In this document: one piece after another, positions 1 through 51,401 of the stretch | Layout of the letters: each line of letters begins with the position of its first letter | How positions within the stretch are numbered: the first letter of the stretch is position 1 | DNA from: Candidatus Pacearchaeota archaeon | GTDB taxonomy: Archaea; Nanobdellota; Nanobdellia; Pacearchaeales; GW2011-AR1 | Length of the DNA: 51,401 bases | NCBI GenBank assembly: GCA_018303925.1 | Contig: JAGVXF010000011.1 | Coordinates: 10,563-61,963 of the forward strand | Direction: 5' to 3' | The notes under the pieces: model-generated | The model's input: the letters and a program-made list of their open reading frames with translations, nothing else | Databases searched by the model: none | Told to the model about the DNA's origin: nothing | Translations under genes and position numbers: made by a program

Positions 1-149
1 TGCATTTCTTCAACGGGCTGTTCAATGCTAACGCCCCCACCAACAATTCTTATTTTATCCCCCAATTTTAATTTTCCTTCTAATTTTATTGCTGCTGCCC
101 CTACCTTGCTAAAATAGTTTGAAACCACTCCAATATGCTTTTCTTTCAT
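1..149 (-). CDS. Translation-factor beta-barrel-like small protein (EF-Tu domain 2 / U32 C-terminal-like), partial, runs off the left edge
   Basis: Manual translation from ATG at 149: MKEKHIGVVSNYFSKVGAAAIKLEGKLKLGDKIRIVGGGVSIEQPVEEMQ; G-x-V-x-x-YF-x-K-x-G and LKLGDKI pattern. Not in the ORF track. Confidence 0.65.
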   Translation of the reverse strand, partial: MKEKHIGVVSNYFSKVGAAAIKLEGKLKLGDKIRIVGGGVSIEQPVEEM

Positions 150-188
150 TAAAAATATAACATTCAAAATTATTTAAACTTAACGAAA

Positions 189-290
189 AATAGCCCCACT
201 CGAATCCAAGGGGTTCTTTCGTGCCTTACCCGGATCCTCAAAGAGGTTCTCGTGCCCTACCCGGATCCTCAAAGAGGTTCTCGTGCCCTA
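189..290. repeat. Tandem 31-bp repeats downstream of tRNA-Gln, resembling the tRNA 3' end
   Basis: TACCCGGATCCTCAAAGAGGTTCTCGTGCCC exact at 227-257 and 258-288; degenerate copy at about 197-226; AATAGCCCCAC at 189-199 repeats 318-328. Confidence 0.85.
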
Positions 291-319
291 TGGGTATCGA
301 ACCGTGTGGTTCGAATCAA

Positions 320-392
320 TAGCCCCACCCGGATTCGAACCGGGGTCACAGGCTTCAAAGGCCTGCATACTTGACCGCTGTACTATGGGGCT
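320..392 (-). tRNA. tRNA-Gln(TTG)
   Basis: Reverse complement AGCCCCATAGTACAGCGGTCAAGTATGCAGGC-CTTTGAA-GCCTGTGACCCCGGTTCGAATCCGGGTGGGGCTA folds as a cloverleaf; anticodon TTG; A1-T72 pair typical of archaeal tRNA-Gln; no encoded CCA. Confidence 0.95.
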
Positions 393-572
393 ATTAAGAT
401 TAATCTTTTAAGATTCGTTTCATTTTAAAATCTTCTTATTAAAAAGTACAAGATGTTTTATAAAGAAACAAACTTATCCAAAAGAAACAACATCCTGTTT
501 AACTTAAAAATCCTGACGAATCTGTTTCACTTGATAATTTTGATGAATTAATATAAAAGGAAATAAATAAGG

Positions 573-803
573 TTGTTTATGGAAAAAGCTACGTTGTTTT
601 GCCCGAGGGAAAAAGTTTTTTTCAAGGATCTTTTTGTTGAGAGGTATATACTTCCAACGCAAGAGTCTCACCTTTCAAAGATGGGAAAATTAAAAGTTAG
701 GATTTTGGAAGTAATTGGGGAAAAGGTTTTGGTTCTCCTGCCAAAATGGATGGCAAGAGGCAAAATGGATACAGCTTTGATTGACATTAAGTATCTTGAA
801 TAA
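573..803 (+). CDS. Hypothetical protein
   Basis: 76-aa ORF filling an intergenic gap; start may be the ATG at 579; no recognisable motif. Confidence 0.5.
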   Translation: MFMEKATLFCPREKVFFKDLFVERYILPTQESHLSKMGKLKVRILEVIGEKVLVLLPKWMARGKMDTALIDIKYLE

Positions 804-898
804 CACAAGAAAAAAATTGAGTAAATAAAGGTCAGGCTTTGTTAAGTCGTTAGTTTCCTTTTTTAACGAACCTTTTGATTTTTAGTTAAAAATTCCCT

Positions 899-1693
899 TC
901 AAAAAACAGAATGGTAGAATAACTCCCTATTCACATCCTGCCTTTTTGGGGATATGCTATGAAAGATTTCTTTAATTCTGAAAGGCTCATTGTATTTTTC
1001 ACCAACAAGACATGAAGCAAGTTTTTTATATTCAATACTGGCATCTGAGTTTGGCTTAAAATAAGTTGAAGGAATAAACTGGGCCTGCGCCCTTAAAACA
1101 TTCACGTCGTGAGGAATCATTGCAAGCACGGGAACTTCACTTGTTTTTTCTATATTCTCAATCGAGAGCTCAAAATTTTTTTTGTAAACTTTATTTATTA
1201 TGATTCCTGAAATAGGAGTCCCTCTTTTTTTTGCAATGGCAATTGCCTTTATGGTCATAGTTAAAGTAGGAATATCCGGGGTAGAAACAACAAAAAGTTC
1301 ATCCGAAGTTATCATTGTTGCAAGAGTCTCGTTGTTCAAAGAGGGGGATGAATCAATTAAAATAAAATCATACCTATGCTTTAATCTTCTGACTCTATCT
1401 TTTAGTTTTAAGGGATCAAATTGCTTTTTTGGATAAATTGAGGCAGGAATAATCTCAAAATCTTCATATTCATAAATTGCATCATGAATATCTACATCAT
1501 CAGTTAAAACATGGTGTATTGTTTTTTCAGGCTCAATTATATTTAAATGGGTCCCAAGATTTGGCGCTGAAAAGTTTGCATCAACTAACAAAACTTTTTT
1601 CCCTAACGATGCAAGTGCTGCGCCAAGAGAAATTGTGCTTGTGGTTTTGCCAACACCACCTTTAAGACTTAAAATTCCTATCACCTTCCCCAT
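899..1693 (-). CDS. minD: MinD/ParA family ATPase (archaeal MinD-like)
   Basis: Deviant Walker A KGGVGKTT, LLVDAN, FILIDSSP, GIIINK motifs. Confidence 0.85.
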   Translation of the reverse strand: MGKVIGILSLKGGVGKTTSTISLGAALASLGKKVLLVDANFSAPNLGTHLNIIEPEKTIHHVLTDDVDIHDAIYEYEDFEIIPASIYPKKQFDPLKLKDRVRRLKHRYDFILIDSSPSLNNETLATMITSDELFVVSTPDIPTLTMTIKAIAIAKKRGTPISGIIINKVYKKNFELSIENIEKTSEVPVLAMIPHDVNVLRAQAQFIPSTYFKPNSDASIEYKKLASCLVGEKYNEPFRIKEIFHSISPKRQDVNRELFYHSVF

Positions 1694-1811
1694 GCCTAAA
1701 AATAATGAAATATTGTTTAAATATGTTTTTAATTGATTCTTAGTTTATTTGGTCTTCTAAAAAAGAATTTGTAGATAATTTTATAAAGAAAATCATCAAT
1801 CTTGGGTTAGA

Positions 1812-1904
1812 GCCCGGGTAACTCAGCCTGGATAGAGTGCCAGCCTTCTATAATTTAATCTTGAAGTGAGCTGGAAGTCGCAGGTTCAAATCCTGTCTCG
1901 GGCG
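1812..1904 (+). tRNA. tRNA-Arg(TCT) with an 18-nt intron (1851-1868) at canonical position 37/38
   Basis: GCCCGGG/CTCGGGC acceptor stem, CCAGC/GCTGG anticodon stem, GGTTCAAATCC T-loop. The intron forms a bulge-helix-bulge: CTTC/GAAG helix with 3-nt bulges TAT and TGA. Confidence 0.93.
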
Positions 1905-1975
1905 TTTTTAAAGCACTTGTAATAATCAAAACTACCCTCTATAATTAAGGGAATTGCATATTCTGGATAAAAACC

Positions 1976-2881
1976 TCAAACCTCGGCTTTATCAAAATCT
2001 CTTGCTAAGGTCGTGTTCTTGAAAACTCCTTTTGCTTCTGCGAGAATTCCTTTCATATTTTTTAAATGTCTACTTCCGACATGCGTGAGGATTAACTTTT
2101 TTACTTTTCCCTTCTTTGCAACTTCTGCGGCCTGAGTTACAGTCATATGTAAATGCTCTTCTGCCTCTTTTTCAAGCTCTTTTGAATAAGTCCCTTCACA
2201 GATAAAAATGTCTGAATCTTTTACAAAAGGCAAAATTCTTTTGTTCAATTTTGTATCAAGAACAATTGAAATTTTTTTGCCGTCTTCCTTGTATATTAAA
2301 TCTTTTGATTTGAATTTTTTTCCGTTGTAAGTTATATCTTTACCTTCCTTTAATTTTTGCAAAAAAGGGCCTTCGGGCAACCCTGACTTTTTCAATTTAT
2401 CTTTATCAATTCTTTTACTCCCTTTTACCCCAAAAGAATAAGCAAGAGCAGGAATTCCATGCTCCATCTCTTCAGCTGAGATGAAGAAATTTTTCCTTTC
2501 ATAAAAAATTCCTGGCTTTATTTCTTCAACCTTAATTTCATAGGTTTTGTAAAAATTGAAAATCTCAAGCATCTTCTTTATTTTTTCATTAATTCCCTTT
2601 GGACCATAAATAAAAAGAGTTTTATTGTAACCACTAAAAGCAAGAGTTGACAAAATTCCGGGAAGGCCCAAAACATGGTCTCCGTGCCAGTGAGTTATCA
2701 AAATTTTTGTGATTTTGCACGGATTAAGTTCAGCTTTTCTAAACTGCCTCTGAGTTCCTTCCCCGCAGTCAATTAAAATATTTTCCTCGTTAAAATCGAG
2801 GAGAATTGAAGTGTGATTCCTTGCACGGCTGGGTATTTGGTCCCCCGTTCCAAGAAAAGTCAAATGCACTTTTGAAGTCAT
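1976..2881 (-). CDS. rnz: Ribonuclease Z
   Basis: FLGTG, DCGEGTQRQ, THWHGDH metallo-beta-lactamase motif, GP-rich flexible arm, HMT, LILTH. Confidence 0.95.
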   Translation of the reverse strand: MTSKVHLTFLGTGDQIPSRARNHTSILLDFNEENILIDCGEGTQRQFRKAELNPCKITKILITHWHGDHVLGLPGILSTLAFSGYNKTLFIYGPKGINEKIKKMLEIFNFYKTYEIKVEEIKPGIFYERKNFFISAEEMEHGIPALAYSFGVKGSKRIDKDKLKKSGLPEGPFLQKLKEGKDITYNGKKFKSKDLIYKEDGKKISIVLDTKLNKRILPFVKDSDIFICEGTYSKELEKEAEEHLHMTVTQAAEVAKKGKVKKLILTHVGSRHLKNMKGILAEAKGVFKNTTLARDFDKAEV

Positions 2882-2934
2882 AATTAATACAAGAAGGTGG
2901 GGTTTTAATAATTAGTGATTCAAAGAATGAGTTC

Positions 2935-3102
2935 TTAAGGCAGTTTGTTGAAAAAGTTTATTAGATATAAGGCTATTGAAAGTATAATCACAAGCCCTCC
3001 CGCAATAAAAGTGATGCCAAAAAAATCAAAATTGTCTTTAAAGTAAGAAATAATCAGCAAAAGAAGCGCTAAAGCAAGAAAAACTTCCCTTAATTCAATC
3101 AT
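2935..3102 (-). CDS. Small two-TM membrane protein
   Basis: Two hydrophobic stretches; ATG at 3102 directly preceded by AGGTG. Confidence 0.5.
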   Translation of the reverse strand: MIELREVFLALALLLLIISYFKDNFDFFGITFIAGGLVIILSIALYLINFFNKLP

Positions 3103-3228
3103 CACCTTTAAAGTTCCCATTGGAAAAATTAGGGAAGGCAAGTTTAAATAATTTGCCAAAAGCTCCCGCTAATATTAAGTTTTTTAAGAATTCTACCCTC
3201 AGCGAAAAATACGAGGATGAACGCTCAC

Positions 3229-3474
3229 TTACTTAAGTGCAGTTGAAGCAGGAGAAATATAGATAATAGTGTCCCCACGAAGAAAAGCCAATCCAAGACT
3301 TTTTTTGTGGACTCCATTTTCCATTTCTTTCACATTATCCATCACCAGATTGATGTGGATGTCAAAAGCTAAAAGAGTTCCAACGAACTCCTTGTCGCCC
3401 TTCAACCGGACTAAGACTTCTTTACCTTTGGACGTGTTTAACAAATCCAACGGTCTCTCAATTCCGTTAACCAT
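3229..3474 (-). CDS. Sm-like (Lsm/SmAP) RNA-binding protein
   Basis: ERPLDLL, G-x-L-x-AFD-x-H-x-NLV (Sm1) and LRGD (Sm2). Confidence 0.93.
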   Translation of the reverse strand: MVNGIERPLDLLNTSKGKEVLVRLKGDKEFVGTLLAFDIHINLVMDNVKEMENGVHKKSLGLAFLRGDTIIYISPASTALK

Positions 3475-3791
3475 ATCCTATACGTGGCAAGTTCGTTTAT
3501 AAATTTTTTTATATTTAAAAAACTAAATTTTTTGTTCATTTTTTCCAAAATCAATTTAATTTTTCCATATTCCTTCGAGAAAAAATTTTTTGAAAAAGGT
3601 CAATCTAAAAAAATTTAAATATACTGTTCAAATTATATATTGCAAATGATTTAACCTAAGAGAAAATTCTGCATTAACTCTTTACTTATTATGAAAACTT
3701 ATCCTTCATGTAAAAATTCAAAGCGGACATGAGAATAATTTAGAAGACAGGAAAGTTTATAAACAAAAAATGGAAAAAAGATATATAGAAA

Positions 3792-4151
3792 ATGAAAGCA
3801 GGAAAAAAGTTAACAGGTGGAAAGTATGTTAAACAAAGAAAGAAAAAGAAGTATGAAAGAACCGGGCAAAAAAGAAATGTCAAGCTTGGGGAAGAAAAAA
3901 GAAAAAAAGTGAGGACTGCCGGCGGCGGAAAAAAAGTTTTTCTCCTGAGGGGAAACACAATCAATGTCCAAATTAAAGATAAAAAACAAAAACTGGTCAT
4001 AAAAAACGTTTTGGAAACCCCATCAAACAGATTCCTTGCAAGGCAGAACATAATTACAAAAGGAACAATTGTTCAGACAGACGCAGGAAAAGTGAAAGTC
4101 ACAAACAGACCGACTCAGGAAGGAAACATTAACGGGATTTTGATTGAGTGA
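3792..4151 (+). CDS. rps8e: 30S ribosomal protein S8e
   Basis: TGGK..RKKKKYE, RTAGGGKK, IITKGTIV, VTNRPTQEGNING. Confidence 0.95.
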   Translation: MKAGKKLTGGKYVKQRKKKKYERTGQKRNVKLGEEKRKKVRTAGGGKKVFLLRGNTINVQIKDKKQKLVIKNVLETPSNRFLARQNIITKGTIVQTDAGKVKVTNRPTQEGNINGILIE

Positions 4152-4230
4152 ATTTTAAATCCCCAAAAAATTCTTCAATAATTTTAAAGCTCACGAAAAG
4201 GTTTTTAAACCATTTCCTAATAAATCTAAT

Positions 4231-4539
4231 ATGGCAAAGGTAAGAATCAAATTAAATTCGACTGATATTGGTATGCTCAACGAAATTTGCAACTCTATTA
4301 AAAATCTTTCTCAAAACTCAGGAATTACAATTTCTGGACCCGTTCCTCTTCCAACAAAAAAGCTTAGAGTAACAACGAGAAAATCCCCATGCGGAGACGG
4401 AACCGCCACCTTTGACAGGTTTGAAATGAGAATACACAAAAGATTAATTGACCTTCCTGCAAACGAAAAAGTTCTTCATCACATCATGAGGATGAAAGTT
4501 CCAAAATCGGTCAACATAAAAATAGAGATGAAGGACTAA
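4231..4539 (+). CDS. rpsJ: 30S ribosomal protein S10 (uS10)
   Basis: SGPVPLPTK, RKSPCGDG, FEMRIHKRLID. Confidence 0.97.
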   Translation: MAKVRIKLNSTDIGMLNEICNSIKNLSQNSGITISGPVPLPTKKLRVTTRKSPCGDGTATFDRFEMRIHKRLIDLPANEKVLHHIMRMKVPKSVNIKIEMKD

Positions 4540-4958
4540 AATTCGCTGAATATTTCTTCAACCGGAATCAGTTTTTTAATCAGGCCTTCTTTGTCTTCCA
4601 ACCAGGAACAGTTTTTCCTGATAAAATATCTTTCACATTCGACTTCTTTGAGGCACATTTCTTCGTAAGTCACTTTCGAAACAATTTTGAATTTTGGAAC
4701 CCCAAAAAGTTCATTTAAACAACTTGTAAGTTTCAGGGTATTTTCATAAGTTCTTCCGGCATAACCGTCGCAACCGCTTGGATATGTTTTGCAAAAAAAA
4801 GAGCCGATTTTAACCTTTTTTGGATTTTTGTAATTTGAAATGTCTAACTTTGAAATCTTGATTTTGGAGTACTCTTTTTTGCCAAAAGAAAAATTAAAAA
4901 CTTTTTTAAATTCAAGAGTCCCAAGTATCCCTTCAAGTTTTTCTCCGTTAAGACCCAT
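4536..4958 (-). CDS. Hypothetical protein
   Basis: 140-aa ATG-initiated ORF abutting the rpsJ stop; no motif. Confidence 0.6.
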   Translation of the reverse strand: MGLNGEKLEGILGTLEFKKVFNFSFGKKEYSKIKISKLDISNYKNPKKVKIGSFFCKTYPSGCDGYAGRTYENTLKLTSCLNELFGVPKFKIVSKVTYEEMCLKEVECERYFIRKNCSWLEDKEGLIKKLIPVEEIFSEF

Positions 4959-5060
4959 AAAATTATGGGGTCTTTTTCTTTATAAGGATTGTTCTTTTTA
5001 GAAATTTATATTTGCCTCGAGTATAAAAAAATTTATAACCCTCTTTTTCGTAGGAAAAAT

Positions 5061-5492
5061 ATGGGAGAGTTAAGGGGGGCTGAAATTGGAAAAAACCTTG
5101 AAAAGGTGATTTTTGATTTAAAAGAAAATGAAGAAGGATGGACGTCTCCTGAAGCCCTTGAGATGCATCATGAATATCCCCATTTTCTTTTTTTAGATCA
5201 GCCAGTTTCAAAAGAATATGACGAAAAATATGAAAAAACTCTTTATGTTATAAGAATCGGCCCGGGAAAGAATGATTTTTATGTAGACTTTAATAAATCA
5301 AAAGATTATATATGGAAGAGGATATTTCTTGAGGAAGATGATTTCGAAGACGCCTTGTATGAACCCTCGATTGCCGTTATTGAATATGAAAAACCAAAAA
5401 CACTCAAAGACCAGATCGATGAAGCGGAAGAAAATCAGGACTATGAACTCGCTGCAAAATTAAAGGATAAAATAAAAAAAGAAAGCCAATAA
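5061..5492 (+). CDS. Hypothetical protein with C-terminal UVR (UvrB/UvrC) coiled-coil motif
   Basis: C-terminal LKDQIDEAEENQDYELAAKLKDKIK matches the UVR motif; ATG 5061 chosen. Confidence 0.7.
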   Translation: MGELRGAEIGKNLEKVIFDLKENEEGWTSPEALEMHHEYPHFLFLDQPVSKEYDEKYEKTLYVIRIGPGKNDFYVDFNKSKDYIWKRIFLEEDDFEDALYEPSIAVIEYEKPKTLKDQIDEAEENQDYELAAKLKDKIKKESQ

Positions 5493-5543
5493 TTATGGAA
5501 AAACCCTTATAAATCGCATTTGCTTTTTTTATTTGAGGTGAAA

Positions 5544-7940
5544 ATGAAAAATCGCGGGATTGCTTTTGTTTTAAGTTTTAAAGAGATATCTATAAAAGAT
5601 ATTCCGCTTGTGGGGGGAAAAAATGCCTCGCTTGGGGAAATGTACAGGAATCTTTCAAAAAAAGGGGTTGACATTCCAAACGGATTTGCGGTTACGTCTC
5701 ACGCTTACAACTATTTTCTTGACAAAACTGGGCTTCGCGCAAAAATAAAAAAAATTTTATCAACGCTTAATACCAGAAACATAAAAAATCTTAGAGCCCA
5801 TGGAAAAAAAATACGTGGAGAAATACTTAAAGCAAAACTTCCTGAAGATCTCGGAAAAGAAATAATAAAATATTACAAAAAATTATCTTTTGAGTATCAT
5901 GATAAAAATACCGACGTTGCTGTCCGCTCTTCGGCGACTGCAGAGGACCTACCCGACGCATCTTTCGCAGGGCAACAGGACACTTATTTAAATGTTCGCG
6001 GTGAAGAAAAAGTTTTAAAGTCATGTATAAAATCATTTGCTTCACTTTTTACAAACAGGGCAATTTCATACCGTGAAGACAAAGGATTCAGCCATTTTGA
6101 CATTGCACTTTCAATTGGTGTGCAAAAAATGGTAAGAAGCGACCTAGCTTCATCAGGAATTATGTTTTCACTTGACACAGAATCCGGGTTTAAGGATGTT
6201 GTTTACATAACCTCAATTTACGGGCTTGGAGAAAATATAGTCCAGGGTGCTGTGAATCCCGACGAGTTTTATGTTCATAAGCCAACCTTAAAAAAAGGAT
6301 TCAGACCAATCATCTCCAAAAAATCAGGAAACAAAAAAATAAAGATGATTTATTCAAAAGACAAAAAAAACCCGACTAAAAATGTTTCCGTTTCCCCTGA
6401 AAACCAAAAAAAGTTTTCAATAAATGATGAAGAAATATTGAAACTTGCAAGATTGGCGGTTTTAATTGAAGAACACTACAAAAAACCAATGGATATTGAA
6501 TGGGCTAAGGATGGAAAACTCGGCAGACTTTTTATTGTTCAGGCAAGACCAGAAACAGTTCAGAGTAGGAAAGACACAAATAACTTTGAAGAATATGTAC
6601 TGATAGAAAAGGGAAAAGTTTTGGTTGAAGGAAAAAGTGTTGGTTCAAGGATAGGAACTGGAAAAGTAAAAGTGATAAAAGATGCCTCGGGAATAAACTC
6701 ATTTAAGAAAGGTGAAGTTCTTGTGACTGAAATGACTGACCCTGACTGGGAGCCTATAATGAAAATCGCTTCTGCGATTGTAACGGATAAAGGCGGGAGA
6801 ACTTCTCATGCAGCAATAATCTCAAGAGAATTTAAAATTCCTGCCGTGGTTGGAACAAATAATTCAACAAAGGTTTTAAAAACTGGGAAAGAGGTGACTG
6901 TCAGTTGCGCCCAAGGCGAAACAGGCTACGTTTATAATGGTAAACTTAAATATGAAATAAAAGAGCACAATCTGAAAAAAATTCCGAAAACAAAAACAAA
7001 AATTATGGTTATTGCGGGAACCCCTGAAGAAGCCTTTGAACAAAGTTTTATCCCAAATGACGGAGTGGGGCTTGCAAGAGAGGAGTTTATCATAAGTTCT
7101 TACATAAAAATACACCCTAACGCATTAATTAATTTTGAAAAGCTAAAAGACAAAAAGATAAAGGAAAAAATAAAAAAACTTACTTATGGCTACAAGGACA
7201 AAAAGCAATTTTATATTGATAAACTTGCAGAAGGAATTGGAACAATTGCCGCCGCATTTTACCCAAAAGATGTAATTGTCAGAACTTCTGATTTTAAGAC
7301 AAATGAATACAGAAACCTGATTGGAGGGGAACTTTATGAACCTGAAGAAGAGAATCCTATGCTTGGATTTAGGGGGGCAAGCAGGTATTACAATAAAAAA
7401 TTTATTGGGGCATTTAAACTTGAATGCAGATCCCTTAAAAAAGTCAGGGATGAATACGGATTAAAAAATGTAAAAATTATGATTCCATTTTGCAGGACTG
7501 TCAAAGAAGGGAAAAAAGTTGAAGAAATAATGGAAAAAGAAGGGCTTAAAAGAGGAAAAGACGGGCTTGAGATATATGTTATGTGCGAAATTCCTTCAAA
7601 TATTTTAATCGAGGACGAATTTTCAAAAATTTTTGATGGGTTTTCAATAGGCTCAAATGACCTTACACAATTAACTCTTGGACTTGACAGAGATTCTGAG
7701 ATTGTTGCAGGAGTTTCTAATGAGAAGGATAAAGCGGTTGAAAAATTTATTTCAGAAGTAATAAAAAAAGCCAAGAAAAGCAAAAGGAAAATAGGAATAT
7801 GCGGTCAGGGTCCCTCAGACTTTCCGGAATTTGCACAATTTTTGGTTAAAGAAGGAATTGATTCAATTTCGCTCAATCCAGATTCAATAATAAAAACAAC
7901 CTTAAAAATTGCTGAAGCTGAAAAAAAATTCAGAAGGTAA
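5544..7940 (+). CDS. ppsA: Phosphoenolpyruvate synthase (pyruvate,water dikinase)
   Basis: VGGKNASLGEM, AVRSSATAEDLPDASFAGQQDT, phospho-His GGRTSHAAI, FSIGSNDLTQ; GAGGTG SD before ATG 5544. Confidence 0.97.
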   Translation: MKNRGIAFVLSFKEISIKDIPLVGGKNASLGEMYRNLSKKGVDIPNGFAVTSHAYNYFLDKTGLRAKIKKILSTLNTRNIKNLRAHGKKIRGEILKAKLPEDLGKEIIKYYKKLSFEYHDKNTDVAVRSSATAEDLPDASFAGQQDTYLNVRGEEKVLKSCIKSFASLFTNRAISYREDKGFSHFDIALSIGVQKMVRSDLASSGIMFSLDTESGFKDVVYITSIYGLGENIVQGAVNPDEFYVHKPTLKKGFRPIISKKSGNKKIKMIYSKDKKNPTKNVSVSPENQKKFSINDEEILKLARLAVLIEEHYKKPMDIEWAKDGKLGRLFIVQARPETVQSRKDTNNFEEYVLIEKGKVLVEGKSVGSRIGTGKVKVIKDASGINSFKKGEVLVTEMTDPDWEPIMKIASAIVTDKGGRTSHAAIISREFKIPAVVGTNNSTKVLKTGKEVTVSCAQGETGYVYNGKLKYEIKEHNLKKIPKTKTKIMVIAGTPEEAFEQSFIPNDGVGLAREEFIISSYIKIHPNALINFEKLKDKKIKEKIKKLTYGYKDKKQFYIDKLAEGIGTIAAAFYPKDVIVRTSDFKTNEYRNLIGGELYEPEEENPMLGFRGASRYYNKKFIGAFKLECRSLKKVRDEYGLKNVKIMIPFCRTVKEGKKVEEIMEKEGLKRGKDGLEIYVMCEIPSNILIEDEFSKIFDGFSIGSNDLTQLTLGLDRDSEIVAGVSNEKDKAVEKFISEVIKKAKKSKRKIGICGQGPSDFPEFAQFLVKEGIDSISLNPDSIIKTTLKIAEAEKKFRR

Positions 7941-7941
7941 T

Positions 7942-8277
7942 TTAATTGTTTTCTATATCATATAAACTAATTACATTAAAATAATACACCGTCCCTCCGA
8001 CATAACCCTCTTGGTCGTTTCCATCCAAATTAGAATTATAATTTTGGACAAGCCTTATTTTTTCTTCATCAATTTCGACCATATGCCCTCCCGCTCTAAT
8101 TGAACCAGAATTTCTAGCGTTTTCTGTGCCTTCTTTAAGTTGATAAATAGAAGTATTAAAAGGCACTTCGTTAGATTCGACCATTGAAACCTTAAACTCA
8201 GAATTCTTTTTTAAAACCAACTTGACTAAAGAACCCTTAACAAGCCCTTTACTTTCCATATCCTCTTTTAGACCCAT
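7942..8277 (-). CDS. Hypothetical protein
   Basis: About 111-aa ORF convergent with ppsA; no motif. Confidence 0.55.
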   Translation of the reverse strand: MGLKEDMESKGLVKGSLVKLVLKKNSEFKVSMVESNEVPFNTSIYQLKEGTENARNSGSIRAGGHMVEIDEEKIRLVQNYNSNLDGNDQEGYVGGTVYYFNVISLYDIENN

Positions 8278-8334
8278 GAGAAAATGGGACAATTTAAACT
8301 TATAAAGATTATTATCTTACAAAATACAAATCAG

Positions 8335-8895
8335 ATGAAATCGGAATTCAAAATAAAAAAGAAAACAGCAATATTTATAATAACAATTTTATTTTTAGCC
8401 CTAATTGCGGGGTTTTTACTAACACAAAATAAAATGACGCGCGTTAAGCTTGAAACAAACTATGGAAACATTACAATTAATCTGTATTCAGATATGCCTT
8501 TAACGACCGGAAATTTTGTTAATTTAACCAAAAAGGGGGTTTATGATGGAGTCATTTTTCACAGAATTATTGAAGGATTTATGATTCAGGGAGGGGACCC
8601 GACCGGAACCGGATACGGGGACTCAAATATTCCTGAAATTAAGGATGAGTTCACACATGCAGGAGGAAATAAAAATAACAGAGGAACAATTTCAATGGCA
8701 AACGCAGGACCAGACACAGGCTCTTCACAATTTTTCATAAACCTTGCTGATAACAATTTTCTTGATTCAAAGCACCCTGCTTTTGGAAAAGTGGTTGAAG
8801 GAATGGAGATAGTTGACAAAATTGCAAAGGTTAAAACAGACGCAAATAATAGACCTATCCAAGAAGTTGTTATAATTAAAGCGGAATTGATATAA
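8335..8895 (+). CDS. Cyclophilin-type peptidyl-prolyl isomerase with N-terminal membrane anchor
   Basis: FHRIIEGFMIQGGDPTGTG, ISMANAGPDTGSSQFFIN, FGKVVEGM; N-terminal hydrophobic helix. Confidence 0.95.
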   Translation: MKSEFKIKKKTAIFIITILFLALIAGFLLTQNKMTRVKLETNYGNITINLYSDMPLTTGNFVNLTKKGVYDGVIFHRIIEGFMIQGGDPTGTGYGDSNIPEIKDEFTHAGGNKNNRGTISMANAGPDTGSSQFFINLADNNFLDSKHPAFGKVVEGMEIVDKIAKVKTDANNRPIQEVVIIKAELI

Positions 8896-8913
8896 AAATT
8901 AAATATTTTAAAA

Positions 8914-9297
8914 ATGAAAATTAAATATTTCAAGAATTACGAAAATTTACATGATTGCTATGTTGGCGAGAAAGATGGCAAATTTGATTATTACAATATA
9001 GTTTCAATAAGCAAAGACCATTTCTTTTTATTCGCAAATGATGAAAGTTCAAGCTTTCGTGACGGAAGATTTGACGGCTTTTATCGGTTTATGAATATCA
9101 GCAAAAACGATTTTGAATCTTTAAAAGAAGCGGCAAAGAGTAGGGACAGAGGAAGAGGGATTGGTTTGATTAAAAAAATTCACAAAAACAACTCAGATAA
9201 TAATCCACATGCAGCCAGCATAGAAGGAAGTCCAGAAAATTTTGATTTAAATAAAACTTTTGATTGTTATAGAAAGGCCAATCCAATCTTGGAATAG
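8914..9297 (+). CDS. Hypothetical protein
   Basis: 127-aa ORF, no motif. Confidence 0.55.
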   Translation: MKIKYFKNYENLHDCYVGEKDGKFDYYNIVSISKDHFFLFANDESSSFRDGRFDGFYRFMNISKNDFESLKEAAKSRDRGRGIGLIKKIHKNNSDNNPHAASIEGSPENFDLNKTFDCYRKANPILE

Positions 9298-9305
9298 ATT
9301 TATTT

Positions 9306-9920
9306 TTATTCTATCTTCTTAATTTCATTAAGAATCTTGTTTTTTAGTGCGGGTGACGTGTGTGTTTTTCCAAACCTCACCAAAGTTGGGTTAACTTCAC
9401 TCCATTTGTTTTTTGGGAAAATCTCTTTTAGGGTCCTTTCAATCATTTCCGGCTTTTGTGAATTAACCCACCCAAGATAATTTGAGATATAAGTTACATG
9501 TGTGTCAACGCCAATTGCATCACTTCCATATGCAGATAAAAATACATTTCCCGTTTTTCTTCCGACTCCCGGAAGTTCAATTAGTTTAGTTAAGTCCTCA
9601 GGAATCCTTGAATTTAAATCTTTTACAATTTTCTTTGCGCACTCGATTATATTTTTTGCCTTATTTTGAAAAAAATTTACCGGCTTAATTAATTCTTCAA
9701 CTTCTTTTAAACCTGCATTTGAAAGTTTTTCTGCGGACGAAAACTTTTGAAATAGTTTTTTACAAACTTCAATAGTAGTTTCGTCCCTGGTTCTTGCTGA
9801 AAGAATTATTGAAATTAAAGTCTGAAAAGGGATCGGCCACTCTTCTGCTACAAGACGCATTTTTTTCACGCCTTTTTTCATTTCTTCAAGCTGTTTTAAG
9901 GCAATTTCACGGGGGAACAT
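9306..9920 (-). CDS. nth: Endonuclease III-family HhH-GPD glycosylase lacking the C-terminal Fe-S motif
   Basis: LISIILSARTRDE, HhH LPGVGRKTGNV, catalytic VDTHV; ends without C-x6-C-x2-C-x5-C. Confidence 0.88.
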   Translation of the reverse strand: MFPREIALKQLEEMKKGVKKMRLVAEEWPIPFQTLISIILSARTRDETTIEVCKKLFQKFSSAEKLSNAGLKEVEELIKPVNFFQNKAKNIIECAKKIVKDLNSRIPEDLTKLIELPGVGRKTGNVFLSAYGSDAIGVDTHVTYISNYLGWVNSQKPEMIERTLKEIFPKNKWSEVNPTLVRFGKTHTSPALKNKILNEIKKIE

Positions 9921-9953
9921 AAATTTTTAATGACTAATTTACTTTTAAAATTT

Positions 9954-10646
9954 ATGTTAGATGAACTTATTTCTGAAATTCAAAAAAATTATTCAAAAGA
10001 AAGAGCAGAGCACTCAAAAAGATTTTTCAAAACCGGTATTGGTGAATATGGCGAGGGAGATGTTTTTCTCGGGCTTTCTGTTCCACAGGTAAGGAGCTTT
10101 GCAAAAAAATACAGAGAATTATCCCTCTCACAAATCCAAAGGCTTCTTGATTCAGTAACTCATGAATATAGGCTGGTTGCGGGCATAATTTTAACGGATA
10201 AATTTGAGAAAAACCCCGAAGAGGTTTTCAATTTCTACATAAAAAATGCGAAAAGGTTTAACAATTGGGATTTGGTCGATTTAACTGCCCCAAAAATTAC
10301 GGGAAATTTTCTTCTTGATAAAAATAAAAAAATTCTTTATGACCTTGCAAAATCAAAGAACTTATGGGAGAAAAGGATTGCAATTGTCTCAACTTACGCT
10401 TTCATACGGGAAGGGAAGTTTGCAGACACCCTTAAAATTTCAGAAATTTTACTCAATAACCCCCATGACTTAATACACAAAGCAGTGGGCTGGATGCTAA
10501 GAGAAGTTGGAAAAAGAAGTGAAGAAATACTTAAAGACTTTTTAAAAGTTAATTATAAAAAAATCCCAAGGACAACTCTTCGTTATGCAATTGAAAAATT
10601 TGACGAAAAAGAAAGGAAAAAATTACTTAAGGAAAAATTTGATTGA
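9954..10646 (+). CDS. DNA alkylation repair protein (AlkD-like)
   Basis: FFKTG.GEYGEGD.FLG, NNWDLVD, HDLIHKAVGWMLREVGK, RTTLRYAIEK. Confidence 0.92.
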   Translation: MLDELISEIQKNYSKERAEHSKRFFKTGIGEYGEGDVFLGLSVPQVRSFAKKYRELSLSQIQRLLDSVTHEYRLVAGIILTDKFEKNPEEVFNFYIKNAKRFNNWDLVDLTAPKITGNFLLDKNKKILYDLAKSKNLWEKRIAIVSTYAFIREGKFADTLKISEILLNNPHDLIHKAVGWMLREVGKRSEEILKDFLKVNYKKIPRTTLRYAIEKFDEKERKKLLKEKFD

Positions 10647-10647
10647 C

Positions 10648-10881
10648 CTACGGAAAACAATCGTGCATTTTAATATCCCCTTTCCCTTCAAAAATTCTTT
10701 CAGGAGGTATTATGGGGGAATTGTTTATAGAATTTAATAACTCATCAAGAGATTCTTTTTTTCTTCTTCTTGACATTTCAATATAATTTATCTCTTCACC
10801 TTCAGAAGTAATATATCTCACCGTATAACAATCTTTTATTCCCCCATAAGGAACCATCTTTGTTTTATAATTGTCTCCCAT
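10648..10881 (-). CDS. Hypothetical protein
   Basis: 77-aa ATG ORF in the gap between alkD-like gene and ATPase. Confidence 0.5.
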   Translation of the reverse strand: MGDNYKTKMVPYGGIKDCYTVRYITSEGEEINYIEMSRRRKKESLDELLNSINNSPIIPPERIFEGKGDIKMHDCFP

Positions 10882-10926
10882 ACTTTATCAAAAATGAACC
10901 TGTTTAAAAATATTTATTCACTTAAT

Positions 10927-13560
10927 TCATGAATCAATCTTAAATATCTTCCCGTTGCGGTTCATTTTTTTCAAAATATCAAAAATCAAAATAAGCAAAA
11001 ACGCAAATCCAAGTGCGGCAATCCAGTCTACAAAAGGCAATGGTATTGTGCCAAAGAGGCTATTTAATGGGGTGTATATTATTGCAAAAGTTGCAACAAG
11101 TGATATGACTGCTGCAATTGCAAGGTAAGGGTTGGCAATAGGTGAGCGCGTCAGCGTAAGTTTTCTAAAACTCCTGAAATTAAATGCCCCTGCTATTTCT
11201 ATCACAATCAAAGCCAGAAGCGCAGTTGTCCTTGCATCCTCTGCACTCTGACCCAAAACATTGAATGCAAAATAAAAAGTAGCGAGAACAAAAATTGTCA
11301 TGAGAGATCCTGCAAAAATTAAAAGTCCAAAAAGGGTCTTATTTAATATATGAGATTTTGCTCTTGGCTTTTCATCTAGTATATCTTCTGAAGACTTATT
11401 AAATCCAAGGGTTATCGCGGGAAGGTCATCAGTGACAAGATTCATGAACAATATCTGCAGAGCAAGGAGAAGAGGAATAGGCCAGCCGAAAACAGGAACA
11501 AGCAAAACCCCCAAGAACAAAATCATGAGTTCTGCATAATTGCATGAAAGCTGATAAGTCACAAATTTTCTTATATTGTTAAAAATTGTCCTCCCTTCCT
11601 TGATTGCATCTATAAGCGTCACAAAATTGTCGTCTTTAAGGATTAAATCAGCAACTGAACGCGAGACATCTGTTCCGTTTTTCCCCATAGCAACCCCTAT
11701 ATGAGCCTCTTTAAGGGCAGGGGAATCATTTACCCCGTCTCCTGTCATTGTTACAATTTCTCCGTTTTCTTTTAGTGCTCTCACAATCCTTAATTTATGC
11801 TCCGGCTTTACCCTTGCAAAGATAACAGATTTTTTCACTTCCTCTGCAAGACGGTTATCAGACAATTTGTCTATCTCAAAACCTTCAAGAATTTTTCCTG
11901 AGCCTAAATTTATCTCTTTTGCAATTGCAAGTGCAGTCTCTCTGTCGTCTCCTGTTATCATCTTTATTTTTATTCCTGTTCTCCTGCACATCACCAAAGC
12001 CTCTTTTACACCTTCCCTTGGAGGATCTTCCATTCCGACAACTCCCAAAAAAATTAAATCCTCTTCTTTTATCTCTTTTGAATCATTTTCCCTGTATGCT
12101 ATCGCAAGCGTACGAAGTGACATTGAAGCCATTTTTTTATTTTCATCAAGTATCTTTTTTTTGTCTTTTTCAAGAAGTCTGAAAATACCATCTTTCCTTT
12201 GCATATATTTGCATTTCCCAAGGATATACTCCAAAGCCCCCTTTGAATAAACCATTTTTTTCTTTCCTTCACGGTAAAGGACAGACATCATTTTTCGTTC
12301 AGATGAAAAAGGTACTTCATCATCTCTTTCCCCAAAATCTTCCTTGTAAATGCCGGCTTTTGAAGCCATAACTAAAAGGGCCGCTTCTGTCGGGGTTCCC
12401 AAGACTTCAAATTCCTTATCTTCTCCAGTCCTCTTTATTTTTGCATCATTGCAGATTACAGAAGATTTTAATAAAAGATTTAGAACCTTCTCATCTGTCT
12501 GATTAACAGGCATTTTGTTAAAGAGAAATTTTCCGTTTCCTGCGTAACCCACTCCTGTAACATCAAGAAATTTATTATCCAAAAAAATTCTTTTTATGGT
12601 CATCTCCCCTTTGGTTATTGTTCCGGTTTTATCTGTGCATATAACTGTTGTTTCCCCAAGTGTTTCTATAATTGACATCCTATTCACTATTGCGTTTTTT
12701 TGGGCCATTTTGTATGCCCCAACTGATAAAGTTGTTATCAAAACAACTGGAAAACCTTCAGGAAATGCAGAAACAGCTATAGCAATAGTTAAAACAAGAA
12801 TTCCGGCAATTGAATCGCCGGATGAATTTGAGCGCAAAAATGCGATAAAACCTGTAAGAATAGCAATTGTAATTCCAAAGAAGGATATGTATTTTGAAAT
12901 TGAATTAACTTTTTTTTGAAGAGGCAGTTCTTTTTCGGCATTTGATATAAGTCCTGCTATCTTTCCAAACTTAGTGTCCATCCCAGTTTCCATGACTTCA
13001 GCCATGCATTTGCCATCTATGATAAATGAACCTGCAAAAAGCATGTTTTCTTTTGAAGGGTTTTTCGAGTTATAGGATGCAATTTTTTTCACCTCATCTG
13101 CTTCACCAGTCAGAACTGCTTCATTAATAAGAAGATTTTTTTCAAAAATAATAACACAATCCGCCGGAATTTTTTCCCCGGTCCTTAAAACAAGAATATC
13201 TCCCGGTACAATTTCCTTTGTCGGAATTTCCGTCTCAACGTCATCCCTTATTACAATAGAAACAGGCATAAGCATTTCCTTTAGCTTTTCAATTGCTTTT
13301 TCGGCTTTATACTCCTGAAAAAATCCTGTAGATATAACTAAAATAATAACAACCATAATAACATACGCTGTTACAGACTCACCTACAAAAAAAGAAATAA
13401 ACATTGCAAAAAGAAGAAGATAAATTATAAAATTTTTCTTAACCTGCCGTAGTAGAATGCCTAAAAGCGAAGCCTTTCCGACATCCTTTATTTCATTAAA
13501 CCCATATTTTTCCAGCCTCTTTTTAGCTTCTTTTTTACCAAGACCTTTTTGTTTTATCAT
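10927..13560 (-). CDS. Cation-transporting P-type ATPase (type II, Ca2+-like)
   Basis: LTGE, PEGFP, phosphorylation site DKTGT, KGA, MITGD, TGDGVND; multiple TM helices. Confidence 0.95.
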   Translation of the reverse strand: MIKQKGLGKKEAKKRLEKYGFNEIKDVGKASLLGILLRQVKKNFIIYLLLFAMFISFFVGESVTAYVIMVVIILVISTGFFQEYKAEKAIEKLKEMLMPVSIVIRDDVETEIPTKEIVPGDILVLRTGEKIPADCVIIFEKNLLINEAVLTGEADEVKKIASYNSKNPSKENMLFAGSFIIDGKCMAEVMETGMDTKFGKIAGLISNAEKELPLQKKVNSISKYISFFGITIAILTGFIAFLRSNSSGDSIAGILVLTIAIAVSAFPEGFPVVLITTLSVGAYKMAQKNAIVNRMSIIETLGETTVICTDKTGTITKGEMTIKRIFLDNKFLDVTGVGYAGNGKFLFNKMPVNQTDEKVLNLLLKSSVICNDAKIKRTGEDKEFEVLGTPTEAALLVMASKAGIYKEDFGERDDEVPFSSERKMMSVLYREGKKKMVYSKGALEYILGKCKYMQRKDGIFRLLEKDKKKILDENKKMASMSLRTLAIAYRENDSKEIKEEDLIFLGVVGMEDPPREGVKEALVMCRRTGIKIKMITGDDRETALAIAKEINLGSGKILEGFEIDKLSDNRLAEEVKKSVIFARVKPEHKLRIVRALKENGEIVTMTGDGVNDSPALKEAHIGVAMGKNGTDVSRSVADLILKDDNFVTLIDAIKEGRTIFNNIRKFVTYQLSCNYAELMILFLGVLLVPVFGWPIPLLLALQILFMNLVTDDLPAITLGFNKSSEDILDEKPRAKSHILNKTLFGLLIFAGSLMTIFVLATFYFAFNVLGQSAEDARTTALLALIVIEIAGAFNFRSFRKLTLTRSPIANPYLAIAAVISLVATFAIIYTPLNSLFGTIPLPFVDWIAALGFAFLLILIFDILKKMNRNGKIFKIDS

Positions 13561-13614
13561 TAGATTAATCAAGGAAGAATCTGAATTTAAATATTTCTTA
13601 TTGGAATTATTTCA

Positions 13615-15267
13615 TCATAATTTATCCTTTTCAACTTTAGGGTGCTTCTGACCCTTCTTTAGCCTTTCCTTGAGGATTTTTAGTTCATTAACCTTCTCTT
13701 TTTCATAAACATTTTTATTGTCTTTTGCGGTTTCAATAAGTTTTGAAGTGTATTCCCCTCCAAGAAAATGGGGAAGGATTACATAATCTGCTCCGGAATG
13801 GTAAAGTTCAATTGCGTCTTCAATCTGCCTTGCAGTCAGGATAGCAACTGACTTTGACTTGCCTCTTTTGATTACTTTAAGAATTAACTGATTTGTCTCT
13901 TTTTCAGGAATTGTGGATACAATTAAAGAAGCCTTGCCAATTTCAAGGTCTCTCACAACATCAGGATTATAATCCACAACAAGAAAATTCTTTGTTATTT
14001 TTGAAAAAGACTTGATTACAGAAAAACCTATTCTGTTATATCCAAATAAAATATAATCATAACTTTTTCTAGGTATTTCTTTTTCCTTTAATTTTTTTCT
14101 TTCAAAGACTGTAAGAAAACCTAAAATTTTATTGAAGATTGCATCAGAGTAAATGATAAGATATGTCGAACCTGCAATTGTGATTAATCCTATTATGGTC
14201 ACAAAAGAAAGTATCTCCGGACTTAAACTTCCGGTCTTTACTCCTAAAGCAATTAATATCAGCGAAAATTCTGAAATCTGGGCAACGGTCAGACCAGCCA
14301 TAAAACCTGTTTTTTTACTGTAGCCTAAAAGTCCCATAAGAAGCATCACAATAATGGGATTTCCTATAAGGATAAAAAGCGAGAGGATAATTGCCGGAAC
14401 AATCATATTATTTATGTCCCCGAAGGTCATCTGGCTTCCTAAAATTATAAAAAAGAATATTATGAAAAAATCCCTTAAAGGCTTTAATTTTGAACTCACC
14501 TCATAACTGTAAGGAGACATTGAGAGCATTATTCCCGCAATCAATGCCCCGACTTCTATAGAAAGACCTACATAGGTGAAAAGAAGGGACAATCCAAATC
14601 CCCATGATATGGCAAACAAAAATAAAAACTCCTGGGACTTCGCAAAAAAGTTGCTTAATTTTGGCAAAACATAATAACTTATCGGAATTAAAAAAGCAAT
14701 TAGGACCGCACCTTTTATTATTGTTGAAAAAATAAGGCTGCCTGCAGCCCCCTCCCCGCTTGAGAGAGAAGAAACGGCAATTAGTATGAAGATAGCAACT
14801 AAATCCTGAACTAATAAAAAACCAATTGAAATTTTTCCGTAAAGCTTCTCAAGAGCATCCTTGTCTGAGAGCAATTTCATTATTATAATAGTTGAGGAAA
14901 AAGTAAGAGCAACTGCAATATATATTGAAGTGACCACATCAAATCCCAGAGAAATGCATATGAAGTAACCAATCAGGGAAGTGAAAACTATCTGCCCGAT
15001 TCCCGTAATAAGAGAAATTTTACCAACTTCTTTTATCACTTTAGGGGAAAGGTGAAGCCCAATGACAAAAAGTAAAAAAGCAATCCCCATTTCCGAAAAG
15101 ACATTTATTATCTCACTGCTCCGAAGAAGGTCAAGAAAAAGGGGGCCGACAAGCAATCCCGTTAATATATATCCGATTATAAGAGGCTGTTTTAAGAGCC
15201 TTATCACAATTGAAACTCCAAAAACCGCCAGAATTATAAGTCCAAATTGTATAAACGGATTATCCAT
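13615..15267 (-). CDS. CPA2/Kef-type cation:proton antiporter with C-terminal TrkA-N (RCK) domain
   Basis: FSSTIII, LLVQD, QISEFS TM motifs; GYNRIG Rossmann motif; GADYVI. Confidence 0.9.
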   Translation of the reverse strand: MDNPFIQFGLIILAVFGVSIVIRLLKQPLIIGYILTGLLVGPLFLDLLRSSEIINVFSEMGIAFLLFVIGLHLSPKVIKEVGKISLITGIGQIVFTSLIGYFICISLGFDVVTSIYIAVALTFSSTIIIMKLLSDKDALEKLYGKISIGFLLVQDLVAIFILIAVSSLSSGEGAAGSLIFSTIIKGAVLIAFLIPISYYVLPKLSNFFAKSQEFLFLFAISWGFGLSLLFTYVGLSIEVGALIAGIMLSMSPYSYEVSSKLKPLRDFFIIFFFIILGSQMTFGDINNMIVPAIILSLFILIGNPIIVMLLMGLLGYSKKTGFMAGLTVAQISEFSLILIALGVKTGSLSPEILSFVTIIGLITIAGSTYLIIYSDAIFNKILGFLTVFERKKLKEKEIPRKSYDYILFGYNRIGFSVIKSFSKITKNFLVVDYNPDVVRDLEIGKASLIVSTIPEKETNQLILKVIKRGKSKSVAILTARQIEDAIELYHSGADYVILPHFLGGEYTSKLIETAKDNKNVYEKEKVNELKILKERLKKGQKHPKVEKDKL

Positions 15268-15423
15268 TTTCCTCTTTTTTTGTTTTTTGTATTAATTAGG
15301 GTTACAAGGCAAAGATTATTTATAAGTTTATTGAAGAACAATCAGAAAAATTTCAAAATAGGAAACACTTTAAAATCTTTTATATGGTTAAATCTATATT
15401 GAAATAAAATAAAGAAAATCAAA

Positions 15424-16440
15424 ATGAAAAAGACAAAATACGATTCGTATCTTTCAGGAAAACTTGTGAAAGGCTGCCGGCTTTGCGTAGAGGGGCGTAA
15501 AATGGTCCTTTTTGTAACTGGGCTTTGCTCACGAGGATGCGATTTTTGCCCCTTGTCAAAATTAAGAAAAAATATAGACAGCACTTATGCAAATGAAAGA
15601 CCGGTGAAATCCCTTAAGGAACTTTTCAAAGAAATAGAGGTTTCCGGGGCAAATGGCTGCTCAATTACCGGCGGAGACCCACTGCTTAAATTAAAAAAGA
15701 CGGTCATTTTAGGAAAAGCCCTTAAGAAAAAATTCGGAAAAAAGTTTCACATACATATTTACCTTTCAACAAAACTTGTGAATTACAAAAACCTAAAAAA
15801 ACTCTCCAGTTTCATCGATGAAGCAAGGTTTCACCCCGACTTTGAAAAGCCTGCCATGGAAGAGATAGAAAAAATAAAACTTGCGGGAAAATTTTGGGAC
15901 AAAAAAAATATAGGAATTGAAATCCCATGTTTTCCAGACAAAATCGATAAAATTTACAGATTTATTTTAAAAGCAAAAGAACATTTTTCTTTTCTGAACC
16001 TCAATGAACTTGAAGCGGGAGAAATTACAGGACATGAAATGGCGAAAAAATATAGACTGAACAAAGATGGCTACACTGTCAGAAAATCCATAAATGCAGG
16101 AATAAAATTAATAAAAAAATTAGAGAAAAGAAAAATAAAGTTAAACATTAACCTTTGCACAGCAAAACTTAAGATATGGCATCAGTATGGGTGCAGACTT
16201 AAAAATTACAAGGCGTTTAATTTTTCAAAAAAAACAAAAGATGGAACCCTTCTTTATTTTTCAACTGCGGGCGCAAATGAAAAATTTTTGGGCAAGAAAG
16301 ATTTTTTTTACGACAAAAATAAAAACCAATTAATCATAAATCCTAAAATAATTTCGAGACTAAAAGATAAAATTGAAATTTATAAAACTGAAGAATATCC
16401 CACATATGACAGAGAAGAGGTTTTAAAAGAAAAGATTTAG
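15424..16440 (+). CDS. Radical SAM protein (uncharacterised archaeal PFL-activating-enzyme-related family)
   Basis: GCRLC, CSRGCDFC (CxxxCxxC), ITGGDPL, LNLNELE. Confidence 0.9.
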   Translation: MKKTKYDSYLSGKLVKGCRLCVEGRKMVLFVTGLCSRGCDFCPLSKLRKNIDSTYANERPVKSLKELFKEIEVSGANGCSITGGDPLLKLKKTVILGKALKKKFGKKFHIHIYLSTKLVNYKNLKKLSSFIDEARFHPDFEKPAMEEIEKIKLAGKFWDKKNIGIEIPCFPDKIDKIYRFILKAKEHFSFLNLNELEAGEITGHEMAKKYRLNKDGYTVRKSINAGIKLIKKLEKRKIKLNINLCTAKLKIWHQYGCRLKNYKAFNFSKKTKDGTLLYFSTAGANEKFLGKKDFFYDKNKNQLIINPKIISRLKDKIEIYKTEEYPTYDREEVLKEKI

Positions 16441-17318
16441 TGCAGGGGTCTTTTTTTAACGCGCCCGCCCGAGACATCATTAAGGCTTTGCTCTATTATG
16501 AGTGCAGAGGGGTCTATTGATTTTATTTCGTTTTTAATTCTGGAAACTTCAATTCTTGTTACGATTGTGTAAAGGATGTCCAGGTCAAGATTTCTTGAAT
16601 CTTCTTCAGAGTACCCTCCTTTTCCTTTGTAAATTGTGACTCCTTTTTTGAGGTCGTGTATAAGTTTTTTCCTTATCTCTTTGTTTTTTTCTGAAATTAT
16701 TACAATTCCTATATATTCTTCAATTCCCGTCACAATAAAATCAAGGGTTTTAAATGCAGTCAGATAAATTAAAATTGAATAGAGTGCGACTTCTATGCTT
16801 AGAAGAACAGCTGCAAAAGAAAAAATAATTATATTCATCAAAAAAATAATTTCCCCCACACTCATGCTTAATTTTCTGCTTAGGTAAACTGAAAGAACTT
16901 CTGTTCCATCAAGAACACTTCCTCCTCTTATTGAAAGGCCTATTCCGGCCCCAAGCAAAAAACCCCCGAAAACGGATACCAAAAGTTTGTCTGAAGTTAC
17001 CACGGGATATTCAACAATCCAAAGACAGACTGAAAGTAACAGAATTGCAAAAAATGTTTTTATGGCAAATGGCTTATTGATTTGCCTTCTTGCAAGAAAG
17101 ATAAATGGAAGGTTAAGGATAAAAATCAAAACTGAGACAGAGATTGGAGTCAAAAAATGAATCAAAAGGGATATTCCTGTAATTCCCCCATCAATAAAGC
17201 CGTTTGGAATCAAAAAACCCTTAAGCCCAAAACCAGCAACTACAACCCCTATTAATATTAAAAAGTATTCTTTAATTTCCAAAAGGGTAATCCTGAACCT
17301 CCTCTCTTTTTTCACCAT
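16437..17318 (-). CDS. YitT family membrane protein
   Basis: DGGITGIS, LNLPF, GAGIG..RGGSVLDGTE, KGVTIYKGKGGYS, IDPSA. Confidence 0.9.
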   Translation of the reverse strand: MVKKERRFRITLLEIKEYFLILIGVVVAGFGLKGFLIPNGFIDGGITGISLLIHFLTPISVSVLIFILNLPFIFLARRQINKPFAIKTFFAILLLSVCLWIVEYPVVTSDKLLVSVFGGFLLGAGIGLSIRGGSVLDGTEVLSVYLSRKLSMSVGEIIFLMNIIIFSFAAVLLSIEVALYSILIYLTAFKTLDFIVTGIEEYIGIVIISEKNKEIRKKLIHDLKKGVTIYKGKGGYSEEDSRNLDLDILYTIVTRIEVSRIKNEIKSIDPSALIIEQSLNDVSGGRVKKRPLH

Positions 17319-17394
17319 AATCAGTTAAATGTGATGCTTCTTTTAAATTTATCCGGTTTAAAAAACCTTAAAAGTTCCCCCCCTTTGTAATTCC

Positions 17395-18282
17395 ATGATA
17401 AATCTTGAAAAAATAAAACAGAGTAAATCCACTGAAGAACTCCTTGAATTTTCAATAATTAATATAGACAAGCCAACAGGACCTACCAGCTTTGATGTTT
17501 CAGATTTTGTTCGTAAAACTCTTGGGGCAAGAAAAACTTCACATTTTGGAACTCTTGATCCTAAAGTTACTGGGGTACTCCCAATCGCCCTGAACAGGGC
17601 ATGCAAATTAACAGGATTTTTTTTAGGGGAAGACAAAACTTATGTCGGAATTGCAAGATTTCACGAGAAAGTTTCCATTGAAAAAATAGAAAAAGTAATA
17701 AAAGAAAAGTTTTCAGGCATAATAAAACAAATCCCCCCTGTAAAATCTAGGGTAAAAAGAGAAGAACGTGAAAGGGAGATTCATTCATTCAAACTTCTGG
17801 AGCAGGACGAAAAAGACATTTTGTTTTCCACAAAAGTAGAAGGCGGAACTTACATAAGAAAATTAATTGATGACCTTGGAAAAGAATTGGGAATTGGGGC
17901 GCACATGCTTGAACTTAGAAGAACAAACGCCGGAATTTTTTACGAAGACGATAAAATTTACCCTGCAGTTAATTTGTATGATTTTGAAAAAGCGGTTCTC
18001 GAATACCGAAAAGGGGACGACACCCTTTTAAGAAAAATTTTAATTCTGGCAGATATTGTCTGCTGGGTTTATCCCCCTGTTTTTATAAAAGACAAAAACT
18101 TAAAAAAAATTCATACCGGAAAACCCCTTTCCTACAGGGATCTTGAAAAAAATGAAAAACATGAAACGGGCGAAAAAATTTCAGTTTTTTGCGATGACAT
18201 ATTTATCGGGATGTACAAAGTTATTAATGAAGGGGAACTTTTTGCCAAGGGGGAGTTTGTAATGCAACCTGTTAAACAATAA
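17395..18282 (+). CDS. cbf5: Cbf5/TruB-family pseudouridine synthase
   Basis: INIDKPTGPTS, catalytic HFGTLDPKVTGVL, QIPPVKSRVKR, GGTYIRKL, GAHMLELRR; short PUA-like C-terminus. Confidence 0.92.
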   Translation: MINLEKIKQSKSTEELLEFSIINIDKPTGPTSFDVSDFVRKTLGARKTSHFGTLDPKVTGVLPIALNRACKLTGFFLGEDKTYVGIARFHEKVSIEKIEKVIKEKFSGIIKQIPPVKSRVKREEREREIHSFKLLEQDEKDILFSTKVEGGTYIRKLIDDLGKELGIGAHMLELRRTNAGIFYEDDKIYPAVNLYDFEKAVLEYRKGDDTLLRKILILADIVCWVYPPVFIKDKNLKKIHTGKPLSYRDLEKNEKHETGEKISVFCDDIFIGMYKVINEGELFAKGEFVMQPVKQ

Positions 18283-18313
18283 TAATTAAAAACCCTGACA
18301 AAGTTAGTTCTAT

Positions 18314-18532
18314 ATGAAGAGAGGTTCAGGATTAATTAAAACGGTTATGTTATTAAGCGCTTTTGGAGTTGCAAGTTGCTCATTAACACCCCGAATAATT
18401 TCATATGAGCAATATAATCCGAACTCATCACTAATAAAAGAAACTTATGTTGATTCTTCTGAATACAGAGAAAACCTTAAAAAATTCAATAAAAGCATTG
18501 AAGAAAAAAGGGAAAAACTTTCCGGAAATTAA
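18314..18532 (+). CDS. Putative small lipoprotein
   Basis: Basic N-terminus, hydrophobic core, lipobox-like VASC. Confidence 0.55.
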   Translation: MKRGSGLIKTVMLLSAFGVASCSLTPRIISYEQYNPNSSLIKETYVDSSEYRENLKKFNKSIEEKREKLSGN

Positions 18533-18585
18533 ATTCCTCTTATCTTTCTAGAAAAATATATATACTTTATTATACATATTAAAAT

Positions 18586-18957
18586 ATGCAAAAGAAGGGG
18601 CTTCTGTCAAGGTTGGTTTTTCCTTTAGCTGCTGTTTTATTTTTTTCCGGGTGTTATTCTGTTTTTGAAGTCCCAAAAAATCCTAAAAAAGAACTTAACT
18701 ACCCCTTAGAATTGCTGGATTTCGATTGTGATGGAATTCCCAACATTTATGACCCGCATCCCTACAATTATGATTTTTATTGGGGCTTAAAAATTTACTC
18801 AATTACTCCTTCCTTTAGAAACTACTATTACTACTATCCCCCCTATTTGCATTTTCCTTTCCCAAACAAAAATAGTGATAAAGAAGCCCCATCTGTTTTC
18901 CCTAAAAAAGAAAGGAAAAAGGATACTCAGGAATTGAGAAATAATGGGAGCAGATGA
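18586..18957 (+). CDS. Putative lipoprotein with a TSP type-3-like Ca-binding motif
   Basis: Lipobox-like FSGC; DFDCDGIPNIYDPHP. Confidence 0.6.
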   Translation: MQKKGLLSRLVFPLAAVLFFSGCYSVFEVPKNPKKELNYPLELLDFDCDGIPNIYDPHPYNYDFYWGLKIYSITPSFRNYYYYYPPYLHFPFPNKNSDKEAPSVFPKKERKKDTQELRNNGSR

Positions 18958-19008
18958 GATTCCAAAAGAATAAGATAAACTTATTAAGAGCCGTTTCTAA
19001 AAAAAATA

Positions 19009-19593
19009 ATGAGACAATTCCTTTACTTTTCAAACTCGGCTGCGACATCGGGAAAAGCCCTCAGTGAAGGAGACCTTATGAAAGCCGGAAGAATGGACAT
19101 TGCAATACATTCATTTATACAGGGGATTTTTTTGTCACATGGATTCAGAAAAGACGTCACTTTCCACTTTGTGTTTTACGGAATGCCTGACCCGCCAAAG
19201 CACATTGAAATAACAGTAACCGATGAACTCGAAATTTCAAAAAAAGATGTCGGAAATTTAATAAAGAAGATTTTATACAAATACAGGCCTGGAGAAAAAA
19301 CTGGAGTTTTTCCGGGATGCTTTATTGAGAAAAAAAGCTTTTTGAATGTTATTGAAGAAATTTTACAAAAAGATACTAAATGTTTTATCCTTGACAAAAA
19401 CGGAAAATCAATAAGGGAAATAGAAATTCCTAAGGACTGCTGTTTTATCCTTGGGGACCACGACGGACTTCCTAAAAAAGAGATGAAACGCCTTAAAAAA
19501 ATTATGACTCCTGTGTCAATAGGGCCTAAAATATATTTTGCCTCCCAAACCATTGCAGTTGTGAATAATGAACTTGATTTTAGGGGGTTATAA
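19009..19593 (+). CDS. trmY: tRNA (pseudouridine54-N1)-methyltransferase (SPOUT)
   Basis: AGRMD, FLSHGFRKD, GMPDPPK, FILGDHDG, SIGPKIYFASQ. Confidence 0.9.
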   Translation: MRQFLYFSNSAATSGKALSEGDLMKAGRMDIAIHSFIQGIFLSHGFRKDVTFHFVFYGMPDPPKHIEITVTDELEISKKDVGNLIKKILYKYRPGEKTGVFPGCFIEKKSFLNVIEEILQKDTKCFILDKNGKSIREIEIPKDCCFILGDHDGLPKKEMKRLKKIMTPVSIGPKIYFASQTIAVVNNELDFRGL

Positions 19594-19884
19594 CTTGGAG
19601 TAGTCAGTTATTATTTCAAAATCTTTCACTCCAAATATTTTTTCGTACTCTTTACCAAACTTAAGAAGTTTTTCTTCAGGAATTTTTTTGTAGACAGTCA
19701 GCCTGTTTTTTAAATCAAAAAGGAACATTATTATTTCGCTCTTGTCATAAAAACTTAAGCCAAGATGATTGTGGTTGATTGAATAGATGTTTTTATAAAA
19801 ATGTTTTTTCATGAGTTTCAATTTTTCTTCAAGAAGGTTTTCCTTTTTATTCTCTTCTTCAGTGATATCAACTATTTTTACCAT
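19588..19884 (-). CDS. Hypothetical protein
   Basis: 98-aa ATG ORF; no motif. Confidence 0.55.
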   Translation of the reverse strand: MVKIVDITEEENKKENLLEEKLKLMKKHFYKNIYSINHNHLGLSFYDKSEIIMFLFDLKNRLTVYKKIPEEKLLKFGKEYEKIFGVKDFEIITDYSKL

Positions 19885-20106
19885 TTTAATTTTAAGTTTC
19901 CAAGATTAATAAGCACTTCTATTTTTGAGTGCAACATCAAAAGATGATTTTATAATTTCTTCGAGAGTTAAAATATCTTTAAAATAACTAAAGTCAACAC
20001 CTTTTATTATTTTCATAAATTAATTAAAAAAACCCTCTTTAAAAATAAATTCCTACTCAAAAATATATATCACAAAATTTAAAATCGACTTATCCCTTCT
20101 TTTCTT

Positions 20107-20382
20107 ATGAAAAAATCTGTGCGCCTTTACATTACCGGATTAGTCCAGGGAATCTTCTTTAGAGGATTTGTAAAAGAGAATGCCGAGAACCTAAACTTAA
20201 AGGGTTTTGTAAGAAATCTTGAAGACGGAAGAGTTGAAGTTTTTATAGAAGGAAACCCTGATGACGTAAGAAAAATGATTGAGATATGCAAAAAGGGCCC
20301 AAAGCATTCAGAAATAAAAAACGTTGAAGAAAAAGAGGAAAAATTCCAGGACTTTAAATCATTTAAGATTTTACATATATAA
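20107..20382 (+). CDS. acyP: Acylphosphatase
   Basis: GLVQGIFFR, GFVRNLEDGRVE, KGP. Confidence 0.95.
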   Translation: MKKSVRLYITGLVQGIFFRGFVKENAENLNLKGFVRNLEDGRVEVFIEGNPDDVRKMIEICKKGPKHSEIKNVEEKEEKFQDFKSFKILHI

Positions 20383-20386
20383 AAAA

Positions 20387-20620
20387 ATGGAAGACAAATC
20401 TCTTTATCATGGAAACTCTAAAATTGAAAAGAAGGAATATAACTTTTATGCAATAATTGGTGAAACAACTTATGGAGATTTTGAAGCCGATGTTAAGGCA
20501 GAGGATATTTTTAAAGCGACTATAAGTGCATTTGAAAAATACCAGGAACACAAATCAAAAGACCCTCAATGGAAGAAATCTCACGGCTCAGACATTTCAA
20601 TGAGGATATGGAGGATATAA
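20387..20620 (+). CDS. Hypothetical protein
   Basis: ATG 4 nt after the acyP stop; 77 aa. Confidence 0.55.
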   Translation: MEDKSLYHGNSKIEKKEYNFYAIIGETTYGDFEADVKAEDIFKATISAFEKYQEHKSKDPQWKKSHGSDISMRIWRI

Positions 20621-20660
20621 AGATAAATTTTTAATAAAAAATTATTTTTGCAAATTTGGA

Positions 20661-21119
20661 ATGAAAAAAAATTTTTTATACCATGGGAGTACAGCCCTAA
20701 TTGAAGACTATTTAGTTCCAAAAAAGGCAAATGATTCGAGGAATATTAAAGAAAATAATCTGACGGCCGTCTATGCCACGGACATAAAAGACCTTGCAAT
20801 TGTGATGGGATTTCTCAAATCTGTTAAACCCTTCAATCTTCTTACAAAATTGGTTTTAATTGAAATAGAGGAAGATTTGGTAATCCCTAAAGGAATAGTT
20901 TATGGCAAAGAATATACACTCAATGAAAAAATTTATCTTTATATCCTTCCAAGACAAAACTTTCTGAAATGCGTATCAACACCCTATCAATATGTTTCAG
21001 AAAAACTTATTAAACCTCTAGAAACAATAGAAATTTCTTTAAAAAACTATAAAAAATCCATAAGACCTGCGAACAAAGTCGAAAGATTTTTTCAATTTTT
21101 CAAAAATGATATACACTAA
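20661..21119 (+). CDS. Hypothetical protein, possible ADP-ribosyltransferase-like fold
   Basis: N-terminal LYHGS...L.P...N...VYAT...A pattern resembling Arr/PARP-type ART strands. Confidence 0.5.
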   Translation: MKKNFLYHGSTALIEDYLVPKKANDSRNIKENNLTAVYATDIKDLAIVMGFLKSVKPFNLLTKLVLIEIEEDLVIPKGIVYGKEYTLNEKIYLYILPRQNFLKCVSTPYQYVSEKLIKPLETIEISLKNYKKSIRPANKVERFFQFFKNDIH

Positions 21120-21522
21120 TTCAGACGGCGGAGCAAGAGGAAACCCCGGACCTTCTGCTATAGGAATAATTGTAAGAGATGGCGAAAAAATACTTGAAGA
21201 ACATGCGGAGGTTTTGAAAAAGCCGGTGACAAACAACATTGCTGAATATACTGCTCTTATAAAAGCTCTTGAAATTGCATCAAAACACACACAGGGCGAA
21301 ATAACTTCTATTCTTGACTCTGAACTTGTTGTAAAACAACTTTTAGGCGAATACAGCGTGAAAAATCCATACCTTATGAAATTATTTCTTGAAGTTCAGA
21401 AACTCCAGAACCACTTTGAAAAAATAACTTACAAACACGTCAAAAGAAGCGACAAATACCAAGAATACGCTGACTACCTCTTAAACAAAAAATTGGATGA
21501 AAAGTTCGGGAAGAAAAGATAA
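21106..21522 (+). CDS. rnhA: Ribonuclease HI (archaeal type)
   Basis: DGGARGNPGPS, TNNIAEY, DSELVVKQ, ADYL. Confidence 0.92.
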   Translation: MIYTNSDGGARGNPGPSAIGIIVRDGEKILEEHAEVLKKPVTNNIAEYTALIKALEIASKHTQGEITSILDSELVVKQLLGEYSVKNPYLMKLFLEVQKLQNHFEKITYKHVKRSDKYQEYADYLLNKKLDEKFGKKR

Positions 21523-21526
21523 AACA

Positions 21527-21696
21527 CCTGCCCATGCGCTTCGCTCCCGCTTTTTGGTTTATTGATGCGCTCCGCGCCAAACTCTGTTAAGGCGCTCCGC
21601 CAAAGATTATTAACACCAAAATGAAATTAAAAAAGTTTAAACTCCCCTAAATTTTCTTGTTGTAATAAAAGTTAGCAGGGCAAAAGCGAGCGAGGG
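21527..21696. repeat. GC-rich palindromic intergenic element (REP/MITE-like or structured RNA)
   Basis: GCGCTTCGC, GCGCTCCGCGC and GGCGCTCCGCC mini-palindromes; TCGCTCCCGCTTTTTG (21541-21556) near-complementary to CAAAAGCGAGCGA (21681-21693). Confidence 0.5.
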
Positions 21697-21748
21697 TAAA
21701 ATATCAATTAAGAAAACATTATTAAATTGCCTCTTCATAATATAAAAC

Positions 21749-23275
21749 ATGGGACGTGAGGAACAAATCATCGAAGAAAGGATAAAAAAAATTGAGGAAT
21801 TAAAAAAGGCAGGAATTAATCCATATCCTGACAGATTTTCCCTGCATGAAAAAAGAAACTGGTCTAAAGAGATAAAGGAAAATTATTCAAAATTAAAAGG
21901 TGAAGAAAAATCCAAATCAAGTAAAGTTGTTGCGGGAAGAGTCATGACTACAAGAGATTTTGGAAAGATTTCTTTTGTGACTTTGCAGGATCTTAAAGGA
22001 AATATTCAATTAGTTTTTCAGGACAAAGGAACACCAAAGAAAGCTCTTGAACTCTTCAAAAAAGTTGACTCTGGGGATATTGTTGGGGCACGAGGTAATC
22101 CCATGAAAACTAAAACGGGAGAAGTTTCACTTCTTGTAAAAGAACTTTATATTTTAACTAAGTCATTCCTTCCGCTACCGGACAAGCACAAAGGGATTCA
22201 GGATGAAGAGGAGCGCTTGAGAAAAAGATATTTAGACATAATAATGAACGAAGAGGTAAAAGAAATATTCATAAAAAAGCAAATTTTCTGGTCGGAAATT
22301 CGAAACTTCTTAACAAAAAAAGGATTTCTGGAAGTTGAAACCCCGGTACTTGAAAATTCTGCAGGGGGTGCAGCAGCAACTCCATTTAAAACTCATCACA
22401 ATGCGCTTGACCTTGATGTATATTTAAGAATTTCGATGGGGGAACTCTGGCAAAAAAAACTTCTTGTAGCCGGATACGAAAAAACTTTTGAAATTGGGCG
22501 CCAATTCAGAAATGAAGGAATGGATGCTGAACATCTGCAGGACTATACCCAAATGGAATTTTATTGGGGATATGCAAATTACGAAGACGGAATGAAACTT
22601 GTTGAAGAAATGTATAAAAATGTTGCAAAGGCCGTTTTAGGAACCTTAAAATTTGAAAGGGGAGGGTATAAAATTGACCTTTCAAAAAAATGGGCAAGGC
22701 ATGATTTTGAAAAAACCATTAAAGAAAAAACGGGGATTGACATTTACAAATCTGGAAAACCCAAAATTATGAAAAAACTAAAAGAATTGTCCCAAAGGGA
22801 TGACCCTAAAGGGCCTAAACTTGACTACGACCCCTCGCTTGAAAAGTGGAAACTTATTGACGCCCTGTGGAAGTATTGCCGAAGACAACTTTCGGGTCCC
22901 GGATTTTTAATAGGGCAACCTGTTGAACTTGCTCCTCTTGCAAAAAGAAATCCAAAAGACCCCCATAAAGTTGAGCAGTTTCAGATTATTATTGCAGGTA
23001 GTGAAGTTGGAAATGGCTACAGCGAATTAAACGACCCCGCCGACCAGGAAGCACGCTTTATTGAACAAAGAAAACTCGGGGAGAAAGGAGACAAAGACGC
23101 CATGGATCACGACAAGAGTTTTGTTGAAGCTTTAAAATACGGAATGCCCCCAGCCTGTGGCTTTGGAGTTTCAGAAAGATTATTTGCGTTTTTGATGAAC
23201 CGCCCTATCCGTGAATGTCAGGTTTTTCCTTTGATGCGACCCGAGGCGGAAGAAATGCTTGAGAAGAAAAAATAA
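21749..23275 (+). CDS. lysS: Lysine--tRNA ligase, class II
   Basis: OB-fold N-terminus, EVETP, GGAAATPFKTHHNAL, motif 2 FRNEG, NGYSELNDP, motif 3 YGMPPACGFG. Confidence 0.97.
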   Translation: MGREEQIIEERIKKIEELKKAGINPYPDRFSLHEKRNWSKEIKENYSKLKGEEKSKSSKVVAGRVMTTRDFGKISFVTLQDLKGNIQLVFQDKGTPKKALELFKKVDSGDIVGARGNPMKTKTGEVSLLVKELYILTKSFLPLPDKHKGIQDEEERLRKRYLDIIMNEEVKEIFIKKQIFWSEIRNFLTKKGFLEVETPVLENSAGGAAATPFKTHHNALDLDVYLRISMGELWQKKLLVAGYEKTFEIGRQFRNEGMDAEHLQDYTQMEFYWGYANYEDGMKLVEEMYKNVAKAVLGTLKFERGGYKIDLSKKWARHDFEKTIKEKTGIDIYKSGKPKIMKKLKELSQRDDPKGPKLDYDPSLEKWKLIDALWKYCRRQLSGPGFLIGQPVELAPLAKRNPKDPHKVEQFQIIIAGSEVGNGYSELNDPADQEARFIEQRKLGEKGDKDAMDHDKSFVEALKYGMPPACGFGVSERLFAFLMNRPIRECQVFPLMRPEAEEMLEKKK

Positions 23276-23282
23276 ATATTCC

Positions 23283-23594
23283 ATGAAATTAGAAAAATTT
23301 AAAGAAAAATTAAAAAGTTATTCAAAAGAAGATATAATCTTTACTAACCATGCAAAGTTGCAAGCAATTTTGAGAGATGTTTATTTGGAGGACGTCAAAA
23401 ATGATGTTATTAATCCGTTCAGACTTGTTTATATCCAAAAACAAGATGCAAAATTTAAGGGAGAGGAAAAATACGACTGCTATTTTGCTTATTCAAAACA
23501 TGCATGTAATCAATATGCCTTAACCATAAATGGGAAAGTTATTATAGTCACAATTATTAAGATAAATAGAGACTGGCAAAGAGCAATAGGCTAA
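23283..23594 (+). CDS. DUF4258-like (RelE-fold) putative toxin
   Basis: IFTNHA...R, terminal IIVT strand; directly upstream of a DUF2283-like gene. Confidence 0.6.
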   Translation: MKLEKFKEKLKSYSKEDIIFTNHAKLQAILRDVYLEDVKNDVINPFRLVYIQKQDAKFKGEEKYDCYFAYSKHACNQYALTINGKVIIVTIIKINRDWQRAIG

Positions 23595-23596
23595 AA

Positions 23597-23938
23597 ATGG
23601 AAACTTTTGATTTTGATTACGATTTAGATAATGATGATTTATTTATATACCTGGAAGGCAAAAAATCAGCAGGAGCGGTAGAAATGGGCAATTTTGTTTT
23701 AGATTTCGATAAAAAGGGAAATTTGGTTGCAATGCAAATTATTAATGTGTCTGATGTTCTTACTAAAATTCTCTCAAAAATAATAGAAATTTCCAAGATA
23801 AGGGAAATAAAAATGGATATTGTTAATTTTAGGAACATGGATGCGATAAAATTTAGTATTGATGATGGAAAATCTCTTGAGAGGGCAAATATCTTAATCC
23901 CTCACATAATGGAGAAAAGTCCCGTTTTAAAATATTAA
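23597..23938 (+). CDS. DUF2283-like putative antitoxin
   Basis: YDLDNDDLFI...VLDFDKKGNLVAMQI matches the DUF2283 pattern. Confidence 0.75.
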   Translation: METFDFDYDLDNDDLFIYLEGKKSAGAVEMGNFVLDFDKKGNLVAMQIINVSDVLTKILSKIIEISKIREIKMDIVNFRNMDAIKFSIDDGKSLERANILIPHIMEKSPVLKY

Positions 23939-23971
23939 TAAGTTAACACATAAATTCTTAAAAATATCCCC

Positions 23972-24406
23972 CTATTTTTCCCCCTTTGTCAAGTCCTTTG
24001 GAATCCTGTATTCCTCAAACTTAACCTTTTTCTTTTCAATCGCATTTTTCAAATTCTTTTCCTGAGAAGAGAGTTTGGAATCCCCGCTTTTTACTTCGAC
24101 GAACACAACTTCATCAATCTTTTTTTCATCCATTCCTTTGAAAACAATAAAGTCAGTCGGTTTTCCCAAAAACCTGCATTCGGTCGGGCTGTACGGAAAG
24201 TCCGGAAGGTAAGGGGCCAAGTTTTCGCTGAACTGACCTCCTAAAACTGCTCGGGATTTCATTATCGCCTCTTTTCTGTATTCAGGCAAAGACAATTCCC
24301 ATTCCCTGTGCTTTTTTCCCGCACCTACTTTTGAACCCATGTAATATGCAATCACAACGCCAATCAAAAGAATAACAAGAAAAATTATAGTTGTTGAGTC
24401 AATCAT
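23972..24406 (-). CDS. Membrane-anchored PD-(D/E)xK endonuclease related to archaeal Holliday junction resolvase (Endonuc_Holl)
   Basis: N-terminal TM; SRAVLGGQFSENLAP, RFLGKPTDFIVF, FVEVKSG. Confidence 0.88.
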   Translation of the reverse strand: MIDSTTIIFLVILLIGVVIAYYMGSKVGAGKKHREWELSLPEYRKEAIMKSRAVLGGQFSENLAPYLPDFPYSPTECRFLGKPTDFIVFKGMDEKKIDEVVFVEVKSGDSKLSSQEKNLKNAIEKKKVKFEEYRIPKDLTKGEK

Positions 24407-24440
24407 GATTGGTTAAAGAAGGGGGAGTTTTTATGAGTTT

Positions 24441-24690
24441 CTAATCATAAATATTTTTTCTGTGCCCAATTTTTTCAACAAACAAAACTTTGGTTTCCTC
24501 TTCAACATCAATTATTATTCTGTAATTCCCAACTCTTAATTTATTAACCGTCAATCTGCGTTAAATGTTTTAAATATCTGAAAGGATCAATTTTACACTC
24601 CTGCAATTTATCCCAAATTCTTTCTTTAATATTATTCTCCAGTTTATTGAGAAAATCTAGCGCTTTTTTATCAAACCGGATTTCATACAT
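24441..24690 (-). pseudogene. RelE/ParE-family toxin disrupted by a 1-nt insertion
   Basis: MYEIRFDKKA...DPFRYLKHLTQIDG stops at 24544; the shifted frame continues KLRVGNYRIIIDVEEETKVLFVEKIGHRKNIYD* (RelE signature). Confidence 0.85.
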
Positions 24691-24691
24691 C

Positions 24692-24934
24692 CTACAACCC
24701 GAGGATTTTTTTTGCCTCTTCTTCAGTATAAAATTCTCCTTTCTTAATTCTTTCTCTTGATTCTTTGATTTCCTTGATTGCTTTTTGGGATAATTTAGGT
24801 TCATCTTCGCACATCTTTGCAATGTAAATTAATTTTCTTATTAACTCGTTGTAGCTTTCATTTTTGTATTGCTTAAAGAGGTCAAGTTCTTTTTTTGTAT
24901 TGGTATTTAACCTTATTGTTGTCTCGTTTTCCAT
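24692..24934 (-). CDS. RHH-type antitoxin cognate to the RelE pseudogene
   Basis: TTIRL..TKKEL...ESYNELIRKL; C-terminal GEFYTEEEAKKILGL; immediately upstream of the toxin. Confidence 0.8.
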   Translation of the reverse strand: MENETTIRLNTNTKKELDLFKQYKNESYNELIRKLIYIAKMCEDEPKLSQKAIKEIKESRERIKKGEFYTEEEAKKILGL

Positions 24935-25034
24935 TGTCAAATTATCAATATCTATACCTTTGTATATAACTGTATACTTTTTAAATATTTCTATTTCCCA
25001 AAACTAATTTAAGCAAAGGTTCATTAAAACAATA

Positions 25035-25280
25035 ATGAAAAAGAAGTGGCACGTTTATATTCTTGAGTGCATGGATGGTTCATTTTATACAGGAATCACA
25101 AATGACATTAATTCGCGAATGAAAGCGCATGCAACAGGAAAGGGAAGTAAATATGTTTACAAAAAAGGTTTCAAAAGAATTCTTAAGGCAAAAGGGTGCA
25201 CGGACAAATCTGAAGCATGCAAATGTGAATATGAGATAAAACGCCTCCCACGAAGTGAGAAACTGGGATGGTTTAGTTAA
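25035..25280 (+). CDS. GIY-YIG nuclease (UPF0213-like)
   Basis: VYILECMDGSFYTGIT, H..GKGSKY, EYEIK. Confidence 0.9.
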   Translation: MKKKWHVYILECMDGSFYTGITNDINSRMKAHATGKGSKYVYKKGFKRILKAKGCTDKSEACKCEYEIKRLPRSEKLGWFS

Positions 25281-25340
25281 ATTTTATAAAAAATAATTTA
25301 GCCCCATAATTTATTTAAAACTGATTTATTTATCCCTTCT

Positions 25341-25928
25341 ATGTCTAATTTACCAATAACCCGCGCTCAAGCCATTGGAATCCTGAAATCCCAAAACCCT
25401 GAAGAGTTTGACTTAATTCATTACCTTATGTCTGAAGCCGTCATGAGGGAAGTTGCTCTTAAACTCGGTGAAGACCCTGATTATTACGGAATGCTTGGGC
25501 TCCTTCATGATGTTGACTGGACTCTTACAAAAAACGATGTTTCGTCCCACCTTACTAAAGCCCCTGAAATTTTGCGTGGGGCTGACTTTAATGAAGAGTT
25601 TATAGAAAATGTCCTTTCGCATGGATATGGATTTCCTGAATTGCCCGAGTTAAAAAATAAAGTGAGAAATAAAAAAATAGAATGGGTGCTTGCCTCTTCT
25701 GAAACTTTAACAGGATTAGTTTATGCTTATGCCCTAATGAGAGAAAAAAAGATAACGGACATGGAAGTTAAAGGATTGAAAAAAAAGTTCAGGGACAAAA
25801 CATTTGCCGCAGGATGCCGGAGAGAGATAATTGCAGAAATTGAAAAAGCGGGCCTCACACTTGATGAACTTTTTTTATGTTCTATTGAAGGAATTAAAAA
25901 AATAAAGGATGAAATTGGATTAGCGTAG
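25341..25928 (+). CDS. HD/HDIG-domain metal-dependent hydrolase
   Basis: H...SEAVM, GLLHDVD, LTGLVYA, KKFRDKTFAAG. Confidence 0.88.
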   Translation: MSNLPITRAQAIGILKSQNPEEFDLIHYLMSEAVMREVALKLGEDPDYYGMLGLLHDVDWTLTKNDVSSHLTKAPEILRGADFNEEFIENVLSHGYGFPELPELKNKVRNKKIEWVLASSETLTGLVYAYALMREKKITDMEVKGLKKKFRDKTFAAGCRREIIAEIEKAGLTLDELFLCSIEGIKKIKDEIGLA

Positions 25929-26016
25929 AATAAGCCACCCAAAAATTTAAACTTTGTTTATGGGTATTCAATAGTTCTCCCAAAAATTTAATAAACATCT
26001 CTTTCCTAATTTTTTT

Positions 26017-26205
26017 ATGGGATTGGTTGTAAAATCAAATATAAAAGAGGCAGTAAAAAATCTTCAAAAAGAAAATGAAGAAGTGACTTCTGTTGCCGAG
26101 GAAATCGGAACTGCTCTTGAAATAAAAGTTGAGGAAATGCTGGGCAATGCAATAAAACGGGCAAAAGCAAACGGAAGGCGAACCCTTCAGGCTCGTGATC
26201 TGTAA
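26017..26205 (+). CDS. Histone-fold protein
   Basis: LVVKSNIKE...A.KRAKANGRRTLQARDL (alpha2-L2-alpha3 histone signature). Confidence 0.85.
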   Translation: MGLVVKSNIKEAVKNLQKENEEVTSVAEEIGTALEIKVEEMLGNAIKRAKANGRRTLQARDL

Positions 26206-26222
26206 TTAACAAAAAATTAAAA

Positions 26223-26387
26223 ATGGCAAAATCAAAATTTCCAATTCTTGCATTTATCCTTTTAGTTTACTCGATTTTTTGGTTCTTAAACGAGCTCAAA
26301 ATTCTCATGATTGACATTCCATGGATTCCCGTGGTCTTGATAATTATTTCAATAGGGCTTATTTTCAATAGATTTAGTAATAAATAG
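26223..26387 (+). CDS. Small two-TM membrane protein
   Basis: Manual translation MAKSKFPILAFILLVYSIFWFLNELKILMIDIPWIPVVLIIISIGLIFNRFSNK; below the ORF-track cutoff. Confidence 0.65.
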   Translation: MAKSKFPILAFILLVYSIFWFLNELKILMIDIPWIPVVLIIISIGLIFNRFSNK

Positions 26388-26464
26388 TTCAAAATATATT
26401 TTAAAGAGAACGCCTTCTTTTTGGCAGGGAAATAATTTTTAACCTGCAACCCCTTTGTTATTTT

Positions 26465-26995
26465 ATGAAAAAGATAAAAAAAGAAGGAATTGAACTTATA
26501 AAAAAAGCCAACAGCCCTGAATATGAAATTTCCTGGGAAAATGGAATTCCAAAACCGAAGAAAAAAATCCAGATAAAAAAAGGACGAACATCACGGGCAA
26601 AAGGAGCAAGATTTGAATTAAAAGTAAGGCGGGATTTGGAAGAAAAAGGCAGGATAATCAGTAAATGGGGAAACAATGTTGACCTTGATGAAAGAAGATT
26701 AATAATTGCAAAAAGGAAGTTTAATCCTTTTACAAAATTCATGACAATTGGAACCGGATTTCCTGACTTTGTCTCGATTGCACATATTCACGACGGATTT
26801 TATAGTGTAATTGGTGTTGAAGTCAAAATTAACGGAATACTTTCAAAAGAAGAAAAAGAAAAATGCAAATGGTATTTAGAAAAAGAAATTTTTTCTGACA
26901 TTTGGATTGCAAAGGCAAAAAAGAATGGGAAAAAAACGGAAATTGAGTATATTGATTTCAAAGAGAAGTATATGAAAGAGACTAATAAACCTTAA
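26465..26995 (+). CDS. Hjc-like PD-(D/E)xK nuclease / Holliday junction resolvase
   Basis: KGARFELKVRRDLEEKG, GFPDF, GVEVK. Confidence 0.75.
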   Translation: MKKIKKEGIELIKKANSPEYEISWENGIPKPKKKIQIKKGRTSRAKGARFELKVRRDLEEKGRIISKWGNNVDLDERRLIIAKRKFNPFTKFMTIGTGFPDFVSIAHIHDGFYSVIGVEVKINGILSKEEKEKCKWYLEKEIFSDIWIAKAKKNGKKTEIEYIDFKEKYMKETNKP

Positions 26996-27019
26996 AAGTT
27001 TTCATTTTCTAAAAATTCA

Positions 27020-27565
27020 ATGAAAAGAATAGTTTTAATCCTGCTTTTCTTAGTTTTTGTGAATTTTACCTACGCTTCATGCGAGAGCGGACAAATTAAT
27101 ATAAACAGCGCATCAATTGAAGAACTTGATAAACTTGATGGGATTGGTCCTGTAAAAGCACAGGCTATAATTGATGCAAGGCCGTTTGATTCTATTGATG
27201 AAATTATAGATGTCAATGGAATCGGGGAAGTAACACTGCAAAAAATAAAAGACCAGGGGCTTGCATGTGTAAACAATGAAGGGAAAGAAGAAGATTCAAA
27301 AGATAATGATAAAAACAATAAAAACGATGATAACAGAACATATTACAACTTTACTCTTCTTAATGACCCTGTTAAAAATATAACTTACATTGAGGAAAAC
27401 AAAACTCCTATTTATTTGACTCCAAAAAGTATAAAAACCTACGACTCCCAGGAAGAAAAAGGAAGCGCAGATTACATAAAATACTTTTTGATTGCGTTTT
27501 GTGTTTTTCTCGGACTCCTTTACCTAATAAAGCCTAAAAAAAAGAAAAATGAGTTTCAAAATTGA
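27020..27565 (+). CDS. ComEA-like helix-hairpin-helix DNA-binding surface protein
   Basis: Signal peptide; ININSASIEELDKLDGIGPVKAQAII...RPF...VNGIGEVTL; C-terminal TM plus KKKK. Confidence 0.88.
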   Translation: MKRIVLILLFLVFVNFTYASCESGQININSASIEELDKLDGIGPVKAQAIIDARPFDSIDEIIDVNGIGEVTLQKIKDQGLACVNNEGKEEDSKDNDKNNKNDDNRTYYNFTLLNDPVKNITYIEENKTPIYLTPKSIKTYDSQEEKGSADYIKYFLIAFCVFLGLLYLIKPKKKKNEFQN

Positions 27566-28058
27566 AAAAATTACGGCACTGATGATTATAGAAGTTCTTG
27601 GAAGGCCTGAGAGTTACTTAAAAGAAACACTTGAGAGCCTTATTAAGCAAATAAACGAGGAAAAAGGAGTGAAATTAAATACTAAAAAAATTAATGAACC
27701 TCATCATGTAAAAGAAGAAAAAGATTTGTTTACTTCATTTGCTGAAATTGAAGTTGAAGTTGAAAGCCCCGCAATTCTCCCTGTTCTTGTATTCAAATAT
27801 ATGCCATCCCATATAGAAGTTATAGAACCCGAAAACTTTATTTTCAAAAATCTTGATTTTGGTGAAATGTTAAATGAGATCACAAGGAGACTTCATAAAT
27901 ATGAAGAACTCGTGAGAATTATGCAGATTCAAATGCAAAAGCAAGACAAAGCCGATCCCCAAAGTACCTCCATTGAAAAAAATGCTGAACAACCTGAAAA
28001 TAAAAAAGAGAATTCAAAAAAAAATAAGGAAAAAACTCCAAAGAAAAGCAAAAAATAG
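27549..28058 (+). CDS. Hypothetical protein
   Basis: 169-aa ORF overlapping the ComEA-like gene end; globular core plus Lys-rich tail. Confidence 0.7.
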   Translation: MSFKIEKITALMIIEVLGRPESYLKETLESLIKQINEEKGVKLNTKKINEPHHVKEEKDLFTSFAEIEVEVESPAILPVLVFKYMPSHIEVIEPENFIFKNLDFGEMLNEITRRLHKYEELVRIMQIQMQKQDKADPQSTSIEKNAEQPENKKENSKKNKEKTPKKSKK

Positions 28059-28060
28059 TT

Positions 28061-29188
28061 TTAAAGAAATCTTCTTCCAAACCTTGAGGGAATTCTTCTT
28101 GTTCTTCTAAACTTAAACATAAAAAACCATATAAAAAACAAAACAGCGGCTCCCAGAATTATCCAGCCAACTGTTCCCCAAATCCCGGAATCTGAATCTT
28201 TAGCAACGCAGTTTCCGTTGCAGCATTGGGCATCTTTTGCACTTACAAGAGCTCCTTCGCACTTTTCATCGTCGTTGCAAATCTTAAACTTAAGTTCTGA
28301 ACATGTTTTAAGGCTTAAAGTTCCATTTGAATTGTTATTAATTATTGTTATATTTGTGTAATTATTGGAAGTTTTGTTTGTTTCATTATTCCCGAATAAA
28401 ATATCCCAAAAATCCTGATTTGATTCATTTGTTTCATTTTGAACTGAATTGTTTTTATCATTATTTGTATTTCCAAATAAAATATCCCAGAAGCTTGGGG
28501 AATTTTCATTTGTTTCGTTTTGGGTGGATTCATTTTCAGGCTCAACTGTCCCGTTATAGGGAGGCGGAGGAACCCCATCAAAAGTAGAATAAACTAAAAC
28601 TGAATAAGAGTCAGTTCCATTTGTAAAAATAATATTTTCAAAACCTCTGGAGGGGGTTAAGAGTGTGACATTTTTTTTCTCTCCAGGATTGAGGATTACA
28701 TTTCCAAAGGTACTTTCCTCAGGTCCATAAGACACGCTTATTTTATTGTCAAAGTTTAAACTCTGAATGGTAAGGTTATATGAAGATTTGTTTAAAACTG
28801 AAAACGCCGGAGAAACCGTAGCAAATACTTTTTTATCCGGAATTTCAAAGTTTGCGCCGAAGTCTTCATTTACCCACTGATTTCCATTGTAATAAGTAGC
28901 ACCTTTTACAACAATTGAATAATTTGAAGGAGTTCTGTCGGGTGAAATTGTAAAATAAACAAAATAATCCCCTTCGATTTCCTCAAGTGAAAAAACCCCG
29001 AAAGAAACCGCATTTGGGCCCCTGTAAAAATATATATTTGACTTTGCAAGAGGATTGTAAAATGTTCCTGAAATTCTTGCAATAAAATTTTCACCGCGTG
29101 AATAGTCTGCCTTTGTTTCAACTGCAGCTGATGAAACAAAACTTAAAGTCAGAAGTAAAAAAATAAATGCAAACATTACTTTTTTCAT
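28061..29188 (-). CDS. Secreted, C-terminally anchored surface glycoprotein with Cys-rich module
   Basis: Signal peptide, many NxS/T sequons, duplicated QNETNE...FWDILFGN, TCSEL...CCNGNC, TM plus Arg-rich tail. Confidence 0.8.
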   Translation of the reverse strand: MKKVMFAFIFLLLTLSFVSSAAVETKADYSRGENFIARISGTFYNPLAKSNIYFYRGPNAVSFGVFSLEEIEGDYFVYFTISPDRTPSNYSIVVKGATYYNGNQWVNEDFGANFEIPDKKVFATVSPAFSVLNKSSYNLTIQSLNFDNKISVSYGPEESTFGNVILNPGEKKNVTLLTPSRGFENIIFTNGTDSYSVLVYSTFDGVPPPPYNGTVEPENESTQNETNENSPSFWDILFGNTNNDKNNSVQNETNESNQDFWDILFGNNETNKTSNNYTNITIINNNSNGTLSLKTCSELKFKICNDDEKCEGALVSAKDAQCCNGNCVAKDSDSGIWGTVGWIILGAAVLFFIWFFMFKFRRTRRIPSRFGRRFL

Positions 29189-29247
29189 AATTAAATTAGA
29201 TTATCCAATCTTTTAAAGATTTCTTAATTTTTTGGAAACAATAAAAT

Positions 29248-31549
29248 TTATTTCCCAATCTCTTTTAGTTTCTTCAAAACTTCGTCAAGTTCTTTGGGAG
29301 ACTTTGGCTTTGGAATAGGCCGCCTTTCAGGGGGTCTTTCCTGGGGAATTATTTTCCTTTGAATGGGTGCGCCTATCCTTGGATTTCTGTCGTAAGATGG
29401 AGGGAATCTTGGAGGAAACCCGGGTCCTCTTCCTGGAAATATACCTCCTCCGCCGCTTCTTCTTGCTTTTGATTTTTGTATAAACTCTTTTATTTTATCT
29501 CTGTAAAGAATTCCAACGACAACAATTATTACAAGTGCAAACAAAACCCATATCCACCAATAACTTCCATTAGCAGAAGGATTATCATCTGACTCCATGC
29601 AACAAAAATACGCTGGGTTGCTACAAGTGTAAGCGCTGTCAGGAGAATAACCTTCCGCACACGATGAAGAACATATGCCTAAATTGTCTTCACATGTTGC
29701 CCCGACAGTTCGAGTTTCACAAGTTCCGGGGGTAAGGCAGCACGTCTGATCATGAAACAAATCATCTGTAGAAATACTATTTCCCCCTGAACAAAATTGA
29801 TTATCTGAGCAAATTATTCCATTTAATCTTGAACAAGTTATTTTTTCTGTAGCAATGTCACAACACTTTTGGATTCCGGGGCAGTCATCATAACCTGGAA
29901 CAAATGAACCAGTACATGCTGATGAGAAAGTACAGGTGTAACCTGCAAGTTCACATTCAGTCTCATTGTTATTTGAAGGAGTTGTATCACAGCAAACCTG
30001 CCCGCTTGAGCAAGTCCCTTCAGTGTTCAAGGTTCCTGAACATGTTCCTTCAGGAACACAAGTGTCTCCAAGTTCAGAGCATGTAATTTCATCGTCGTCG
30101 GGAGGTGCAGGATTACAGCAAATATCTGCTCCTGAACAGACGTATGAAGACTCAATTGTCCCGTTACAAAAAGTTCCTGCTGATATACAGTCAAAACCAG
30201 CCTGAGCGCATGTAATATTTCCTATATTGTTTGTCAGGCAGGCCCCTTCTAAACAGCCATCTGTGCACAATACATCTATAGAAGAACTTCTGTTATCTGC
30301 TTTACAAAAGTATTCAGTCAAAGTTCTGTTAGTGCAAAAGTCAGTTCCATTAACAATATTGTTAACAGTCACGCTTCCAGAAACGTTCCATATCTGACCT
30401 CCGTCAGAATCAAAACATGAATGAAATTCGGGAGGAAGCGGGTGGTTATCCCTTGGCCACAAGGAGTATAATAAAAAGCCGTTTGAAACAATATTGTTGT
30501 TATCCCAGCAGCCGTTGGGCTGTTGAATCCCAAAGAGCCAGTTTTTGGCATTTTGCTTTTCTGTTAAACTGTTATCCCCCTGAAAAGGAAGAAGCGCAAG
30601 AGCGGAGTCATAATATTTTCCTCTTGAAATTTCCCAGTACTTATGAAAAATTATTCTGTTTAGAAGTTCTGTTTTGAATTCAAGATTATTTGTCAAGATG
30701 TATAAAAAGGGCTCCGGGAAAAAATTCTTATTGTTTGATGAAAGAGTCTCAAGATAAGGCAAAAAGTCTGAAACGCTTTGCCCGACGGTGTCAAGAACAA
30801 AAGAAGCCCAAAGACTCCCAAGATAATCGCATTTTCCTGCCGAAATAAAGCAATATGAAGTTACGCTTTCCGTTGTTATTCCTCCTGCCGAACTCTGAAC
30901 ATAATCAAGTACATGAAAAGTCGGAGAATTTTTTTCACGGTAAAGAACTGTTGAAATAAAATCCCCGTCGTCGCCGGAATTTTGCGCGTCGCAGGATATC
31001 TGAAATTCACGGTCATAGCAACCCGGAGAAATACTAAACCAGTAATTGTTGTTTGCTCTTGTCAAACAGCTTCCTGCATCCTTATCTATTTTTTTGTCGC
31101 TTCCTATATTAATCACGTAATCTGTAAGAGATAAAGAAGAATCCGGATTTGTTTCGTAAGTAATCTGACAGGTTATAGCATCTTCGCTGTCAATTTCCAA
31201 AAACCAGTCTAAGTCTGTTGAAACCCCTTTTTGTGCCAAAAGCCACTCCTGTGAAGCCGTTGTGTTTGCCCCGACGCTGTCCAATGCAAGAACTACTTTT
31301 GAGGTCATTTCAATATCACATACTGAGCCTCCTTTATTTTCAGGCCAGCAGGAAGATGGGCTTGACAGAAAGAAGAGAGAATATTTTTTCTTCCGTGCTT
31401 AAGACTGAACAGGGTTTAGTCGTGTTAATAAGGTTTTCAACGCAAGTGTAAGCCTTCTGAACGTTTGCGGTCTCATCTGCAAGAACCCCTGCAACTGCAA
31501 AAACTGAAATTAAAAATAAGACAGCAAATACGCACCCCTCTTTTCTCAT
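29248..31549 (-). pseudogene. Large Cys-rich surface protein split by a frameshift near 31365 (N-terminal part 31340-31549, main ORF 29248-31308)
   Basis: Signal-peptide ORF ends 31340; another frame upstream of the main ORF reads SSPSSCWPENKGGSVCDIE directly into MTSKVVLAL. Main ORF has QW-like motif (WLFGIQQPNGCW), five Cys modules, TM, Pro/Arg tail. Confidence 0.7.
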
Positions 31550-31627
31550 GATTAAATTACATCAATAGTCCTTTTAAATATTTCTTAATTTTACAGCATA
31601 TTTTGGAAGATGGTACAGAACAAAAAA

Positions 31628-33169
31628 TCAATTGTTTTTTTTACCCTCCCTCAAATTTTTTTTAAGGACATAGTTCACTGGATTTTTCATTTTAAACTCT
31701 TCAGATGTTGGAAGAATCCCTATTCCCCTGTAATAGTCTTTATCAAAATTTGGAGGGGGAATTATTTTATGATTATAACTCCAGCTCAACTGCGAAGTTA
31801 TGTAACCTGCTTTGAGGGGAACCTCGTTTTTATCGTTCCATTCATAAATCCTTTTTTCAAGATCCTCCTTTTGCAATCCCACACTCCTGAAAAAATTTAT
31901 CAAAATAAAAAGAGCCCTTTTTCTTCCGTCTTTGACTCCCTCAAGTATTTTTATTATTGATGGGGGAAATTGTAAATCTGTAAGATTTTCAATTTTTACA
32001 GGCCTGAAGTTTTCATATTTTCCTCCAATGCGTTTTTCAGATTCTCTGTCTATTCCGGCGCTTTTTGCCCAGTCAAGAGCCTGCATAACAAATTCTGCCG
32101 CCTCGTTTTCTTTAACTTCGGGTATGAAATTTTTTATTTTAATCCTCAGAGGGTCAGCATCTTTAAACTCAAAATTTTCAAGGTCTTTTTCGTCTATAAC
32201 AACACTCACAAGAGAAGTTTTTTCGTGAAGGGAGTATGGCATCCTGAATAAATGCCGTGGAGAAACCAAAATCAAATCAAGTCCCATAAGAGAATAAATA
32301 TCCTTTTCTTCATGCGAAAAGTTTTCGGGATTTTTGATTGAATCAAGTTTGCACCTTCCACATTCAATAAATCTTTTAAGGGGCTTAAAGCTCATTTCAC
32401 TTTTACACTTGTAGCACTTCGGAATTTTTCCTTTTGTCCCTATCTTAAATTTTTTTGTTTCAAAAACCTGGCACTTCTCACACCTGAATTCAACAAACCT
32501 GTACGTCTCTGCAAATTCACCGCATGTCCTGCAAAGAAATCCTGTTTTAAGGCTTCCTTCAAGCTCCTTTTCATATTCATTGGGAAGAATTGATTTTAAA
32601 ATCGGGGCAGAATAATTTTTTGTGTATGCAATTAACTTTCTTGGAACTTCAGGAAAAAGATTTTTTATTTCAATCCCGTTTATTGATTTTGGAAAAGCCT
32701 TCCAGGGAAGGAAAATATGAAATCCCTTGTTGCCCGAAAATTTCAGCCCAACATTTTTTATCCCATGTTGCCTGAAAGTTTCAATTATTGCCCTTGCTGC
32801 AAGCTTTGAATATTTTATCCCCTGAGAGCAGTCAATATCAATTAACAAATCCCAGCCTATTCTAATGTCATCAGCATCCTTTTTTCCCATTCCGGTTTCA
32901 ATTTTAAGCGGGTCTTCCCAAAGTTCTTCAGAAGAATGAAAAGAGGTTGCGCCTTTTTTTGCAAGGCTAAAAACATCCCCTTTAAACTGAAAAGTGTCGG
33001 GCCTCTTCCCAAAACCTTCATAGTACCTTGGCGAAATTTCCCTGTTTTTTGAAAACTCAAAAATTGCCTTTTGCACATCCAGCCTTGAATAATACATCTG
33101 AGTAATTTTTCTTATCTTTTTTTCTTTGGGGCCGGGGGGCTCCCTTTCAGACCTTTGCAAATTTTCCAT
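31628..33169 (-). CDS. Fused DNA primase PriS-PriL (DPANN type) with zinc-ribbon insertion
   Basis: PriS motifs GWDLLIDID, KFSGNKGFH, RHLFRMPYSLH; PriL-CTD-like FPP.I...DGRKRALFILINF, PPN; four CxxC pairs. Confidence 0.9.
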   Translation of the reverse strand: MENLQRSEREPPGPKEKKIRKITQMYYSRLDVQKAIFEFSKNREISPRYYEGFGKRPDTFQFKGDVFSLAKKGATSFHSSEELWEDPLKIETGMGKKDADDIRIGWDLLIDIDCSQGIKYSKLAARAIIETFRQHGIKNVGLKFSGNKGFHIFLPWKAFPKSINGIEIKNLFPEVPRKLIAYTKNYSAPILKSILPNEYEKELEGSLKTGFLCRTCGEFAETYRFVEFRCEKCQVFETKKFKIGTKGKIPKCYKCKSEMSFKPLKRFIECGRCKLDSIKNPENFSHEEKDIYSLMGLDLILVSPRHLFRMPYSLHEKTSLVSVVIDEKDLENFEFKDADPLRIKIKNFIPEVKENEAAEFVMQALDWAKSAGIDRESEKRIGGKYENFRPVKIENLTDLQFPPSIIKILEGVKDGRKRALFILINFFRSVGLQKEDLEKRIYEWNDKNEVPLKAGYITSQLSWSYNHKIIPPPNFDKDYYRGIGILPTSEEFKMKNPVNYVLKKNLREGKKNN

Positions 33170-33370
33170 CAAAACTTTTCCGCCTTTTCCATTAAAAAAC
33201 AAGGTGTTGAAAGATTTATATAAATTTGTTTTGAGGAGAAATTCCTCTAAAATTAGGGGGAATTAATAAAGGCTAATCACAAAACACTGAAAAGATTATT
33301 TTAAAAAAATCCCTTCACCATCCCAAATAACTATCAAAATACTTAAAAAAGGAACCATACTTGAATTAAT

Positions 33371-34099
33371 ATGAAATTAAAAATTGACAATCCTGCACTT
33401 TTTACAAAAGCAATAGAATTGATTTCGGACTTAGTCCTTGAAGTAAGAATAAAAATAAATGAATTCGGACTTTCCGTCGTAGCAATTGACCCCGGAAACA
33501 TTTCAATGGTTTCACTGAAAATTCCAAAAAGCGCATTTAGCCAGTTTGAATCAGGAAATGATGTCCTGGGGGTAAACCTTGAAAACCTTAAAAAAATTTT
33601 GAAGAGGGTCTCAAAAACAGCCTCACTTATTTTAGAAAAAAAGGAAAATTATCTTGAGATAAAAATTGAAGACAAAATAAATCGTTTATTTACCCTTAAC
33701 TTAATTGAAGTTGAAAGAGAAGACAAAGAATTTCCGGAGCACCTTGAATTTTCATCAAAGATTATTATGAATTCCCAGGATTTAATTGATTCAATTGAAG
33801 ACTGCCTTGTTGTTTCGGATGCCTGCTCCTTTATAATTAAGGAGGGTAAATTCATAATTGAGTCAAAGGAAACAAACTCGGCAAGGACCGAATTTTCATC
33901 TGATGAAGCAAAGATTGATGCCGAAGACTGCCATGTCAGGTACAGCCTTGAGTATCTTCAGAAATTCACGAAAGCGGGAAAACAGTTTCCCGAAACAATT
34001 TTAAAATTTGCGGAAGACCATCCGTTAAGAATTGACTTTATTTCCGAGCACTTGAACCTTAGTTTTCTTCTTGCTCCGAGAGTTGAGACTGAAGATTAG
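33371..34099 (+). CDS. pcn: DNA polymerase sliding clamp PCNA
   Basis: AIDPGNISMV, GVNL..LKKIL, YSLEYL, HPL, C-terminal FLLAPRVE. Confidence 0.96.
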   Translation: MKLKIDNPALFTKAIELISDLVLEVRIKINEFGLSVVAIDPGNISMVSLKIPKSAFSQFESGNDVLGVNLENLKKILKRVSKTASLILEKKENYLEIKIEDKINRLFTLNLIEVEREDKEFPEHLEFSSKIIMNSQDLIDSIEDCLVVSDACSFIIKEGKFIIESKETNSARTEFSSDEAKIDAEDCHVRYSLEYLQKFTKAGKQFPETILKFAEDHPLRIDFISEHLNLSFLLAPRVETED

Positions 34100-34211
34100 C
34101 ACTTTAGTAATATTAGAAGATTAATATAAAGTGCTTGTCCGAGAAGAGGATTAACACTTTGCGAATTGAATATTAATAGGAAGTGTTGGTCCGAGCAAAG
34201 GATTAACCATT
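34094..34211. repeat. Tandem imperfect palindromic repeats downstream of pcn
   Basis: AAGTGCTTGTCCGAGAAGAGGATTAAC (34129-34155) and AAGTGTTGGTCCGAGCAAAGGATTAAC (34181-34207); two 12-13 bp stems. Confidence 0.65.
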
Positions 34212-34249
34212 GAAAAAATTTAAGTAGTTTGGATTTCTTTTTAAACAAG

Positions 34250-35191
34250 ATGATAAAAAAAGAGCTCATTGAATTAGCCAACCAGAATTTTAAAAGAGGT
34301 TTTGATGTTAATACAGTTAAGGATATGCTGAGAAATCAGGGATATGCCAAACAGGATGTGGAAGACAGCATAAAATACGCGCAGGACATAAACGAGGGCG
34401 GAGGAGGTCTTGTTTTGACCCAAAAAATTTCAAGGAAAAGCATATGGCTTTATGCTTCCCTGCCTGTAATTCTCGTTGCCGGAATTTTTATTTTTTTTGT
34501 CCTGACTGCTCCAAATGTTCAAATCAGCGAAGGAAAAATTATAGCAGGGGCAAATATAAATATTCCTGAAGGGGGAAACATAAGCTTTTCACTTTATAAC
34601 AAGGCCCACACAATAAAGATAAATTCTGTAACTGAAGATTCAGTAAGCCTGATTATACAAAGCGAGCCAATTGAGATTAACTTAACTATTGGAGAAGAAA
34701 AAGAAGTCGATGTTGACGGAGACAGAGAAAGCGACCTTTACATAAAACTTGTTAACATAACCGACAGAATTCCTGAAATATACATGAAAAAGATAGAGAA
34801 AAGATGCATTGAAAACTGGAGTTGCGGTGAATGGAGCGAATGTGATTCGGAAGGGAAGGAAAAAAGGGTGTGCTCTGACTTAAATTCATGCGGAACTGAA
34901 AACAAAAGTCCTGAAAGGGAAAGGTTATGCGCAGGAAACGGAAACCTAACAGAAAATTTTAATTCGACAAACACAAACATATCAAACTTTACAAGAGAAT
35001 TTAATGAATCAGGAAACTTTAATACAACCCATAATGACAGCAATATTTCAAACAGAACCACGGGTAATAATAATTTAAATTTAACAAATGTAACAGGAAT
35101 AGCGAATGAAACAGAGGGAAATAAAACTAATAATTCTAGATATAATAACAGCAATTTATATGATATCCCCCTTTCAGGAACTTTAAATTGA
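34250..35191 (+). CDS. Membrane-anchored surface protein with TSP1-like Cys/Trp module and Asn-rich tail
   Basis: Single TM, DVDGD motif, CIENWSCGEWSEC...RVCSDLNSCG, many NxS/T. Confidence 0.75.
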   Translation: MIKKELIELANQNFKRGFDVNTVKDMLRNQGYAKQDVEDSIKYAQDINEGGGGLVLTQKISRKSIWLYASLPVILVAGIFIFFVLTAPNVQISEGKIIAGANINIPEGGNISFSLYNKAHTIKINSVTEDSVSLIIQSEPIEINLTIGEEKEVDVDGDRESDLYIKLVNITDRIPEIYMKKIEKRCIENWSCGEWSECDSEGKEKRVCSDLNSCGTENKSPERERLCAGNGNLTENFNSTNTNISNFTREFNESGNFNTTHNDSNISNRTTGNNNLNLTNVTGIANETEGNKTNNSRYNNSNLYDIPLSGTLN

Positions 35192-35260
35192 CCTCTTTAG
35201 ACAATAAATTAACCACTCTCTAATTGAAATATTTATAAATGTAAAAAACCTTTAAAAAAG

Positions 35261-36058
35261 ATGAAAGGGGCGAAGAAATTTAATAAAAAAGGTCAGGTTA
35301 CAATTTTTGTCATCCTTGCCCTTGTTATTATTGTTCTTGGTACTCTGATTTATTTCTTTTATCCGGGAATAAAAATAACTACAAGCCCGCTTGAAGAAAC
35401 TCCCCAGGCATACTTTCAAAATTGTATTGAAGGAAATTTAAGGGAAAATGCGGAATTGATAGGTTTTCAGGGAGGAAGTATTGAACCTGATTCAAGCTTC
35501 AATTATGGGGGAACTCCTGTTGCATATCTTTGTTATACAACTCAGCCTTATGGAGATTCGCCGACGCTAAAATGCGTTCCCCAGCAAGCACTTTTGGTTA
35601 ACCATATAGAAGAAGAAATGAAAGAAGTTATGAAAAATAAAGTGCACTCATGCTTTGATGAAATGAAAGTTGATTATACAAAAAAATATACTGGCGTTAA
35701 CCTTGAAGAAAAAGATTTTAACATTAAGCTTGCTCACAATAAAATAATCCTGCACAGTGACTCAATTTTAACTTTAACAAAAGATTCCCCAGAAAGGTAT
35801 GAAAATTTTGATGTAGTCCTGAATAATAATCTTTTTGAACTTGCTTCTCTTGCAAGAACAATAGTAGCATGGGAAGCAGCATACGGAAGCGCTGACCCTG
35901 TATACTTTATGAATTACTATCCAAATTTGGATATTAAGAATCCCTCTCCGGACGGGGGAAAAACAAGAATATGGATAATAAAAGATATGGTGACAGGAGA
36001 CACATTTCAATTTGCATCAAGTGAAATTATTTGGCCCCTTGGGATTCCATCGCCTTAA
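35261..36058 (+). CDS. Class III signal peptide (pilin-like) protein
   Basis: NKKG|QVTIFVILALVIIVLG. Confidence 0.75.
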   Translation: MKGAKKFNKKGQVTIFVILALVIIVLGTLIYFFYPGIKITTSPLEETPQAYFQNCIEGNLRENAELIGFQGGSIEPDSSFNYGGTPVAYLCYTTQPYGDSPTLKCVPQQALLVNHIEEEMKEVMKNKVHSCFDEMKVDYTKKYTGVNLEEKDFNIKLAHNKIILHSDSILTLTKDSPERYENFDVVLNNNLFELASLARTIVAWEAAYGSADPVYFMNYYPNLDIKNPSPDGGKTRIWIIKDMVTGDTFQFASSEIIWPLGIPSP

Positions 36059-36070
36059 GAATAAAATAAC

Positions 36071-37846
36071 ATGAAAAAAAGAATGATAAAATTCGCGTTT
36101 TTGGGAATCTTCCTAGCTCTTGCTTTTATTTTAATAAATACTAATTTTGTTTACGCTGAAAATAATGTCTGCTGTGAAAAACTTAAGACAAATGCCGACG
36201 GAAGCGGGGGGCAGTGGTGCCAGAATGCTCCAATTAATGCATGTGACATTTCAAAAGGTCTTAGGAGCGCTCCAACTTCATGTGAATCAACTTCTTTTTG
36301 TAAAGCAGGAACATGCTACGATAGTCAGGAAGGAATTTGTGAGAGCGGAGTTTCCCAGACTGTATGCCAAAATTCTGAAGGAGTATGGAATGTAAAACCT
36401 TCCTCAGAAATTCCCCAATGCCAGTTGGGATGCTGTTACCTTGGAGGCGGAGCCAATCTTGCAACCCAAGTAAGATGTAAAGAGTTGTCGGCTCTTTATG
36501 GAGTAAATACAAATTTTAATCTGGGAATAACTTCTGAAATTGAATGTATTGCAAGTGCAGGCGGAGAAGAAAAAGGAGCATGCGTTTATGAAACTGGTGC
36601 TGAAAGAACGTGTAAAATGACAACAAAGTCAGAATGCAACGATTTGAAAGGAGAAGATTCAAATTCAGGCGTTGAGTTTTATGAAGGATATTTGTGCTCT
36701 GATGAAGATCTTCACACAAATTGCGGACCTTCAAAGCAAACAACATGTGTCGTTGGCCAAAATGAAGTTTACTTTTTAGATACGTGTGGAAACCTTGCTA
36801 ATATTTATGATGCAACCCAAGCAACAGACAAAATTTACTGGTCAAAAATAGTTCAAAAGGAAGATTCATGTAATCCAGATTCACCAAATGCAAACTCTGC
36901 CTCTTGCGGAAACTGCGACTTTGCCCTCGGGAGCACATGCAAGGCTTATGAAAAAAGCGGGGCTGTAAAACCTACTATAGGCGAAAACTTATGTAAAGAC
37001 CTTGGATGCACTTTCAAGGGAAAAACTTACAAGCACGGTGAATCATGGTGCGGACTTCCCGAAGGAGTTCCGTTAATAACAGACCAGGAAAACGATGGAA
37101 ATTATGTATTTAATGGCAAAACTTCATTGCCCGATAATTCAAAGGAAAACCTTCCCGGTTCAGTTTATGAAAAATTAACATGCTACAATGGGGAAGTTAC
37201 AATTGACAATTGCTACGACGGAAGGCAAAAAATCTGCGTTCAGGATGAGATTCCAACTCCTGACAAAAAAGGATTCAAAAATGCTGTATGTGCCCTTAAC
37301 ATATGGCAGGATTGTGCTCTTCAAACAGAAGAATACAACTGCCTTGACAGAAATTTAAGAAGTTGCAAATGGCTTCCCAACAATTATGCTCTTGCTTCAC
37401 AAAGTACGCAAGGAACAACAAGAGGAGCATGTGTTCCATTAAATCCTCCAGGATTTGACTTTTGGAGCGGGGAAGGAAATGGCGACGCTGTTTGCTCATA
37501 CGGAACAATTTCATGCCCTTATGAAATTTCAAAAAGTTTGTTGGGAGGATATAGTTTTGCCTCGGGAAGTGAATGTATAGTTGGTCCAGGAGAAGGTCAA
37601 AGAAACATAAAACCCGAATGGGTTGCTGAAATGCAAAATAGGTGCATGAGTCTTGGTGACTGCGGACCAAAGATGAGTTATATAGGAACCCCTGGAGCAA
37701 TACAAATTGTTGCTGAAAAATTACTTTCAGACGGAAAATCAGGGGATTACATTAAGTCAGATGGAAAAACTATTCAAACTCCTAAGGGAACATTTAACTT
37801 TGAAAATTTCATGAAGCAATATTTAAAATCAACTCCTTTTGGATAA
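36071..37846 (+). CDS. Large secreted Cys-rich protein
   Basis: Signal peptide; dense Cys (CCEK, GCC, GAC), RCMSLGDCG near the C-terminus. Confidence 0.8.
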   Translation: MKKRMIKFAFLGIFLALAFILINTNFVYAENNVCCEKLKTNADGSGGQWCQNAPINACDISKGLRSAPTSCESTSFCKAGTCYDSQEGICESGVSQTVCQNSEGVWNVKPSSEIPQCQLGCCYLGGGANLATQVRCKELSALYGVNTNFNLGITSEIECIASAGGEEKGACVYETGAERTCKMTTKSECNDLKGEDSNSGVEFYEGYLCSDEDLHTNCGPSKQTTCVVGQNEVYFLDTCGNLANIYDATQATDKIYWSKIVQKEDSCNPDSPNANSASCGNCDFALGSTCKAYEKSGAVKPTIGENLCKDLGCTFKGKTYKHGESWCGLPEGVPLITDQENDGNYVFNGKTSLPDNSKENLPGSVYEKLTCYNGEVTIDNCYDGRQKICVQDEIPTPDKKGFKNAVCALNIWQDCALQTEEYNCLDRNLRSCKWLPNNYALASQSTQGTTRGACVPLNPPGFDFWSGEGNGDAVCSYGTISCPYEISKSLLGGYSFASGSECIVGPGEGQRNIKPEWVAEMQNRCMSLGDCGPKMSYIGTPGAIQIVAEKLLSDGKSGDYIKSDGKTIQTPKGTFNFENFMKQYLKSTPFG

Positions 37847-37847
37847 A

Positions 37848-40046
37848 ATGAAAAAAGAAATAAAAACAATTGCAATAACACAGGCGCTAATTTTATTAAT
37901 TGGAATTTTCGCATTTGTATGGCTTATTGGGGGAATTCCGAGTGTTAGCGGGGGGGATCCGACCGGCTCAAAATGTACTGCAATGGGAGGAACTTGTTAT
38001 GAGTTTGGAGCAAATAAAAAAAGTAATGCAAATAGTTTATGTAACGAGAAAGTTCCAGGCTCAAAATACGCTCCCGATTTATGTCCGGGAACAACCTATT
38101 GCTGTGTGCCTCCTGAAACCCCTAAAACAACTCCAGAAGATCTTATTAAATCTGCTATTCCTTATGGATTGCAGTATGTGCCCAAATTTTTAACTCCTAC
38201 AAGTATGAATCCTGTTGCAGAAGAGGCAGGAACCAAACTAACTCTTGATTCGGAAACATCAACATTTTGGTCTTCTGTTGGTAAAGAAACATTAAACATT
38301 CTGGGAACAGCCGCTTCGGCGACTCTTGGTTCGTATGCATTTCAAAAGTTAGGAGAGGCTATCGGGGCAAATCCTGAGTGGCAGGATGCTTTAGGAGGGT
38401 TGGGAGGATTTGGAGCAGCAATTGCCTATATGGCAACTCTTGGTTCATTCACCCTTGCTGGATGGGTTGTTGCAGGTCTTGCATTAATAATTAATTTCTT
38501 TATTAAGCACACAACAGAACAGGGAGTAGTTGTTTATTATTGCAATCAGTGGCAACCATCAACAGGCGGGGGGAATTGTGACCTTTGCAACCATCAGGAA
38601 GTTCCATGCTCTGAATACCAGTGTAGAAGCCTTGGACAGGCTTGCAACTTTGTTGCAAGTGACGCAGAAGAAAGCGGAACACCTTTTTGTTTTTGGAACA
38701 ATTCAAATGATATAAACCCTCCTATAATAGAACCAAATCCGGATGTATTAAATATAAATTATATTTACAAACCTGACAATGCAATTGCCCCTCCTGACAG
38801 AGGTGTTGATATTGTAAACACAAAATCAAAGGATGGATGCCTTTCACCATTCAGCAAAGTCACTTTCGGAGTTAAACTTAATGAACCTGCATCATGTAGA
38901 ATTAGTTTTGACATAAGAGAATCTTATGAAGATATGGCAGCATATATTGGAGGAAGCAGCACATTAAAGTTCAACCACACACAAACTCTGGTAATTCCAG
39001 AATTAAATAATACTGTTGGAAAAGACAACTTTATCTCGGCTTATGTAAGATGTGAAGACCCTCAGGGAAATTCAGAAATAGGAAACTTTGTTTTCAAAAT
39101 GTGCGTTCAGGAAGGACCTGATGTTACTCCTCCATACGTTGAAAGCACAAGTATCTTTAATGATTCACAGGTTGCATTTAATGTCACAGGTGCACAGGTT
39201 GACTTTAATATAAATGAGCCTTCGGAGTGTAAATGGTCTTTTGCCTCTGGAAGAACTTATGAAAACATGGAATACAACATGACCTGCGTAACCGACCCAA
39301 CTCAAATTAATTTGAGGCTTGGTTACACATGCACTTCAAACTTAACTGGAATAAAAGTTACAGACAAAACTTATTATTATGTTAAATGCAGAGACCAACC
39401 AACGAAAGAGATTAATGACAGGAATACCATGCAACAGGATTACGTTTATGCTCTCTCCTCTTCAAGAGCACTTGAAATAATTGAGGCTTCCCCTAATGGA
39501 ACCACAATTTCCTCGAATACAGATCCAACTTTAGTAAACTTGAAAGCAAAAACACTTGGAGGAGTTTATGATGGAAGCGCAGTTTGTTATTGGAGTAAAA
39601 CTGGAATTTATGGGGAATACACCATCTTTGACAACACCTCATCATCAGAACATTCAACAAATGTTTATGTTCCTGCAACAAACCCTAACCCCCAGACTTA
39701 TTACATAAGGTGTGATGACCTTGGAGGAAACGCTGATGTTGAAATAATAAAATTCAATGTAAGCCTTGATCTTTTCCCTCCATTAATTTCAAGAGCATAT
39801 TATGAGGAAGGAAAGATGAAAATAATAACAAACGAGAAAGCAGAATGTGAATATTCAACTTCTGACTGCCTTTTCCAGTTTGGCGACGGAGAAAAAGTAT
39901 CTACATATGACCAGTTCAATCACCTTTTAGAATGGTTAACAGAAACAACTCTTTACATAAAGTGCCAGGACATTTACGGAAACCAGCCTGCTTCACCAAA
40001 CCAGTGTAGCATTATTTTAAGGGCTGAAAGTAAGCCTTCTGCCTGA
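37848..40046 (+). CDS. Large Cys-rich surface protein with internal hydrophobic segment and repeated beta-rich domains
   Basis: N-terminal hydrophobic segment; Gly/Ala-rich hydrophobic stretch; repeated NEP-x-x-C...YVRC-x-D-x-x-GN units. Confidence 0.8.
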   Translation: MKKEIKTIAITQALILLIGIFAFVWLIGGIPSVSGGDPTGSKCTAMGGTCYEFGANKKSNANSLCNEKVPGSKYAPDLCPGTTYCCVPPETPKTTPEDLIKSAIPYGLQYVPKFLTPTSMNPVAEEAGTKLTLDSETSTFWSSVGKETLNILGTAASATLGSYAFQKLGEAIGANPEWQDALGGLGGFGAAIAYMATLGSFTLAGWVVAGLALIINFFIKHTTEQGVVVYYCNQWQPSTGGGNCDLCNHQEVPCSEYQCRSLGQACNFVASDAEESGTPFCFWNNSNDINPPIIEPNPDVLNINYIYKPDNAIAPPDRGVDIVNTKSKDGCLSPFSKVTFGVKLNEPASCRISFDIRESYEDMAAYIGGSSTLKFNHTQTLVIPELNNTVGKDNFISAYVRCEDPQGNSEIGNFVFKMCVQEGPDVTPPYVESTSIFNDSQVAFNVTGAQVDFNINEPSECKWSFASGRTYENMEYNMTCVTDPTQINLRLGYTCTSNLTGIKVTDKTYYYVKCRDQPTKEINDRNTMQQDYVYALSSSRALEIIEASPNGTTISSNTDPTLVNLKAKTLGGVYDGSAVCYWSKTGIYGEYTIFDNTSSSEHSTNVYVPATNPNPQTYYIRCDDLGGNADVEIIKFNVSLDLFPPLISRAYYEEGKMKIITNEKAECEYSTSDCLFQFGDGEKVSTYDQFNHLLEWLTETTLYIKCQDIYGNQPASPNQCSIILRAESKPSA

Positions 40047-40176
40047 TTTTCAAATTATATTTTAGAGCGAAATTTACTTTTTACCCTCTACAATACAACT
40101 ATATGCGTGTAAAGGGTAGACCTTTTCAGGGTCAATTTTCCCGAAACTTTAAAAATTAGGTTAACATGATTTTTCC

Positions 40177-40635
40177 ATGAATAAGATGGAGTTAAATAAT
40201 AGGAAATTAAGCAAAATAACCCTAAATAAAAAAGGTCAACTTAATATTTCATTCGGAATGATTTTTTCAATAATTTTAATAATTGCTTTTTTGGGTTTTG
40301 CATTTTATGCAATTCAAAAGTTTTTGGCTTTTCAGCATGACGTTACCGTTGCAAAATTTTATGAATCTCTTGATATTGATGTTGATCAGGTCTGGAAAAG
40401 CACCCAGGCCTCAAAAGAGGTTGAATATATTGTCCCGAGAAGCGTGAAAAAGATTTGCTTTAAACCTGGAACTTTGGAAAACGTTTATTTTTATGAAGAA
40501 CATCCAATCCCAGGAAAATATGTAGAGCATTTAGATATAGGAAGCCTTCTTTGCATAAACACTTCAAAAGGAAAAGTTAATTTTTTATTAGAAAAACAAT
40601 ACGGAGAAGCGCTTGTTAAAGTTTCGGAAGCCTAA
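40177..40635 (+). CDS. Class III signal peptide (pilin-like) protein
   Basis: NKKG|QLNISFGMIFSIILIIAFLG. Confidence 0.75.
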   Translation: MNKMELNNRKLSKITLNKKGQLNISFGMIFSIILIIAFLGFAFYAIQKFLAFQHDVTVAKFYESLDIDVDQVWKSTQASKEVEYIVPRSVKKICFKPGTLENVYFYEEHPIPGKYVEHLDIGSLLCINTSKGKVNFLLEKQYGEALVKVSEA

Positions 40636-40643
40636 AATTAAGT

Positions 40644-40980
40644 TTACAATTCTTTTTTTATTTTTAAAATCTCTCTTTCCAGGATAGGAAGATCCTTTTC
40701 AATCATAAGGTATAATCTTTCAACATTTACCCCAAAATATACATGAGAAAGAAAATCCCTTGCTTTTTCAAAACCCTTAAAATTTATGTTTGGATAATTA
40801 TTCTTAAAATCTTCAGGGAGAGACTTTATTGCTTCACCAATTATTTCAAACCTTCTTATAATTGCATCCTGGTCTTTTATACTTTTTGAATTCCTGTAGA
40901 GACTTTTTTCTTGAATATAACTTAATTAACCTTATTGACTTCAAGATATCATTGATATAGACCCGAACATTTCTTATCAT
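40644..40980 (-). pseudogene. HEPN (DUF86) toxin, frameshifted
   Basis: MIRNVRVYINDILKSIRLI in one frame; DQDAIIRRFEIIGEAIK...RDFLSH (Rx4H)...KDLPILE in another; shift between about 40880 and 40925. Confidence 0.85.
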
Positions 40981-41270
40981 ATCAATTGGATTTCCTCCGA
41001 CAAAATTTGCTTTTTTATCTCCGGCTTTATAAGATTATACTCAACTAAATCCACCTCCCTACTTAACAATTTTTCAAGATTTATCTTTAAGTTTGCTAAA
41101 TCTATCAGGCTCCAACTCCCGTCTATTTCAACTAGGATATCAATATCACTTTTTTCTGTTTCCTCCCCTCTTGCATAGCTCCCAAAAATCCCTGCCTTTT
41201 TGATCTTGTTCTTTCTAAGTACTTGGGTAATTTTCTTTTTTATTTCCTTTATTTTATCTTCTTTTTTCAT
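40977..41270 (-). CDS. Minimal nucleotidyltransferase (MNT) antitoxin
   Basis: GIFGSYARGE...SDIDILV, VDLV. Confidence 0.92.
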   Translation of the reverse strand: MKKEDKIKEIKKKITQVLRKNKIKKAGIFGSYARGEETEKSDIDILVEIDGSWSLIDLANLKINLEKLLSREVDLVEYNLIKPEIKKQILSEEIQLI

Positions 41271-41605
41271 ATTTAGAAGAGCATGATGAGCATTAAAAAT
41301 GTTTTTATGAAGCGTTTATCAAAAAAGAACACCCCACATAGACTTCCAACCTTTAAAGACTTAAGAACCATAAGAAATAAAATTGGGGTTTTTTATTCTC
41401 TCGCTTAATTCTTTTTTGATTATTTCACTAAGATTTATGGCATTTCCTATAACTAAATTTATTTTTTTCATATTTTAAATATTCAACTTTTTTCTCTTAA
41501 ATAAAGAAATGATTGATTTTGAAGCTTACCCCTCTTATCAATTAAACTACCCGATTTCCTAAAGATTCTCACAAACTTTAAAAGTTTAATAACCCTGTTT
41601 AATTT

Positions 41606-42526
41606 ATGCAAAACAAAAAGGGATTTCTTGACATTTCTTTTTCATGGGTCTTTGCCGTAATTGTTGGCGCGATAATTCTTTTCGGGGCAATATATTTTGT
41701 AAATAAATCTGCAAACATACAAAATTCTATAAGCTCAGCAACGACAGGCACAGGACTTCTTAATTTGCTCACCCCCCTTGAAACCGGCCTTGAGTCTGGG
41801 AAATCAATAACAATAACACTTTCTGTAAACTCAAGGATAAACCACAATTGCAATTCTTTTGGAACTTTTGGAAAAGAAACAATATGGATTGACGAATTCA
41901 TAAATAAAAAATGGACAAGCCAAAACATAAAAATAGACCCTATTGACAAGTATCTTTTTTTTCCCAAGGTTCTTGAGGGAAAAGAACTTTATGTTTTTTC
42001 AAAACCTTTTGACTTTCCGTTTAAAATTGCCAACCTAATTTACTTTTCAGATGCTCAAAAAAAATACTGCTTTAAAGGATTCCCACAAGACAAAGAGAAT
42101 GAACTTAAAAATATGGAAGTGAAAAATTTTGAATTCGGCAGCTGTTCAGATGGGTCTGTAAAAATATGCTTTAATTCAAACTCTGACTGCGACATTGAAG
42201 TAAACTATAATCTAAGAATTGTTGAAAAAGAAAATGAGGCAGTTTATTTCGAAGGGGATTCTTTGATGTATGCAGCTATTTTTTCAGACAAAGATATTTA
42301 TGAGTGCGAGCTTGAAAGGCTTGTAAAAAGGGCAGGCAAACTCTCAGAAATTTATCAGGAGAAGTCTCTCAACTTAATATCTGTCGGGTGCGACTCCTCA
42401 GTTGAGTTTTCAGGATACAGAAGTGAACTTTCTAAATTCAATGGCTCAGAAGACCTTTCCTTAATTGCACAAAGTGCAAACTCTATGAATTCAATAAATA
42501 AATATTCGGGATGCACATTATGGTAA
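41606..42526 (+). CDS. Class III signal peptide (pilin-like) protein
   Basis: NKKG|FLDISFSWVFAVIVGAIILFG. Confidence 0.75.
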   Translation: MQNKKGFLDISFSWVFAVIVGAIILFGAIYFVNKSANIQNSISSATTGTGLLNLLTPLETGLESGKSITITLSVNSRINHNCNSFGTFGKETIWIDEFINKKWTSQNIKIDPIDKYLFFPKVLEGKELYVFSKPFDFPFKIANLIYFSDAQKKYCFKGFPQDKENELKNMEVKNFEFGSCSDGSVKICFNSNSDCDIEVNYNLRIVEKENEAVYFEGDSLMYAAIFSDKDIYECELERLVKRAGKLSEIYQEKSLNLISVGCDSSVEFSGYRSELSKFNGSEDLSLIAQSANSMNSINKYSGCTLW

Positions 42527-43041
42527 AACCCAAAAAAGGTCAGATGAAAGTTCAGCAAATGGCATTTATGATGATAGGTCTTGCAATATTTTTTATCCTT
42601 GTTGGACTTTTTGCACTTAGTTTTATTCTTTCTGGGCTTAAAGATTCAAAAGCGCTTCTTGACGAACAACGGGCGACACTTTTAGCAGGAAGACTTGCAG
42701 ATTCACCCGAATTTTCATGCGCAAATGCCTACGGGACAGGCAAATCAAACTGTGTGGATATGGATAAAGTTTTTGCACTGAAAAATAAAATAGATGATTA
42801 TTCGGGTTTTTGGGGAGTTCTTGGAATTGAAATTTTCAGGCTTTACCCCTATGAAAACCAAACTCTTGAATGTGATTCATCAAATTATCCTTATTGCGGG
42901 CACATTACCATCCTGAAGCCAAAAAACCTTGGAACGGACAATTCAGCCTATGTAAGTTTATGTCGAAAAGAAAAAAACGGAAATTCATTTTACAATAAAT
43001 GTGAAATAGGGGAACTTGTAGTGAGGATTTCAGATGAGTAA
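42520..43041 (+). CDS. Class III signal peptide (pilin-like) protein
   Basis: KKG|QMKVQQMAFMMIGLAIFFILVG; overlaps the upstream stop. Confidence 0.75.
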   Translation: MVKPKKGQMKVQQMAFMMIGLAIFFILVGLFALSFILSGLKDSKALLDEQRATLLAGRLADSPEFSCANAYGTGKSNCVDMDKVFALKNKIDDYSGFWGVLGIEIFRLYPYENQTLECDSSNYPYCGHITILKPKNLGTDNSAYVSLCRKEKNGNSFYNKCEIGELVVRISDE

Positions 43042-43068
43042 AATTGTTAAGAATCAAAAATAGAATAA

Positions 43069-43560
43069 ATGTTAAAGATTATAATAGGCAACATAAATAA
43101 AAAGGCACAGTCAGAACTTGCGGGATTTGGGATAATCGTAATTATAGTTGCAATTCTTATTCTTGTTTTTGTATCTTTTAGCTTAAACAATCCTTCTAAT
43201 GAAAACATTAAAAGCTACAAAACAGAATCGTTTGTCCAATCTATGATTCAGTACACAACAACTTGCGAAATAAATGGCCACTATACATCCTTTCTGGACC
43301 TGCCAAAAATATGCAATGAAAACAAGATTTGCTCTAATGGGAAAGATTCATGTGAAGTTTTGAATTCAACCTCAAAAGAAATTGTGGGCAATTCATGGAA
43401 AGTGGGACCTGACTTTCCCGTTAAAGGCTATGAGTTTTCCCTACTTTACGGAGGAAAGAATTTTGTGAACTTTAAAGAAGGAAATAAAACAGGAGAGAAC
43501 AGGGGCTCAAAACAGGTCTTTAGCGGGGGGCTTGAAATAGAGTTTAAGGGGTATTATTAA
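43069..43560 (+). CDS. Class III signal peptide (pilin-like) protein
   Basis: NKKA|QSELAGFGIIVIIVAILIL. Confidence 0.75.
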   Translation: MLKIIIGNINKKAQSELAGFGIIVIIVAILILVFVSFSLNNPSNENIKSYKTESFVQSMIQYTTTCEINGHYTSFLDLPKICNENKICSNGKDSCEVLNSTSKEIVGNSWKVGPDFPVKGYEFSLLYGGKNFVNFKEGNKTGENRGSKQVFSGGLEIEFKGYY

Positions 43561-43908
43561 TCATCCACAAATTATTTCGCAAATCTTTTCCTCAACCTCT
43601 TTAATTTTTTTTTCAGAAACTTTTCCTGCATAGTACAGGATAAGAGATTTTCTGATAGTAAATATTATTGAAGGTTTTATGAAACTTTCTCTTTTTAATC
43701 CCCCTTCTGAAAAATCATTTATTCCCAAGTTGATTTGATAAGGGTCAGAAATGTGACTTTTTGAGGTTATTTGACAAAGAATCAAATCTTCCCCTTTTAA
43801 ATTTGCAATGACAACCGCAGGCCTTTTTATCGAAGATTTTAAATTGGAAAACGGAAAATGAGAAATAATAACTTCCCCCTTATGATATTCTTTTTTCATT
43901 TTAGACAT
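43561..43908 (-). CDS. PemK/MazF-family toxin
   Basis: KGEVI..FPFSN...KRPAVV...ILCQITS. Confidence 0.9.
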   Translation of the reverse strand: MSKMKKEYHKGEVIISHFPFSNLKSSIKRPAVVIANLKGEDLILCQITSKSHISDPYQINLGINDFSEGGLKRESFIKPSIIFTIRKSLILYYAGKVSEKKIKEVEEKICEIICG

Positions 43909-43921
43909 TTTAAAATAAATT

Positions 43922-44125
43922 TTATAAGTCTTTCCATGCAAGATTATCTTCTTTACTTAGCCAATTTCTGGCTAATAAATCTTCATCTGCATAGTAATCA
44001 ATACTCTCCAACTCTTTAATTCTTTTTGAAATTATTTCCCTTACAAAAGAGCTCCATTTGATATCGGAAAACTTTTTCATTTTATTATAAACTTCTTCGT
44101 CTATTGAAAGGGTAATGTTTGTCAT
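43922..44125 (-). CDS. RHH antitoxin cognate to MazF
   Basis: MTNITLSI...IKWS..VR; C-terminal LARNWLSKEDNLAWKDL. Confidence 0.8.
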   Translation of the reverse strand: MTNITLSIDEEVYNKMKKFSDIKWSSFVREIISKRIKELESIDYYADEDLLARNWLSKEDNLAWKDL

Positions 44126-44170
44126 AGGGCTTTAAGTGGCATCACTTATTTAAACCTTTTGTTTTTTTTG

Positions 44171-44512
44171 TTAAATCTTAAGTTTTATCACAATTTCATT
44201 AACAACAATTTTAGGTCTGTGCCTTATTCTTCCGTTTACTTTTTCCTTTATTAACTCTATAAAACCAAATCTTTCAAGGAGTTTTATGTCATCAGTTAGA
44301 GCCTTAAAAGGGCGACCTAAAAGCTTTGAAAGGTTATAAATTGAAGAGGGGTTCTTGTATTTTATAGTGTCAAGAACTTTTGCTTTTTCTTTTGAAAGTA
44401 TTTGCCTTAATGAAGAAAGCCCGTCAAAGTCGTACTTTTCTTTTCCCTTAAGGAATTTGAAAGTTCCCCCTGATTCTCTTATTGAAACTTCTCTTATTTT
44501 TGTCTTTGCCAT
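44171..44512 (-). CDS. Winged-HTH transcriptional regulator / orphan antitoxin-like
   Basis: LRQILS.EK..VL, PSSIYNLSKLLGR....DDIKLLERFGFIEL. Confidence 0.8.
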   Translation of the reverse strand: MAKTKIREVSIRESGGTFKFLKGKEKYDFDGLSSLRQILSKEKAKVLDTIKYKNPSSIYNLSKLLGRPFKALTDDIKLLERFGFIELIKEKVNGRIRHRPKIVVNEIVIKLKI

Positions 44513-44543
44513 TTTTAATATTCAGGACCATCAGAACCCTAAA

Positions 44544-44885
44544 CTATTTTTTTCCATTTAGAATTTCTTTTATTTGCTTTTTCAAAATGGGAATATCTTT
44601 TTTTACTATATTCCAAACAATTCCCAAATCCACATTAAAGTATGCATGAATTATCCTATCTCTTGTTCCGGATATTTTCGCCCATTCAACTTTCGGATAT
44701 CTTTTTTTTATCTCTTTTGAAACATTTTTTGCTGCTTCACCAATTATTTCAAGCCTTCTTATAATTGCATCCTTAATATCTTTATTCTTCCTAAATTCTT
44801 CTTCATATAAATTTGATAATGAGCCCTCTATATCATTTATCGCATCAAGGATGTGCTTTAAGTAAGGAATATCTTGGTATTTCAT
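44544..44885 (-). CDS. HEPN (DUF86) RNase toxin
   Basis: YLKHIL, DAIIRRLEIIGEAAK, RDRIIHAY (Rx4H). Confidence 0.92.
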   Translation of the reverse strand: MKYQDIPYLKHILDAINDIEGSLSNLYEEEFRKNKDIKDAIIRRLEIIGEAAKNVSKEIKKRYPKVEWAKISGTRDRIIHAYFNVDLGIVWNIVKKDIPILKKQIKEILNGKK

Positions 44886-45172
44886 ATTATCCTTATCTCA
44901 TCTCCCAAAATATACTTTTTCAGGTAAGGATGAACAGACCTATATGTCAGCAAATCCACTTTTTTTCCCAACCTTTTCTCAAGTTCTAAAATTACCCCAA
45001 AAAATGCAATTCCCATGTCTTTAGGAGGCTCTATAATTATATCAACATCACTTCCTCTTTTTTGCTCCCCCCTTGCATAAGAGCCAAAAATCCCCGCTTT
45101 TTTGATATTGTTTTTTCTAAGTATAGGAACAATTCTCTTCTTTATTTCATTAATTTCTTTTTCTTTTCTCAT
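44882..45172 (-). CDS. Minimal nucleotidyltransferase (MNT) antitoxin
   Basis: GIFGSYARGE...SDVDII, KKVDL; overlaps the HEPN start. Confidence 0.92.
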   Translation of the reverse strand: MRKEKEINEIKKRIVPILRKNNIKKAGIFGSYARGEQKRGSDVDIIIEPPKDMGIAFFGVILELEKRLGKKVDLLTYRSVHPYLKKYILGDEIRII

Positions 45173-45445
45173 GCCGAAGTGAGTTTTTTAAAAGTTAAAA
45201 ATGTTTGTCTTTTAGTTTTTCTATCCAATTTTGTTAATTTTCCCCAAACTTAATTTAGCACTTTTAACCCCGAATTTATGAATTTGACACCCGCATTTAT
45301 GAATATCTATTATTTTTGAATATATATAGTTTTGGATTTTTTCTCCAATCCCGTTTTTATGTAACTTTTATAAAAGGACAGCGTAAGGTTTTTAAATAAA
45401 ACCTTAAAAAATAGGGGTCTTTATGCCAAAACCGAAAGTTTTGTT

Positions 45446-45460
45446 CCAAAGCTTTTTAAA
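45446..45460 (+). promoter_or_regulatory. Putative BRE/TATA promoter of the S-layer gene
   Basis: CCAAAGC-TTTTTAAA ending about 20 nt upstream of the structured leader; position inferred only. Confidence 0.4.
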
Positions 45461-45480
45461 GAAAAATCGGCTTTCCATGT

Positions 45481-45665
45481 TACACTCAATTGAGGGTGGT
45501 CTTATAGGGGATAAGCCAAAGCATACGCGAAAAGACGAATGCACGGCATACCTATAAGTTAAGCTAAAGAGTTCCCCTATAGCTTTTTAGCGAAAACTTC
45601 GGGCCGCTTCGCGGCTTAAAAAGAGGGTGAGGAAAATCACCTTCCAATAGAGGTACAAAGGAGGA
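45481..45665 (+). promoter_or_regulatory. Structured 5' leader of the S-layer gene, ending in a GGAGG SD
   Basis: Multiple stems: CTTATAGG/CCTATAAG, GCTAAAGAGTT/AGCTTTTTAGC, GGGCCGC/GCGGCTT, GAGGGTGA/TCACCTTC; GGAGG at 45660-45664. Confidence 0.65.
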
Positions 45666-45680
45666 CAAAAAAACGAAAAA

Positions 45681-51401: not shown

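Follow-up and report, generated by a model that had tools for sequence, protein, structure and literature searches.

A cluster of seven genes for surface proteins, five of them with class III-type, pilin-like N-termini and two encoding the halves of a giant cysteine-rich membrane protein, occurs almost universally, and mostly in single copy, as a core feature of the archaeal order and class to which this DNA belongs. The cluster probably specifies a core cell-surface structure of a tiny, probably symbiotic archaeon. Our preferred explanation, to which we give a little less than an even chance, is a minor-pilin-like complex combined with cassettes that each pair a pilin-like adaptor with a giant ectoprotein.

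Gene layout and protein families of the cluster

The DNA analysed here ('the window', 51,401 nt) comes from Candidatus Pacearchaeota archaeon (GTDB lineage Archaea; Nanobdellota; Nanobdellia; Pacearchaeales; GW2011-AR1), assembly GCA_018303925.1, contig JAGVXF010000011.1, positions 10,563–61,963 of the forward strand; within the 636 kb genome this contig is labelled C22, and other contigs are named in the same way. The features of interest, in window coordinates, are:

34229–35191, + strand: g0, membrane protein; one transmembrane segment (residues 74–92), C..WSCGEWSEC motif; 20 N-glycosylation sequons in the tail
35261–36058, + strand: P1, 265 aa; leader ending NKKG, followed by QVTIFVILALVIIVL; class III signal, globular domain of ~230 aa, 4 Cys
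36071–37846, + strand: C1, 591 aa; Sec-type signal, 41 Cys, no sequons, C.SLGDCG motif at its end
37839 (TTG) or 37848 (ATG) to 40046, + strand: C2, 732–735 aa; 27 Cys
40177–40635, + strand: P2, 152 aa; LNKKG, followed by QLNISFGMIFSIILII; class III signal, 2 conserved Cys
41606–42526, + strand: P3, 306 aa; NKKG, followed by FLDISFSWVFAVIVGAIILF; class III signal, 8 Cys; the best-conserved member
42511–43041, + strand: P4, 176 aa; PKKG, followed by QMKVQQMAFMMIGLAIFFIL; class III signal, 6 Cys
43069–43560, + strand: P5, 163 aa; NKKA, followed by QSELAGFGIIVIIVAILIL; class III signal, 4 Cys, invariant Q at +1 and E at +3
45681–48167, + strand: S-layer-like secreted protein, 828 aa; lacks a strong C-terminal transmembrane segment; its own transcription unit

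The ORFs of P1, C1, C2 and P2–P5 all lie on the plus strand at the positions first noted, and the several tight or overlapping junctions claimed for them are real: P3 and P4 overlap by 16 nt, C1 and C2 overlap by 8 nt if C2 starts at TTG or are separated by 1 nt if it starts at the ATG at 37848, and the coordinates leave only 12 nt between P1 and C1 and 27 nt between P4 and P5. The spacing between C2 and P2 is 130 nt, and the 970-nt interval between P2 and P3 contains an inserted toxin–antitoxin remnant on the opposite strand. Rfam gave no match within 34000–46000.

Each of the five P proteins begins with a short leader of basic character that ends in [KR][GA] and gives way to ~20 hydrophobic residues, in line with the initial annotation of five co-oriented genes with class III-type N-termini; the [KR][GA] motif followed by Q or F, together with the hydrophobic stretch, is kept in every listed ortholog of P1–P5. 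A genome-wide scan for class III signals by a crude, strict regular expression gave 29 matches in the 636 kb, among them P1, P2, P3 and P5, that is, four in 8.3 kb vs. ~0.38 expected; P4 was missed, its hydrophobic run beginning only at +7. The conservation of the motif among orthologs carries more weight than this count. Beyond the N-termini the proteins appear as dissimilar as had been proposed, profile comparisons of P2, P4 and P5 aligning only 22–53 N-terminal columns. A crude moment test, looking past the hydrophobic segment for an amphipathic helix, picked up nothing in P2–P5 (mean z −0.9 to 0.1).

None of the seven proteins (P1–P5, C1, C2) matched a family in Pfam, NCBIfam, PHROG or the PDB, and PDB profile searches of all five P families returned nothing significant. 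No described pilin family was matched in these four libraries; the best hit was Geopilin, at E 1.7 and over the N-terminal helix only. By these searches, all protein families of the cluster appear to be unannotated. Nor was a description of the cluster found in the passages of the literature that the search covered.

C1 and C2 had been taken for two separate large Cys-rich proteins, a view that we reject because fused forms are common: in many relatives the two are a single ORF of 1,040–1,370 aa with central transmembrane segments. The C-x-SLG motif that had been seen in both is indeed common to them and conserved among homologs, in the form of a C.SLGDCG sequence that closes the C1 part directly before the membrane segments and a PC[ST].Y.C.SLG..C sequence that opens the C-terminal part of C2 directly after them. 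C2 itself opens with a transmembrane segment or signal at the N-terminus; a small Cys domain comes next, then a hydrophobic region rich in Gly (~150–225), a Cys knot with C.SLG..C, and Ig-like repeats. Like its fused homologs, it has one to four central hydrophobic segments besides the N-terminal one, which does not agree with a soluble, non-membrane large partner of the PilY1-like adhesin type. By this comparison of homologs, C1 and C2 are the halves of one polytopic membrane protein that is split here. The pair is thus a single giant anchored in the membrane rather than a free pilus-tip adhesin. No known fold in the Atlas matched C1, and the Atlas model of C2 bears a weak likeness to Ig-like (Big_13-type) repeat proteins (TM 0.22–0.36).

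Homologs of C2 were found in 53 of 61 relatives, and for 23 of the 31 C1-bearing ORFs the gene immediately upstream is a P1 homolog. P1 and C are duplicated as a unit, and only this cassette of the cluster is both duplicated and divergent. Elsewhere in the genome, contig C5 encodes a 613-aa protein with a domain paralogous to P1, whose gene overlaps the start of that for another giant secreted protein, this one with a lytic transglycosylase domain; the contig C5 giant showed no similarity to C1 or to C2.

Conservation and genomic neighbours

The gene order C–P2–P3–P4–P5 is kept in the related loci that we examined (sets of 20, 26 and 12 distant loci), which agrees with the initial annotation. 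Among the 26 loci, P2 was present in 23, P5 in 25, and P3 and P4 in all 26. Of the order's 121 genomes, 118 have P3, mostly as a single copy; in a phylum sample it was detected in 173 of 201 genomes, and its homologs amount to 1,993 representative clusters. This near-universal, mostly single-copy distribution contradicts the idea of an accessory host-range island.

The order of the block is kept class-wide while its flanks change. Behind the block, distant lineages have additional class III genes, among them short ones that encode 84–99-aa proteins with six Cys, and in the set of 20 loci the genes for PCNA and primase are kept beside the cluster as well. On the upstream side, a g0 homolog occupies the same position in only two of 20 loci (L019, L020), and g0 is probably a neighbour outside the module; its earlier label as a TSP1-like protein reflects the motif only, Pfam giving no TSP match.

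On the downstream side, the cluster had been described as lying just upstream of an S-layer gene. That gene does follow the cluster, but its start is 2.1 kb away from P5, and five minus-strand genes lie in between. Most loci of the order, and some of the distant loci, have the S-layer-like gene next to the cluster. The protein in the window has no Pfam match even at E 10, and its assignment to an S-layer family would rest on homologs only: three of these, ~54–65% identical to it, match PF05124 (S_layer_C) near the cut-off of 23.9 bits (E 1e-6 to 4e-5), two scoring above it (28.9 and 28.3 bits) and one just below (23.7 bits), and most of the homologs listed for it carry a precomputed PF05124 match.

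Assembly machinery and the predicted P3–P4 complex

The window contains no assembly ATPase, platform protein or prepilin peptidase, as had been observed at the outset, and all three are encoded elsewhere in the genome. A Peptidase_A24 prepilin peptidase lies on contig C21 (10540–10884; 53.4 bits, over the cut-off), there are two T2SSE ATPases, one on contig C10 and one on contig C21, and two T2SSF/TadC platform genes are both on contig C10, whose locus thus combines one ATPase with two TadC genes. The presence of this machinery, like the conserved gene order, removes an objection that could have refuted the earlier proposal. Physical linkage was absent throughout, with no ATPase, TadC or peptidase within ~10 kb of the cluster in 32 related loci (~12–20 kb each), and P3 shows no similarity to the 294-aa class III protein of the contig C21 locus. 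In the order, 120 of 121 genomes have Peptidase_A24, and in the phylum sample 197 of 201 do, including almost all of those sampled genomes that have no P3 match; because it is near-universal, the phyletic pattern cannot tie the peptidase to the cluster.

Complex modelling with controls supports the binding of the P3 and P4 globular domains to each other. The complex was modelled from the globular parts only, with P3 as the partner, as four chains and with our own alignments, a set-up that differs from that of the calibration, and with three controls. Under these conditions P3–P4 reached an ipSAE of 0.87, compared with 0.00 for the best control; in the calibration, with its different set-up, 116 of 157 solved complexes attained this mark, as did two of 215 mismatched pairs. 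The runs had 84% or more of their contacts in common, and the pLDDT of the partner was 82 or higher. Conserved non-Cys residues are enriched at the predicted interface, on the P4 side (9 of 14, p 0.003) as well as on the P3 side (10 of 46, p 0.04). As a hetero-oligomer of minor-pilin globular domains the model is limited to this pair, the sole interface reported; P2 and P5 made no confident contact with P3 in the four-chain model, and we read nothing into that absence. The predicted heterodimer with its interface residues, and the predicted peptidase cleavage site in each P protein, offer handles for experiments.

Possible roles and likeness to known systems

In the explanation that we prefer, the region would be a lineage-wide cell-envelope module in two parts. 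In the first, P2–P5 would be four unrelated prepilin-type proteins, cleaved after [KR][GA] by the genome's single A24 peptidase and assembled around a P3–P4 heterodimer core by way of their hydrophobic N-terminal segments and of globular domains stabilised by disulfides. The resulting minor-pilin-like or pseudopilin-like complex may prime or cap a short type IV filament, whose construction would presumably fall to one of the two secretion ATPase loci located elsewhere in the genome. In the second, P1 would be a pilin-like adaptor that travels with, and probably binds, the giant Cys-rich, Ig-repeat ectoprotein (C1+C2), itself anchored in the archaeon's own membrane by its central hydrophobic segments. 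The P1+C cassette would be the duplicated, fast-diverging and presumably ligand-contacting part, one that could carry host or ligand specificity. The earlier proposal of a minor-pilin tip/adhesin complex thus stands in part: the class III N-termini, conserved order, machinery and P3–P4 model argue for it, while C1 and C2, as halves of a polytopic membrane protein, are not free tip adhesins, the membrane segments making the giant a poor fit to a protein carried at a filament tip.

Pacearchaeota/Woesearchaeota-type archaea are abundant and uncultured. They are believed to spend their lives attached to other cells, and we know of no attachment structure described for them. Few surface modules are retained by nearly all of these archaea, and the cluster is one. 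A far-reaching version of the proposal, which we consider quite unlikely, would make it an undescribed cell-contact machine, in which a short pseudopilus on a P3–P4 core is combined with a giant protein rich in disulfides, its two ectodomains placed on either side of a Gly-rich membrane hairpin, and P1-type adaptors dock interchangeable giant effectors, including the lytic transglycosylase giant, as a bridge for attaching to and tapping a host.

Bacterial minor-pilin sets with a large non-pilin partner are known from type IVa pili (T4aP; fimU-pilVWXY1E) and type II secretion systems (T2SS; GspH-I-J-K). The cluster resembles these sets in having several dissimilar prepilin-type proteins, one of them large, in a fixed operon order, together with a giant Sec-signal protein and, in the model only, a complex of globular domains. 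It differs from them in that it is archaeal, shares no sequence homology with them and has no major pilin, ATPase or platform in the locus; moreover, the T4aP partner has a soluble beta-propeller, whereas the giant here has membrane segments and Ig-like repeats. If the filament interpretation is true, the minor-pilin/adhesin logic of bacterial type IV pili would extend to DPANN archaea.

Archaeal type IV pilus loci, as two reports describe them, can combine class III-signal proteins with large signal-peptide and S-layer-like proteins, many with conserved cysteines (PMC4858521, Makarova, Koonin and Albers 2016; PMC13705601, 'system 1'/Epd-type), and in DPANN the pilin genes lie dispersed, apart from an ATPase gene and a platform gene that adjoin each other (PMC4858521, PMC13705601). 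To that extent the present genome fits, its machinery being apart from the cluster and its contig C10 locus holding the ATPase with the two TadC genes. The cluster differs from such loci in its seven families without a match in the four libraries and in being unlinked to an ATPase in the 32 loci.

The most serious alternative, which we regard as unlikely though clearly the best of the rivals, is that the cluster encodes an envelope scaffold rather than a filament, with the class III-type N-termini as anchors and with P2–P5 and the membrane giant holding or organising the S-layer and the space beneath it. Class III N-termini do serve as membrane anchors in the ArlF/ArlG stator proteins of the archaellum and in the class III-signal sugar-binding proteins of Sulfolobales; like ArlF/ArlG-type proteins, the P proteins have an N-terminal hydrophobic segment of the pilin-like kind, an extracellular domain and possibly a functional link to the S-layer, but no homology was detected. 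Near-universal, mostly single-copy occurrence is what a housekeeping envelope part should show, the giant is itself predicted to be membrane-anchored, assembly genes are missing near the cluster in all 32 loci, and the frequently adjacent S-layer-like protein, without a strong C-terminal transmembrane anchor, would need a membrane partner. S-layer-like Ig-fold proteins of archaeal T4F loci have also been proposed, in one report, to prime the S-layer (PMC13705601). Against a scaffold, the S-layer gene is a separate unit ~0.7–2 kb away, several distant loci (L039, L040, L044, L045, L047–L049) have further class III genes after the block and no S-layer homolog, and the conserved [KR][GA] motif followed by Q suggests cleavage, not mere anchoring. 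Were the scaffold interpretation true, it would identify how the S-layer of these archaea is held.

A type II secretion-like pseudopilus, with P2–P5 at the tip of a short piston for exporting or presenting giants (C1/C2 and the contig C5 lytic transglycosylase giant) across the S-layer, seems improbable to us. A set of four distinct pilin-like genes, one of which (P3, 306 aa) is large, does recall the GspH–K set, the predicted P3–P4 complex would suit it, and the genome has two places where a giant secreted protein is encoded next to a P1-family gene. However, C1 and C2 have ordinary Sec-type N-termini, homology to Gsp proteins is lacking, nothing ties the cluster to one ATPase locus, and to our knowledge no archaeal type II secretion system has been described.

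Least probable of all is that these are functionally unrelated surface-protein genes held together only by synteny retention in small genomes, as the PCNA and primase genes, clearly unrelated in function, might suggest; the overlapping or abutting P3/P4 and C1/C2 junctions, the co-duplication of P1 and C, the predicted P3–P4 interface enriched in conserved residues, and a block order that persists class-wide despite changing flanks all argue otherwise.

Gene layout of the cluster

The genome of the window comprises 636 kb in 25 contigs, of which contig C22 holds the window at positions 10563–61963, and is 90.7% complete; homologs carry the labels Pacearchaeota and Nanoarchaeota, and the Atlas label is Nanobdellota. 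As the initial annotation had described, five co-oriented genes (P1–P5) encode pilin-like proteins with class III, or prepilin-type, N-termini, in each case a hydrophobic stretch some 20 residues long, preceded by a short, basic leader whose last residues are KKG or KKA. A crude genome-wide regular expression for such N-termini gave 29 matches, four of P1–P5 among them; P4, whose hydrophobic run begins at +7, escaped it.

Features of the cluster
34229–35191, + strand: g0, open reading frame upstream of P1
35261–36058, + strand: P1, open reading frame with class III N-terminus
36071–37846, + strand: C1, Cys-rich open reading frame
37839 or 37848 to 40046, + strand: C2, Cys-rich open reading frame
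40177–40635, + strand: P2, open reading frame with class III N-terminus
41606–42526, + strand: P3, open reading frame with class III N-terminus
42511–43041, + strand: P4, open reading frame with class III N-terminus
43069–43560, + strand: P5, open reading frame with class III N-terminus
45681–48167, + strand: S-layer-like gene, starting 2.1 kb past P5

The tight or overlapping junctions noted earlier are found at P1–C1 (12 nt apart), C1–C2 (overlapping or abutting), P3–P4 (overlapping by 16 nt) and P4–P5 (27 nt apart). Within the 970-nt gap between P2 and P3 are a nucleotidyltransferase gene on the minus strand and the broken remnant of a HepT-like gene, which has no intact frame; PemK (PemK/MazF-like), HVO_A0114-like, HepT and nucleotidyltransferase genes lie between P5 and the S-layer-like gene. 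These toxin–antitoxin genes, within and after the cluster (40644–41270 and 43561–45172, both on the minus strand), are insertions rather than parts of the module, since in two close relatives (L019 and L020) the P2–P3 insertion is absent and the two genes are only 11–13 nt apart.

Cysteine counts are even throughout the pilin-like set (P1, 4; P2, 2; P3, 8; P4, 6; P5, 4). Profile comparisons among P2, P4 and P5 gave no alignment beyond the N-terminal signal and the hydrophobic segment, so their globular domains are dissimilar, as had been proposed. None of the seven cluster proteins, g0, the S-layer-like protein or a 686-aa Cys-rich neighbour reached Pfam or NCBIfam cut-offs; PHROGs gave no match among the eight proteins scanned (P1–P5, C1, C2 and the S-layer-like protein), and PDB profile searches gave no significant match for any of the five P families. 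The earlier description of g0 as TSP1-like holds for its C..WSCGEWSEC..C motif, which resembles a thrombospondin type 1 repeat, but not at the level of a Pfam match. There are 20 N-glycosylation sequons in g0, and none in C1 or P1. The 686-aa neighbour (29248–31308, minus strand) has 43 Cys, a C-terminal transmembrane segment and a Pro-rich tail; its Cys repeats are similar to the ones in a 1,202-aa protein on another contig (C21:92711–96319), and in many relatives its gene stands beside primase and PCNA, adjoining the cluster.

Conservation across relatives

Gene order recurs at related loci across the order, in the form [Cys-rich 686-aa gene, primase, PCNA]–P1–C–P2–P3–P4–P5–S-layer, where C stands for the Cys-rich gene or genes. 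Homologs of C2 occur in 53 of 61 relatives. In a set of 26 additional loci, all have P3 and P4, 23 have P2 and 25 have P5, and the order never varies. The best-conserved member is P3, which is present, mostly as one copy per genome, in 118 of the 121 genomes of the order; in a phylum sample its profile matches 173 of 201 high-quality genomes, all carrying the same class label. Against 1.84 billion proteins this profile retrieved 1,993 representative clusters, 1,432 of them with E-values of at most 1e-10 and 429 with E-values of at most 1e-30.

Twelve distant loci keep a block of giant Ig/Cys-rich proteins followed by P2-like, P3, P4-like and P5-like genes, the giants bearing Big_13, CarboxypepD_reg, TSP3 and Glucodextran_B domains. 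Additional class III genes, including short six-Cys ones of 84–99 aa, follow the block at distant loci. Also downstream of the P2–P5-like block, distant lineages (loci L044:561–4517 and L040:2–2035) have a gene for a 672-aa Peptidase_M23 protein (E 1e-16), as well as weak, sub-threshold Amidase_3 and 3D-domain matches; these are bacterial-type cell-wall hydrolase domains within an archaeal surface locus.

A giant membrane protein and its proposed pilin-like partner

C1 and C2 are one protein, split in the window. At 20 related loci they are frequently fused into one ORF of 1,037–1,368 aa with 59–70 Cys, whose product has a signal at the N-terminus, then about 500 aa of Cys-rich ectodomain, a central hydrophobic part and a second ectodomain. 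Of eight fused forms scanned, seven have one to four central hydrophobic segments, and in the eighth (L032) none was detected. The C-x-SLG motif reported earlier is real and conserved, and flanks the membrane part on both sides, as 'C.SLGDCG' at the end of the first ectodomain and 'PC[ST].Y.C.SLG..C' at the start of the second. Among ten split pairs the summed Cys count is always even, and in five of them, including that of the window (C1, 41; C2, 27), both halves are odd, a parity that hints at a disulfide between the halves. Atlas models of C1 and C2 have pLDDT 0.64 and 0.66; beyond its own kin C1 resembles no named protein, and C2 weakly resembles Ig-like (Big_13-type) repeat proteins (TM 0.22–0.36). 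The initial annotation proposed a minor-pilin tip/adhesin complex with a putative role in host recognition; a giant that is embedded in the membrane is at odds with a free adhesin at the tip of a pilus.

Of 31 C1-bearing ORFs, 23 are immediately preceded by a P1 homolog in the same orientation and two by a divergent class III protein, and a further two stand at a locus edge. Several genomes hold this P1–C cassette in two or three tandem copies, which are 23–37% identical to the window proteins. The genome of the window itself has a second P1–giant pair (contig C5:14639–24277; L085, L086). Its P1-family member is a class III-signal protein of 613 aa, of which the N-terminal 210 aa match the P1 profile (98.4% probability, E 5e-15); the gene for it overlaps the start of a secreted giant by 4 nt. 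That giant, at least 2,600 aa long and running off the contig end, is unrelated to C1 and C2, and carries ankyrin repeats and an SLT lytic transglycosylase domain (residues 2120–2242, E 2e-13); we regard it as a candidate surface effector for cell-wall degradation, with a pilin-like partner of its own. Given this second pair and the position of P1 upstream of most C1-bearing ORFs, P1-type proteins look like dedicated partners of giant ectoproteins.

A predicted P3–P4 core and the filament machinery

Complex prediction used globular parts only (P2 47–152, P4 43–176 and P5 39–163, with P3 33–306 as partner), so generic packing of hydrophobic helices could not yield a pass. With P3 as partner the prediction scored 0.87, and the best of three controls 0.00. 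Among solved complexes 116 of 157, and among mismatched pairs 2 of 215, attained this mark; these counts apply only roughly here because our own alignments and four chains were used. Contact agreement between runs was at least 84%, and partner pLDDT at least 82. The confident interface is that of P3 and P4, the overlapping gene pair, and conserved non-cysteine residues are enriched at it (P4, 9 of 14, p 0.003; P3, 10 of 46, p 0.04). The model supports predicted binding between the P3 and P4 globular domains, and reports nothing for P2 or P5.

The best-supported reading is a conserved envelope module, in which P2–P5 would form a minor-pilin-like complex with a P3–P4 core, accompanied by at least one cassette in which P1, as a pilin-like adaptor, would be paired with a giant membrane-anchored Ig/Cys-rich ectoprotein. 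Such a complex could prime a real filament, which we rate at a little under an even chance: a link to type IV filaments is favoured by the conserved cleavage-type motif, by the second P1–giant pair, whose giant has a lytic domain, and by the additional short pilin-like genes of distant lineages. Alternatively, the P2–P5 complex may stay as a membrane scaffold beneath the S-layer, a possibility that we consider rather unlikely. A housekeeping role in the envelope is favoured by the near-universal, single-copy occurrence of the cluster, by its S-layer neighbourhood and by the way the giant is anchored in the membrane.

Filament machinery (peptidase, ATPases and platforms) is absent from the window, as had been noted, and tblastn detected none of its proteins in 32 related loci of about 12–20 kb; it is located on two other contigs. 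Contig C10 carries a T2SSE ATPase gene together with two genes for T2SSF platforms, and its locus also encodes four class III proteins. A second filament-like locus (C21:1443–11361; L080) encodes a 760-aa T2SSE ATPase, a 718-aa protein that has no family match and is possibly a divergent platform, and seven small class III-signal proteins (118–294 aa), after which comes the sole Peptidase_A24 gene of the genome. This separation of machinery from cluster agrees with the arrangement given for DPANN in PMC13705601, where ATPase and platform genes adjoin and pilins are scattered. Peptidase_A24 occurs in 120 of the 121 order genomes and 197 of the 201 phylum-sample genomes, a near-universality that prevents its phyletic pattern from tying it to the cluster.

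A full-text literature search, confined for PMC13705601 to the article itself, returned no description of the cluster, nor do the available parts of PMC11537232 and the Nanobdella aerobiophila preprint (10.1101/2023.10.27.564410) contain one. PMC4858521 and PMC13705601 already describe type IV pilus loci of archaea in which minor pilins occur together with large adhesin-like and S-layer-like proteins and in which cysteines are numerous.

Elsewhere in the genome, a 419-aa class III-signal protein (C20:37962–39221; L083) has a C-terminal Laminin_G_3 (concanavalin-like lectin) domain (E 9e-22) and looks like a modular lectin pilin; two further proteins, at C20:9835 and C23:4390, have similar N-termini.
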